Origin: a virus
Taxonomy: Duplodnaviria > Caudoviricetes
IMG/VR virus record: IMGVR_UViG_3300012990_000003
Location: 1 to 50,864 of that record
DNA: 50,864 nucleotides
Strand: one strand, 5' to 3'
Positions 1-50,864 of the stretch are shown here, in pieces. Under the pieces are notes generated by a model. The model did no database searches and was not told the DNA's origin. It saw nothing but the letters and a program-made list of their open reading frames with translations. A program made the translations under genes and the position numbers. Position 1 is the first letter of the stretch; each line of letters opens with the position of its first letter.

Positions 1-1
1 A

Positions 2-799
2 AGCCCCCTGCGCTGCCGTGGCGTAGTCCGTCGCCGCTGTCGTCGCCGCTGTTCCTAAGCCCAGGGTTGTTCTTTGCGCAGAGGCATCAGCATCATCTAG
101 AAGCGCTTTACCTGCAGTCGTAATATCCCCTCCAAGCTCGGTAGTAGAAACTGCCCCTGCGTCAATGTTCCAGGTAGCCCCTGAAGCTGACACTGTAATA
201 TCCCCTTTATCCCCATCGGACGGCTCTGCTGTAATTGTGATATTAGCGGTCCCGTTAAAGGATACGCCGTTTATATCCCTAGCTGTCTGTAAGGCGGTAG
301 CCGTAGCGGCATTTCCTGTCGTTGATCCAGAAGTTCCGGATACGTTTCCAGTCACATCTCCTGTTACGTTGCCAGTGACGTTCCCTGTCAAAGCCCCGAT
401 AAAAGTAGAGGCTGTGAGAGCGTTTGTAGTCCCGTTGTAAGTGATGCCGGCGTCAGTAGCCGGAGATAGGCTGCCCGTTTGCGCAGTTCCTAACAGAACC
501 CAAGTAGTAGCATCCTCTGCCGCATCTACTACAGTTACCGTGCCGGCGTTACCCGTTACACTCGTCTGATCCCCAGTGTTAGTCCCAGAGGTGTTTCCGA
601 GGATCGTACGTTCTGCAGTAGTTAAGAAGAGGTTTGTAGCCCCCTCAGTGATATCATCAGAATCATCGGTAAGAATTACAAAACTGGAATCAATGCCATT
701 TGTCATTAAGCTTCTTACTTCGGCAGCGGTGTTGTTTCCGCCATCAGTTAAGGTAGAAGTTACGCCGGAAGTAAAATCTACGCGGGTCTGTTGTGTCAT
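2..799 (-). CDS. Tail fibre-like virion protein, N-terminal part (runs off the left edge; absent from the ORF track)
   Basis: Open frame from ATG at 799: MTQQTRVDFTSGVTSTLTDGGNNTAAEVRSLM...; Thr/Gly/Ala-rich, with fibre-type repeats TGNVTGNVTGDVTGNVSG and GNAATATALQTARDINGVSFNGTANIT. Confidence 0.75.
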   Translation of the reverse strand, partial: MTQQTRVDFTSGVTSTLTDGGNNTAAEVRSLMTNGIDSSFVILTDDSDDITEGATNLFLTTAERTILGNTSGTNTGDQTSVTGNAGTVTVVDAAEDATTWVLLGTAQTGSLSPATDAGITYNGTTNALTASTFIGALTGNVTGNVTGDVTGNVSGTSGSTTGNAATATALQTARDINGVSFNGTANITITAEPSDGDKGDITVSASGATWNIDAGAVSTTELGGDITTAGKALLDDADASAQRTTLGLGTAATTAATDYATAAQGA

Positions 800-832
800 A
801 ATATATTATTTCCCTTTTACCTTGCGAAGCAT

Positions 833-1135
833 CTATGGAGAAGGAAGGTATATCGATACATAATCGATAATTTCCCCGTCTCCGGCATCTTCTGCGAATT
901 CAAATTCATCTACGATCATTGTCGGGGTAGGTACTGGCCGCTCTAATCCTATCGCATCAGAGATCTTCTTCGGCGGATGATTCTGCGGATGATCAACCCG
1001 ATTATATGCCCCATCGTCGCACTCCTGGCATACGCGGAGCATGGTGCCGCGCTCAGTCTTCATGCTGAGGTATTTAAATTGAAAGCCGCATCTCTGACAC
1101 AGGGATAGGGCGTGCTTCCCAATTGCGAAAACCAT
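833..1135 (-). CDS. Small Cys-motif protein of the head-tail module
   Basis: CQRC...CQEC motif; directly follows the adaptor gene in the same operon. Confidence 0.7.
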   Translation of the reverse strand: MVFAIGKHALSLCQRCGFQFKYLSMKTERGTMLRVCQECDDGAYNRVDHPQNHPPKKISDAIGLERPVPTPTMIVDEFEFAEDAGDGEIIDYVSIYLPSP

Positions 1136-1137
1136 GT

Positions 1138-1812
1138 TTACCTACTCCTATAATTGTACGGAGTCACTTTAACCGAAACGCGCTCTCTATCTTCTAGAGT
1201 AGCATTATCTAATAGGCCGATATACGTATCTAGCAACTCTCTGCGTTTTGCAGGATCGAATCCCTCTCTATCGAAGGATATGAAATAAGCTAGACCGAAC
1301 ACAAGAGCAGGGAAATATCTGACAGACATGTCGGGGGTATCTGAGTATGCCCCAGCATCTTCTATCCTCGTAGAGCACCAGTAGTTAATTACGTCGGTGC
1401 TATTATCTGGCGTAAGATACAAAGTTAAGACGGGGGCAGTTCTCTGCCGGTCTAACATGTACTGAGTAGGCATCCCCTCTGACGATTTATTAGAGATCTT
1501 ATGAAACTCCGATATACTAAGTCTAGTAACTGGGGTGTCGTTATCGTCTCTAGTAAGCACCATAGACAGGACATCGTTAACATCTGTCGGCAGGGTATAC
1601 TCGGAAGTTCCTTCTACTAAGGTCAAGGTTTTATTCTTGATCTCGGCAAGGGGAATTCCGCGGTTAGCTACATCAATAAGTAAGAGGTTGAGGGCCGTTC
1701 GGGCACGGCGCAAGTCAATACCGCTGGTGATCTCGCCACCAACTTTATCGAGAGCTCTTGAAATAAGCTCTTCAACGTCTAGAGAAAAAGTAGTAGTCCC
1801 ACTTGTGCTCAT
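1138..1812 (-). CDS. Putative head-tail adaptor / tail tubular protein
   Basis: MSTSGTTTFSLD...LTLVEGTSEYTLP...GMPTQY...LYLTPD pattern typical of phage adaptor proteins; position after the capsid module. Confidence 0.65.
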   Translation of the reverse strand: MSTSGTTTFSLDVEELISRALDKVGGEITSGIDLRRARTALNLLLIDVANRGIPLAEIKNKTLTLVEGTSEYTLPTDVNDVLSMVLTRDDNDTPVTRLSISEFHKISNKSSEGMPTQYMLDRQRTAPVLTLYLTPDNSTDVINYWCSTRIEDAGAYSDTPDMSVRYFPALVFGLAYFISFDREGFDPAKRRELLDTYIGLLDNATLEDRERVSVKVTPYNYRSR

Positions 1813-1813
1813 A

Positions 1814-2641
1814 TTATGCTGAAACTGCTCCCATCAGAGCTGAGACCCACGTATCTGCTGCGGTGAAAAAGAAGTCTGCTCTTGCTGCAGCAGACAGCGG
1901 AACTCCAGTGGCTCCTGCTACAGTATCAACCGTTTCCGAAGCGGAAGCATATACTTTAATGGCGTTAGCTCCGGCGTTAAACAGAGAGATTCGCATACCA
2001 ACGACCCCAACAGGAAGAATAACGCCCGTACCAGCCGCAGCAGTAGTGACATTGTTTATCTCTTTAGCGAGTTGCAGTGCATCTGCGCGAGTAGTTCCTG
2101 CTGCAGTCAGAGCATTTCCTACAGAACGAACTACGTAGGTTCCCGCGGTAACAGCCCCGGTAGCAGACAAAGTAGTGAACGCACCTGAAGCAGGAGTTAC
2201 AGAACCGATAGCTCCGCCGTCCCACGTAAGAGTTGATCCTGCGGGCTGAGTAAACGCACAAAGAGGGGTATCAGCAGCGGTCAAAGTAGCGAAAGCTACG
2301 TAAGCCGCACCGTTGACATCATATGCACCGAGAGTAAATTTATCTGTAGTAGTCGTAGTAGTCTGCATGCCAGCGTCATCATTTACCGTCAGCATCCCCA
2401 CGCCGCTTACGGCCATAGTCGTATCTGCTACTACGATAGAAGTTGCTTGAACCAACTGGCCTGTAGTTGAATCAAATCGGACAAGAGTATTGTCTGTAGC
2501 GGAGGCAGGGCCTCCGACAAGAGAATCTTTCGTATCAGTAAATACTGAACGCACGTCACTTTCACTGATATCACCCGAAGTGTTATCCGCGAGCAAGGTA
2601 GAGATTTGAGTTGCTAATTCAGCTTTGGTTCTTTGTGTCAT
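1814..2641 (-). CDS. Virion structural/fibre-like protein
   Basis: Thr/Ala/Gly-rich; GPASATDNTLVRFDSTTG and IGSVTPASGAFTTL fibre-type motifs; MTQRT N-terminus shared with neighbours. Confidence 0.65.
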   Translation of the reverse strand: MTQRTKAELATQISTLLADNTSGDISESDVRSVFTDTKDSLVGGPASATDNTLVRFDSTTGQLVQATSIVVADTTMAVSGVGMLTVNDDAGMQTTTTTTDKFTLGAYDVNGAAYVAFATLTAADTPLCAFTQPAGSTLTWDGGAIGSVTPASGAFTTLSATGAVTAGTYVVRSVGNALTAAGTTRADALQLAKEINNVTTAAAGTGVILPVGVVGMRISLFNAGANAIKVYASASETVDTVAGATGVPLSAAARADFFFTAADTWVSALMGAVSA

Positions 2642-2682
2642 AGTAGTAGGTTCCTTTTATATTAGGTTTATAATTAAAGTTG

Positions 2683-3513
2683 TTAAGGTGTGTAATCCCG
2701 CGCATGCCGGGCTTCAAGCGCAGCAAAGATCTTTGCTGCTTTAGTGTTGTCGAAATATTCGTTAAACATGGCTACTTCATACACCCGCCCTCCGTTTGCA
2801 ATCCGGTTGGCTGATCCGTTTGTTCTGGACCCGATAATTGCAGGGTTTGTTGCATTGTCTACAGTGGTGTTGTAGGTATGTGAGAATTCTTCTGCGGTTG
2901 TCGTATTTACCCAAATCCGCGTCTGGTTAGTAGAATGGGAGTGTGATACGATAACCAAATATGGGGTTTCTGCTGTTACAATCTGTACTGCTGCAACATT
3001 TGAAAGAGCTGTATCACCGCGCTGCGAATGGGTAATTCTCTCAGAATTGTTATGATCGATCAGAATCCCTTCCGCTGTTCCGGTGAGCCTTGTATCAAAA
3101 AGCCCGTCATTCGCGCCATCTTCCGGTGGGGGATACCAAGCCATAACAAAAGCCCAATCAGAGCCGCCTGTGGTTTTGTGTAAGGCGTTCAAGAAAGCGG
3201 TATTTGTGCCGGATTTGAGTTTGAAATAATCACCGCCATCGAAAAGCCAGTAAGCGGCGGCATCTCCAGCCGATCCGGTGAATGTCGGGTATGTGGTCGA
3301 GGTCGAGCCATCCCCTGTGAAGAAGTCATAAGCAGTTTGCGCCGATCCATCAGCCGGAGCCGTGACAAGGTTCGCCCATGTCGTTCCGGTTCCGGGGTAA
3401 GATGCTGATTGGGTTGCATCCAGATCAAAGACCGCAGAAGCGAGGACATCGGCTAGGGAGCCGTCACCACTTGTTTGATAAGATGCATTTATACCGTGAC
3501 TAGCTAAGAACAT
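2683..3513 (-). CDS. Putative lectin/LamG-like virion protein
   Basis: LDATQSASYPGTGTTWANL start, FDGGDYF and GRVYEVAMFN motifs characteristic of concanavalin A/LamG-like domains. Confidence 0.6.
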   Translation of the reverse strand: MFLASHGINASYQTSGDGSLADVLASAVFDLDATQSASYPGTGTTWANLVTAPADGSAQTAYDFFTGDGSTSTTYPTFTGSAGDAAAYWLFDGGDYFKLKSGTNTAFLNALHKTTGGSDWAFVMAWYPPPEDGANDGLFDTRLTGTAEGILIDHNNSERITHSQRGDTALSNVAAVQIVTAETPYLVIVSHSHSTNQTRIWVNTTTAEEFSHTYNTTVDNATNPAIIGSRTNGSANRIANGGRVYEVAMFNEYFDNTKAAKIFAALEARHARDYTP

Positions 3514-3514
3514 A

Positions 3515-3955
3515 TTATGCCGCCTCTAAATCGCCAGCAAGTTCCCAGGTATCGGTATCTACTTTTACCAAAGACGCACTTGAATGCTGCGCACGAAGTA
3601 GAAGCGTTTGGGAAGTAGTAATAGTTACCCCGCCAGTTGCTACTACCGTAACTTGCCCCGCCCCTACCTGACGAATAAGGATCTGTGTCCCTACCGGAAA
3701 CGCGACAGAGGAATTCAGCGGAACGGTTAGGTTGCAGGCTGTACCCTTATTCATACGCACGTATTTTGTAGCATCACCAAGTACTAATGTATACGAATCT
3801 GTTTGCGTGTTAATCTCAACCGCACGGAAGGATAGAGAATCCCCCATATCTAGTAGTATACCCCTAACATCACTACCCGAAATCTCATTATTACCATTAG
3901 TGGTAATAGTATCCGTAATCAGAGTATCTAGCGCTGTTTCAGTTCTTTGTGTCAT
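3515..3955 (-). CDS. Virion fibre-associated protein
   Basis: NTQTDSYTLVLGDA...AFPVGTQILIRQVGAGQVT...WELAGDL module common in phage fibre genes; MTQRT N-terminus. Confidence 0.65.
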   Translation of the reverse strand: MTQRTETALDTLITDTITTNGNNEISGSDVRGILLDMGDSLSFRAVEINTQTDSYTLVLGDATKYVRMNKGTACNLTVPLNSSVAFPVGTQILIRQVGAGQVTVVATGGVTITTSQTLLLRAQHSSASLVKVDTDTWELAGDLEAA

Positions 3956-3965
3956 TATTTACTAC

Positions 3966-4097
3966 CTAATTACCAAAGTCGCTATTGAAATCACTGTTAA
4001 AGTCACTGATTCCAGATCCGAGAAGATTTCTAACGCCCATTACTGGACGCATAACCGATCTAATTACTGGACGTATTACTAGACGGATAACACCCAT
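3966..4097 (-). CDS. 43-aa micro-protein with VIRP and DFNS repeats (below ORF-track cutoff)
   Basis: MGVIRLVIRPVIRSVMRPVMGVRNLLGSGISDFNSDFNSDFGN; fills the gap between two co-oriented genes. Confidence 0.65.
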   Translation of the reverse strand: MGVIRLVIRPVIRSVMRPVMGVRNLLGSGISDFNSDFNSDFGN

Positions 4098-4102
4098 TTT
4101 AT

Positions 4103-4432
4103 TTAGATAAGCCCTTCCATAAGCGCTGCTCCTGCCGTTCCGGCTTTAACCGCACGGATGTAGGTCCAGTTACCTTCTAGAATGTCTTGCTCTGATTGAG
4201 TATATATCTTAATAGTCGAGATTTCTTTAGCAGCGAGATTGTCCAGAAACGTCTGATCACCACCCTTAACATCCTTTACGATACCCTGCAGCGTAATAGT
4301 ATCTCCATCGACTACAGAAGCCCGAATAGCTCTAGTAGCGCCTTCTTCATATCGCGTATCTAATTGGATCCATTCTCCTGTACCCGCGTCCGCGCTGTCG
4401 TAGAGAACTTTATGTCGTCTAATGCTTGTCAT
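4103..4432 (-). CDS. Hypothetical virion-module protein
   Basis: Co-oriented ORF; extended -10 TGGTATAAT upstream at about 4466-4474 on the minus strand. Confidence 0.7.
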   Translation of the reverse strand: MTSIRRHKVLYDSADAGTGEWIQLDTRYEEGATRAIRASVVDGDTITLQGIVKDVKGGDQTFLDNLAAKEISTIKIYTQSEQDILEGNWTYIRAVKAGTAGAALMEGLI

Positions 4433-4486
4433 GGAATTTGTCCCGTCTCGTAAAAATTACATTTTATTATACCACATAACACGTGG

Positions 4487-4529
4487 AAAAGTAAGGGGCG
4501 CACCCTTTTTACGAGATACGCCCCATTAC
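4487..4529 (-). terminator. Probable terminator after the major capsid gene
   Basis: GTAAGGGGCG...CGCCCCATTAC imperfect stem followed on the minus strand by a short U tract. Confidence 0.45.
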
Positions 4530-4552
4530 ATGGCTAACCTCTGGTGAAGGTA

Positions 4553-5488
4553 TTAGCCGTTACCAGCCGAGCCGTAACCAGCGCGATAGTCAGTGACGTT
4601 GAAGGAATAACGTTCACGGGCTTTAATGCGGAGGTTGCCGGTGGTGAAGTCGCCGTCATCTTGCACGGAGAGCGGCATACGAACGAACATTTTAAAGCCG
4701 TTCGGAACGTCCGTTTTAATCATCCAGGCATCTGGATCAGTAAAGCGGTGGTTCAGGTGCACCCCACCAGGGAAGTACCCACCAGCGCGCAGGGCATTAA
4801 CGTCATTAACGTTTGTAACACCTGTAGTGGAGTTGGTTACTGTGGTGGTAGACAGATCCGATTTCAGGATCTTGAAGGCAGTGAACTGCAGTTCTTTAGG
4901 AATGTGCAGCGATTTAGGCATAGCATTGACCAGGATATTACGGTCATCTACGAACGCGCCGATAGCAATCAGAGCATTTTCCAGGGCCGTCTCGGACAAG
5001 TCCGTAGTAGCCGCGTTGCTCAGAGTACCACCACCAACCAGCGGGTGAGCCGTATCGAACAGAGGCTCGCCGTCGCCCATAGGGGCAATAGTACCGTTAA
5101 AGCCGTTGTTGAAGATGTCGGCAGCAATCTGCTGTTTCGTAGAGGCCATCGAACGACCCAGTGCTTCCGCACGGATACGAGCGAAGGTGTCGTACAGGTT
5201 ATCTTCCATAGCTTCTTCTGTAACAGCGAAAGCCAGGGAGATTGTGTTGTGGATGTACCGTTGGGTCCAAGCTTCTTGAGCATCGTCGAAAGCAACTCCA
5301 GTACCTTCCGATTTGATCGGGGCTTCACCCAGACCGCTCATCAGTACTTCTTCCTCGAAGCTTCGTTCTGACTTATACTCGTCAAAGAGAGCTTTGTGTT
5401 CATTATCAATGGACTTATAATTAAGACCAATGATTTCATGCAAGCCCGGGATGAGCTGCTTTGTGATCTGTGCGCGTGAAATAGTCAT
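4553..5488 (-). CDS. Major capsid protein (Mu gpT-like)
   Basis: MTISRAQITKQLIPGL start; SERSFEEE, APIKSEG, TDPDAW and KARERYSF motifs; 311 aa downstream of the scaffold. Confidence 0.9.
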   Translation of the reverse strand: MTISRAQITKQLIPGLHEIIGLNYKSIDNEHKALFDEYKSERSFEEEVLMSGLGEAPIKSEGTGVAFDDAQEAWTQRYIHNTISLAFAVTEEAMEDNLYDTFARIRAEALGRSMASTKQQIAADIFNNGFNGTIAPMGDGEPLFDTAHPLVGGGTLSNAATTDLSETALENALIAIGAFVDDRNILVNAMPKSLHIPKELQFTAFKILKSDLSTTTVTNSTTGVTNVNDVNALRAGGYFPGGVHLNHRFTDPDAWMIKTDVPNGFKMFVRMPLSVQDDGDFTTGNLRIKARERYSFNVTDYRAGYGSAGNG

Positions 5489-5520
5489 TTACTTAGTCTC
5501 CTGTTATATAGTTCTATTCA

Positions 5521-6096
5521 TTATACGATTTTAGGCGTGACCAAGGTAACTTCGAGAATGGTCGGGTTATCTCCAGGTTCAGTACCAGCAATATTCGGGA
5601 AGCTACGAACTTGTACCAGAACGCCCTCAGCCGGATCAGCTTGAGCATCGGCATCGATAACCGCCGCAGAACGCTTCGTCAGAGAGCTAGGAGTGCCATA
5701 AACGACTGGGTGAGTTGCACCGGCAGTCGTAGCAGCCATAGCCGCATCCGATTTGCAGAGGAACGTCAGATCATCAGCCAGGTATACATACGCGATAACG
5801 TCTGCTTGACCTTCCAGAATACCGCCTGAAGTCGTGCTTGCAGGGTAGTAACCAGACTCAACAGGCTGTTTAGTTACTGGATCGATATATTTGCAGCCAG
5901 CGAAAACGCCAGTTACACCAGCCGTAGTATTAGAGGCCTTAATGACATATCCGCCGTCAACCAGCACTGGATCGCCTTCGCCCAGAGCAGTAGCATAGCC
6001 GTTATCAATGTAGAACTGTGCGCGACCACCCGTGAACGGTTCGCCACCTTTAGTGCGGTAAGGGGTAAGCCCTGCTTTTACTGTATTATGCGCCAT
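5521..6096 (-). CDS. Capsid decoration / minor capsid protein
   Basis: GDPV...GVFAGCKYID pattern; immediately upstream of the capsid gene; GGAG RBS. Confidence 0.6.
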   Translation of the reverse strand: MAHNTVKAGLTPYRTKGGEPFTGGRAQFYIDNGYATALGEGDPVLVDGGYVIKASNTTAGVTGVFAGCKYIDPVTKQPVESGYYPASTTSGGILEGQADVIAYVYLADDLTFLCKSDAAMAATTAGATHPVVYGTPSSLTKRSAAVIDADAQADPAEGVLVQVRSFPNIAGTEPGDNPTILEVTLVTPKIV

Positions 6097-6145
6097 AGTT
6101 TTCTAGTCTCCGTTGTTGTATATTGTAAAATGTAACTGTCCGTTA

Positions 6146-6661
6146 TTACCCGCTAAAGTGGGCATTTTTACCAGTACGAGCCACAGTTTTGTTGCCCCCA
6201 CTAATAGCATTCTGTCTCAAGCGCTCTGAAATAGCTTCAGATTGTGAGCGCGTCCTACCCTCGTAATAGGCTTTCCGAGCTTCTGACTTCTCAACGCGAA
6301 CTTTCATGAGGACCAGATCCCCGTTCGTGATGATGCCTGAACCACCGAATTGCTCTACGTCACCGAGAGAGATCAATTCTTCCGCTTCGATTTCATCGGG
6401 GGTTACAAACGTATACCCTTCTGCAGCAGATTGACGTTTACGGATGCTTTTAGTATCCAGAGCGCCGTCACCCATGCGAAACCGAATCCACTTAAGAAGC
6501 AACCCTGCCTCTGCGAAACGCTGTTTCAACGTATCTGTAAACTCAAGCTGAGACGGGGGCATATAGAACTCTTCTTCTCTACGCTGATCCATAAGATCGA
6601 ATTTGTCTTCTGGGCCGTCGAACTTGTCTTTACCGAATTTATCTTGGTTCTTATTCTTCAT
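6146..6661 (-). CDS. Conserved head-module protein
   Basis: KWIR...EGYTFV...GDLVLMK...RKAYY motifs; GGAAG RBS. Confidence 0.75.
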   Translation of the reverse strand: MKNKNQDKFGKDKFDGPEDKFDLMDQRREEEFYMPPSQLEFTDTLKQRFAEAGLLLKWIRFRMGDGALDTKSIRKRQSAAEGYTFVTPDEIEAEELISLGDVEQFGGSGIITNGDLVLMKVRVEKSEARKAYYEGRTRSQSEAISERLRQNAISGGNKTVARTGKNAHFSG

Positions 6662-6707
6662 GATTTTCTAAACTTCCTATAATTGTTATGTGTACGCGTA
6701 TTCATTA

Positions 6708-7682
6708 TTAAACAATAACTGTCCAGTCGCCCTTACTTTCTTCCCTAGCTTGTTTGCGAAGCGCATACCGCTTAGGGTCCATATTCAGCTTATCAGCAAT
6801 TGATCGCTCTTCTGGGGAAAGGTTCACACGGGTCCGACGAGACGCGGGAGTTCTCGATGAAGTCGATACTGGTGATTTAGTGCGACCTTTAGCGTCAGTC
6901 GAAGACGAATCAGTATCTTTATTCTTATATTTTACACCATCACCCCCCTCTGAGGCAAATAGCTTTTCTAGGCGAGAGTCGATTTCCGAATAGAAATCTG
7001 ATTCAGCCTCGTTGTAACCTTCTTCGAGAAGCTCTTTAGATAGACGGCGAATAGCGCGCACTTTCTTCCGATCTTCATCTGTCTTAGGCCTAATGGCCCA
7101 GGAGTTGTCTTCCAACCAGTAGCGCATCTCTTCCGGGAGAGTCGCCTCGGTCTGTTTACCTTCTGACTCATCCTTAGCTTTAGCCGCGGGAGGAGCTACT
7201 TTGCTAGCTTGCGCAGCAACTACGCGCTGGTCCAGCCGCAGATTGTCCAGCTTCTCTTCCAAGTCCATTATCGCGTCCAGATCGTCGTCCTCGCGTGCGC
7301 GACGCAGGGAAGCCTTAACGGAAGTAATCTGGTTAGCGATAGATGCTTTATGCGTCTCTGCGAACTCTTTCTGCTTGTTAAAGCTCTGCTCTTCGAGAGC
7401 GGCTGCCTTAGCCTTCCACTCGGCTAGTTCCCGTGCGGTTTCTTTTTCTTTAGCGACGAGCTGTTGGATGCGGTCTTGAGCGCGAGATTTCCGCTGAGTT
7501 GGCTTCTCGTCTTCGTCCTCGTCGTCTGCGTCATCTTCTACGATAACCAGATCATCTTCGTCTTCATCTGCTTGAGCTTTAGCCGTCGCTTTTTTATCTT
7601 CGGAGTAGTCATCCAGGCCGTCCAGATCGATCTCAATCCAGCCGCCGTTATCTTCTCCACCGTCATTTGCGTTCATAGTCAT
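6708..7682 (-). CDS. Capsid scaffolding protein
   Basis: Acidic N-terminus, coiled coil (QDRIQQL), C-terminal VNLSPEERSIADKLNM motif; lies between portal and capsid genes. Confidence 0.75.
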   Translation of the reverse strand: MTMNANDGGEDNGGWIEIDLDGLDDYSEDKKATAKAQADEDEDDLVIVEDDADDEDEDEKPTQRKSRAQDRIQQLVAKEKETARELAEWKAKAAALEEQSFNKQKEFAETHKASIANQITSVKASLRRAREDDDLDAIMDLEEKLDNLRLDQRVVAAQASKVAPPAAKAKDESEGKQTEATLPEEMRYWLEDNSWAIRPKTDEDRKKVRAIRRLSKELLEEGYNEAESDFYSEIDSRLEKLFASEGGDGVKYKNKDTDSSSTDAKGRTKSPVSTSSRTPASRRTRVNLSPEERSIADKLNMDPKRYALRKQAREESKGDWTVIV

Positions 7683-7737
7683 TTTTCATAGTTCCTTTTC
7701 AGTTTTAATCCGTAGAGGCAATCCCTACGCGCTACTA

Positions 7738-8175
7738 TTAGGCTTCGATACTTACCGTAGAATCCAGGTCTTCTGGGTTTTCCAGAACCATCTGAATTGC
7801 CACATCTTTCAGCAGGACAAGGTTGACACCGCGATAACGAATGCGTTTCCCTACGAAGCGTTCCCACTGAACGATATCTCCAATATTCAGGCCGCCATCG
7901 ACCCACTGGATAATTTCGTCGTTCTTTGTCTTGTACGCACGCGGGCCGAAAGCCAGGATACGTCCAACATTGTTCAGGTATTTAATGTCGTCTTGAGTGT
8001 CTGTAGGGAGCAGAATGCTGCCTACCTTCTCTACTTTAGTAGATACTGGACGAACCAGGATCCAATCTCCGCATACGCGAGGCAGGACGTCCGGGTCCGG
8101 AATGTCGCTGCTCGAAATAGTTTCGCTTACGCGGGAAGCGTCCATAATCCCTAACGCGCCTGTATCAAATGCCAT
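7738..8175 (-). CDS. groES: GroES-like co-chaperonin
   Basis: GDWILVRP...GSILLP...GRILAFGPRAY...GDIV...LLKDVAI matches the Cpn10 motif order. Confidence 0.8.
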   Translation of the reverse strand: MAFDTGALGIMDASRVSETISSSDIPDPDVLPRVCGDWILVRPVSTKVEKVGSILLPTDTQDDIKYLNNVGRILAFGPRAYKTKNDEIIQWVDGGLNIGDIVQWERFVGKRIRYRGVNLVLLKDVAIQMVLENPEDLDSTVSIEA

Positions 8176-8374
8176 GTCTATTTTCCTTCGAAATTGTTTC
8201 TAAAACGTTCTCAATTATGGAAAGAGCTAGATCGAGACCCTTAATAACTCCGCACGACATTTTATATTCTGAGAAGTTATCTAACCCCCCATGAGCAATT
8301 GCCTGAGCCTGTGCTTGTGCTGCCTGTTTAATTGCTTGTTCGGTGCGTGTGAAGAAGTCTGATCCAAGTTCCAT
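8165..8374 (-). CDS. Small conserved protein between portal and GroES
   Basis: GG...EYK..CGVIKGL pattern; overlaps the groES start. Confidence 0.7.
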   Translation of the reverse strand: MELGSDFFTRTEQAIKQAAQAQAQAIAHGGLDNFSEYKMSCGVIKGLDLALSIIENVLETISKENRHGI

Positions 8375-8392
8375 AGTAAGTAGTATACCAGC

Positions 8393-10714
8393 TTACTCCT
8401 TGGATGTTAAGTCTGGTTTGGCGATCAGAGTTTTAACTAGACCAAGGGCTTGAGATACTTCTTCCATCTCTTTGTCTGCCTCTAGGGTAAGGCCGAACTT
8501 AATCATATCCAAGTTCTGCTGCCTGATATCTTTCTGGATCTTAGCGGATTCTAAGGCTGAAGAAGATTCATCCTTACGCTCTGTGAGCTGCAGACGAACC
8601 TGATCGTTCTGTTGCTTCAGCATCTCTGCTTGAGCGATCATCTGTTTCGGATCTAGCATGCCCATCGGATTCTGAGCCTTGAATTGATTGAACTCGGTAA
8701 TGTTCTGTGCCGCTTGGGTCGCATTGAGGCCCATGCCGGCTGCGCCTTGAAGCTGCTCTTCGAATCTCAGAGTTACGTGCTCGCGGATGTTCGCTTGGAT
8801 TACTGGAACCATAGCAGCGAAAGCCTGTGAGCCAGCTACTGCAGGATCGTTCAGGAACGCCGTCTTAACCGAGATGTGAGCCTCGTGATCTTGATCCGGG
8901 AAGGCCTTGATTGGCTTGCCAGAGATAGCCGTCTGAAGGTCGTCCATAGGCTCGCGTTTGGTCGCTTCTTCGGGGGCAGGGAGGTATTTCTCGTAGTTCT
9001 CGTCGCCGAGAGCGATGTAGTACTGCTTGTACACTTCTCGCATGTCGTGGATACCTGGGCTGGACATGGCTGTCTGCAACTTTTGCGAGGCCATAGTCAA
9101 TCTGTGCGCCGCAGTAGGGATATTGGGGTCAGATACAGGGATAATATTGACGCGATTGTTGTAATCTTCCTTAGAAATCTCTAAGTCTTCACCAGGAAGG
9201 TTCAGAGAAATCATAGAATCGTCTGCAGGAAGATTTTCCCAGTTCAATTCAGCGATAATACGGAATTGGCGCTTCTGCGCGGCGTGGAAACGCTTGAAAG
9301 TAGTAGCGAAGAACTTAGCCGAAGCGTCCAGGAGAGCCATTGTGGTGCCTACAGGACCATAATTGGTGGCATCCGCGACTACTTGCTCCGCGGAATCAGC
9401 ATATTTCTGCCCTTTGCCGTCGATGAATTGCAAAAGAGCCAGGAGCGTGCCTGAAGGCTCTTTAAAGTTGAATGGATAGATAGCTTTCGAGAGATCTTGA
9501 CCGTAGAATTCTACATCTCGGAACTCTCCGGGGCCAATGGCAGAACCGTCGTCTAGAACCCGCAGGGCCTTAGACTTAAATCCCCCTTGCATGTTAGCGA
9601 AAGAACCAGAATCAACCAAGGAACGCATGATCGCAGTTAGGGTATCCTGGAAATTGCCGAGGAGATGGATGTATCCGAGGTTATAGAACCCGAAGCCGGG
9701 GACGAACGGGTACTGAGTGAACCATTCGCGCTTCTCTAGCTTATTGCCTGTCTCAAACCAGTTACGGCGGATAGCCAGTACTTCTTTAGACTCGCGCTCT
9801 ACAGTAACTACGTACGGAAGAGGAACGCCTGAATCATCTTCAAATCCTGGGAGATCGATGAATACGTGCTGTTCTACGATCTCGTAACCTTCCCCACAGC
9901 CGTCAAGGCCAAGGAGTCGATCCATCTTCTCTCCTAGTTCAGTCTTCTCGATGCGGTACGGAGGGCCGACTTCTACGTCATCTGCGTACTGTCCGGTATA
10001 GATCCTGGCCAGCAGTTCTCGTTCGGAGATATGCTGGATCTCTGTGAGGCGTTCAGCGTTCTCTAGGGAATCATACGAAGAGTTGACGATGAGTTTGTCG
10101 ATTGGGACTAGTGTGTCGCATACGCGACCCTTGACAGTATCGAAGTAGTTCTTCTTGAATGCGTCGCCGAATAGGGCTGCCTGAAGGAGCGCCTTCTGGG
10201 AATTAGGATAGAACTCAACCATCTGCTCTAGGGTCTGCCAGTTCATGTGTCGCTGCACTCTGCGCGCTCTATCCATCTTTTCTTCAGTCTCTTTGCCGAG
10301 GATCTGAGTGCGGACGGGGCCTTTAGCAGGGAGAAGTTCCCCTTCTGCCTTAGCCTGGATCTTTACTGCGTTCTCCATGATCAGCGGGTGATAAACTGTG
10401 CACGCGCCCTGGAAAGGGACTTGGACGTTATCGTCGTTTAGGCCGAGATTCTCTACCCCTTTGATGAGGTCTTCGATGTGCCCTCTGCGCGAGGATTCAT
10501 CTTCTTCTGCCCCGTCTAGTACGTCACAGGCGATTTCATTAAGGGCATCCTCGTCTAGGTAATATACAAGGTTGTCGTAGTGCTCTGTGGCTGCTTGCTC
10601 GACGTCCTCATCCGACTCATCCTCGTCCAGGAAATCGACATCGACCGAGCCGTCAAGGTTCTCGAATACTTCGGCTTCTTTGATCGCTTCTTCGAAGGAG
10701 AGTTCTGTGGTCAT
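8393..10714 (-). CDS. Portal protein
   Basis: 773 aa after TerL; PFQGACTVYHPL, GPVRTQILG, PGFGFYNLGYIHLLG, PVGTTMALL and IIPVSDPN motifs. Confidence 0.9.
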   Translation of the reverse strand: MTTELSFEEAIKEAEVFENLDGSVDVDFLDEDESDEDVEQAATEHYDNLVYYLDEDALNEIACDVLDGAEEDESSRRGHIEDLIKGVENLGLNDDNVQVPFQGACTVYHPLIMENAVKIQAKAEGELLPAKGPVRTQILGKETEEKMDRARRVQRHMNWQTLEQMVEFYPNSQKALLQAALFGDAFKKNYFDTVKGRVCDTLVPIDKLIVNSSYDSLENAERLTEIQHISERELLARIYTGQYADDVEVGPPYRIEKTELGEKMDRLLGLDGCGEGYEIVEQHVFIDLPGFEDDSGVPLPYVVTVERESKEVLAIRRNWFETGNKLEKREWFTQYPFVPGFGFYNLGYIHLLGNFQDTLTAIMRSLVDSGSFANMQGGFKSKALRVLDDGSAIGPGEFRDVEFYGQDLSKAIYPFNFKEPSGTLLALLQFIDGKGQKYADSAEQVVADATNYGPVGTTMALLDASAKFFATTFKRFHAAQKRQFRIIAELNWENLPADDSMISLNLPGEDLEISKEDYNNRVNIIPVSDPNIPTAAHRLTMASQKLQTAMSSPGIHDMREVYKQYYIALGDENYEKYLPAPEEATKREPMDDLQTAISGKPIKAFPDQDHEAHISVKTAFLNDPAVAGSQAFAAMVPVIQANIREHVTLRFEEQLQGAAGMGLNATQAAQNITEFNQFKAQNPMGMLDPKQMIAQAEMLKQQNDQVRLQLTERKDESSSALESAKIQKDIRQQNLDMIKFGLTLEADKEMEEVSQALGLVKTLIAKPDLTSKE

Positions 10715-10758
10715 TGTGAGTTTATCTTCCGCACATAGAGTTTATTAGCCCGTCCATG

Positions 10759-10788
10759 AGTATAGCACATTTAGGACAGGAATGTAAA
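10759..10788 (-). promoter_or_regulatory. Sigma70-like promoter for the portal operon
   Basis: TTTACA-N18-TATACT with extended -10 TG on the minus strand. Confidence 0.5.
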
Positions 10789-10797
10789 GGTTCTACC

Positions 10798-12477
10798 TTA
10801 CTGGCCGCGGACAGCGCCCCAGTAAGTCTTTGGTCTTCGCTGGAATTTAAGGACGTTCGGATCATCATCCTCTTCATATCGAGAGTAATCTTCTGGGGTT
10901 ATCTTCCATGAATCCCGCATCCAGATCACTGCCTGAGAGAAGGCGTCAGCGGTATCTTTGCCTCCTGAAGGGAACTTCTGCAGCTCCGACACGAACTCCT
11001 GGGAGAAGTAAAGATTCTGGTTGATGTAAATCCGCCCGCCGTGCAGGATAGCTGAAGCTGCGTGCGCCCTGGAAATCTTGTCCCTATCAGGGTTGTACTC
11101 GACCACGGGAAGGCCTATCTCCCGCAGTTCCTGGATAAGGGAGATACCTGAGGCCCTGTTCTCTACAATGAAGAAGTCTAGGATCTGGGCATATTCTTCG
11201 TAGAGGCCTCTGCAGCGGTCTTTAAGCTCGGGGAAGGACCAGTGCCCTTTAGCGTAGCCGAGGAGGATCATGTTCCCTTGAGTAGACTCTTTCCCGTTGT
11301 AAGCGACCTCTTTCATGGGGAAGATCCCCCATATTTGATAGCACGACTCGGCAGAGTCCTTAGTCTCTTTCTCGGAGAAGGCGGTATCTAGGGATATGAT
11401 GACTGACGATACTTCCGGGGGATCAGGGTGCAGCCACAGCTTGAACGCCTTGTGATCGAAGATGGAGCCCTTGGTCGGGATGGGGGACTGCAAGTACAGG
11501 GCGTTCCACTGGTGCGGCGTCATTCTTCGCTTCGCATCTAAGAGGTTCTCTACTGACTTGTGCTCAGGCCAATAGCTCCCGCCCTCTACGAACCGAGAGT
11601 CGCCTCCTCCTAGAAGGTTCACTGCCTCTTGATCCAGGATAGCGGGGACACGGATAATCCTCCACGGGCGATCTGATTCTCCGCCAGAGTGGACTCCTGT
11701 GGGTGTCATGCCTCCATCCCGGGCCTCTAAGAACCCTGAGAGATCCACTAAGTACCACCGAGTATTGACGATTAGCTGCCCAGAGTTATCCTCTAGGAGC
11801 CGCGATTCCAAGCCGGAGGCATAGTTAGTGTTGATCGTCTTAAGTTCGGATGTCTTGGTCTGTTCTGATACGACGTCATCCCCGATAAGCAGATTAGCCC
11901 TCTTGCCAGGGAACTGAGTCTTCCATCCGCCTGAGAAGTAGTAGCCGCCCTTAGTAGTCTTCCAGAAACCGACACCAGGGGATTCACGAGATACCTTCGT
12001 CTTAGGGAAGATCTCTTGGTATTCAGGGAGGGTGACTACTCTTTTGGCGTTAGCCCCCAGTTCTTTAGCGGCGTGATCTGCGGAGTGACCTACCGCGATA
12101 ATGCGCCAGTTAGGGTGCTTCCCTAGAACCCAGGAGGGGAACAGGTGCGAGCAGAGGACAGTCTTCATGGACTCGGGAGGGAGGTAGACCTGGCATTTAG
12201 AACGAGTCTTGTCGTTAGTGAGGATCGCTACGTACAGGGCTTGAAGCTCTGAGCAGATCAATTCGATGTGCCGACCCGTCTTGAATCCAGGGATCAGGAT
12301 AGGCGCTAGAGTCTTGACGTAGGTATAGAAATCCTCGATTGCAGCCTTTTTGGTGACGCCCCATAGAAAGGTCGTAAGTTCCTGTTTCTGTTTGTCTGTC
12401 ATCGCCAGCCAGTCCACGTTAGCCGCGGAGTACTTCAGCAGTTCGACCGAGGTCATTGGTTTATCGTCGTTCGTCAT
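10798..12477 (-). CDS. terL: Terminase large subunit
   Basis: Walker A region LPPESMKT, Walker B LLIGDD, TRW coupling motif, ALYLQSP, nuclease SLDTA...ENRASG...DTADA; start uncertain (12510, 12477 or 12456). Confidence 0.92.
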   Translation of the reverse strand: MTNDDKPMTSVELLKYSAANVDWLAMTDKQKQELTTFLWGVTKKAAIEDFYTYVKTLAPILIPGFKTGRHIELICSELQALYVAILTNDKTRSKCQVYLPPESMKTVLCSHLFPSWVLGKHPNWRIIAVGHSADHAAKELGANAKRVVTLPEYQEIFPKTKVSRESPGVGFWKTTKGGYYFSGGWKTQFPGKRANLLIGDDVVSEQTKTSELKTINTNYASGLESRLLEDNSGQLIVNTRWYLVDLSGFLEARDGGMTPTGVHSGGESDRPWRIIRVPAILDQEAVNLLGGGDSRFVEGGSYWPEHKSVENLLDAKRRMTPHQWNALYLQSPIPTKGSIFDHKAFKLWLHPDPPEVSSVIISLDTAFSEKETKDSAESCYQIWGIFPMKEVAYNGKESTQGNMILLGYAKGHWSFPELKDRCRGLYEEYAQILDFFIVENRASGISLIQELREIGLPVVEYNPDRDKISRAHAASAILHGGRIYINQNLYFSQEFVSELQKFPSGGKDTADAFSQAVIWMRDSWKITPEDYSRYEEDDDPNVLKFQRRPKTYWGAVRGQ

Positions 12478-12591
12478 CGTTCCTGTTTTCCGACCCCCGG
12501 TTGTTCCCAATACCGTACGAAGGTAAGGTTAGACGGGGGATATAGTTGTAATATTATAACATAACCAATAGCAGAATTAAACTCCTACCCC

Positions 12592-12790
12592 TTATATAGT
12601 TTATATAGTTTATATAGTTTATATAGTTTATAGATTGTTATCCTATATAGTTTATATAGTTTAGTATATAGAGTTAATCCTTCTATATAAACTATATAGA
12701 TACTATATAGTATTATATATAGTTATATATAGTTATATATAGTTGATCCTTCTGTATAGTTTATATAGAGGCTATATAGTAACTATATAG
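12592..12790. repeat. AT-rich TATATAGTT tandem repeat array
   Basis: Many exact and degenerate TATATAG(TT) units between terS and terL. Confidence 0.9.
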
Positions 12791-12973
12791 GTGCGCCATG
12801 CAGTTTTTCCAGCGACTCTTATGCGCCCTCACCTGTATAGCCTATATTGCTGGGACCCGCCCTTTCCTCCGTAAAGCCTCCAGGATGCCTCTGAAGGCTT
12901 TTACGGTCAGATCATACCAGGAAATCTTTAGAGGGCACTCAGGAACGATCCTTGGCGATTCTAGAGACATTCC

Positions 12974-13534
12974 TTACTTGGGGCGTATACCGGCAATCTC
13001 CTGCAACCTTTTGAAGTCGCTCTCTAGGGATTCTCCCCTGAGGTTGTTCTCTACCTTGACGCCGATAGAATTATTCCCTGGAGAGGCTACTGTATTCTTG
13101 ATGAAGCCTCCTAATTCTGCTAGGAGCCTGTTATGCGGGTCTGCATCCTTAGGCTTGCCCATTTCGAAGGCCAGTTCAATTCCCCGTCTGGCATTGGATA
13201 CTATCTCTTGCAGAGACAGTCCTAGCTCCTCTACTACTAGGGAACGTAGGTACTGCATGTAAGCCTCTACATGTGGCCGCTGCTCGATTTCCCACGCCAT
13301 CTTGGAGAGGTACTTAGGGTTGGCTGTGCTGCCGGCTCTCTTCAGGGCTTCTACCTTTGACTTAGGGTTCTGGGTTACTACGATCTTGCAGTAGGCCTTC
13401 TCCATGTCGGTGAGGTTGGCAAGGATGTCGTCTAGGTCGAATTTAAGGGAGTCGCCGTTAAGGAGCTCTACGTCCTCCTCTGAGAGTGTAGCTACTACGG
13501 ATTGCTCCCGGGTGAGTTGAGTTTCTTTAGTCAT
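12974..13534 (-). CDS. terS: Terminase small subunit
   Basis: LTDMEKAYC...EALKRAG...MAWEIEQRPHVEAYM helix-turn-helix pattern; upstream of terL. Confidence 0.75.
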   Translation of the reverse strand: MTKETQLTREQSVVATLSEEDVELLNGDSLKFDLDDILANLTDMEKAYCKIVVTQNPKSKVEALKRAGSTANPKYLSKMAWEIEQRPHVEAYMQYLRSLVVEELGLSLQEIVSNARRGIELAFEMGKPKDADPHNRLLAELGGFIKNTVASPGNNSIGVKVENNLRGESLESDFKRLQEIAGIRPK

Positions 13535-13759
13535 AATTTTTAGATGCCTTTTTATCTGATTTAACAGGATATGCCGACTGGTAGGAATGTCATTTTGAGA
13601 AGTCAATATGGCCTCCCCCAGATGGCATACAGTTGATTATAGCAGACTGGTAGGTTAAATGGTAGCTTCTATGGTAGTCATTATGGTAGTCATGGTTTCC
13701 CCTTCCTCCCATCCAGAATACTTAGTTGATATGATAAGGTGGCCTATACTAATAAAACA

Positions 13760-14030
13760 CTTTCCATAAATTTCCCCCCCCCTTATGTAAATTCCATTAT
13801 GTAAACTACATTATGACAACGCTACATTATGTAAACTGCTTATGGAAACCGTATTATGGCAACCCCATAGAGTTTACATAGCACAGGCCGCCTCATATTG
13901 ACAAGCTACAATATGGTAATGCCCCATGAAGTTTACATAAGAGATAGGTGGTTATGTAAAGTGTATACCTTCATAGTGTTATGTAAATTCCCCCTCTTAT
14001 GGAAACCCCATTAGGCTTCATATGGAAACC
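13760..14030. repeat. Array of TATG(T/G)AAA short repeats
   Basis: About 13 exact or degenerate copies, mostly forward (13783, 13797, 13827, 13840, 13952, 13979, 13997, 14020) and some inverted (13761, 13872, 13931). Confidence 0.85.
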
Positions 14031-14269
14031 CCAATATATATATTATCCATGCGGTACTCTGGTACTACCCACTAGGCAGCGTTATATGGTAGGCCGTATT
14101 ATGGATAATGCTAGACGGGTCAGCCCATACCCCTGCAATCTATTAGTGTACCCCCCATGGCGAAACAACCGTAATCATCTTTACTCTACCATTTGGTGTA
14201 CTCAATCCCGCAGTACGTCCTGAAAGGATACCCTCTTTCCAATTCATACCTTATAACCCATTGAATACG

Positions 14270-14340
14270 CTGAATAAATTATTTTTAGTTTTTCGTACGA
14301 TTTTTGTTTTATTCCCCGCCTAACCTGTCATAGTCAAAGA
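14270..14340 (+). promoter_or_regulatory. Candidate early promoter with AT-rich upstream element
   Basis: T/A tracts followed by TGtCATAGT at the start of the plus-strand arm; -35 poorly matched. Confidence 0.3.
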
Positions 14341-14683
14341 ATGGAAGCGCAGGACGCACAGCGGCTTCCCCTCCACTGATCTAGGCAGTCTGTCCCTAGT
14401 GAATCGCGCGTCTATCAGGTAAGCCGTAACTAGGTAAGTTATAAGGGAGGATTTTACTCCCGAATAATGCCACTGGGGGCGGATGATATAAGGGGCTTGC
14501 TTTAACGCACAATGCTTGCGGCTAACGCTGTGAGCGCGGAATAGGCAGCTATCGGGCAGAGTAACCGAAACCCTTCCCTATCGTCTAGGCTGAACGGTAT
14601 TAACTTTATGTATTCATACGGGCTTAATCCGTCTTATGAATATATCAGGTTAATTCTAATGGATAACAGGGGAGTAAAACCTT

Positions 14684-15049
14684 ATGGCTTTTAAAAATGT
14701 TAGGAACAGTTGGGATTCAATTCCTACGCAAAGTCAATCAAAGCATAAAAGCTGCCATCAGCCTTTTGCTTTTGACGCTAACCAAAAATTCAACGGCAAG
14801 GCAGGGCGGCCAGGCGGCTATCGGGACGTTACTCAAGAAAGGGTAAAGACTCGCAAAGGCAATACCGTGATGGGCGGCCTTCGGATCAATAACTTTGAAG
14901 CGTATCCCGGCCTTTCACCCGTCTATGAATCGCCGCAAGATATGGTATTCAGAGATGGGAAGTATATAACCATTGCCGAGTATAACGCCGCGCAATGGAA
15001 AGCGAAAAAGTCCGAACGGAAGGCGAAAAGGAACAAAGGCGGAAAATAA
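14684..15049 (+). CDS. Hypothetical basic early protein
   Basis: GGGGAG RBS; first ORF of the plus arm. Confidence 0.65.
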   Translation: MAFKNVRNSWDSIPTQSQSKHKSCHQPFAFDANQKFNGKAGRPGGYRDVTQERVKTRKGNTVMGGLRINNFEAYPGLSPVYESPQDMVFRDGKYITIAEYNAAQWKAKKSERKAKRNKGGK

Positions 15050-15153
15050 TCCTACTGTATATAGCTGCTCCCCTATCCTGCGGCTATATGCGGATATGAT
15101 TATGGTAATTGTATCGTTAACAGACACAAGTATAAAATGGAGTTTATACAATC

Positions 15154-15669
15154 ATGGCTACTGCAAAACAACAAAAGACTATCGCTGCCCCTGTTACGGA
15201 AAATGCACAAGAAACAAGCGCAACGGCTATCCGTGCCAACATTGCCACGGTACATGCAACCGGGAAACAACTGGAAAAACTGGCGCACGAAACCGCGCTT
15301 GCCATCCTGCAACACGTTGAAACCTATGGTGAAGTGTCGCTTGCGAATAAGCTGGTTGACGCCTTGCCCGATATGTCCCGGCGCAATTCCCTCAAACAAT
15401 GGTTTATGGAATATGGCAAAATGACATATAGCATGAGAAAGAAACAGCTGGTATTCAAAAAGGATTTTGTGACGGACATTCCCGGCGGCACTGCTACCCC
15501 GTTCTGGAAGCTGGTCAAAGAGGAAGAATTCAAGCCTTTTGACCTGACGAAAAAAGTTGAAAGTCTTCTGAAAGCTGCCGAAAATGCCGAAGCGGAAGCG
15601 GATGAACGGAACAAAATTGATCCGACATTGCTCGCCCGTCTGAAAGCTGCAATCGCCCCTAACATTTAA
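15154..15669 (+). CDS. Early phage protein of unknown function
   Basis: GGAG RBS, clean 171-aa frame, terminator immediately downstream. Confidence 0.85.
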   Translation: MATAKQQKTIAAPVTENAQETSATAIRANIATVHATGKQLEKLAHETALAILQHVETYGEVSLANKLVDALPDMSRRNSLKQWFMEYGKMTYSMRKKQLVFKKDFVTDIPGGTATPFWKLVKEEEFKPFDLTKKVESLLKAAENAEAEADERNKIDPTLLARLKAAIAPNI

Positions 15670-15700
15670 AACCCCTTCCCCTCCTCACGGAAAACTTAAA

Positions 15701-15732
15701 CTCCCCTCGCAATTATGCGGGGGGAGCCTTTT
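15701..15732 (+). terminator. Rho-independent terminator
   Basis: CTCCCCTCGC-aattat-GCGGGGGGAG followed by CCTTTTT. Confidence 0.75.
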
Positions 15733-15904
15733 TCGTCCTATATCAATAGGTTAATTCGTTATGTTAATCCTTATGCGGTATCATAGTACCTCATAGGAAT
15801 TTACATAATCAGTCTGTTTCCATATAATCCCCCCCTTCCTTTCCATAATTAGGGGGAGGAAAAATATCGTCACTATCATAATCATAAACGTGGGGTAAGT
15901 TATC

Positions 15905-16114
15905 ATGACACAACAATACAAATCCGTATGGAAGCCCATTAGATACGTGTTAGCTATATTCAACATAGGTATGACTTACGGCCATGAGATTGCCACAACC
16001 GAAACAGGGGATGAGCATCAAATCTTTTCAATCGCTATCTTTAATAATACGGATGGCACAGGCGTGTTTAATAAGATGCGCTATCTTCCTGTATATATTG
16101 AAGAAACGTGGTGA
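15905..16114 (+). CDS. Hypothetical protein
   Basis: ORF with purine-rich RBS (GGGG). Confidence 0.5.
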   Translation: MTQQYKSVWKPIRYVLAIFNIGMTYGHEIATTETGDEHQIFSIAIFNNTDGTGVFNKMRYLPVYIEETW

Positions 16115-16151
16115 GTATATCAAACGAACGAACGCAAAGGGTAGGTTGTCA

Positions 16152-16445
16152 ATGTTCGATACATCTAAACTAATCCTGCTTACAGGCATAAATTACGACG
16201 ATCCTAGAAGAACACGCAAAACGTACGTCCTTAAAGAGTCTGTAGTTGCGGTTAAAGAGGGAACCCACGAGGATGATGGCGGTTCATTCGTCTATTGTAT
16301 CGGATTAACTCACCCGCAACATGTACGCGAAACGCCAGACGAAATCTGGTCAAAGGTTCTACACAACACTACTGAAACCATTGATACTAAATATACCTAT
16401 GTATATGATAAGGACTCAGACAGCGTGAAGAAACTCCCAGAATAA
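16152..16445 (+). CDS. Small protein, weakly FlbD/SwrD-like
   Basis: KLILLT...VVAVKE...HVRETPDEI resembles the FlbD-family pattern; start moved to the ATG at 16152 with RBS. Confidence 0.5.
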   Translation: MFDTSKLILLTGINYDDPRRTRKTYVLKESVVAVKEGTHEDDGGSFVYCIGLTHPQHVRETPDEIWSKVLHNTTETIDTKYTYVYDKDSDSVKKLPE

Positions 16446-16466
16446 GAAACAAAGGAGGGAATAGCG

Positions 16467-16679
16467 ATGGCGCACAAGAAAACATACATTCTCGCTCGCC
16501 CAATCGCGGCAGCAAACGGGAAAATTCTGAACTACGCCAAGGAAATAGTTAGCGGCGAACAGATTGAGAGCATTAGGGCAGAACATGGCCCTACCCCCGT
16601 CTACGTTCTAGCCTTAAACGAAGGCGTAAAAGAATATCAACATAGAGAGACTAGCCGCGGCAGGTTAACCCTTAACTAG
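16467..16679 (+). CDS. Hypothetical protein
   Basis: AAGGAGG RBS. Confidence 0.7.
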   Translation: MAHKKTYILARPIAAANGKILNYAKEIVSGEQIESIRAEHGPTPVYVLALNEGVKEYQHRETSRGRLTLN

Positions 16680-16689
16680 TGAGAATATT

Positions 16690-16896
16690 ATGTTTTTAAA
16701 TACGTATAATAGGTTTAACGGGCATGAGCGCTCTTGCGCCTGTGTTGAATGTGAAGACTTGTCAGAAGACTATTCAAGAGACGAGTTATATGTAACAGGT
16801 CAAGAGTACAATGAGATAAGAATATACGAACTTAAAGAAAAAATTAGGTTATTAAATAGGGAGCTTAATCGCTTTAAAAAGGCAGTAGCAGCATGA
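16690..16896 (+). CDS. Hypothetical protein with H-x3-CACVEC motif
   Basis: Tightly packed ORF in the early cluster. Confidence 0.6.
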   Translation: MFLNTYNRFNGHERSCACVECEDLSEDYSRDELYVTGQEYNEIRIYELKEKIRLLNRELNRFKKAVAA

Positions 16897-16969
16897 TTTT
16901 AACATTCATCTATTGGACGGCTATCATATATTGCGTTAGCTTTATCGTTTACCTATGGAGTACGGACTC

Positions 16970-17131
16970 ATGAAAATGAATATCCTAGCAATCTTAGCCC
17001 TCATAATGCTGCTTGTGGTCGGCTATTTCTCCGTGATGCAGGAACTAGAAGCTGCCGCCTGCAGGAAAGCAGGATACGCATGGATCCAAGCGCAATGCCT
17101 TTCCATTAAGACTATTGAAGTAATGAACTGA
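16970..17131 (+). CDS. Small membrane/secreted protein (53 aa)
   Basis: GGAG RBS; MKMNILAILALIMLLVVGYFSV hydrophobic start; two Cys residues. Confidence 0.55.
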   Translation: MKMNILAILALIMLLVVGYFSVMQELEAAACRKAGYAWIQAQCLSIKTIEVMN

Positions 17132-17277
17132 CTCAAAAGCAAGTAAAGGAGAAGTACTCGTGACCAGTAAAGAGATGCGCGATATGAAGACTGCGGATCA
17201 TGCAGCTAAGGCTGCTATTGCTGCCGCTACTGGCTAGACGGGGGTATCTAATAACTGCAAACAGGAGTATAAAGAAG

Positions 17278-17427
17278 ATGATTAAAGGTCTGCTGTCTCT
17301 TAAGTTTGAAGATGAAGTCAACCCTGTAATTACTTGGATAAAGGTGCCTTGTAAGGACAAGGCGGGCACTGACAATCAACTAATCCCAGTAAGATGGAAG
17401 GATTACCGCAATGTCTTCTTTATGTAA
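17278..17427 (+). CDS. Hypothetical protein (49 aa)
   Basis: AGGAG RBS before the internal ATG of track ORF 17200..17427. Confidence 0.5.
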   Translation: MIKGLLSLKFEDEVNPVITWIKVPCKDKAGTDNQLIPVRWKDYRNVFFM

Positions 17428-17641
17428 GAAAGTAACTAGCCCGAGTCCGGCAGGACGACGGAGGCCACTAGGCCGACAGATGTTAAGGGCTAAACTGCTG
17501 CTTCAATTTGCTGATGCTGTGGAAGGATATACGGAATGGAACAAGATATATTGTTTCGCGTAGCTAAGAAGGTTCTTACCTTCGCAGGGTTGTTACTGAT
17601 CCTATTCCTAATGACTTCTGAACAGATAAGGTATTGAAACT

Positions 17642-17893
17642 ATGTTTGTAGTTAGAAATATAGAAACCGGGCTCTTTTGGGCGAAGAATAAGGGGGCTAA
17701 CGCTCCGCTTCTTAAAAGAGCGCAAGTCTTTAAATCAGAGAGCACCGCGACCACTTCATGCGGGGATAAAACATACAAAAAAGAATTTGAGCAGTTCCTA
17801 GACGCGGGAGGCCGCTACTTCGAGTACAAAGGTCGTAAATTTGACTACGACATGGGTAACTTGGAAATAGTCCCATTAAAAAATCTACTATGA
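17642..17893 (+). CDS. Hypothetical protein
   Basis: AAGG RBS; FVVRNIETGLFW...AQVFKSE pattern seen in small phage proteins. Confidence 0.65.
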   Translation: MFVVRNIETGLFWAKNKGANAPLLKRAQVFKSESTATTSCGDKTYKKEFEQFLDAGGRYFEYKGRKFDYDMGNLEIVPLKNLL

Positions 17894-18105
17894 ATTGAAG
17901 ATTATATAAAGTTACATACTATATGTGGTTGTTATATAGGATAACAATAACCACCCGTCTAATCTTATTGAAGTCTAGATATGCGGTAGATACTTCCGCT
18001 ATATAGTTTAGTACAGAGTTAGTTACTAATCCTATATAAACTTCATTAGGGTATATAGCGAAGATCAACGCTATCTATATAACTAAGTTATCACATTTTG
18101 GCCTC

Positions 18106-18134
18106 TTGCGATAGCTAGATAAATAGTATATCAT
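18106..18134 (+). promoter_or_regulatory. Sigma70-like promoter for the HNH gene
   Basis: TTGCGA-N17-TATCAT. Confidence 0.5.
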
Positions 18135-18167
18135 AAATATATATGTCAAGGTTGATATATCTAGCTT

Positions 18168-18815
18168 ATGAGAAAGAGAAAAAACATGCGTGATCTTACA
18201 AAAGAAGAGCTATCTTTGCTGGCAGAAGAAGGCAAAAGTGTTAAAGAAATGTCATATATTCTGGGTATTCCGGCGGCAAAAGTAAGGGATTTTCTTAAAC
18301 TGTTCAATGTCCCTATACAAAAACCTAGAATTGTATGGGATGAAGCAAGAGTTATCGAACTTAAAAACCATATCGCGGCAGGCCTAACGTATGTCGAAAT
18401 AGCAGAGATTTACCATGTTTCTAAGCAACGTATCGAACAGGTGGTAAGGGAAAAACTTAAAGAGACGGGGCGCATACCGAATGAAAGAGTTACAAAGCGA
18501 AATAGGTTTACCGGCCCCGAATGGAGGATACGAAAACTATTACAATGTGGGACTGATCACTTAGATAGATCAAAACTTTGCGTAGAAGATTTTCTTCCCT
18601 TGCCAACGCACTGTCCTATTCTTTCTATTGAACTAAATTATGCGTCATTTGGCAGATCCGATTTTAGCCCCTCGATAGATCGCATAGACAACTCTAAAGG
18701 ATATACGAAAGATAACGTCACTATCATGTCGTGGAGAGCCAATCGCATTAAAAATAACGGAACGGCAGAAGAACATAAACTTATATATGAATATCTCATG
18801 TCTAAAGGCCTCTAG
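18168..18815 (+). CDS. HNH-type homing endonuclease with N-terminal HTH repeats
   Basis: Two HTH-like segments (GKSVKEMSYILG; GLTYVEIAEIYHVSKQRIEQ) and CPIL...SPSIDRIDNSKGYTKDNV...ANRIK. Confidence 0.85.
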   Translation: MRKRKNMRDLTKEELSLLAEEGKSVKEMSYILGIPAAKVRDFLKLFNVPIQKPRIVWDEARVIELKNHIAAGLTYVEIAEIYHVSKQRIEQVVREKLKETGRIPNERVTKRNRFTGPEWRIRKLLQCGTDHLDRSKLCVEDFLPLPTHCPILSIELNYASFGRSDFSPSIDRIDNSKGYTKDNVTIMSWRANRIKNNGTAEEHKLIYEYLMSKGL

Positions 18816-18827
18816 AAGGGAAAAATA

Positions 18828-19148
18828 ATGTCTAATGAATCCAGTAAGGTTCTAATCGGAAACGCCTATAGATAAGAATCAACGACAGACCCGCACAGAA
18901 CCGCATCGCACAGTACTACAATCTATCTGTCTGTTCCTGACCACGGATACTGGATTTTCAAGAACTTAGGACCAGATTCCTTTATGCACACTTCCTTGAA
19001 TATCCTACCTGCCGTAGAGAGAGTACTTACTGCGGACGGCGCTGGATACGTAAAGTCTGGGACATTTAAGTATACACTAAACGACGCAGGAAAACCAGTA
19101 ATTTATCCTAACCAAGACCATCGCACGTTCACTGAACTGTTGCAATAG
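18828..19148 (+). pseudogene. 106-codon gene interrupted by one in-frame TAA; HPN-family-like
   Basis: RBS and ATG at 18828, TAA at 18873-18875, same frame stays open to TAG at 19148 and ends AGKPVIYPNQD. Confidence 0.6.
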
Positions 19149-19234
19149 TAATAGACCCACTACCATCAGTGCGCTTTCCTAGTAATTCGGTAAAGCTAAC
19201 CAATCACCAGCCACTAACTAAGGAGACTAACACT

Positions 19235-19519
19235 ATGGCCGTCGCAAAGAAAACGAAAGCTACCACCCCTGCCACTAAAGTAAAGAAAGTCCCTGCCGCG
19301 ATATTTGACGCAACTGTGAAAGCAGATACAATTTTTGTTTTTTGTCGGTATTGCAGGGAACACGAAACCTTTACGGGTATCGATGCCATGAAGAAAGCGA
19401 TAAACCGGATCGAAGTTGACATGGAAGATGGTGCTCACAGAGCAGACGACTACACGATTATCGTCGGTAAGAAAGCTGAACTGAAAACTTCGAAAATCGA
19501 AGCAGACATTAGCTTCTAA
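19235..19519 (+). CDS. Hypothetical protein
   Basis: AAGGAG RBS; FCRYC motif. Confidence 0.75.
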   Translation: MAVAKKTKATTPATKVKKVPAAIFDATVKADTIFVFCRYCREHETFTGIDAMKKAINRIEVDMEDGAHRADDYTIIVGKKAELKTSKIEADISF

Positions 19520-19599
19520 GCTGTACGATCAGGAAGCCTTATATTTCCCCCCCCAGCATAGGGCTTCCGAATGGTACAACCTGAAGGAGACTGAAGACG

Positions 19600-19812
19600 A
19601 TGAGTGACAACGAACAAAACCAGAAGCAAGCCAAGAGTGCCAAAGACGCCCTCAATCGCGTACAAGGTCAGCTCAAGGAAGCGAAACGCAAAGCATTTGA
19701 AGCAACCTTGAAAGGAAAAGCCGAAGAACTGAACGCTACCGAAGCACTGCTGCGTAAGAAAACTGCCGAAATCGAAGAACTCCTGGCAGAAAATTCCTAC
19801 CTGTACGAATAA
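19600..19812 (+). CDS. Small coiled-coil protein
   Basis: AAGGAG RBS; Lys/Glu/Ala-rich heptads. Confidence 0.75.
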   Translation: MSDNEQNQKQAKSAKDALNRVQGQLKEAKRKAFEATLKGKAEELNATEALLRKKTAEIEELLAENSYLYE

Positions 19813-19923
19813 GACTTACTACGCCGGCGATGTTACCATTGGGTTAGGGGTATATATTTCTTCCTAGATATACTGCCCCTAGCTTTGTGCTAATAATTAT
19901 ATATACTAGAGAGGATTACGTCC

Positions 19924-20517
19924 ATGCCTCAAGATTCTTATACGAACACAAAGAACTACGAAATGCGCTACAATGCTGTCGAATTGTCGCGAGTATGCGA
20001 AACAGAGAACGCCGTATTCTTGCTGAATGTTGCTGGCGCTAAGACAAGCGTAGAGCACCTAGCAGAAGACGGGTTTTCTATGAAAGTAGCTGTACGCGCT
20101 CGCTACTCTGATTACAGCAAGGTTACGTTCTATAAAGATGGCTCTGTATTCTCTTTCCGTATCAAGCAGAACCTCTCTAAGACTTCCTTGCCGAATATAC
20201 TCAGCATGCTTTCGTGCCGAAGCATTAAGAATTGTTCTGGGGTTCAATCTGTCACTGTGCCTGTGACTCCGATGATTTCAAGGGAAGTTGAGCAGCCACT
20301 ATCATCGTCGCCTCCGTCATTATCTGGCTACACAGAGTTAGAGCTTCTCGAAGAACTTAGCTCCCGCATTAACGTGTCTACTACGAAACGTCCGACGGTA
20401 AAGCCCGTGGATGACATGACTAACGTAGTGAAACTCGCAGAGCGCTCTCGGTTGCTCGCGGATAGAATTAACGCGGCCCTTAATACGGAGGTTGTTGCAG
20501 ATTATGACGTGGCATAG
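19924..20517 (+). CDS. Hypothetical protein
   Basis: GAGG RBS; 197 aa. Confidence 0.7.
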   Translation: MPQDSYTNTKNYEMRYNAVELSRVCETENAVFLLNVAGAKTSVEHLAEDGFSMKVAVRARYSDYSKVTFYKDGSVFSFRIKQNLSKTSLPNILSMLSCRSIKNCSGVQSVTVPVTPMISREVEQPLSSSPPSLSGYTELELLEELSSRINVSTTKRPTVKPVDDMTNVVKLAERSRLLADRINAALNTEVVADYDVA

Positions 20518-20815
20518 AGATACCGTCAAGGACAAGAAGCGCCGCGAGGTCGGCGTTATCGAAGACCCCCTAGAATCTTATCAAGGTAAGTGGGTTAACG
20601 TTTACTTCCATAAAGACGGAAGAACCTGTAAAGGTAATGTTGTAGTAGATTCAGAGAAAGAAGCCCTTGATGTTGCTAAAACATGGTTTCTCTCACGAAG
20701 AGATGACTATCGATACAAGGAATTTCCGTTTGGCGATCAAGTATCCATTTATCCTTTTCCCGGAAGCATTGACGTATTCGATATAACGCACGCTATTCAG
20801 ATTCCATGTAAATAA
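20504..20815 (+). CDS. Hypothetical protein
   Basis: GGAGG upstream of ATG at 20504; WVNVY motif. Confidence 0.65.
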   Translation: MTWHRDTVKDKKRREVGVIEDPLESYQGKWVNVYFHKDGRTCKGNVVVDSEKEALDVAKTWFLSRRDDYRYKEFPFGDQVSIYPFPGSIDVFDITHAIQIPCK

Positions 20816-20831
20816 GGAAGGCCAAAAAGAC

Positions 20832-21176
20832 ATGACTGAAGTACTCATGCACCCTTTCTACCCATATCTTAAGCCGGGTAATGCTATCGTTCGTAGGGAT
20901 GGACAAACATACAAGATTACCCGTTCTGATGAATTCGATGACAATTGGCCCGGAGGGCATAAGATATTCCGCAGTTATATAGGTTATTGGGATGCTTCTT
21001 TAGCGGCAGCGAGAACTGACTTAGCCATGTCGTATCCTAATGGGGGACTCGTTGAGGACAGGGATGCGGTAGGGATTATCCTTGACGTAAAGCTTGATCC
21101 TAAGACGAACAAGCCGCACCCGAATAGCAAGGTTCTCTTTCCGAATGATTTGCCTGCCTATGTAGTTCATATATAG
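20832..21176 (+). CDS. HPN-motif small protein
   Basis: LKPGNAIVRRDG N-terminus; C-terminal KTNKPHPNSKV. Confidence 0.7.
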   Translation: MTEVLMHPFYPYLKPGNAIVRRDGQTYKITRSDEFDDNWPGGHKIFRSYIGYWDASLAAARTDLAMSYPNGGLVEDRDAVGIILDVKLDPKTNKPHPNSKVLFPNDLPAYVVHI

Positions 21177-21177
21177 A

Positions 21178-21465
21178 ATGGCAGATACCCAGAGAAAGGT
21201 TCGATCCTTAAAGAGGAAGTACGGCCCTAACTGTACTTACTGCGAAAGGGAGATGATCTTCGATACTAAGCAGTATCATCTTCATCTACCGAATTACGCA
21301 ACCCTCGACCACGTACGCCCTAAATCTCAGGGTGGCACTGCTAGGCTAGATAATCTATGCCTCGCTTGTTCCTCGTGCAACAACAAACGGCAGACTATTC
21401 CGTTCCTAGACTTCATATTTCATATCAACGAACAACACAAGCGCTTCCCCAAGGGGGAAAGCTAA
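21178..21465 (+). CDS. Small HNH endonuclease
   Basis: CTYC...TLDHVRPKSQGG...NLCLACSSCNNKR. Confidence 0.9.
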   Translation: MADTQRKVRSLKRKYGPNCTYCEREMIFDTKQYHLHLPNYATLDHVRPKSQGGTARLDNLCLACSSCNNKRQTIPFLDFIFHINEQHKRFPKGES

Positions 21466-21650
21466 GGATGATGCGTGTAAAAAATGTTTAACTATTATCT
21501 GTACTTGACTAAGGCGGCTGCGCCTTACGCAGCGTTTCAATCTCTTGATGTTGCTACGCACGTAACTCAAGAACTTAAGGCGGCTAAATTTCCTAAGGCA
21601 GTCTTAGAAGATTCAGACGGAAATGTATTAGATATCTAAGGAGTAAAGAT

Positions 21651-21842
21651 ATGAATCGTCGCATGAAGTCCCCGCCTAAAAAGAAAATCAAAATCCGTAA
21701 CTCTATGTATAACGATAAGGTTTTAGTACCTTTCGTCATGCGCCACGGAAAGCTGATTGACGTGGAGAAGCACAACAACTACATCTTCACTAGCAAGGGC
21801 CTATCGAAACCTATTCGCGGTGAGGCAGAAGTTTACCATTAA
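21651..21842 (+). CDS. Hypothetical basic protein
   Basis: AAGGAG RBS. Confidence 0.65.
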   Translation: MNRRMKSPPKKKIKIRNSMYNDKVLVPFVMRHGKLIDVEKHNNYIFTSKGLSKPIRGEAEVYH

Positions 21843-21859
21843 GTGAAAGGATCGCTATC

Positions 21860-22111
21860 ATGCCGTTCGAGAAACCCTCCAATGTCATCACATCCTTCGA
21901 AGAGTATTTCATTTACTCTATCCTCGATAACGTAGAGAGCCGTCACGTTAAGGCGCAATTGAAGCGCGTTCGGCGCAGGTATCCCACAATCCTGTGGGGC
22001 GAGACTATCCCTACATGCGCTATATGTACGGCAGAGCAGGATAATAGCGATGGGTCAATCCTCGTGAAACCCCTTAATGAAGACTCGTACTTTTACGGAG
22101 GAAGACTATGA
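21860..22111 (+). CDS. Hypothetical protein
   Basis: AAGGA RBS; ATGA overlap with the next gene. Confidence 0.65.
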   Translation: MPFEKPSNVITSFEEYFIYSILDNVESRHVKAQLKRVRRRYPTILWGETIPTCAICTAEQDNSDGSILVKPLNEDSYFYGGRL

Positions 22112-22497
22112 CCTATCCGGTAGGAGCAGTCCTAGTCTGCTGCACCAGAGATGCGCGCGGAATACAAGTTTTAGATACTGCGTATCTGTGGGTTAAAGAC
22201 AAATCCGTGAAGAAAATTTACGATAAATATTCTCCGTACAATGTGGGAAATGTAATCGACTATATTCGGGTAGATACTTATCTAGATCATCGCAATGGTT
22301 TTCGTGATTCATGGGTAATACCTCCCGGAGTGCTGCGAACTACCGAAGACCACCAAGACGTACACCCTAACGCAGATGTATCTATAATCCTTAATTGCTC
22401 CAAAGATGGGGATTGGGCGGCTTTGTGCGGTAAATACCCGCTTGAGGAGCAGAAAGAAATGCTGAGGCTAGCACACGAAGCAGAGAGGCAGAGATGA
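22108..22497 (+). CDS. HPN-motif small protein
   Basis: GGAGG RBS; PGVLRTTEDHQDVHPNADVS. Confidence 0.7.
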   Translation: MTYPVGAVLVCCTRDARGIQVLDTAYLWVKDKSVKKIYDKYSPYNVGNVIDYIRVDTYLDHRNGFRDSWVIPPGVLRTTEDHQDVHPNADVSIILNCSKDGDWAALCGKYPLEEQKEMLRLAHEAERQR

Positions 22498-22844
22498 TCG
22501 GAGGACTTTTATTAGCTCGAGCAAGGGACAATCCTCACTCAAGAATCTTTAAGAACCACATAAGTATCGGCTATATCTGGATAGAAGATACGAAACTAAT
22601 TAAAGCCTACGATGCCGAAGTTAGGGACCCACAGTATGCTTATCGCCCGATCTTTCCTGTCGGGCATATTTTTCCCGGTGACAACCTCGCGCACGGCTAC
22701 TTAAGAGATCCACAATTGGTAGTCCTTAGACCCGGAGCTATACGCCTTACTGCCGAAGGGACGGCTCTGCACCCTAATGCAGACCTGTCTTATCTGTACG
22801 ATATAACTCAAATTCCGAAGGAGTTAATATATAATGAAGATTAA
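22494..22844 (+). CDS. HPN-motif small protein, paralog of the preceding gene
   Basis: PGAIRLTAEGTALHPNADLS; YIWIED matches YLWVKD of the neighbour. Confidence 0.7.
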   Translation: MIGGLLLARARDNPHSRIFKNHISIGYIWIEDTKLIKAYDAEVRDPQYAYRPIFPVGHIFPGDNLAHGYLRDPQLVVLRPGAIRLTAEGTALHPNADLSYLYDITQIPKELIYNED

Positions 22845-23061
22845 AGATTTAATATCACACCTTCAAACACTGAACCCTGAGTTAGAGTTAGTTATCACGA
22901 ATTCATACTGGATGAGTACTTGTGCAATTGAAATCTCAGACATAAAACATTCTGACGAGGATTGCAGTTTCAAAACTGACGGACGCATCGTTCCTATGCA
23001 AGAAAAATCGTATTTAAAGGATGAATGGTCCTCGAAAGAGTGCTATCTAATAAAGACTTAA
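22834..23061 (+). CDS. Hypothetical protein
   Basis: AAGGAG RBS; MKIKDLISHLQTLNPELEL is a common small-phage-protein start. Confidence 0.7.
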   Translation: MKIKDLISHLQTLNPELELVITNSYWMSTCAIEISDIKHSDEDCSFKTDGRIVPMQEKSYLKDEWSSKECYLIKT

Positions 23062-23078
23062 TTGAGGAGTAGTATTAA

Positions 23079-24260
23079 ATGCTTAAAATAATCGGCAAAC
23101 ACGACGACAACACTATCATGCAAGCGCGGAATGTGCTAGACAAAGGCGCAGATAAGTTCGTTCTTTGCGCAGATGGTCACATGGGATACGGTCACCCTAT
23201 CGGCGGCGTAGCGGCCTATAAGGGGAAAATCTCTATCTCTGGCGTAGGCTTCGATATCGCTTGCGGTAACATGGCTGTGAAGCTGCCAATCAAGGCGGCA
23301 GAAGTAAAGGATTGGGATGCAGTAGGCCGTGAAGTCTACTCGCAAGTGCCCTTCGGTGTAGGTCGTACTAACAAGACCCCCGTAGAGGCCGAATTTCTCG
23401 ATACCAGGGCCAATTGGGAGAATCCGGCTATCAAGGGGCTTAAAGATCTTGCAGCCTCTCAGCTAGGCACTGTGGGCTCAGGAAACCACTATGTAGACAT
23501 CTTCAAGGATGAAGAAGATTTCGTATGGGTAGGCGTTCACTTCGGCTCTCGCGGCTTAGGTCATAAGGCCACTACGCACTTCCTTAAGTACTTAGGCGCT
23601 AAGGACGGCATGGACTCTGATCCGTGCTTGGTAGACATGGACTCTGACATCGGTGAGGCCTATTTCGAGGCTATGAATCTTGGCGGGCTGTATGCGTATG
23701 CGGGCCGCGAATGGGTCTGCAAGACTGTGGCAGAGATTCTCTTAGGTAAGACGAACAATGGCTACTACCTCGATATGGTTCACAACCACCACAACTTTGC
23801 GTGGATCGAAGAGCATGCAGGCGAGAAATACTTCGTCGTTCGTAAAGGCTCTACTCCTGCCTTCCCTGACCAGAGATCCTTTATCGGATCTAACATGCTC
23901 GATCAGAGTGTGATTGTTCGTGGGCTAGACACCCCCGAAGCTAAAGAGAACATGTACTCCACCGTCCATGGTGCAGGAAGAATCATGTCTCGGACTAAAG
24001 CCGCCGGTAAGTTTAAGGGATGGGGAGCTAAGAAGGTTCGAGTAACCCCCGGTCTAATCGACGAGGACGAAATGAGAAAAGAGGCCGCCGCTAATGGCGT
24101 TCATCTGTTCGGTGCTGGCGCAGACGAAGCTCCCGGCTGCTATAAGAAACTGGATGAAGTCCTAGAGTTTCATAAGGACTCGGTAGCAGTGGAAACTCGC
24201 CTCACGCCCATCGTAGTTTGCATGGCTGGCGGCGATGTGGTTGATCCTTATAAAGATTAA
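23079..24260 (+). CDS. rtcB: RtcB RNA ligase
   Basis: DGHMGYGHPIGG, GFDIACG, QLGTVGSGNHY, HFGSRGLG, HNHHN, RKGST, HGAGRIMSR and DEAPGCYK motifs. Confidence 0.95.
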   Translation: MLKIIGKHDDNTIMQARNVLDKGADKFVLCADGHMGYGHPIGGVAAYKGKISISGVGFDIACGNMAVKLPIKAAEVKDWDAVGREVYSQVPFGVGRTNKTPVEAEFLDTRANWENPAIKGLKDLAASQLGTVGSGNHYVDIFKDEEDFVWVGVHFGSRGLGHKATTHFLKYLGAKDGMDSDPCLVDMDSDIGEAYFEAMNLGGLYAYAGREWVCKTVAEILLGKTNNGYYLDMVHNHHNFAWIEEHAGEKYFVVRKGSTPAFPDQRSFIGSNMLDQSVIVRGLDTPEAKENMYSTVHGAGRIMSRTKAAGKFKGWGAKKVRVTPGLIDEDEMRKEAAANGVHLFGAGADEAPGCYKKLDEVLEFHKDSVAVETRLTPIVVCMAGGDVVDPYKD

Positions 24261-24653
24261 ATGAAGAAAGGTTTCACTATCATGTCGCACCACGAAGAAT
24301 TTATACTTGATGGGAAAGAGCTACTTCCTGGCGACGCAGTAGTGCTATCCGGTAGGCAGGACACCGACTTCTGGCAGATACACAGTATTCGAGATTCTAT
24401 AAGCCACCAGTACGGCGTGGAAAGACTCCCGAATCCTATAGTAACCATAGCGTTTACCAACGGTATCAGGGGGCAATGGTTAAGTACGCCGTATAAAGGG
24501 AAACTGCTATACGGCAGATACAATTTGAAGGAGTTGCACGGAATGGATATCCAAGGCGTAATACGCTCGTCTGACATAAAAGCACTACCGAATGGGGATA
24601 TGCACCCCAACAGTAAAGTAACACCCATAGCTCGAGAGAAAGGGACAGATTGA
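24261..24653 (+). CDS. HPN-motif small protein
   Basis: LLPGDAVVLSG N-terminus; KALPNGDMHPNSKV C-terminus; start possibly the second ATG. Confidence 0.7.
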   Translation: MKKGFTIMSHHEEFILDGKELLPGDAVVLSGRQDTDFWQIHSIRDSISHQYGVERLPNPIVTIAFTNGIRGQWLSTPYKGKLLYGRYNLKELHGMDIQGVIRSSDIKALPNGDMHPNSKVTPIAREKGTD

Positions 24654-25024
24654 AAATGGCTTGTAATATTCCGTTCAGAATTAAACCGGGACACGTACTT
24701 GTTCCTGTAGAAGATGAAAAGCGAGTCTATACGGTGAAGTACGCTCCGACCGCCTATACGTACAATACTTGCCAGAATTGCGGTGAGTCGTGCGAAGAAG
24801 GCAATTGGTGTGATGGGTGCGAAGATGAAGTCTCAGTAGATCAAGAACACATTGTAGAGATCGTAGCGAAGGACATTAACACGACATATGACTCTTATTT
24901 AGCTTTCTCAGACAGAGATTATGACGGACATATCTATACTAACTTCGATGAGAAGTATAAGGTATACCGTCGGACTAACGAAGCTGACCCGAAATGCACT
25001 AACTATGTCGAGTTAGAAACGTAG
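24650..25024 (+). CDS. Hypothetical protein with zinc ribbon
   Basis: CQNC...CDGC; IKPGHVLV N-terminus. Confidence 0.7.
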   Translation: MKMACNIPFRIKPGHVLVPVEDEKRVYTVKYAPTAYTYNTCQNCGESCEEGNWCDGCEDEVSVDQEHIVEIVAKDINTTYDSYLAFSDRDYDGHIYTNFDEKYKVYRRTNEADPKCTNYVELET

Positions 25025-25039
25025 AAGGAGTACTAACCC

Positions 25040-25162
25040 ATGGCTTTCTACAAGAAAATACTATCTAAATTTACGCCTCTCAACGATAAACACTTAACCC
25101 GTATTTACGGAATTGCCCCCACACCCAACTCTAATCCTAAAGCAAAGGAAATTAAGAAATGA
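25040..25162 (+). CDS. 40-aa ORF translationally coupled to the amidoligase
   Basis: AAGGAG RBS; ATGA overlap with 25159. Confidence 0.5.
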   Translation: MAFYKKILSKFTPLNDKHLTRIYGIAPTPNSNPKAKEIKK

Positions 25163-26973
25163 CCGGAACAAAAGCAAAAACCCCCCCGCACTTCCTCACC
25201 CTGATCTCTGGCCCAACAGTAAAAGATATCGGCCCTGTTCTCTTCGCCCCGGCTAAGTCCGCAGCGGCAGTAGAGCGCGAAATGCTCGGCCATAAATACT
25301 ACTACAGCGGTTCAGTATGGGTCGTCCTCGCCCCTCTGTTCTATGCTACCTTCGAAGAGAAGCTGGAAGCAAAAGAATTTATTACCAGCCTGACGACATG
25401 TTCGTACGGCGATTTCACTCCGCGGCAATGTACGGAAGAAGTTGACGTCGAGTACTATACCGTCGAATTCGCAGGATTCTCCGGCGAAGGCGTAGAGAAA
25501 GAGCGCAATATCAATCTCGCTGCCTATACGGCAGAATACATCGACCACTTGGAAGAGTCCAATCGTCGCCCAGAATATTCCTTCGGGCACTCTTTCATGA
25601 AGTATAACAATAAGACCAACGTGTTCCTTGCCTCTCGCGTAGCTACTACGGTAACGTGCGGCATTACTGGCCGGGGCCTTACGGCTGCCGACCGTACCAC
25701 TACTTCTATGTACAACTCTAAAGACTTCTTCACTTCGAATGCGATACTCTCGAAACTTGGCTCCATGCGCGTCTTCGACTTGAATACTTCAGTGTCTAAG
25801 TTCGATCCGAATATCCCTAGCACTATCACGCTGGGCGATGGAACAATCATCACTAAAGGATTCGTCGAAGAAAACCCGGATCAATTCTTTACTTCGCCCC
25901 TTAGCGAGACTATCGCTCGTAAGGCTGTCGCAGTTACTCTGCACAGCGGTCTCGTAGTGTCGAAGGAAGATTTCTCTAAGTTCGGTTTCATCTGCAAAAT
26001 CTCGCAGGAGAAGCACCTCCTGAAAGATAACCCGCGCTCTGGCCATCGCGGTATCGCTGACGCGCACTACGTTCCTAAGTTTACGGAAGTCCTGCGCCCA
26101 CGCGAGTCGGATCCCCTGAATATCTTCGGGCACGTCAACCGCAGCGGAGAGCTTATTCCGGGGCAAATCCCGGCTAAGAAAGGTGACAAGAAAAACCGCG
26201 ACCTTTATCTCTCTATGGAGATTGAAGTCTTCGGGAAGGATGAAACTGCTTCGGCTAAGACTATCGTGGATATCGAAGCTAAACGCCTTGGCATCTGCGT
26301 GTCGGACGGATCCCTCCCTCGGAACGGATTTGAAGTTAAGACTATTCCTACCTACAAATCCTTCCCTGCGGATAAGATTGATGAACTTGTGGGCATATTC
26401 CAGAAGAATAAGATCGATGCTAACGAGAAATGCGGAGTTCACATTCACGTATCTCGCGCCGCGCTTTCAGAGCTACAGGTAGACCGGATCATGTCCTTTG
26501 TCTACTCCTACGGTAACCGCCTTCTGATTGAGAAGGTTGCTGGTCGCGCAGCTAACGAAGAGAACGTTCGTGAATACTGCAAATACGACCGCGCTAAAGA
26601 CCGGCTCTCTGTGAACGTACGGTACGGCAAGAATCAGATCAAGAAAGATTCTGATAAGTACTGCGCTGTCAACGCTCACAAAGAATATACTATCGAGTTC
26701 CGCCTCTTTGCAGGGACGGTCGATCCTGATCGCCTGAAAATGTACACGGATTTCGTTCGAGCCCTTATTGAATTTACTTCTGCCGGGGTATGCAATACTC
26801 CGTATAAAGAAGCAGCTCGGACCCGGGATTTCCTGGCGTTCCTTCTGGACGTTAAATCTAACCGCCGGAAAGAGTATCCGCACCTCATTAACTTCTTGGT
26901 AGGGGAAAAATTTCTGGACCGTAAATCTCGGTCAGAGAAGTCCGCGCCTACCAGTGTCGTGTCACAAGCCTAA
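25159..26973 (+). CDS. Putative amidoligase (COOH-NH2 ligase) with long N-terminal extension
   Basis: MEIEV...DGSL...GFEV...CGVHIHVSR...KYCAVN...TIEFRLFAGT. Confidence 0.85.
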   Translation: MTGTKAKTPPHFLTLISGPTVKDIGPVLFAPAKSAAAVEREMLGHKYYYSGSVWVVLAPLFYATFEEKLEAKEFITSLTTCSYGDFTPRQCTEEVDVEYYTVEFAGFSGEGVEKERNINLAAYTAEYIDHLEESNRRPEYSFGHSFMKYNNKTNVFLASRVATTVTCGITGRGLTAADRTTTSMYNSKDFFTSNAILSKLGSMRVFDLNTSVSKFDPNIPSTITLGDGTIITKGFVEENPDQFFTSPLSETIARKAVAVTLHSGLVVSKEDFSKFGFICKISQEKHLLKDNPRSGHRGIADAHYVPKFTEVLRPRESDPLNIFGHVNRSGELIPGQIPAKKGDKKNRDLYLSMEIEVFGKDETASAKTIVDIEAKRLGICVSDGSLPRNGFEVKTIPTYKSFPADKIDELVGIFQKNKIDANEKCGVHIHVSRAALSELQVDRIMSFVYSYGNRLLIEKVAGRAANEENVREYCKYDRAKDRLSVNVRYGKNQIKKDSDKYCAVNAHKEYTIEFRLFAGTVDPDRLKMYTDFVRALIEFTSAGVCNTPYKEAARTRDFLAFLLDVKSNRRKEYPHLINFLVGEKFLDRKSRSEKSAPTSVVSQA

Positions 26974-27015
26974 TTCATTCTCGTATCAATCTAGTAGTTA
27001 TAAGGAACATAGAAT

Positions 27016-28200
27016 ATGTGTCTAATCATTCAACGTAAGTCCGGCGAATTCGTCACTAAAGAATTCTTTCAAGACGTATTCGTTCGGAACAATGACGGCT
27101 GGGGGATCATGTGGATTTCCGGCACCGGAGAGCGTCGAAAAGTTAAGTCTAAGTCTGGCATGACTTTCGAAGGATTCTGGGAGACGTATCAATCTCTCGA
27201 GAACAACGATGTCGAGTGCATGATTCACTTCCGTATGAACACTCACGGCGATACTAACCTCGAAATGTGCCACCCATTCGAAGTGGCTCCTGGGGTATTC
27301 ATGATGCACAACGGGGTAGTAGATGTCCCGTTCGAGTACGACCAACGGAACTCCGATACTTGGGCCTTCGCAGAACTTATCGTTCGTCCTCTGCTGGATG
27401 GCGTAGACAAGGTTGATGAGGCGATTCGTTCGCCTATGTTCAAGCATATCATAAAGAAACTTATCGGTACTGGCAACCGTATGGTATTCATGGACAAGAA
27501 TGGTCCGGTATTCATGGAGACGAACAACTGGTCTAAGACTACTAAAGGCCTGATCGTTTCGAATGAATATGCTTACACCCTTGATAACCCGTCCAAAGTA
27601 AGCCGGTATACTCCCGCGTATCGTAGCAATGCTCACAATAACTATGGCTACGGTAACAGCGTATGGCCTGATTACGATACGACTGACTCGGAATACTACG
27701 GCTACAATAAAGGTAGTACGGCCCTTAGCACTGAAACCAAGACGGCGTACTGCGCCAGTCCATCAGTAACTACTAAACCTGATCCGGCGCTCATCCCTCC
27801 TCAATCTAAACTTACTCCAGAGAAGGGCTGCAACCCTGTAGTAGCTGTAGCTGTAGCAACTCCTACGGTTACTAAAGAAGTGAAAGAAAGTAATCTGATC
27901 ACGATGTTCTCTAGCGGAAGTTCCGCGGGGGGAAAGTCTGTTCCGCCAGAGGCAACAGCATCATCGCCAAGCGCAGAAGAAGAGCCTCCGCGGACAGAGG
28001 AAGAACCGGAGGAACTGGTGCTTGTAGGGACTGTGGCGGGAGCTGATTACGAGCGCAGTGAAATGGATATCGAACAGTACTGGGACGAATGCCTCTCATT
28101 CATTAAGAATGACGCAAGCGGAGAGTACGCGACTGAACTCGTATACTCTGACCCTGCCCTTGCAGCAGAACTTTTGTCATACGCAGCGGAATGGCACTAA
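27016..28200 (+). CDS. Class II (Ntn) glutamine amidotransferase
   Basis: N-terminal MC, NNDGWG, HFRMNTHG, CHPF, MHNG and SDT motifs; low-complexity C-terminal half. Confidence 0.9.
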   Translation: MCLIIQRKSGEFVTKEFFQDVFVRNNDGWGIMWISGTGERRKVKSKSGMTFEGFWETYQSLENNDVECMIHFRMNTHGDTNLEMCHPFEVAPGVFMMHNGVVDVPFEYDQRNSDTWAFAELIVRPLLDGVDKVDEAIRSPMFKHIIKKLIGTGNRMVFMDKNGPVFMETNNWSKTTKGLIVSNEYAYTLDNPSKVSRYTPAYRSNAHNNYGYGNSVWPDYDTTDSEYYGYNKGSTALSTETKTAYCASPSVTTKPDPALIPPQSKLTPEKGCNPVVAVAVATPTVTKEVKESNLITMFSSGSSAGGKSVPPEATASSPSAEEEPPRTEEEPEELVLVGTVAGADYERSEMDIEQYWDECLSFIKNDASGEYATELVYSDPALAAELLSYAAEWH

Positions 28201-28236
28201 TACTCTCTATCCCTGTGAAAGGAGGTACGTACAATC

Positions 28237-28593
28237 ATGGCCAATGATATCTTTTGGGCTAAGCTTAAATATACCGGTATTCCGGTTAGGGGGACAGAAG
28301 AACAACTTCACGAAGCTATGGATATAATGTTTTCTGAAGCGGGCCCCCAGGACTTAGACCGTTCGGAAGAACATGTAGAAATCGTTTATTCGGGACCCTA
28401 CGTAACGAATAACTTTGTCTATCTTGGCGGAGGATTTACTACTGCATATGAGTATACCATGTATGGTGGGTTCTCTTTACCCGCAGAACTAATAGTTAAA
28501 CTTTTCGAGAAACGTATGCCCGATGGCATTACTATACACCCTAACCAAGATTGGAGTGAGTTAGATCATGCGCTTAAGAGTGCTTCCGTATAA
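28237..28593 (+). CDS. HPN-motif small protein
   Basis: AAGGAGG RBS; KRMPDGITIHPNQDW. Confidence 0.7.
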   Translation: MANDIFWAKLKYTGIPVRGTEEQLHEAMDIMFSEAGPQDLDRSEEHVEIVYSGPYVTNNFVYLGGGFTTAYEYTMYGGFSLPAELIVKLFEKRMPDGITIHPNQDWSELDHALKSASV

Positions 28594-29347
28594 ATTGGCT
28601 TCTGCCTCTGCTAAGAATCTTGCGGCAGACTTGCGCTGCAAGCGTCTGTACCCTGACGAGCGTTCTCGCTTCCGCGCTAGACGGTCGGACATTATTGTTA
28701 ACTGGGGTCTCTCAGGCGGCCTCCCTCGCGGTCTTGAAGGGGCAGGAACTATTCTGAACCGACCAGAAAATGTCGCACTATCATCTGACAAGCTGCGCAT
28801 GTTGCAGCGGCTTACAGAACGTGGCATCCCTACACTGGAATTCACTACGGATAAAGGTGTAGTAGAAGGTTGGCTGGATGAAGGTAACTGCGTCTTTGCT
28901 CGTACCCTTCTCAACTCGCACTCTGGTCGCGGTATTATCGAACTCGATCCACAAGCTGAGGGGCATAGCGCCATCCCATACGCCCCTCTGTACACTAAAT
29001 ATATCAAGAAGAAACATGAATATCGCGTTCACGTTCTTCCTAACGGCAAGACAGAGATTCGTCAGAAGAGGAAGCGCAACGGCCTCGAGGAAGTAAACTC
29101 TAGAGTTCGCAATCACACTAACGGGTATAACTTCTGCAAAGAGTTATCCTTTAAACCAGATGATTTAGAGGCGGTAGCTATCGCGGCCACTAAAGCCCTC
29201 GGCCTAGACTTCGCTGCTCTCGATATTCTGTACAACGAACGCCTTAATAAGTGCTTCGTAATAGAGTCTAATTGCGCGCCCGGTTTGGAAAATTCAACTA
29301 TCCGGATGTACGGCGATGCCCTTCGCGAAAGGATATACAGAGTATGA
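28568..29347 (+). CDS. ATP-grasp ligase (RimK/glutathione synthetase-like)
   Basis: IVNWG, SDKL, HSGRGI, EYRVHV, ALGLDFAALD and ESNCAPGL motifs. Confidence 0.9.
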   Translation: MRLRVLPYKLASASAKNLAADLRCKRLYPDERSRFRARRSDIIVNWGLSGGLPRGLEGAGTILNRPENVALSSDKLRMLQRLTERGIPTLEFTTDKGVVEGWLDEGNCVFARTLLNSHSGRGIIELDPQAEGHSAIPYAPLYTKYIKKKHEYRVHVLPNGKTEIRQKRKRNGLEEVNSRVRNHTNGYNFCKELSFKPDDLEAVAIAATKALGLDFAALDILYNERLNKCFVIESNCAPGLENSTIRMYGDALRERIYRV

Positions 29348-29826
29348 GTTACGGAGATAACACCCTATTTATCGTTAATGGAAACTTACGTTCGATTCCG
29401 GGGCAATTCACTAACAGCGGAAGCCCATGCCGAACTGAAGATGATGCAGCTAGGATTAACGCAAAGGGAAAACTGTGGTTGCACGCTACTCTTTCGTATT
29501 ATTCCCAAGAATGGGACAGTAGGAGACTTCCCTTACTTACTGTCGATCAATTCCTCGCTCTCAGGCGTCTAGCGAATGGGTGCGTTCACCCTAATGCGGA
29601 ATTTCCGCAAGACGTCCCAACAGTAGAAGACGAGTACAGGAGACAAACAGTAAATGCGCAACATGGACAAGGACTCGAATACCACGGGCACGGAGCAACC
29701 CACGGTAACCACCGCAGCCCCTACTACTTCACGGCGCATCCTGCCCCCGAAGGCCAACAAACTCTTGGCAGGTTCTTTGCTGCCGGCGGCGGGGGATCAG
29801 GCTGGGTCGAGACAACAACAGCCTAG
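29344..29826 (+). CDS. HPN-motif small protein; its 3' part overlaps the next gene
   Basis: ATGA coupling to the ATP-grasp stop; RRLANGCVHPNAEF. Confidence 0.55.
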   Translation: MSYGDNTLFIVNGNLRSIPGQFTNSGSPCRTEDDAARINAKGKLWLHATLSYYSQEWDSRRLPLLTVDQFLALRRLANGCVHPNAEFPQDVPTVEDEYRRQTVNAQHGQGLEYHGHGATHGNHRSPYYFTAHPAPEGQQTLGRFFAAGGGGSGWVETTTA

Positions 29827-29986
29827 CATTCGGAAGTGCCCGACTATGCCCGCCTACGGATATACCCCGGATACTATGGAACGTAGCGAGATTAAATTCG
29901 CTGAGGACTACATAGAAGATTACTATGGTTTCCTGCCGTATCCTGACTACGTTGCAACCATCCCAACGAGGTTCACGAACAAATGA
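29654..29986 (+). CDS. Hypothetical low-complexity protein
   Basis: AGGAG RBS; ATGA coupling to 29983. Confidence 0.55.
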   Translation: MRNMDKDSNTTGTEQPTVTTAAPTTSRRILPPKANKLLAGSLLPAAGDQAGSRQQQPSIRKCPTMPAYGYTPDTMERSEIKFAEDYIEDYYGFLPYPDYVATIPTRFTNK

Positions 29987-30318
29987 GTAACGAGAGAGAT
30001 TTCACTTTTCTGTACGTAATTGAAAGCGCCGCGCAAGAGAGACCAGAGTTCGTTCCTTGCTACTCTGAGCGATATCCGCAAGTTCACGCGTTTAGAATGG
30101 GTAATGATGGAGTCCCTAAACACTCCGGTTGGCAGGATAAGTCAGCTACGATAGAAAATCCTATAGCATTTATGCTGGTGCATTATAGAGGAGCATACAT
30201 CGCAGAGCGAAAGATTAAGGCGCACCCTAAAACTTGGATTATTAGTCCTAATACTAACTTCTACAAGACCGAAGAAGAATATCTTGAGAAAGAAGGAATA
30301 ACTAGAGATGGCGCATAA
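29983..30318 (+). CDS. Hypothetical protein, possible HPN-family variant
   Basis: GAGG RBS; KAHPKTWIISPNTNF near the C-terminus. Confidence 0.65.
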   Translation: MSNERDFTFLYVIESAAQERPEFVPCYSERYPQVHAFRMGNDGVPKHSGWQDKSATIENPIAFMLVHYRGAYIAERKIKAHPKTWIISPNTNFYKTEEEYLEKEGITRDGA

Positions 30319-30673
30319 GAAAGCGAAGGTTTATAGAACCGCAGACGAAATCTCTAGGGAGAAGCTCGGAGTTATCGGGTGTTCCAGCGAAGATTCAGCA
30401 GGAAAGGGCATCGGCATGAAAGACCTCGCCCTATCCTTCATCCTTCTGACGTTTGCAATCACAGCCCCATTCCTGATCGTGTCCGCCGATGCCGAAGAAG
30501 CCCAACTTCCCGTCACCGCCCGTATCGTCACCGTCGAGCAATCCTGCGCTCTAAACGGCACACACTGCGACAAAATCAAAGAGGACGTTGCGCGGGTATT
30601 GAACGAAATGGAACCAGCGGCTGATGCTGCGACTGATGATGTGAAACCGGAAATGGAGATGAATTATGAGTGA
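30308..30673 (+). CDS. Hypothetical membrane/secreted protein
   Basis: Hydrophobic segment LALSFILLTFAITAPFLIVSA. Confidence 0.6.
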   Translation: MAHKKAKVYRTADEISREKLGVIGCSSEDSAGKGIGMKDLALSFILLTFAITAPFLIVSADAEEAQLPVTARIVTVEQSCALNGTHCDKIKEDVARVLNEMEPAADAATDDVKPEMEMNYE

Positions 30674-30906
30674 GGTGTACGATAGAGCAAAGGCTTGTCA
30701 CATGGCGCTTATAACTTGTGAAAATGACGAGAACTTTAAAGATACGCTCCATGAAATATGGATGGGGCATAGATCAACAATACTTGGTGCGCTTTTTCAT
30801 AAAGGGAATAAATAAAATGCCGAAGTGTGAAGATTATTACGATTGTTGTGATTGGTCTATCGACTACATCACCACACATTACAACCTGACGAGGAAGGAA
30901 TAAACC

Positions 30907-31092
30907 GTGGACCCGAATACTTATCTGTTCGCACTCTATCATGAGCCGACCAAATGCTTTGTCCTTGATGCTGGTTACTATGGGAACGCGACAAATATTA
31001 AAGCCTTCAAATCAGCGAAAGAGGGCGAGGATTACATCATGACCTATTGCAGAGGTCAGAATTACAAGTTGAGGAGGTTGCAGGTAAAATGA
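30907..31092 (+). CDS. Hypothetical protein
   Basis: AAGGA RBS and GTG start; coupled to the next gene. Confidence 0.55.
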   Translation: MDPNTYLFALYHEPTKCFVLDAGYYGNATNIKAFKSAKEGEDYIMTYCRGQNYKLRRLQVK

Positions 31093-31265
31093 AACAAAAC
31101 GAAGCGATCAGGATGGCTATTGCTGCGTATATTCTCGGCTTTGGCTTGAGCGCGATTTTGTTATTTTTGATTTCGGTGTTCGTCGTTCTGCCCACCTTGG
31201 CTATTCCGCTGCTCATCGGGGTGGCGATGATGTGGGCGGTTTACACGCTATACGACTATTTTTAG
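31089..31265 (+). CDS. Small two-TM membrane protein
   Basis: GAGGAGG upstream of ATG at 31089; long hydrophobic stretch. Confidence 0.6.
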   Translation: MKQNEAIRMAIAAYILGFGLSAILLFLISVFVVLPTLAIPLLIGVAMMWAVYTLYDYF

Positions 31266-31277
31266 AAGGAGTACGAA

Positions 31278-31718
31278 ATGACCCAAAAACCTATGTCCTT
31301 GCAGGACCAGGCGCAGAGGGCTTTGGATGATATACGCGCAGTATCAAAGGCAGTAGCTGGCCATAAACAGATCGGCGCAGCGGAAATTGCCACCCTTAAT
31401 TCTGCCTATGGAACATTGTCAGATACAGTTTACCGCATGAATAAGGCCAGAGAATATGCTGGCGGGCTTATCGGTTGCCGCTGTTCGGTTGATGATTGCG
31501 GTCCCGGTGACTGTTGGCCTTGCAGAATGATGACCCTGATCGGTTATCTGGATGATGCAGAAGATCAAGCCATAATCGACGGGCCGGATGCGGTTGATGT
31601 TGATGGGCTTAAAGCATCCACCACGGATTGTTACAACGGATCGGACTGGGCCAATGGCTACAACACAGCCATAGACCACCTCGCCAGCCGCAACCTCATA
31701 CGCGGTAAGGGGGAGTGA
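31278..31718 (+). CDS. Hypothetical protein
   Basis: AAGGAG RBS; Cys cluster and GYNTAID motif. Confidence 0.7.
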   Translation: MTQKPMSLQDQAQRALDDIRAVSKAVAGHKQIGAAEIATLNSAYGTLSDTVYRMNKAREYAGGLIGCRCSVDDCGPGDCWPCRMMTLIGYLDDAEDQAIIDGPDAVDVDGLKASTTDCYNGSDWANGYNTAIDHLASRNLIRGKGE

Positions 31719-31950
31719 TATGATCGTCGATTTTAGAGATAAAGCGAAAGAAACAGAACCCTGCGTATGGCAATGCAACTGCGGAAATTGTAGCACACAT
31801 GGAGAATAATGCGCGATGAACAAGAAATTTAGGTCTTTTATAACCCTTATCCTAATCCGACTAGCTAAGAAGACATGCATCTATGGCTGGACTCATGACT
31901 ATCTAGTGCGGGCAGAGGAGCAGGAACAGTGTATGGCCCTGCATGAATAA

Positions 31951-31968
31951 AGGCCCCTTTCGGGGCCT
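31951..31968. terminator. GC-rich hairpin, probable terminator
   Basis: AGGCCCC-tttc-GGGGCCT. Confidence 0.6.
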
Positions 31969-32110
31969 CTATCGTATCTATTTAAAGGAGAATTTCGTCT
32001 AACCTGTGCTTTCGCTTGGGTTAGGCTGCCATTCTCAAAGGGGCATTGTTATTGACTGCGATTAGATTAAGTATATCACGATTTCTTTGAATATACAAGG
32101 ATAAAATAAA

Positions 32111-32542
32111 ATGACTCAATATAAAGATGCTAAGGACATTGAGCCTGGAAACGTAGTGAAGTTGCGCTGCGGGACATTCTGCCTTGTGACGGAAGCCCAA
32201 GAGAGCGAATACGAATATGGCGAGGCTTCCGATGCCGCGATTCTTACGTTTAAGTTCCTTACTCCGTTTAAAGCAGGAGACGCCTATTTTATGGAAGATT
32301 CAGGGTATTACTACGGTAACAAAGCGTCTAACCGTACGAACGAGTTATGGCAAGAAGAAGATGCGCCATTAGTCTTCCTTCTAGGCTCGGTAGACCATAG
32401 AGATAAGGAGTTTGTAGATCTAGATATCGTGGAGATATTCGAATCAGAAGATCCTAACGCTAAAAGTGTAAAGTTTAATGAACAGAAATATAGTTATAAG
32501 GAGGGGCAAGAAAATGTACGCGGACATGCTGAAGGTTGGTAA
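32111..32542 (+). CDS. Hypothetical protein, tandem paralog A
   Basis: IEPGNVVKLRCG...WQEEDAPLVF...DIVEIFESEDPN. Confidence 0.75.
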   Translation: MTQYKDAKDIEPGNVVKLRCGTFCLVTEAQESEYEYGEASDAAILTFKFLTPFKAGDAYFMEDSGYYYGNKASNRTNELWQEEDAPLVFLLGSVDHRDKEFVDLDIVEIFESEDPNAKSVKFNEQKYSYKEGQENVRGHAEGW

Positions 32543-32855
32543 TAGGATCATCTTGCGAGACGGCACTACAGATATTATAGAAAGCGTAGAAGGTGACTTC
32601 TTAGACGGCATTCATTACCTCGTCCGGGGTAAAAATAATCGTATCCGGGCGTATTATGCTGGAGGGCATCATCGTGAAGCCGGATGGCCGGAAGAGGACG
32701 CCCCTATAGTGTACGTAGATGGTACCCCAGATAGTCGGGGTAAGCGCGCCTTCTCACAGGATATAGTTGCTGTCCTAGATCATGACGGCCCGAATAGCCC
32801 AGGAACCTACTTGAACAAGGAAAGGTTTGCTTATGGCGTTAAAAGACGGGGATGA
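32514..32855 (+). CDS. Hypothetical protein, tandem paralog B
   Basis: LKVGNRIILRDG...WPEEDAPIVY...DIVAVLDHDGPN; GGAGG RBS. Confidence 0.75.
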   Translation: MYADMLKVGNRIILRDGTTDIIESVEGDFLDGIHYLVRGKNNRIRAYYAGGHHREAGWPEEDAPIVYVDGTPDSRGKRAFSQDIVAVLDHDGPNSPGTYLNKERFAYGVKRRG

Positions 32856-32993
32856 AGATTATTTATACCTTTCGGTAAAGGCTCTCGCTATAGGCCTCGG
32901 AATTGCCTTGACTATTATAGGGATTTCGGGGATAATCAATATTATGGGCGCTATCTACGTATATTACACCCTCCTACAAGGATTATAAGGAAC

Positions 32994-34754
32994 ATGAGCT
33001 CTACGCGAGATGAGGACAGCTATAGGGTGCAGGGGTATATGCCCTGCGACGATTGCGGAAGTAGTGACGCGGTATCCCTCTATTCGGATAACAGGACTCA
33101 CTGCTTCTCTTGCAGTAAAACTAGATTTAACGTAAATGCGGACGTTACGACAACAACAACTATTAGGAGATCAAAAGGAATGCTTTTAGAAATGGAAGTG
33201 GGCGGAGAATATATTGACCTGAGAGGAACTGACCCCTTCATTGATCGCGGGATCATCAAGTCTGCCGCGGAAAAGTACGGAGTTAAAGTTAAGCGAAACG
33301 CAGAGGGAGATGTATCCCAAGTAATCTTTCCGTACTGCAATCTCGAGGGAGAATACAAGGCGCAAAAGATCCGCAAGAAGGGTCTAGAGAATAAGGGGCT
33401 ATGGTTCGGCTCTCCTGCGGAAGCTAAGACCTTCTTCGGGCAGCATCTGTTCAACAACGGGCGCAAGATCATCGTAACTGAGGGAGAGTACGACTGCGTA
33501 GCGGTGTATCAGATGTTCGGTCAGAAGTATCCTGTTATCTCTCTGCGGTCTGGAGCAGATAAGCTCGGGACGTCCCCAGTGAATGAGTTCAAGGCTAACT
33601 TCGAATACTTCCGGAACTTCGGAGAGGTTATCCTGTGCTTCGATGCCGACGAACCCGGGATCGTATCGGCTACTAAGGTGGCGCAGCTATTCCCTGCGAA
33701 TAAGTGCAAGATCATGAAGATGTACAAGCACAAGGATGCTAACGAGTATCTTAAGGCGGGACACGCCGAGGACTTCACTAAGGAGTTCTGGAACGCTAAA
33801 CCTCTGTCGCCGCAGGGTATCGTATTCGGCACTGATCTCGGAGATCGCATTATTACTAAACTTCGCGATAGGCAAGGCTCTACTGCCGTCAAGTATCCGT
33901 GGGAAGGTCTGAATAAGCTGACCTACGGTATTCGTAAGGAAGAAATGGTCACTATCATCAGCGGCACGGGTAGCGGTAAGAGCGCGATGATTGGCGAGCT
34001 CATGTACCACATTCTCATGAATACAAATGAGAAGCTCGGGGTAATGATGCTAGAAGAGAGCGTAGAGATGGCTAACCTCCGTATCGCTTCTCTTCACGCG
34101 AATAAACCTTATCACCTTCCAGACACAGATTGGACGGAGGAGGAGCTTCGCGGAGTACTGAAAGCTACAGTAGAGTCGGTTGATGAGGAAGGTAACCCTC
34201 GAGTAGTATCCTTCGACCACTTCGGGTCTAATGGGATTGATGAAACGCTATTCCGCATTGATCACATGGTTGCTCTCGGATGTAAGTATCTGTTCCTTGA
34301 CCACATCTCTATCTTGGTGTCGGATCAGGCTAACGGGGATGAGCGTCGAGCCTTGGACGAGATTGCTACTAAACTAAGAATGAAGGTTCAGGAGCACAAC
34401 GTTTCTCTGTTCATTGTCTCGCACTTGCGCCGTACTAACTCTAAGCCGCACGAAGAGGGTGGGCAGACTTCCCTTGCAGACATCCGCGGGACGCAAGCTA
34501 TCGCACAGCTATCTGATATCGTCATCGGCCTAGAACGTAACGGCCAATCAGAAGATGAGGTAGAACGTAATACCACGACTATCCGCGTCTTGAAGAACCG
34601 CTTCTGCGGGTTCGGAGGGGTAGCAGCTAAACTGTTCTACGACAAAGCTACGGGCCGCCTTATGGAGGTCCCAGAAGAAGTAGTGGAGATAACCGCTACC
34701 GAAGAAAGTAAAACTCCAGTAGATTGGACTACTGGTGACGAAATGCCCTTCTAA
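32994..34754 (+). CDS. T7 gp4-like DNA primase/helicase
   Basis: CDDCGSSDA...HCFSC zinc domain, Toprim TEGEYD and FDADEPG, Walker A GTGSGKS, LDHISI, SHLRR, IAQLSD, LKNRF. Confidence 0.95.
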   Translation: MSSTRDEDSYRVQGYMPCDDCGSSDAVSLYSDNRTHCFSCSKTRFNVNADVTTTTTIRRSKGMLLEMEVGGEYIDLRGTDPFIDRGIIKSAAEKYGVKVKRNAEGDVSQVIFPYCNLEGEYKAQKIRKKGLENKGLWFGSPAEAKTFFGQHLFNNGRKIIVTEGEYDCVAVYQMFGQKYPVISLRSGADKLGTSPVNEFKANFEYFRNFGEVILCFDADEPGIVSATKVAQLFPANKCKIMKMYKHKDANEYLKAGHAEDFTKEFWNAKPLSPQGIVFGTDLGDRIITKLRDRQGSTAVKYPWEGLNKLTYGIRKEEMVTIISGTGSGKSAMIGELMYHILMNTNEKLGVMMLEESVEMANLRIASLHANKPYHLPDTDWTEEELRGVLKATVESVDEEGNPRVVSFDHFGSNGIDETLFRIDHMVALGCKYLFLDHISILVSDQANGDERRALDEIATKLRMKVQEHNVSLFIVSHLRRTNSKPHEEGGQTSLADIRGTQAIAQLSDIVIGLERNGQSEDEVERNTTTIRVLKNRFCGFGGVAAKLFYDKATGRLMEVPEEVVEITATEESKTPVDWTTGDEMPF

Positions 34755-34846
34755 TGCGTACGAAGGCCTACAGGATTAGGCGCAAGATACGAAGCGTCGT
34801 AAACGCTATAATGAATTTTCTCATAGTATAAGAGGACTAAAGGATA

Positions 34847-35134
34847 ATGGTGAATATATATACAGATAGCATAGAAGTGCGCGTCCAGAGAATATATGAT
34901 GGGATAGCAGCGATGGATTATGAAGGCGTGTCCACAGTTATGACATCAGATCTTGTAGAAATAACTAATTACATGAAAGCTGCACTCGAGATATTCTCTC
35001 TTATTAAGACGAAGGAAGAATCAGATTCTGGTAACGTTTTCTCGCCTACATATATCACTTCTTGTAGAACTCACCATATGGAGCGCTTAAAGCGGCTATT
35101 ACCGAGAGTAGGAATTACCGGAGGGGGTGATTAA
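34847..35134 (+). CDS. Hypothetical protein
   Basis: RBS present; EESDSG...CR motif. Confidence 0.65.
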   Translation: MVNIYTDSIEVRVQRIYDGIAAMDYEGVSTVMTSDLVEITNYMKAALEIFSLIKTKEESDSGNVFSPTYITSCRTHHMERLKRLLPRVGITGGGD

Positions 35135-35745
35135 TGGGCGCAACATATTTTCTTTTTGACCCGCATTTCCAGCATAGAAATATCATTACCTTTAAGGATA
35201 ATGACGGTAACCTGATGAGGCCCTTCGCCTCTATCGAAGAGCACGACGAGACTATTATCGCTAACGTCAACGCCCTAGTAAAACCCGCAGATAGGCTCTA
35301 TATCGGTGGTGACGTTGCTATGAAGCGTGCTGGCATTGCTCTGGTAGGTCGCTTGAATGGCCGCAAGAAACTTTTGTATGGTAATCATGATATCCTCAAA
35401 ATAAAAGACTATATAAAGTATTTTTCCGACGTAGCCGCTTATCGTGTATACCCGGCGCAGGGGATCATCGTTAGCCATATCCCCGTTCACCCGTCTCAAT
35501 TAGAGCGGCGCTTCAAATGGAATGTACACGGGCATCTGCACAGCAATATCGTTACTAAAGATGTCCCTAAAGTAGTTGAGATAGACTGCCGTGGCGGCCC
35601 ATTCTATGATATCGCTCATGAAGTTGTTCCAGATACTAGATACATCAATCTGTGCCTCGAACACACGGGCTTTAAACCTGTAAGCTTTGACGAGATAATC
35701 GCTAGAACTGGTTGGGTAAGTGAACAGTATAAGAAAGGAGATTAA
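35134..35745 (+). CDS. Calcineurin-like metallophosphoesterase
   Basis: DPHFQH, GD, GNHD, SHIP and HGHLH motifs. Confidence 0.9.
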   Translation: MGATYFLFDPHFQHRNIITFKDNDGNLMRPFASIEEHDETIIANVNALVKPADRLYIGGDVAMKRAGIALVGRLNGRKKLLYGNHDILKIKDYIKYFSDVAAYRVYPAQGIIVSHIPVHPSQLERRFKWNVHGHLHSNIVTKDVPKVVEIDCRGGPFYDIAHEVVPDTRYINLCLEHTGFKPVSFDEIIARTGWVSEQYKKGD

Positions 35746-35748
35746 GAA

Positions 35749-36009
35749 ATGATATACGGAGAAAGTTACGACGAACGCCGGCTACGAATCCGTCAGAAGC
35801 ACAGAGCGTATTTCGATTCCATCCGAGAGTGGAAAACTAAATTCGCTTTCCTTCCGGTAGAAATCGAGGGAGGTAAAAAGCTGTGGTTAGAGAAATACCA
35901 AGAGCAATTTCGTTCTGATAATTGGGATTACTATAGACGATTGCCGAGCCAACTTTATGTAGATGCTTGCCAATCTTGGTATTATAATCGGAGGCCATAC
36001 GAAAAATGA
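35749..36009 (+). CDS. Hypothetical protein
   Basis: AAGGAG RBS; W...FAFLPV...WLEKY motif. Confidence 0.7.
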   Translation: MIYGESYDERRLRIRQKHRAYFDSIREWKTKFAFLPVEIEGGKKLWLEKYQEQFRSDNWDYYRRLPSQLYVDACQSWYYNRRPYEK

Positions 36010-36209
36010 CATATATGGATGATGTACATACTGACGCAGAACACGCGGGTAAGGTTGCCGCTAGGCACCTACAACTTTGGTTCCTTACTATCGCGCCTAT
36101 TTCTATCGAGATATACGCCCCCATAGTAAATAATTTAAATTTGGTTGCCAAGGAAATGGGATGGCCCACTGTTCATGATGAAATGTTAGGATCGGATATT
36201 ATAGAATGA
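36006..36209 (+). CDS. Hypothetical protein
   Basis: GGAGG RBS; ATGA overlaps at both ends. Confidence 0.65.
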   Translation: MTYMDDVHTDAEHAGKVAARHLQLWFLTIAPISIEIYAPIVNNLNLVAKEMGWPTVHDEMLGSDIIE

Positions 36210-36292
36210 AATATATCGTAGCAGGATCAAGAGGATTCAACGACAACGCTTTTACAGATTGGCAGGAAAATGAAACTAAGAATTATAAGTGA
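36206..36292 (+). pseudogene. Remnant of a YspA/SLOG-like (DUF2493-type) gene
   Basis: MKYIVAGSRGFND matches the family N-terminal motif, but the frame ends after 28 aa. Confidence 0.5.
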
Positions 36293-37073
36293 CCTTCACA
36301 TTGAATTCTGGAAGGGCAATCACGCTAATAAAGCGAAACTTCTTCGTACTATAGAGAATGCTCTGCCGCTGATGGACGAGGATTCAGAGTCTAAACTAAT
36401 TGTGGCGGGAGACTTCACTAACTTCGATCACTTGGAGAGCCTAGATATTCTAATGGAGTATCTGTCTGAGAGATTTCACTCGGTGTTCTATATCCCTGGG
36501 AATCATGAGTCTTACTACGGCCCGTGGCAAGGGACGAACGTCCTTATCGGACGCATATGCCACAAGTATCCTAATGTTCGGTTCGGAGAAACCTTAGCCT
36601 CGGAGAACATTATCGGGACTACTCTGTGGACAGATTTCTCTAATGGCAATCCAGTTACTATGAATGCTGCCCGCTCGGGAATGAACGATTACGATAAGAT
36701 TAAACAAGATGAATTCTTTATACGTGGGGAATTCTACTGCCCCGCAATTACTCCGGAGATGGTTCTCTATAAACACCAAGAGATGTTGCGATACCTATCA
36801 GATAGAATGGACGAGGATTCTGTAGTAGTTACTCACCATGCCCCATCCGAAAGGTCTATCCATCCGGGGTACAGGGATTCTACACTTAACCCGTGCTACT
36901 ACTCTAACCTAGAGTATCTTATAGAGGAGAAGAAGCCTAGATTATGGATTCACGGGCACGTTCACACTCCGTTCGATTACATGATCGGAGAGACTAGAGT
37001 AATCTGCAATCCTCACGGATATGCAGCATACGAGAATACTGGGTATAACAGAAAACTTATTGTAGAGGTATAA
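36270..37073 (+). CDS. Calcineurin-like metallophosphoesterase
   Basis: SDLHIE, AGD, PGNHE, TLWTDF, THHAP, HGHVH and NPHGY motifs. Confidence 0.92.
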   Translation: MKLRIISDLHIEFWKGNHANKAKLLRTIENALPLMDEDSESKLIVAGDFTNFDHLESLDILMEYLSERFHSVFYIPGNHESYYGPWQGTNVLIGRICHKYPNVRFGETLASENIIGTTLWTDFSNGNPVTMNAARSGMNDYDKIKQDEFFIRGEFYCPAITPEMVLYKHQEMLRYLSDRMDEDSVVVTHHAPSERSIHPGYRDSTLNPCYYSNLEYLIEEKKPRLWIHGHVHTPFDYMIGETRVICNPHGYAAYENTGYNRKLIVEV

Positions 37074-37075
37074 AA

Positions 37076-37101
37076 TAGGTGGGGTTTTAACGCCCCACCT
37101 A
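37076..37101. terminator. Hairpin between convergent genes, probable terminator
   Basis: TAGGTGGGG-ttttaacg-CCCCACCTA with an A tract on the left. Confidence 0.65.
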
Positions 37102-37196
37102 CAATATTATTCTATAGTAGACTTAGCCCTTTTCCCAGGTTTATCGTCTCCGGATTTTTCTTCTTTGTCGCACTCCGGTGGAACGACGCATTCCAG

Positions 37197-37724
37197 TTAA
37201 ACTGGGATGGCAGGAAGAGCCAGTTTCAGCTTCAGCATAGTAATTTCGCTGTTAGCCGTTGCCAATTGATCCCGTACACGATCAGATTCAATCGTACGGA
37301 TAAGCAGTTGGGTGTCAGCAGCTTGAGCACGAACCAGCTCTTTAACTTCGCAGCAACAGGCCGCGATAGCAGCTTGAACTGCAGCGGTATTAACTGCTGC
37401 ATCGTAACGGCTGTCTTTAAAGCCTTGAACCAGAGCGACGTTAACTGCAGCAGCAGTTTTTTCAGTTGCCAGTTCAGCCGAGCGTCCGTTCCGTTCTACC
37501 GCTACGTCCGTAGATTTAGCGTTCTGATGAACTTCGCTGGTCAAGTCCCGAAGGGTTTCCAGAGTTGCCAGTTCATTGATGAAAGCGGCGTCTTTACCAG
37601 ACAGGCCACGGTCATACTGATTATAACCGCCGTAACCATAGCCATATCCGTCGTTTTTGTGGTTGCTGTCAGTTACTACTACGCCAGGTGAAACTGCGTT
37701 ACCAGGCAATGCTACGCTATCCAT
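37197..37724 (-). CDS. Helical CCC-motif protein, lone antisense gene
   Basis: GYGYGYGGY followed by a long Ala-rich helix with AIAACCCEVKE; extended -10 TGTTATACT at 37781-37789 on the minus strand. Confidence 0.8.
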   Translation of the reverse strand: MDSVALPGNAVSPGVVVTDSNHKNDGYGYGYGGYNQYDRGLSGKDAAFINELATLETLRDLTSEVHQNAKSTDVAVERNGRSAELATEKTAAAVNVALVQGFKDSRYDAAVNTAAVQAAIAACCCEVKELVRAQAADTQLLIRTIESDRVRDQLATANSEITMLKLKLALPAIPV

Positions 37725-37860
37725 ATTATATCTTCTTGATATATGGTTTGACTTACTTCCGATATTGGGGTAAGATGGGAAGTATAACACACACTTGTAG
37801 CACGGGCGAAATAGCTCCTAAGTCATTGAAATAATTAGAAACTAGAAAAGGAAATACTTA

Positions 37861-40041
37861 ATGAAGCTGACGCTAGATTTCGAGACGCAGAGCAAATACG
37901 ACATCACTGTAGGCGGCGCTTGGAACTACTCTAAAGACCCCTCTACAGACATCCTTTGCCTAGCATATGCAGTAGACGATAAGAGCCCTAAAATGTGGAT
38001 TCCGCCTAAGCACGCGATCCGGTATATCTTTAATGTGCGGGCTAAACATAAGGGACTAATCGGCCACTTCTCTAGGGTCAAGGGTACTCCGAAGAAGATT
38101 ACTAAGCGGATGCGAGACGCCTACGCCCTGCAGGAGCCATTCGAGTGGGGGAAGCAGTACACTATATTCGACGGCAAGAGGACTAGCCGCGGATTCAATT
38201 GGGATGGCCCACTCACCCTCCCGATCTGGTCGAAGTACCGGATTAAGAGTAAACCCGATTTCGTAGATCATATTGACTCACTGGAATTCGAAGCGCATAA
38301 CGCCTTCTTCGAGAAGTCTATGTGGAAGAATGTCTGCGTCGAGAAATATGGATTCCCAGAGATTCCTGACGAAAAGTGGAGTTGCTCTGCTGCGCTGGCG
38401 GCCACTCGTGCCCTGCCAAGAGCCCTCGACAAGGTAGGAGAAGCCCTGAATCTCCCCGTCCAGAAGAACCATGACGGCAAGCTAGTAATGTTGCAACTCT
38501 CCCGTCCCGACCAAGAAGGGAACTTTAACTATGATCCGATGAAATATACTGTCCTATATAACTACTGCATAGATGACGTACGAGCAGAGAGGGAGCTATC
38601 TAAGCGCCTTGGTACGCTAAACGCCTATGAGCGAAGAATCTGGCTTCTAGATCAGAAGATCAATCTCCGTGGGGTGCCGCTAGATACGGCGGTTATCGAA
38701 GGGGCGGTCAAGATTATCGAGACGTACACTAAAGTTTTAGAGACAGAAATGAGTAAGCTTACGGATGGTCGCCTGACTAACATTCGTCAGGTAGCTGCGC
38801 TTCAACTGTGGCTAGAAGAGAATAAGGTTCTCGTAGACAACGTACAGAAAGGCACGGTAGAAGAAGTCCTATCTCGAGATAACATATCACCCAAGGTTAG
38901 ACGGGTCCTAGAGATCAGACAGGCTCTAGGGCAGACTTCGACTGCTAAGTACTACGCCATGCGTAATTTCTGTGCTGCGGATGGCACCGCTAAGGACCAA
39001 TTCCTATATTCTGGGGCCTCTACTCTCCGCTGGAGCGGTAAAGGAATCCAGTTTCAGAATCTCCCTAGAGGATCGATCAAAGCTACAGAAGATATCTATG
39101 CCGCCATTAAGTCCGGTTCCTGGAGACAAGTTCGTCTTCACGGGGACGTAATGGATATCCTATCTTCCTCTGTCCGCGGAGTAGCGTATTCTGGAGTAGA
39201 TAAAGACTTCTTGGATGCGGACTTCTCTAACATTGAGGGTCGTGTCCTAGCTTGGATCGCCGGAGAGCAGTGGAAGATCGAAGCTTTCGAAGAGTTCGAT
39301 AAGGGGGTAGGAGAGGATCTGTACATTCTAGCCTATGCCCGTGCTTTCGGCATAGAGACGTCTGACGTTGACGATGCGAAGCGTCAGGTAGGTAAGGTGC
39401 TAGAACTCGCCCTGGGCTATCAGGGGGCCGTTGGTGCCCTTCAGAAGATGGCTCAGATCTATGGGGTAACCCTTACCGATGATGAGGCCGGGAACTTGGT
39501 CGCTCTGTGGAGGGCCGCTAACCCGATGATTACTGCTTTCTGGCCAGCTATGGAAACGGCAGCTAAGAAAGCTATTATGACTGGGCGAGAGATGCCTGTG
39601 AACGCTCACGTATCTTTCGTGGTTGTGGATGACTTCCTAGAGATGAGAACTGTCGCCGGAAGCACGCTCTATTACTACCAGCCTCGAGTAGAGGAAATAG
39701 AGACGCAATGGGGGTCTAAGAAGCAATCTATCGTCTTCACTGGCGTTAACTCTGTTACAAGGAAAGTAGAGCGGCAGTCAACTTATGGCGGCAAGCTAAC
39801 AGAGAACTTGGTTCAGCACTTAGCTAGGATGCTTCTGTGCGATTCTATGCTGGACTTAGATAAGAATGGTTTCGACATTAGAATGCACGTTCACGATCAG
39901 GTGGTATCTCTAGTGCCATCTAACGATCCCAAGCTGAATGTAGAAACGTACGACAAGATAATGCAGACGCGCAGAGAGTGGTGCCCAACGCTGCCTCTGG
40001 CTGCTAAAGGGGAAGTAATTAAACGATTTAAAAAGGGATGA
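37861..40041 (+). CDS. Family A DNA polymerase with 3'-5' exonuclease
   Basis: LDFET, AHNAFFE, YCIDDV; RWSG..IQFQNLPR; motif A DFSNIEGR; motif B RQVGKVLELALGY; motif C HVHDQ. Confidence 0.95.
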   Translation: MKLTLDFETQSKYDITVGGAWNYSKDPSTDILCLAYAVDDKSPKMWIPPKHAIRYIFNVRAKHKGLIGHFSRVKGTPKKITKRMRDAYALQEPFEWGKQYTIFDGKRTSRGFNWDGPLTLPIWSKYRIKSKPDFVDHIDSLEFEAHNAFFEKSMWKNVCVEKYGFPEIPDEKWSCSAALAATRALPRALDKVGEALNLPVQKNHDGKLVMLQLSRPDQEGNFNYDPMKYTVLYNYCIDDVRAERELSKRLGTLNAYERRIWLLDQKINLRGVPLDTAVIEGAVKIIETYTKVLETEMSKLTDGRLTNIRQVAALQLWLEENKVLVDNVQKGTVEEVLSRDNISPKVRRVLEIRQALGQTSTAKYYAMRNFCAADGTAKDQFLYSGASTLRWSGKGIQFQNLPRGSIKATEDIYAAIKSGSWRQVRLHGDVMDILSSSVRGVAYSGVDKDFLDADFSNIEGRVLAWIAGEQWKIEAFEEFDKGVGEDLYILAYARAFGIETSDVDDAKRQVGKVLELALGYQGAVGALQKMAQIYGVTLTDDEAGNLVALWRAANPMITAFWPAMETAAKKAIMTGREMPVNAHVSFVVVDDFLEMRTVAGSTLYYYQPRVEEIETQWGSKKQSIVFTGVNSVTRKVERQSTYGGKLTENLVQHLARMLLCDSMLDLDKNGFDIRMHVHDQVVSLVPSNDPKLNVETYDKIMQTRREWCPTLPLAAKGEVIKRFKKG

Positions 40042-40059
40042 AAGGAGAAAATATTGTTC

Positions 40060-40088
40060 TTGACATAGGACGGAATTCAGGTTAATAT
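40060..40088 (+). promoter_or_regulatory. Sigma70-like promoter
   Basis: TTGACA-N17-TAATAT. Confidence 0.7.
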
Positions 40089-40132
40089 AAATATAGATAC
40101 TGACGCATTAACAAATGAAGGAAATTAGATAC

Positions 40133-40603
40133 ATGGCTGCTAAATCAGAATTTTTCGAACTGTCGGGTTATGGCTACAACATCATGACTCGCAAAGCCAA
40201 CCAATTTGGCAAATTCCAACTCGATCTGGAGCTGACCGATCCTGAAGAAATTCAGAAGGCAGAAGAGCTCGAGATGAAGTTCGGCCTCAAGATTAAGGAT
40301 CAACTGACCTATTCTAAAGATGGCGCTAAGGTTACTAAGCCCGGCGTGTCGGCAGTTACTCTGACTGCTAAAATGGTCGAAGGTGGTCAATACCCGCGCA
40401 AGTTCATCCCTACTACTAAAGCAGATAACGGTTCTGTAATCGAGGACCTTATCTCCCACGGCGCAAAGGTCACGGCGCGCTTCAAAGTATTTCCGTACTC
40501 GTCAGGTACTACTGACAGCGGACACTCCTATCCTGCTGGCTTCTCCTTCCAGTTGGAAAACGTTAAGGTTCACGAATATGTTCCTTATCGATCTGTCGCC
40601 TAA
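40133..40603 (+). CDS. Putative single-stranded DNA-binding protein (T7 gp2.5-like)
   Basis: GKFQLDL...LISHGAKV...LENVKVHEYVPY pattern; follows the polymerase. Confidence 0.65.
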   Translation: MAAKSEFFELSGYGYNIMTRKANQFGKFQLDLELTDPEEIQKAEELEMKFGLKIKDQLTYSKDGAKVTKPGVSAVTLTAKMVEGGQYPRKFIPTTKADNGSVIEDLISHGAKVTARFKVFPYSSGTTDSGHSYPAGFSFQLENVKVHEYVPYRSVA

Positions 40604-40621
40604 ATAGCTACTCTAACTACC

Positions 40622-40662
40622 GGGGTAGGTCTTCCTCCATGAGGGCCTACCCCTTCTTTTTT
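40622..40662 (+). terminator. Rho-independent terminator
   Basis: GGGGTAGGTCTTC-tccat-GAGGGCCTACCCC followed by TTCTTTTTT. Confidence 0.85.
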
Positions 40663-40686
40663 ATATAGAACAGGCGGCGATAAATA

Positions 40687-41619
40687 ATGACCACTGATAA
40701 AGATATCAAGACACTAATTCCAGACATCTACTCTCTTCTCTGCGCTGGCGGACACGCTATCGATGAAAAGAACCTAGATGAATGCATGCAATCTATCTTC
40801 AAGGCGCTGAAAGAGGCGATTGAGGTAGAGAATAATCTAGAACCTAAGGCAGAGTTGCGACTGTCTAAGACTGGTACAGGCCTTCGTAAGCTGTGGTTCG
40901 AGCACAACCTTAAGTTGGAAGGCGGTAAGCCAGACCCCATGAAGGTCGGCCCCAATCTCATGCGCTTCCTTACAGGACATATTACTGAGGCCGTGCTTAT
41001 TCTTTTGGCTAAAGAGGCGGGGCACACAGTAACCCACGCGCAAGAGACCGTAGAGTTAGAAGGCGTTCCGGGGCATTGTGACGCGGTTATCGATGGGCAC
41101 ATGACGGACATTAAGACTGCCTCCCAATTCTCCTATGATAAGTTTAGGACAGGAGATATCACGTGGGGCAAGGATCCTTTTGGATATGTCGCACAGATTT
41201 CTTCTTACAAGAAAGCTCTAGATAACGCCGGGGTAAAACTGAAAGATACTTGCTTCTTCTGGGCGTACAATAAGAGTAACTCAGATATGGTTCTTACTCC
41301 GGTTAATAAGGCTAATCAGGTTGATTCGGAGGCTATGCTGAGAAAGCAGAAAGCAGTTATCTCACAACCCACACCCCCGTCCGAACTGTGCTTCCCTGAA
41401 GAGGACTTCGGTAAGAGCGGCAATAAATCTATCAATAAGTCTTGTGTATTCTGCCCCTTCAAGCACGAATGTTTCAAGAGCGCTAACGGCGGAAGAGGAT
41501 TGAGAGTATTTAAATATTCTAACAAAGATGAGTATCTGACACAGGTTAATAGCCTCCCAAATGTAGAAGAAATAACCGGATTAACAACAACAGAAAAGGA
41601 AACTAAACATGAGTATTAA
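40687..41619 (+). CDS. PD-(D/E)XK (Cas4-like) exonuclease
   Basis: LRLS..G...RKLWF, GHCD..IDG...DIKTAS, DPFGYVAQ..Y and CVFCPFKHEC motifs. Confidence 0.85.
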   Translation: MTTDKDIKTLIPDIYSLLCAGGHAIDEKNLDECMQSIFKALKEAIEVENNLEPKAELRLSKTGTGLRKLWFEHNLKLEGGKPDPMKVGPNLMRFLTGHITEAVLILLAKEAGHTVTHAQETVELEGVPGHCDAVIDGHMTDIKTASQFSYDKFRTGDITWGKDPFGYVAQISSYKKALDNAGVKLKDTCFFWAYNKSNSDMVLTPVNKANQVDSEAMLRKQKAVISQPTPPSELCFPEEDFGKSGNKSINKSCVFCPFKHECFKSANGGRGLRVFKYSNKDEYLTQVNSLPNVEEITGLTTTEKETKHEY

Positions 41620-41848
41620 AAAAACGCACCGCGCAACTGAAGAAATTGTACTTGTAGCCGCCTCCGCAGAAAAAGCCCCTAACTTACCGGACAGCCTGAT
41701 TATGCTAGCAGAGCACCTCAAAGACAACTCGGTCCAGTATGGAACTATGGCAAAAGCAGAAATGTATTGGAGTGATAAAAGTAACACCTTCCCACTCGAC
41801 TACCAGCATGATGTAGCAACTTTAAAATTAACCTTTAAGGACGTATAA
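41609..41848 (+). CDS. Hypothetical protein
   Basis: AAGGA RBS; tight packing. Confidence 0.6.
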   Translation: MSIKKTHRATEEIVLVAASAEKAPNLPDSLIMLAEHLKDNSVQYGTMAKAEMYWSDKSNTFPLDYQHDVATLKLTFKDV

Positions 41849-41850
41849 CC

Positions 41851-42033
41851 ATGGCATTACATTTTATTTACATTACGGTCTATGAAGAAGATGGAATTAC
41901 TAAGGTTCATTCCGAGAACCAACTGCTAGACTATCCGGAACTTCTTCGCTCGGACCGAGTAGTAAAACTCTATTCGCAATCTACCGGGATCCCTGCTGAT
42001 CGCATCCGGGCCAACATTATCAGAGAGAAATAA
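41851..42033 (+). CDS. Hypothetical protein
   Basis: AAGGA RBS; tight packing. Confidence 0.6.
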   Translation: MALHFIYITVYEEDGITKVHSENQLLDYPELLRSDRVVKLYSQSTGIPADRIRANIIREK

Positions 42034-42035
42034 TA

Positions 42036-42476
42036 ATGGCAAGCTGGACCAGACGTAGGGCGGTTAAAGCCGGATATAGATCTGGTCTAGAACAGACGGT
42101 CATAGAATATGTCCGGGACGTCCTAGAGTTGCCGTACGAATACGAAACAGAGAAACTTAAGTACATAGTCCCAGAATCTAGCCACGTATATACCCCAGAC
42201 CTTCTCCTTAAAAAGAAGGCCGGGGGCACTATGTACGTCGAGATCAAGGGGAAACTCGACCCTGAAACTAGAAAGAAGATGCAGTGTGTCAAAGCCAGTA
42301 ACCCTGATCTTGACATACGGTTCTGCTTTCAAAACCCTCGGGCTAGAATAGCGAAGCATAGTAACACTAGCTATTCTGACTGGGCAGAAAAGAACGGATT
42401 TCCTTGGTGCGGCCCCGTATTCCCGAAGGAGTGGGCAGCAGAGATTTCTCTTGACTTTACTCCGGAATCGGGTTAA
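42036..42476 (+). CDS. T7 endonuclease I-like Holliday junction resolvase
   Basis: YRSGLE, YETEKLKY, YTPD, EIKG, PDLDIRF and WAEKNGF motifs. Confidence 0.92.
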   Translation: MASWTRRRAVKAGYRSGLEQTVIEYVRDVLELPYEYETEKLKYIVPESSHVYTPDLLLKKKAGGTMYVEIKGKLDPETRKKMQCVKASNPDLDIRFCFQNPRARIAKHSNTSYSDWAEKNGFPWCGPVFPKEWAAEISLDFTPESG

Positions 42477-42479
42477 CAT
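42451..42479 (+). promoter_or_regulatory. Sigma70-like promoter
   Basis: TTGACT-N17-TAACAT; spacer CGGAAT..GGT resembles that of the 40060 promoter. Confidence 0.55.
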
Positions 42480-42640
42480 TAAGTATAGGGTATGCGTTCT
42501 ATGAAGCTATTCGGTTTTACTATAATCAAGAACTCTGAACTAGACTCTCTTAAGCAGAATATATTAGATATTGAGATCGAAGTTCAGTCCCTTACCTACC
42601 AAGTTCAACTAGTTAAAAAACAAGTGAGAGACATATACAA

Positions 42641-43042
42641 GTGAGGGTAAAAACCATGTTAATACGTAAAGGCCTATTCACCCGTTTAGACACGGAGGGC
42701 TTTGGCGTAGACGGGCACTCCCTAGAATATATTAGGTTGTGGAGACGAGTTCTAGACGAAATGCTACTGGCTCTAGTAGGCTCCGATAAGGAAGAATCTA
42801 TTAAAGCTTACGAGTGGTTCAATTCTAAGCCAGGAGATGTAGCGTACTATTTCGATGAGGATGCGGGAGAGGAAATACAAGTAGATAACTACGAAGAGTT
42901 CTGCGACTGCTGCGATTTAGCTAACCTCGACCCCAGTACAGTAACAGCAGTAGCGAACAAAGTACTGTTTCAAGTCAACGAAGAAGAACAAGATAGGAAG
43001 ATAAAAATTGGATCAACAACCACAACAAAAAAAAGTATGTAA
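42641..43042 (+). CDS. Hypothetical protein
   Basis: LWRRVL...AYEWF...FCDCCDLANLDP pattern seen in phage replication modules. Confidence 0.7.
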   Translation: MRVKTMLIRKGLFTRLDTEGFGVDGHSLEYIRLWRRVLDEMLLALVGSDKEESIKAYEWFNSKPGDVAYYFDEDAGEEIQVDNYEEFCDCCDLANLDPSTVTAVANKVLFQVNEEEQDRKIKIGSTTTTKKSM

Positions 43043-43352
43043 TGAGAATCTGTGCAGCAGCGTGTATGAAATGTCGCTGCAACAGGTAGACGAACTGATG
43101 GATGAGGTTAACGCCGCTCGACACGACTTCGTAGTCGAAGATCCTACAGTACTGAACGTTCTGCGTCGATATGAGAGCCGCTCATTCGAAGGTATGACGA
43201 CGTACGGAACTTCTATGCACGATAATCCAGCACCTACAGAATTCTGGATTACCTCGGCTATTGAAGAAGCTATGGACTTGACCCTGTATCTGCAGAAACT
43301 TTTGGAGAAACTGAATGCCAGCGCCACGAAAGGAACGAACGAGTGCCCGTAA
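43008..43352 (+). CDS. Possible all-alpha NTP pyrophosphohydrolase-like protein
   Basis: RS..G..TYG...W...AIEEAMDLTLYL acidic helical motif. Confidence 0.55.
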   Translation: MDQQPQQKKVCNENLCSSVYEMSLQQVDELMDEVNAARHDFVVEDPTVLNVLRRYESRSFEGMTTYGTSMHDNPAPTEFWITSAIEEAMDLTLYLQKLLEKLNASATKGTNECP

Positions 43353-43573
43353 ATCTAATCCCGCCTAATTACTTAAGGTCGAGAGACCTGTCAGTAACCC
43401 TTTGTGAGAAGATAATTGATTTTTACAAAGGAAATCCGGCCTACCCAGAGGACTTCTGGAAAAAGATTAAGACTCACATTTATAGAAACCCCGGGACGGG
43501 GGATTTTTATATCCGTAGCAATCTTAATGAACTGTTCATGAACGTAGTTGATTTAGAGGAGAAGTACTCATAA
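43343..43573 (+). CDS. Hypothetical protein
   Basis: Coupled ORF with FYIRSNL motif. Confidence 0.6.
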   Translation: MPVNLIPPNYLRSRDLSVTLCEKIIDFYKGNPAYPEDFWKKIKTHIYRNPGTGDFYIRSNLNELFMNVVDLEEKYS

Positions 43574-43977
43574 TGCGGATCAATTTTGTATACGGCGATT
43601 CAACTGAACCCGACCTTTTAGTAGACGTAGTAATGCTGTCCGATGCACTGGTAGATATTGACGAAGATATCCTGGCCTCAGACGTAGGAAATTTCGCAGA
43701 TGAAGAGGCGGACATGAATATCTATCTGTCTGCCGAAGAGTTCGATCCGGAAACTACTACAGAAACGGCAGTAATTGTTACTGACTCGTTCCTGTTCGAC
43801 AGTAAGGGCGAATCCATTCTTGACCTTGCTGACCGTATCGCCTGTACCTCAGATGAGTTGCAGGAAGCAGTCTACATGGTTTCCGGGCGTCTTACCCCGG
43901 TAATCGATCTCGGAGAAGACTTCGATTTTGATTCGTGGTCAGAGTTCGTAAAAGAAGAGGTGGTTTCACATGGATAA
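43573..43977 (+). CDS. Highly acidic hypothetical protein
   Basis: GAGGAG RBS; strongly Asp/Glu-rich with few basic residues. Confidence 0.7.
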   Translation: MRINFVYGDSTEPDLLVDVVMLSDALVDIDEDILASDVGNFADEEADMNIYLSAEEFDPETTTETAVIVTDSFLFDSKGESILDLADRIACTSDELQEAVYMVSGRLTPVIDLGEDFDFDSWSEFVKEEVVSHG

Positions 43978-44749
43978 ATTAAAGATACTTACGTTTGATA
44001 TCGAGACATCCCCAATCGTAATCCCTACTTTCGGCTTGTGGGGAGAGAAGACGGGGAATCATAAGGATATCATCAGTGACTGGTTCGTTATCTCTGTAGC
44101 GTGGAAGTGGCTGGGAGAGAAAACCGTCCATGCCGTATCGGGTCTAGATGATCCTAAGCGGTTCGCTAAAAACCATATGGATGATTACCATGTAATTAAA
44201 ACCTTCCATGCGGTTTTGAAGGAAGCGGACATTATCGTTGGACACAACGTTATTAAGTTCGATTGGAAGAAGATCAATACTAGGTTCATTAAGTTCGGCC
44301 TAGACCCTATCCCGAAGAAGCGAGTCTCTGATACCTTCCGTATCGCTAAGAAGGAGTTCGACTTCACATCCAACCGACTGGACTACATTGCTAACTATCT
44401 GGGTGTAGGGTCTAAGATGGAAACGCCTAAGGGGCTCTGGTTAGATGCTCTCCGCGGCAATGTGCCAGCCATTAAGACTATGGTGCGGTACAACAAGATG
44501 GACGTAGTTATCACAGAGAAGGTATATCTGGCTCTGCGCCCATACGACACTATGGCCGTCAACCTCTCTACTACTAGTGAGGATCTCGTATGTCCTAAAT
44601 GCGGATCTAAGCACTTCACAGCTCAAGGGCATCGATTTACTGCGACCGGGAAGTTCCAGCAGTATCAATGTAAGGATTGTCGTGGTTGGTTCTCCAGTAA
44701 AGTTAACCAGCTTAAAGGTTCAGCAGCAACAGGAGCAGTGTCACAATGA
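43970..44749 (+). CDS. DnaQ/RNase H-like 3'-5' exonuclease with C-terminal zinc ribbon
   Basis: FDIET, GHNVIKFD, SNRLDY, YNKMDV; CPKCGS...CKDC. Confidence 0.88.
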   Translation: MDKLKILTFDIETSPIVIPTFGLWGEKTGNHKDIISDWFVISVAWKWLGEKTVHAVSGLDDPKRFAKNHMDDYHVIKTFHAVLKEADIIVGHNVIKFDWKKINTRFIKFGLDPIPKKRVSDTFRIAKKEFDFTSNRLDYIANYLGVGSKMETPKGLWLDALRGNVPAIKTMVRYNKMDVVITEKVYLALRPYDTMAVNLSTTSEDLVCPKCGSKHFTAQGHRFTATGKFQQYQCKDCRGWFSSKVNQLKGSAATGAVSQ

Positions 44750-45036
44750 CCGATAAAAAGAAGAAGAAGCTCTCCCCCAAGACGAAGAAGAAAGTTTCTG
44801 GCGGCAAGACAGTACATGTCCTCCCGTCTAAACGCTTCCCAGAAGATAAGGAGGCCATATATAGAGATGTTATGGATCTGATTGAAATCATGTCAGAGCA
44901 TAAGATCGATGGTTACGTCCTATACTCCTGGTCAATCGACGATGGGTATACCGACTATGGAGCCATGAAGATGGGTTCTCAAAACCCGTATATGCTTCCT
45001 ACTATTGTGAAAAAAGCTATTGAGAGGTGGGTGTAA
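44746..45036 (+). CDS. Hypothetical protein
   Basis: AGGAG RBS; ATGA overlap. Confidence 0.7.
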   Translation: MTDKKKKKLSPKTKKKVSGGKTVHVLPSKRFPEDKEAIYRDVMDLIEIMSEHKIDGYVLYSWSIDDGYTDYGAMKMGSQNPYMLPTIVKKAIERWV

Positions 45037-45037
45037 T

Positions 45038-45667
45038 TTGAGAATTGAACTTGTAGGTGGCTTGGGTGTAGGTAAGACAGCAATGGCCCGTATCTTTGAA
45101 AAGTACGGAGTCACCCCTGTTTACGAAGACCTCAGCCAGATTAAATTTCTGCCAGAGTCGTATACGAATCCTGCTCTCTATGGATTCCCGGCTCAGTTAT
45201 CTTTCGCGATCAATAAATACGTTACGATGCCTAACGAAGACCCGAATAAGCTGTACGTCTACGATCAGGCTACCGCCACTAATAGAGCCTTTAATGCTCT
45301 GATGGCTGCTGATTCAGAGACACGAGCCCTGACTCGGGCCCTCTTCCAGCGTGCTGAGAAGGATCTTAACCCGCCGGACTATATCATTGATCTCTGGTGC
45401 AAGCCCGAGGTTGAACTAGAGCGCATCCGTGGTCGCGGCAGGGACTTCGAAAACGTAGACCTAGACTTCCTAAAGAATCTGCGGTGCCAGATTGATATAG
45501 AAGTAGAGGACGTAGTGGCTGCCTATGGATGTCACTATACCCAGGTTCATGTCTCTGATATGAATCTAGAGGACTATGAATCGTTTGTTATCAACTACTT
45601 ACTAGATAACGATCTAACTATGTTCTGCGATTTAGTTAATACTAAGCGGTTTGTTCAGCAAATGTAA
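45038..45667 (+). CDS. Deoxynucleoside kinase
   Basis: P-loop GGLGVGKT, QLSF, PDYIIDL and lid RIRGRGRDFE; TTG start after GAGGTGG. Confidence 0.85.
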   Translation: MRIELVGGLGVGKTAMARIFEKYGVTPVYEDLSQIKFLPESYTNPALYGFPAQLSFAINKYVTMPNEDPNKLYVYDQATATNRAFNALMAADSETRALTRALFQRAEKDLNPPDYIIDLWCKPEVELERIRGRGRDFENVDLDFLKNLRCQIDIEVEDVVAAYGCHYTQVHVSDMNLEDYESFVINYLLDNDLTMFCDLVNTKRFVQQM

Positions 45668-45678
45668 TGTGATATAAT
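45651..45678 (+). promoter_or_regulatory. Extended -10 promoter for the small RNA
   Basis: TGaTATAAT at 45670-45678, ending 8 nt before the RNA 5' end; weak -35 TTGTTC. Confidence 0.65.
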
Positions 45679-45686
45679 ATATAGAA

Positions 45687-45759
45687 GGGGTATAAACAGG
45701 ATAGACTGGAAGCTAACACTTCTCAGGACTCGGAGGGCAGTGCTCCGAATACTCCACCA
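45687..45759 (+). ncRNA. Minimal tmRNA-like RNA (tRNA-like domain only)
   Basis: Acceptor stem GGGGUAU/AUACUCC with G3-U70, A discriminator and CCA; stemless D loop AAACAGGAUAGAC; short hairpin; GAC linker; T arm UCGGAG-GGCAGUG-CUCCGA. Confidence 0.75.
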
Positions 45760-45786
45760 AAATAAAGAGAAACAAGGTTACTGAGC

Positions 45787-46071
45787 ATGACAGACAAAAA
45801 AAAGAAAAAACGTAAACCCTATAACGCTTCCACTGGTAGGGACTATAAAAGCGACTATGCCCAGTTCCAGGCCTCAGACTCTGCTAAAAAAGATAGGGCT
45901 TCCAGAAATTCGGCCCGTAGAGAAGCGGAGAAAGACGGTAAGGTTAGTAAGGGGGACGGCAAGGATATTGATCATTCTGACAGCAATCCTCGTAACAACA
46001 AGAAATCTAATCTGAAGGTTGTCTCTAAGAGTAAGAATCGGGGTAAAACCCGAAACGGTAAACGAGTGTAG
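45787..46071 (+). CDS. Small basic HNH-motif protein
   Basis: RDYK...RASRNSARR...KGDGKDIDH...N...NLKVVS.SKNR. Confidence 0.75.
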   Translation: MTDKKKKKRKPYNASTGRDYKSDYAQFQASDSAKKDRASRNSARREAEKDGKVSKGDGKDIDHSDSNPRNNKKSNLKVVSKSKNRGKTRNGKRV

Positions 46072-46095
46072 AAACTAAACCAAGAAGAAACTGCC

Positions 46096-46374
46096 ATGGC
46101 TACAATCACTACAAACAACGTCATCAATTTCATCCCGTATAAAGAACGGGCGCAAGAAATCCGAGACACGGCTACAGACGACCCCATGGACGTCTTTGAT
46201 TTAATGACTGAAGAAGACCTACTTTATCTTCTGAACGAACTAGAAGAAATGTATGGCATAGAGGAGCCGGCTAATGATATTGGATTTCCTTATGAAACTA
46301 TTCTCACCTTCACCCCAGAAGGCTCCGAAATCTGGAACGAAGACATCGCATCCTTCGATTTCGACCTTGACTGA
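46096..46374 (+). CDS. Highly acidic hypothetical protein
   Basis: Asp/Glu-rich ORF coupled to the lysozyme gene. Confidence 0.65.
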   Translation: MATITTNNVINFIPYKERAQEIRDTATDDPMDVFDLMTEEDLLYLLNELEEMYGIEEPANDIGFPYETILTFTPEGSEIWNEDIASFDFDLD

Positions 46375-46843
46375 GAAAGAAATAATCGCTCACCTCAAAT
46401 TAAGAGAAGGCGTACGAACTAAAGTATATAAAGACTCCCTGGGTAAGCTTACGGTTGGTGTAGGCCACTTAGTTCTACCAGAAGATAAGTTGTCTCTCGG
46501 GCAAGAGATATCTATGTTCGCTGTAGATACGTTCCTGCAGAAGGATATGGCGAAGGCTCTAGCCGCAGCAGTAGCTCAGACTAATCAGTTGCTGTACGTT
46601 ACTAGGGAGAATGAAAGAGCCACTATCATCAAAGCCCTGACGGCAGTTAACTTCCAACTAGGTACTGCCTGGAATAAGACTTTCAAGAATACCTGGAGGT
46701 TGATTGTTGCCGGTAAACTAAAGGATGCCGCCGAAGAGATTAAGGACTCTAGGTGGTACGTACAGACCCCCGTCCGAGTTAATGACTTTGCTAAGGCTTT
46801 GTTAGAACTAGAGGATTTGATAGACAAGAAACGAACATTATGA
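46367..46843 (+). CDS. Endolysin, T4-type (GH24) lysozyme
   Basis: Catalytic E-x8-D-x5-T (REGVRTKVYKDSLGKLTVGVGH), FQLG, SRWYVQTPVR; start inferred at TTG 46367. Confidence 0.88.
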   Translation: MTEKEIIAHLKLREGVRTKVYKDSLGKLTVGVGHLVLPEDKLSLGQEISMFAVDTFLQKDMAKALAAAVAQTNQLLYVTRENERATIIKALTAVNFQLGTAWNKTFKNTWRLIVAGKLKDAAEEIKDSRWYVQTPVRVNDFAKALLELEDLIDKKRTL

Positions 46844-47181
46844 CGAGCCAGATAGAATTGCCCTTTGAGGGCGACCCATTATATAACCAGATCCTCCCTC
46901 TTCCCCCTCAAGTTAGGGGGTTAATTTTCACTGTGGCTCAGATACGAGGCGAAAGCTTCAGCCCAGTTAAGACGTTGCAGCGGCTGTACTCCTTGCCAGA
47001 GACCGGCATGTGCAATGAAGAAACTTGTACTTATATCCAAAATATGTTAAACTTAAGTAATGCAGTTGACGTTCTGAAGGATATGGTAGGAGTCTTGTTA
47101 GATGAAGAAAAGTCTGACGTTAACATAAGAAAAATCTTACAATTCAAATATGAAAAGGAACTTACTAAATGCTTGATTTAA
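46840..47181 (+). CDS. Hypothetical protein in the lysis cassette
   Basis: ATGA coupling; weak resemblance to the peptidoglycan-binding part of GH108 lysins. Confidence 0.6.
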   Translation: MTSQIELPFEGDPLYNQILPLPPQVRGLIFTVAQIRGESFSPVKTLQRLYSLPETGMCNEETCTYIQNMLNLSNAVDVLKDMVGVLLDEEKSDVNIRKILQFKYEKELTKCLI

Positions 47182-47426
47182 TTCTGTCACACGTTAATCT
47201 GGATGCCGTTCTAGGCGCTGTAGCTGGTGCTTCCGCAGTACTGGCCGTAATGGGCGCTAGGAAGGTCCTGGGCCTCGTTAAGGCATCCTCCACAGTTCTG
47301 GATGACAAGGTTGTCCTGGCGGTTGTAGAGGCTCTGGTAGAGCAAGGAATCGTCAAGGAATCGGTCCTGAAGAAAGTTCGCGCTGAACTGCTTCCCCCTG
47401 AAGCTCCAGTAGTAGAGGTAAAATAA
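47169..47426 (+). CDS. Putative holin
   Basis: Hydrophobic AVLGAVAGASAVLAVMGA and TVLDD motif; lies between lysin and spanins. Confidence 0.5.
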   Translation: MLDLILSHVNLDAVLGAVAGASAVLAVMGARKVLGLVKASSTVLDDKVVLAVVEALVEQGIVKESVLKKVRAELLPPEAPVVEVK

Positions 47427-47427
47427 C

Positions 47428-47643
47428 ATGTTAGGTGCGGTAGGTATTATCCGCGCAGCGAAGGGGCTGGCACTCGTGCTGGCCCTTTACGTTGCCTATG
47501 ACATCGGCGGAGATAGGGTTAGGCTAAGTATAGCTAACACTAATTTGATTGAGGCGAAACACAATGAAGAAACTTATAAGACTGTCTACAGTAAGTCTGA
47601 TGCTGCTGTTCTTGACGGGCTGCGACAATACCAGAGGGATTAA
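47428..47643 (+). CDS. Putative inner-membrane spanin (Rz-like)
   Basis: N-terminal TM segment; overlapped by a lipoprotein gene. Confidence 0.65.
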   Translation: MLGAVGIIRAAKGLALVLALYVAYDIGGDRVRLSIANTNLIEAKHNEETYKTVYSKSDAAVLDGLRQYQRD

Positions 47644-47803
47644 CTCTGGGGCGGTAGTCTATGTATCTCAGGGAGTGACTATGTGGTCTCAGATCCCTCC
47701 GGAAGATATGGCTGCGCCTTTAGGTAATTATGTGGGCAGGGATATCCTTACCCCAGAAACAGCGAAAGGGATACTGTACAATAATGAAACTCTCTCTGAC
47801 TAA
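47564..47803 (+). CDS. Putative outer-membrane spanin lipoprotein (Rz1-like)
   Basis: MKKLIRLSTVSLMLLFLTGC lipobox; GAGG RBS; starts inside the Rz-like gene. Confidence 0.7.
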   Translation: MKKLIRLSTVSLMLLFLTGCDNTRGINSGAVVYVSQGVTMWSQIPPEDMAAPLGNYVGRDILTPETAKGILYNNETLSD

Positions 47804-47844
47804 TGAATTTAATTCTGCCGGGATATACGATTGGTATCTTACGC

Positions 47845-48561
47845 CTAACTCTTTTTCTCAGCTTCGAAGGCTTCTACAAAGAGTTGACAAATGCCTGATC
47901 GAACGATATCATCTGAAGTGAACTCGATCACTCCTACGTATCTCTTCAAGGCTTCGCTCTTATCTATTAGCTTGAGCAAATGACTCAGGCCGTTCACAGA
48001 ACCAATATCTGATTGGGTTAGATCTCCAGTAATAGCACAGGTTGAGTGCTCCCCAAGGCGCGTAACAAACGCCTTCATTTCTTCTAGAGTAGTGTTCTGA
48101 GCTTCATCTAGAATGACGAATGTATCCTCAAAGCTCCTCCCCCGAATCGTCTCGAATGGAACCGCCTCAATGTTGCCGTTCTTAACCTGAGACTCGATCA
48201 CACCCTTCCCCAAATACGCTTCTAAAGTAGACATAATAGGAATGATCCACGGCCCTACCTTCTCTTCCAGAGTACCAGGAAAGAACCCTAGTGATGTAGA
48301 GATAGGAACGTTAGGACGAGTGATGACGATCTTACTGACATCCTTATCCATAAGCATCTTAGCGGCTGTCACCGCGGTTAAGAAGGACTTCCCCGTACCA
48401 GCAGACCCTACGGCTACAGTAACAACCTTAGCTTTAAATGAATTGATTAGATCTGCTTGAGCTTTATTAAGCGGGGCGATCTTAGCGAACTTACTGTTTG
48501 TACGGTTGCTGATGGTTGGAGCGCTGTTATTATTGTTGAACTTAGATTTATTCGATGCCAT
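47845..48561 (-). CDS. phoH: PhoH-family ATPase
   Basis: GSAGTGKS, ITRP, LGFFPGTLEEK, RGRSF, LDEAQN, TRLG, GDLTQSD and DIVRS motifs. Confidence 0.95.
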   Translation of the reverse strand: MASNKSKFNNNNSAPTISNRTNSKFAKIAPLNKAQADLINSFKAKVVTVAVGSAGTGKSFLTAVTAAKMLMDKDVSKIVITRPNVPISTSLGFFPGTLEEKVGPWIIPIMSTLEAYLGKGVIESQVKNGNIEAVPFETIRGRSFEDTFVILDEAQNTTLEEMKAFVTRLGEHSTCAITGDLTQSDIGSVNGLSHLLKLIDKSEALKRYVGVIEFTSDDIVRSGICQLFVEAFEAEKKS

Positions 48562-48564
48562 AGA

Positions 48565-48786
48565 TTAGGTGAATCCTTTATCTGGGAAAGAGTAACAGGT
48601 ACTAGTAAGCTCTAGGATAGGTATCCCGTTGTCTCTTAACGAGTTTACCATTAGATAGAATTCTTCGTCGCCCTCAGTCTGGCATTCTCGGGAAGTATGG
48701 AAAGGGGCGGCCAATGGATAGGAGAACTTTAAGGGGCCCGTGTCTAGGGCTACAACTACAGTTAATACCGCTATCCATATGACCAT
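48565..48786 (-). CDS. Small exported protein
   Basis: Hydrophobic N-terminus, F.T..EC...C pattern, GGGGGA RBS. Confidence 0.6.
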   Translation of the reverse strand: MVIWIAVLTVVVALDTGPLKFSYPLAAPFHTSRECQTEGDEEFYLMVNSLRDNGIPILELTSTCYSFPDKGFT

Positions 48787-48812
48787 CTAATCCCCCATCT
48801 GTATACCCATTA

Positions 48813-48841
48813 AGTCTATACTACTTATTTCGGCTTGTCAA
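48813..48841 (-). promoter_or_regulatory. Sigma70-like promoter upstream of the phoH unit
   Basis: TTGACA-N17-TAGACT on the minus strand. Confidence 0.65.
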
Positions 48842-48977
48842 GGATTTCTTTAAGTTCCCTGACTAATTTGACCCCGTTGATCTGCAACTCTTCTATAGCC
48901 TTCTGCTTAACCTTCAAATTATCTTCGAAGGCTTTATCTAAAAGCGATTGATGACTCGTATCGAATAGTTTAATCAT
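48825..48977 (-). CDS. 50-aa hypothetical protein
   Basis: GGAGG RBS; MIKLFDTSHQSLLDKAFEDNLK... Confidence 0.55.
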   Translation of the reverse strand: MIKLFDTSHQSLLDKAFEDNLKVKQKAIEELQINGVKLVRELKEILDKPK

Positions 48978-49155
48978 GTTCCTCCAGCCTCTCTAATAAC
49001 TTGGTTAATACTTCAGTGTTGCCTACTAAGGCCGCAATGAATTTGTTCTCCAGGACAACAACCCTACGCCACAGAGTCACTGCTACGTAAATAAGGAAGG
49101 CCACTAAAAGTCCATATTCGTTAAATATCTTCGTCAGTGCTTCTTCTAAACTCAT
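48970..49155 (-). CDS. Small single-TM protein (BhlA-like holin candidate)
   Basis: EYGLLVAFLIYVAVTLW followed by a helical tail. Confidence 0.5.
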   Translation of the reverse strand: MSLEEALTKIFNEYGLLVAFLIYVAVTLWRRVVVLENKFIAALVGNTEVLTKLLERLEEHD

Positions 49156-49163
49156 AATAGCTT

Positions 49164-50864
49164 TTACTCTCTTTCGTATAACAAATCTAGTTCGCCGTAG
49201 TTTACCGTTTCTTGTTCTCTAGCCGGGACATCCGGTGCGGCAGTGTTGACTAGTCTACGCTTAATGCCTGATCGAACGGTAGAGTTGAAATCCCTATCTG
49301 TCTTCTTCCCTGCTTCTGCCGCGAACTTGTACAAGTCTTCGTACATATTTGCGATTACTCGGTCTAGACGGGCAGTATCTTTCCCTGCCAACTCCAGTTC
49401 ATTCCTCTGGTGGATCTTCCTTGATATGGATCCTAATCTGCGATCATATCCGAACTTCCATCCCAATCCCTGTAGGCGCTCTACGTTACGCTTCTCGTAC
49501 TCTCTCGATACTTGAGACGGTTGGAAACCCATGAACTTAGACATCTGCATACCCGGAGTAATCTCGTCCGGAGTCATAACCTGAGTTCCCTTAGCTGTAC
49601 GTATACCGTCATCAGGCCATACGGCAGCCGCCTTGTACATATTCCTGAATGCCGCAGGAGATAGCGTCTCAAACAGGGCTTCCCCCATATTCATCTCCCC
49701 AGACATAAGTTTATCATAGTTAGTGAAGATATTACGAACTTGCGATCCTGCTACCCCAGCGAACTGATCGGCTCCGCCGCGGCCCTGCATTAGAGGGATA
49801 ATAGCGTCCTGGAAGAAGAAGGGCATACCGATACGTCTAGAGATATCAATCCCTAAAGGCTTCAGGACACCCTCTACAGCCCCTTCAGCATAGGAGGGCT
49901 TAAGGTGAGCCCCTACAACCAGAGCTCGCTTGAATTCGTGGTGAAGGTCTATGTCCTTGCCTGTCGTCTGCTTGTACAGCATCTCGAAGGTCTCTTTCAT
50001 CAGTTCCCAACCGGGAATGCCGTACAGGCCCGCGAGGAGCATGGTGGACAGGAGAATGTACGCTGCAGCTTGCTTGTTAACCGCGTTGCCGTTTATAAGG
50101 CGGTTCATAAGGCCCATCATCATCAGTGGGTGCTGCATGAATGGGAAGAGCATAGCCCCGTACCAACCTTGCTGGTTCTTGCCTCTACCGAGCTTGCCGA
50201 ACATCCCGTGAGTCTCATCGATAGCGTAGAGGGCCGCATATACCGCCGGCTCTACGTCAGAGTTAAGATCCTTGTATGTATGCCATCTAGGATTGCCCTC
50301 GACGAAGTTACCCTCGAACTTAGCAATAGCACCAGGCTCCGAGAGGGTTTCGTACAGAGACATGAAGGCAGCGATCCTTGAGATCTCCTCCCCCGTCTGA
50401 ACCGGGAACGCTAGAGTTTTCTTCCCTACAGTTTTAATGAACTTCATGTAGCCGCTCGTACCCGGCTTACCTGAGGTGAAGCTATTCTCTCCTAGCATAT
50501 CGTCTGCTCTGGCCGGGCGGAATTCTCCCCGGTCATAAGCTACCTTAACAGCATTAGCCAACTTCTCGTCTTTAATGTGCTTCTTCAGAAACGTGCTGTC
50601 ACCGAACTTATCGATATCGAACTTAGAGTCAGCCAGCATCTTCACAGCGTTCTTAAAGTTCTTAGCGATCCTAGCATTGTTCGTCAGGGGATTACCCGTA
50701 TAGGTATTCATTATCCCAGTGACAAAGGTAGGCAGAGTAATGAGCTGAAGTACGCCGGTAGAGACGTTACCGCCGAGAGCGAACATGAAGTTGAAGGCTC
50801 TCAAGCCGGCCATATCGGTCGAGGATTTAGTTACGTAATCGAACTGTTCCTTATAGAACTTCTG
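49164..50864 (-). CDS. C-terminal part of a large internal virion/ejection protein (starts beyond the window)
   Basis: Frame is open to the right edge; hydrophobic LLSTMLLAGLYGIPG and GIDISRRIG segments typical of large phage ejection/polyvalent proteins. Confidence 0.65.
   Translation of the reverse strand, partial: QKFYKEQFDYVTKSSTDMAGLRAFNFMFALGGNVSTGVLQLITLPTFVTGIMNTYTGNPLTNNARIAKNFKNAVKMLADSKFDIDKFGDSTFLKKHIKDEKLANAVKVAYDRGEFRPARADDMLGENSFTSGKPGTSGYMKFIKTVGKKTLAFPVQTGEEISRIAAFMSLYETLSEPGAIAKFEGNFVEGNPRWHTYKDLNSDVEPAVYAALYAIDETHGMFGKLGRGKNQQGWYGAMLFPFMQHPLMMMGLMNRLINGNAVNKQAAAYILLSTMLLAGLYGIPGWELMKETFEMLYKQTTGKDIDLHHEFKRALVVGAHLKPSYAEGAVEGVLKPLGIDISRRIGMPFFFQDAIIPLMQGRGGADQFAGVAGSQVRNIFTNYDKLMSGEMNMGEALFETLSPAAFRNMYKAAAVWPDDGIRTAKGTQVMTPDEITPGMQMSKFMGFQPSQVSREYEKRNVERLQGLGWKFGYDRRLGSISRKIHQRNELELAGKDTARLDRVIANMYEDLYKFAAEAGKKTDRDFNSTVRSGIKRRLVNTAAPDVPAREQETVNYGELDLLYERE

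Follow-up and report, generated by a model that had tools for sequence, protein, structure and literature searches.

A phage tmRNA tRNA-like domain and a distant tag frame as a candidate for a fully split tmRNA

Introduction

To our knowledge, in all tagging tmRNAs described so far the tag template is held on the aminoacylated head, either covalently or by base pairing. AlaRS reads G3-U70 and A73 in the tRNA-like domain (TLD) of this head, and SmpB binds the TLD elbow. The complex of alanyl-TLD, SmpB and EF-Tu binds stalled ribosomes (PMC3968760). At the resume codon, SmpB reads positions -6 to +1, and it bridges the TLD and the tag region (PMC3985003). The tag frame itself has no start codon (PMC8012679), and the last three tmRNA pseudoknots are dispensable in vitro (PMC3985003). 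Three tmRNA gene forms are distinguished in PMC11915505, together with entries that lack a tag coding sequence (CDS).

Several described systems resemble the locus examined here, which lies in a 50,864-nt stretch of a Caudoviricetes genome (IMGVR_UViG_3300012990_000003, hereafter the window). Mycobacteriophage DS6A encodes a TLD-only tmRNA, and such a molecule inhibits the host tmRNA (PMC4131195, PMC11915505). Like the window element, the DS6A molecule is a phage-borne, unpermuted, one-piece TLD with G3-U70, a stemless D loop, a closed middle helix and a T arm. It is, however, 83 nt long, its loop is of the standard type with 13 nt and its middle helix has two tiers, whereas the window TLD has 73 nt and is of the alpha type; and while a tag profile gives at best 1.5 bits in DS6A, the window genome holds a separate tag frame with statistical support. 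Permuted phage tmRNAs are also known (PMC9004378), and we find examples in Mesorhizobium phage Cp1R7A-A1 and Erythrobacter phage vB_EliS-L02. The permuted, two-piece tmRNAs of Alphaproteobacteria and their phages (RF01849, RF04321) share with the window their D- and T-loop sequence, ANDN...AA-type tags, the resume context and the division into two RNAs, and with the window's relatives a 3′ GCAACAGAA hairpin. In those tmRNAs a single precursor yields both pieces, which the acceptor stem and helix 2 keep together, but the window TLD pairs only internally, and the window tag piece has neither a 5′ acceptor half nor a pseudoknot, and modules of this kind can be kilobases distant and on either strand.

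CDS-less organellar tmRNAs, namely those of jakobid and oomycete mitochondria (RF02544) and the ~65-bp plastid genes of Mallomonadaceae, are likewise reduced to the TLD, and that of Jakoba libera is described as "re-permuted" to one piece (PMC11915505), as we infer for the window TLD. They differ in being organellar and in that no tag frame is reported for them; the RF02544 model also misses the window TLD. Standard one-piece tmRNA (RF00023) has the same TLD architecture and 5′-to-3′ order, but between its TLD halves the window has neither a tag nor pseudoknots. The literature on mini, phage, split and trans-acting tmRNAs, in the text available, yielded DS6A and permuted phage tmRNAs but no unlinked form, and the nine "standard, no CDS" entries of PMC11915505 may add phage cases. 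Host tmRNA fragments bound by a phage anti-CRISPR (PMC11662646) are a different phenomenon.

Results

The window element is a real tmRNA TLD, self-contained and unpermuted (Table 1). Its minimum free energy is -22.8 kcal/mol (z -2.4; as good in 3 of 200 shuffles), and a TLD descriptor has a single match in the window and none in 60 shuffles. Sequence and fold agree with a previous sequence-only reading on the acceptor stem with G3-U70, the bulged helix, the GAC linker, the T arm, the ACCA end and an extended -10 box, TGATATAAT, 8 nt upstream of the TLD; the stemless loop counted there as 13 nt is in fact 12 nt long, since C45706 had been counted twice. TGnTATAAT also stands 5′ of the TLD in the relative L003 and in a variant from run X1, although the motif is not rare by itself (four in the window versus 2.5 by chance), and a sigma-70 scanner did not call the TLD site. 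Only a 21-nt hairpin separates the TLD halves, with neither tag frame nor pseudoknots there, and no second 5′ acceptor half was found within 450 nt of any of 12 TLD copies (300 nt for L300).

Table 1 Features of the TLD and tag loci in the window
Feature	Position	Strand	Basis
Self-contained tmRNA tRNA-like domain (TLD), 73 nt	45687..45759	+	fold, covariation, identity test
TLD acceptor stem, 7 bp, G3-U70 = G45689-U45753	45687-93/45749-55	+	fold
TLD D loop, stemless, 12 nt	45694-45705	+	fold
TLD middle helix, one-base 3′ bulge, loop CUAACA	45706-45726	+	fold
TLD GAC linker	45727-29	+	sequence
TLD T arm, 6-bp stem, loop GGCAGUG	45730-45748	+	fold
TLD ACCA end	45756-59	+	sequence
TLD promoter-like site: TTGTTC, 16 nt, extended -10 TGATATAAT (45670-45678)	45651..45678	+	sequence
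Deoxynucleoside kinase (dNK) gene, 5′ flank of TLD	45038..45667	+	Pfam dNK E 6.5e-12; syntenic in L003
Small HNH-like ORF, 3′ flank of TLD	45787..46071	+	Pfam HNH_3 E 3.1e-6
Start-codon-less tag frame GCA ... GCA GCC TAA, AVNNNAPLRMAA then stop	32021..32059	-	rule scan, independent profile
Tag promoter-like site: TTGTAT, 17 nt, -10 TATACT within TGATATACT (32078-32070)	32070..32098	-	sequence
Resume-codon context CUAAUC before GCA	32060..32065	-	sequence comparison
Predicted helix across stop codon (H5-like)	31988..32036	-	fold
12-bp GAAA hairpin, likely terminator	31946..31973	-	fold

The D loop equals the alpha_tmRNA consensus at 10 of 12 positions, and Rfam ranks alpha_tmRNA highest, with a match on the T arm (13.3 bits, E 0.014). 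This outcome of the Rfam and ARAGORN check proposed earlier sits far below the gathering cut-offs: RF01849 and RF04321 score 13.3 and 7.4 bits against cut-offs of 50 and 47, RF00023 and RF02544 give no match, ARAGORN calls nothing at this site, and no tRNA model is among the Rfam matches listed. Other alpha-type TLD copies score 38-44 bits with RF00023. Just upstream of the TLD of L188, at L492:669-844 on the minus strand, lies a manA RNA motif match (47.6 bits, below cut-off). The window TLD would be predicted to be alanylated and to bind SmpB and EF-Tu.

The window record is 71% complete and encodes portal, terminase, DNA polymerase, primase/helicase, RtcB, amidoligase and PhoH proteins. The RtcB RNA ligase, amidoligase and RimK-like ATP-grasp genes lie at 23079-24260 and 25159-29347, and DS6A encodes an RtcB-like ligase as well. 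The best tblastn matches are in Pelagibacter, Celeribacter and Roseobacter phages (31-46% identity), which together with the RNA motifs weakly hints at an alphaproteobacterial host. An attP site or excision remnant was rejected as an explanation of the element, as both TLD halves are there with covariation; no integrase was found among 31 window proteins scanned from this incomplete record.

The gap between the dNK and HNH-like genes holds a syntenic 67-nt element in L003 (2919-2985), which was reached via the HNH-like protein. Most positions differ, yet all stems are kept by compensatory changes, along with G3-U70, GGAUAGAC, GAC and the upstream TGnTATAAT. The earlier identification of an unpermuted tmRNA TLD with alanine identity and D-loop and GAC signatures is thus upheld, with the covariation sought at this very gap. 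Its description of the T loop as alpha-type fits the window TLD but does not extend to L003, which has TTCGATT, so that the alpha-type T loop is not essential. L001 and L002 carry identical TLD copies. A third variant, in run X1, has the compensatory T-stem change 45734A>G with 45744T>C; it comes from one contig at depth 5.3, in a run that is possibly the source sample. Runs X5 and X6 cover neither the TLD nor the tag module, and the TLD is absent from all 33 loci with distant homologues of the HNH-like ORF.

A first viral search pattern, which fixed the unpaired motifs, G1, G3, U70, C72 and ACCA, gave 36 matches. Half of these have 7/7 acceptor and 5/5 T-stem pairs; the other 18 have clearly fewer and were dropped as chance (stems absent). 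The same pattern yielded at least two good TLDs in metagenomes, where 118 of the 120 matches listed were dropped on the same ground. Removal of duplicates and of L165/171/174, which were left out of alignment A4 because a complete permuted gene comes next, leaves 12 distinct copies. Across them 98.8% of cells are paired, with double changes at 12 of 15 pairs, which none of 500 shuffles matches; the bulged middle helix covaries too (96.2% paired), and all three helices thus covary. We discounted the invariance of G3-U70 in this alignment, which the pattern had demanded, and repeated the search without it: 9 of 18 matches have full stems (7 distinct, none new), and all nine have G3-U70, A73 and the 12-nt loop. 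The D-loop GGAU.GAC-type motif was likewise part of the search patterns, but is kept too in L003, found via protein synteny. These substitution patterns indicate that the TLD is under selection. The middle hairpin loop varies from 3 to 9 nt with no common sequence in 11 of the 12 copies (no hairpin is predicted in the twelfth), and hence there is no anticodon.

A TLD model built from these copies detects the DS6A TLD, located by Rfam at JN698994 28478-28560, at 36.5 bits; the first TLD descriptor had missed it. A scan for alpha-type T arms covered 3 of 64 parts, with ~3000 stretches estimated; among the 120 listed, 91 have a downstream 5′ half and none is an unpermuted mini-TLD. Against cultured phages, blastn with the TLD gave nothing beyond short chance matches, and of three split-type loci two had no match, while the third matched two ordinary permuted tmRNAs and nothing else; the search thus revealed no carrier among cultured phages.

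The sequence-only reading had the element lack a tag frame. This holds for the 73-nt RNA and the next 450 nt but not for the genome, where a tag frame outside long ORFs (32059-32021, minus strand) lies 13,627 nt distant on the strand opposite to the TLD. Its -10 region, TGATATACT, ends 10 nt before the resume codon GCA and is 8/9 identical to the TLD box; a promoter scanner called a different, overlapping site at 32119-32090. The sequence before GCA resembles the Rfam permuted-tmRNA consensus UAAaU|GCa and the contexts of permuted phage tmRNAs. A rule scan of the window gives this one match, and 2 of 300 shuffles contain a match, the rule having been written after the module was seen. A tag profile was built from 55 tags of full permuted phage tmRNAs only and includes no promoter term. 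It scores the window frame at 18.2 bits, rank 1 of 24,100 candidates (next 12.2) and above 60 of 60 shuffles (maximum 16.8 bits). The fold of 31940-32066 on the minus strand has a z of -3.7 (0 of 200 shuffles), with much of the energy supplied by the next hairpin. This 12-bp hairpin may also, or instead, serve a converging plus-strand ORF that ends at 31950, and a terminator scanner does not call it.

Among the modules described below, that of the window is the weakest kind of case. Its tag has Val instead of Asn at position 2, the GCAACAGAA hairpin present in 6 of the 9 other modules is missing, and an antisense frame of 59 codons, with a TTG start, has the tag frame as its 3′ end. No homologue of the module was found, the relative L003 spanning just 16.6 kb, and the contigs show no variant letters there. 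A search of the window for the GGCAACAGAA motif was uninformative. The 71 nt that include the tag promoter (32070-32140), single-copy in the window, recur in another sequence with different flanks on both sides that is far more abundant in run X2, and may be a promoter cassette common to related phages. Extended -10 boxes also occur on the minus strand at 18133, 16122, 13644, 12561 and 4474; the first is another TGATATACT, 17 nt behind a perfect TTGACA. Some of them oppose the local gene direction, and they are possible antisense or small-RNA promoters.

Weak Rfam alpha_tmRNA matches 3′ of several alpha-type TLDs led to tag frames there. These modules consist of an ANDN...AA frame with stop and a resume context, without a second 5′ acceptor half, and are found at 10 of 12 alpha-type TLDs; the two TLDs without one are on fragments of 16.6 kb and 5.3 kb. 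The distances between TLD and module are 21, 21, 39, 41, 46, 119, 184, 956, 4448 and 13,627 nt, and at 956 nt several ORFs intervene between the CCA end and the tag. Eight of the 10 modules have a -10 or late-promoter-like box whose end lies 9-10 nt ahead of the resume codon; in L158/L169 this gap is 6 nt. Sister tags stay in frame, and a frameshift between L162 and L182 is compensated before the terminal SLAA and stop. Complete genomes served as an out-of-sample prediction test: G010 has no module next to its TLD, and the scan then found ANDNSNMDYALAA with stop (35 bits) on the far side of a tRNA cluster, 4.4 kb from the TLD, without a 5′ half and with the UAAUC|GCA context of the window module.

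None of 210 control loci (822 kb; 46 standard-type viral, 13 MAG, 33 distant HNH and 118 noise loci) reaches 14 bits, a line chosen after seeing the matches; their best score is 10.8. The profile reaches at best 1.5 bits in the DS6A genome and 4.5 in the complete 118-kb phage G011. The 10.8-bit match is a tag-like ADNPMPRTTRVPLAA with stop at L328/L348:3176 (+), ~90 nt from a standard-type TLD and on the opposite strand; it is under the 14-bit line and possibly a divergent module. A base-paired tether between TLD and tag RNA was considered and rejected: in cofolding, a TLD is predicted to bind its own tag RNA no better than another (cognate and non-cognate both -3.17 kcal/mol), and the longest predicted complementarity between the halves is 5-7 nt.

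The alpha-type TLDs thus mostly appear to be accompanied by a tag gene hidden from ARAGORN and Rfam, which changes how "TLD-only" phage genes of this type are read. The earlier suggestion of a tag-free rescue RNA that spares phage proteins is not supported, given the separate AA-stop tag frame of this genome and the modules that accompany 10 of 12 alpha-type TLDs. The accompanying idea of an SmpB decoy has a published precedent in DS6A that had not been named (PMC4131195, PMC11915505).

Tag-less TLDs are nonetheless a known and common kind, and the window TLD alone would be ordinary. With a standard-type pattern all 42 viral matches were true (35 distinct, 68-89 nt); a third pattern gave 8 true ones of 20, and GTDB genomes 15 of 96. 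The phage loci (L318-L359, L364, L372, L375, L376) form a widespread TLD-only class, often in tRNA clusters, with a common AAA.CC...GG inner hairpin like that of DS6A, and some reach the RF00023 cut-off. This DS6A-like class appears to be truly tag-less, judging by the profile.

Discussion

We propose, with a probability of roughly 0.55, that the TLD and the distant tag frame make up a fully split tmRNA that tags in trans via host SmpB. Both elements are present, conserved and co-occurring, and no base-pairing between them is predicted. Since a start-codon-less frame can be read only by resumption, its conservation behind a promoter points to trans-translation, and the phage TLD is most simply inferred as its partner. 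No smpB was found in five phage records searched, four of them complete, which is why host SmpB would be used. The TLD and tag RNA would each be transcribed from its own extended -10 promoter. After maturation by RNase P and 3′ trimming, the TLD would be charged by host AlaRS and delivered by host SmpB and EF-Tu to non-stop ribosomes. After peptidyl transfer and then translocation, the empty mRNA channel would accept the tag RNA, free and nearly leaderless, with SmpB setting the frame via the few bases before GCA; the AA-ending tag would be appended, the stop codon would free the ribosome, and the protein would be degraded. The two RNAs are predicted to meet on the ribosome only, and the likely benefit would be phage-controlled ribosome rescue during infection.

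The likely origin is a permuted, alphaproteobacterial-type phage tmRNA in which the 5′ half was duplicated before the acceptor piece; the original 5′ half and the pseudoknot region would then have been lost, and the two genes would have drifted apart. L165, L171 and L174 are candidates for an intermediate state. They carry a near-identical extra 5′ half before a complete permuted tmRNA, in the exonuclease-SSB position that the split L158 also occupies, and loss of the original 5′ half from such a locus would give the split form. This partial tandem duplication (L165:3800-4350, also L171 and L174) runs in the order decayed acceptor fragment, extra 5′ half, acceptor piece, spacer and coding piece with tag ANDNYAPRLALAA.

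That such an arrangement would constitute a fourth tmRNA gene form, in which aminoacylated head and tag template have no physical link and SmpB sets the frame on a free, nearly leaderless RNA, here from genes 13.6 kb apart on opposite strands, we regard as an even bet. If true, a tRNA-like part could act on a tag template that is not joined to it, template switching would require neither the pseudoknot ring nor helix 2, and the question of how the resume frame is set would become testable with just two short RNAs. The window adds the most distant and opposite-strand case, and a class split between alpha-type TLDs with a module and standard-type TLDs with none. Some findings weigh against this proposal. 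A gap of 9-10 nt between box and codon leaves a leader of ~3-4 nt, shorter than the -6 to +1 determinant, and with 6 nt, as in L158/L169, the TLD precursor would have to supply the tag RNA. With no evident tether, frame setting in trans would depend on concentration and SmpB alone, and the literature yielded no precedent for resumption on a free RNA. Tag-less standard-type TLDs are common (35 distinct sequences), so a TLD can persist without a tag partner, and the window TLD may act as a decoy, alone or alongside tagging.

If the decoy reading alone held, the window would be an ordinary DS6A-like case: the TLD would bind host SmpB and lower host trans-translation, and the modules would be leftovers of an ancestral permuted gene, the window's being one leftover or chance. 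TLD-only molecules inhibit tmRNA whether chargeable or not (as cited in PMC4131195 and PMC11915505), module-less standard-type TLDs are widespread (42 of 42 matches), host SmpB would have to be shared, none of the five phage records searched encoding SmpB, and no tether is predicted to join the halves. It would be surprising, however, if leftovers had retained frame, AA-stop, resume context and their own promoter-like boxes in about seven lineages, or had survived relocation by 1 to 13.6 kb, and G3-U70 and A73 are kept although titration, according to the cited result, needs neither; we consider this competitor, the main rival, rather unlikely. A rescue without tagging, in which the TLD takes the chain (plus one Ala) and the complex is then freed through drop-off, by Pth or by an ArfB-like factor, a route suggested for mitochondrial tmRNA, would suit the retained alanine identity and the coexistence of CDS-less mitochondrial and plastid tmRNAs with SmpB (PMC11915505). 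G011, a complete phage with a tag-less TLD, also has a 117-aa RF-1-domain ORF, possibly ArfB-like (G011:C1:21305-21520, minus strand). This route leaves the tag modules unexplained, and with no RF-1-domain gene found in the 71% complete window record it seems improbable.

The tag RNA might instead work with the host tmRNA head and re-tag host rescue events, leaving the phage TLD a separate job. Although no sequence feature ties the tag RNA to its own TLD and the two genes are unlinked in the window, modules accompany alpha-type TLDs (10/12) and none of the control loci, and the attached tag region of host tmRNA should win over a free one; we would give such an arrangement little credence. Least credible is a D-armless tRNA with an AAC anticodon, a decoy for anticodon nucleases or simply a mark for RNase P processing. 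The ends are tRNA-like, the phage has an RtcB RNA-repair ligase, and some TLDs lie in phage tRNA clusters. Against this stand a loop conserved in neither length nor sequence, no tRNA model among the matches listed, a D loop close to the alpha_tmRNA consensus and an alternative fold of -16.6 rather than -22.8 kcal/mol; the 7-nt anticodon-like loop put forward in the sequence-only reading costs 6.2 kcal/mol and brings an A-C mismatch, and is rejected.

TLDs in bacterial genomes

Standard-type, 81-nt TLD-only genes were also found in MAGs of Victivallales/Lentisphaeria, which can carry several copies each (L407:3001-3081 and 3706-3786, L412, L414, L411, L415, L425, L431, L450, L386 and L472). All five such genomes tested have a full ssrA and smpB as well. 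PADLOC gave nothing useful on the Victivallales neighbours. The TLD genes sit inside vWA - PP2C phosphatase - kinase gene clusters, which we take to be TerY-P-like, a candidate defence locus rather than a phage.
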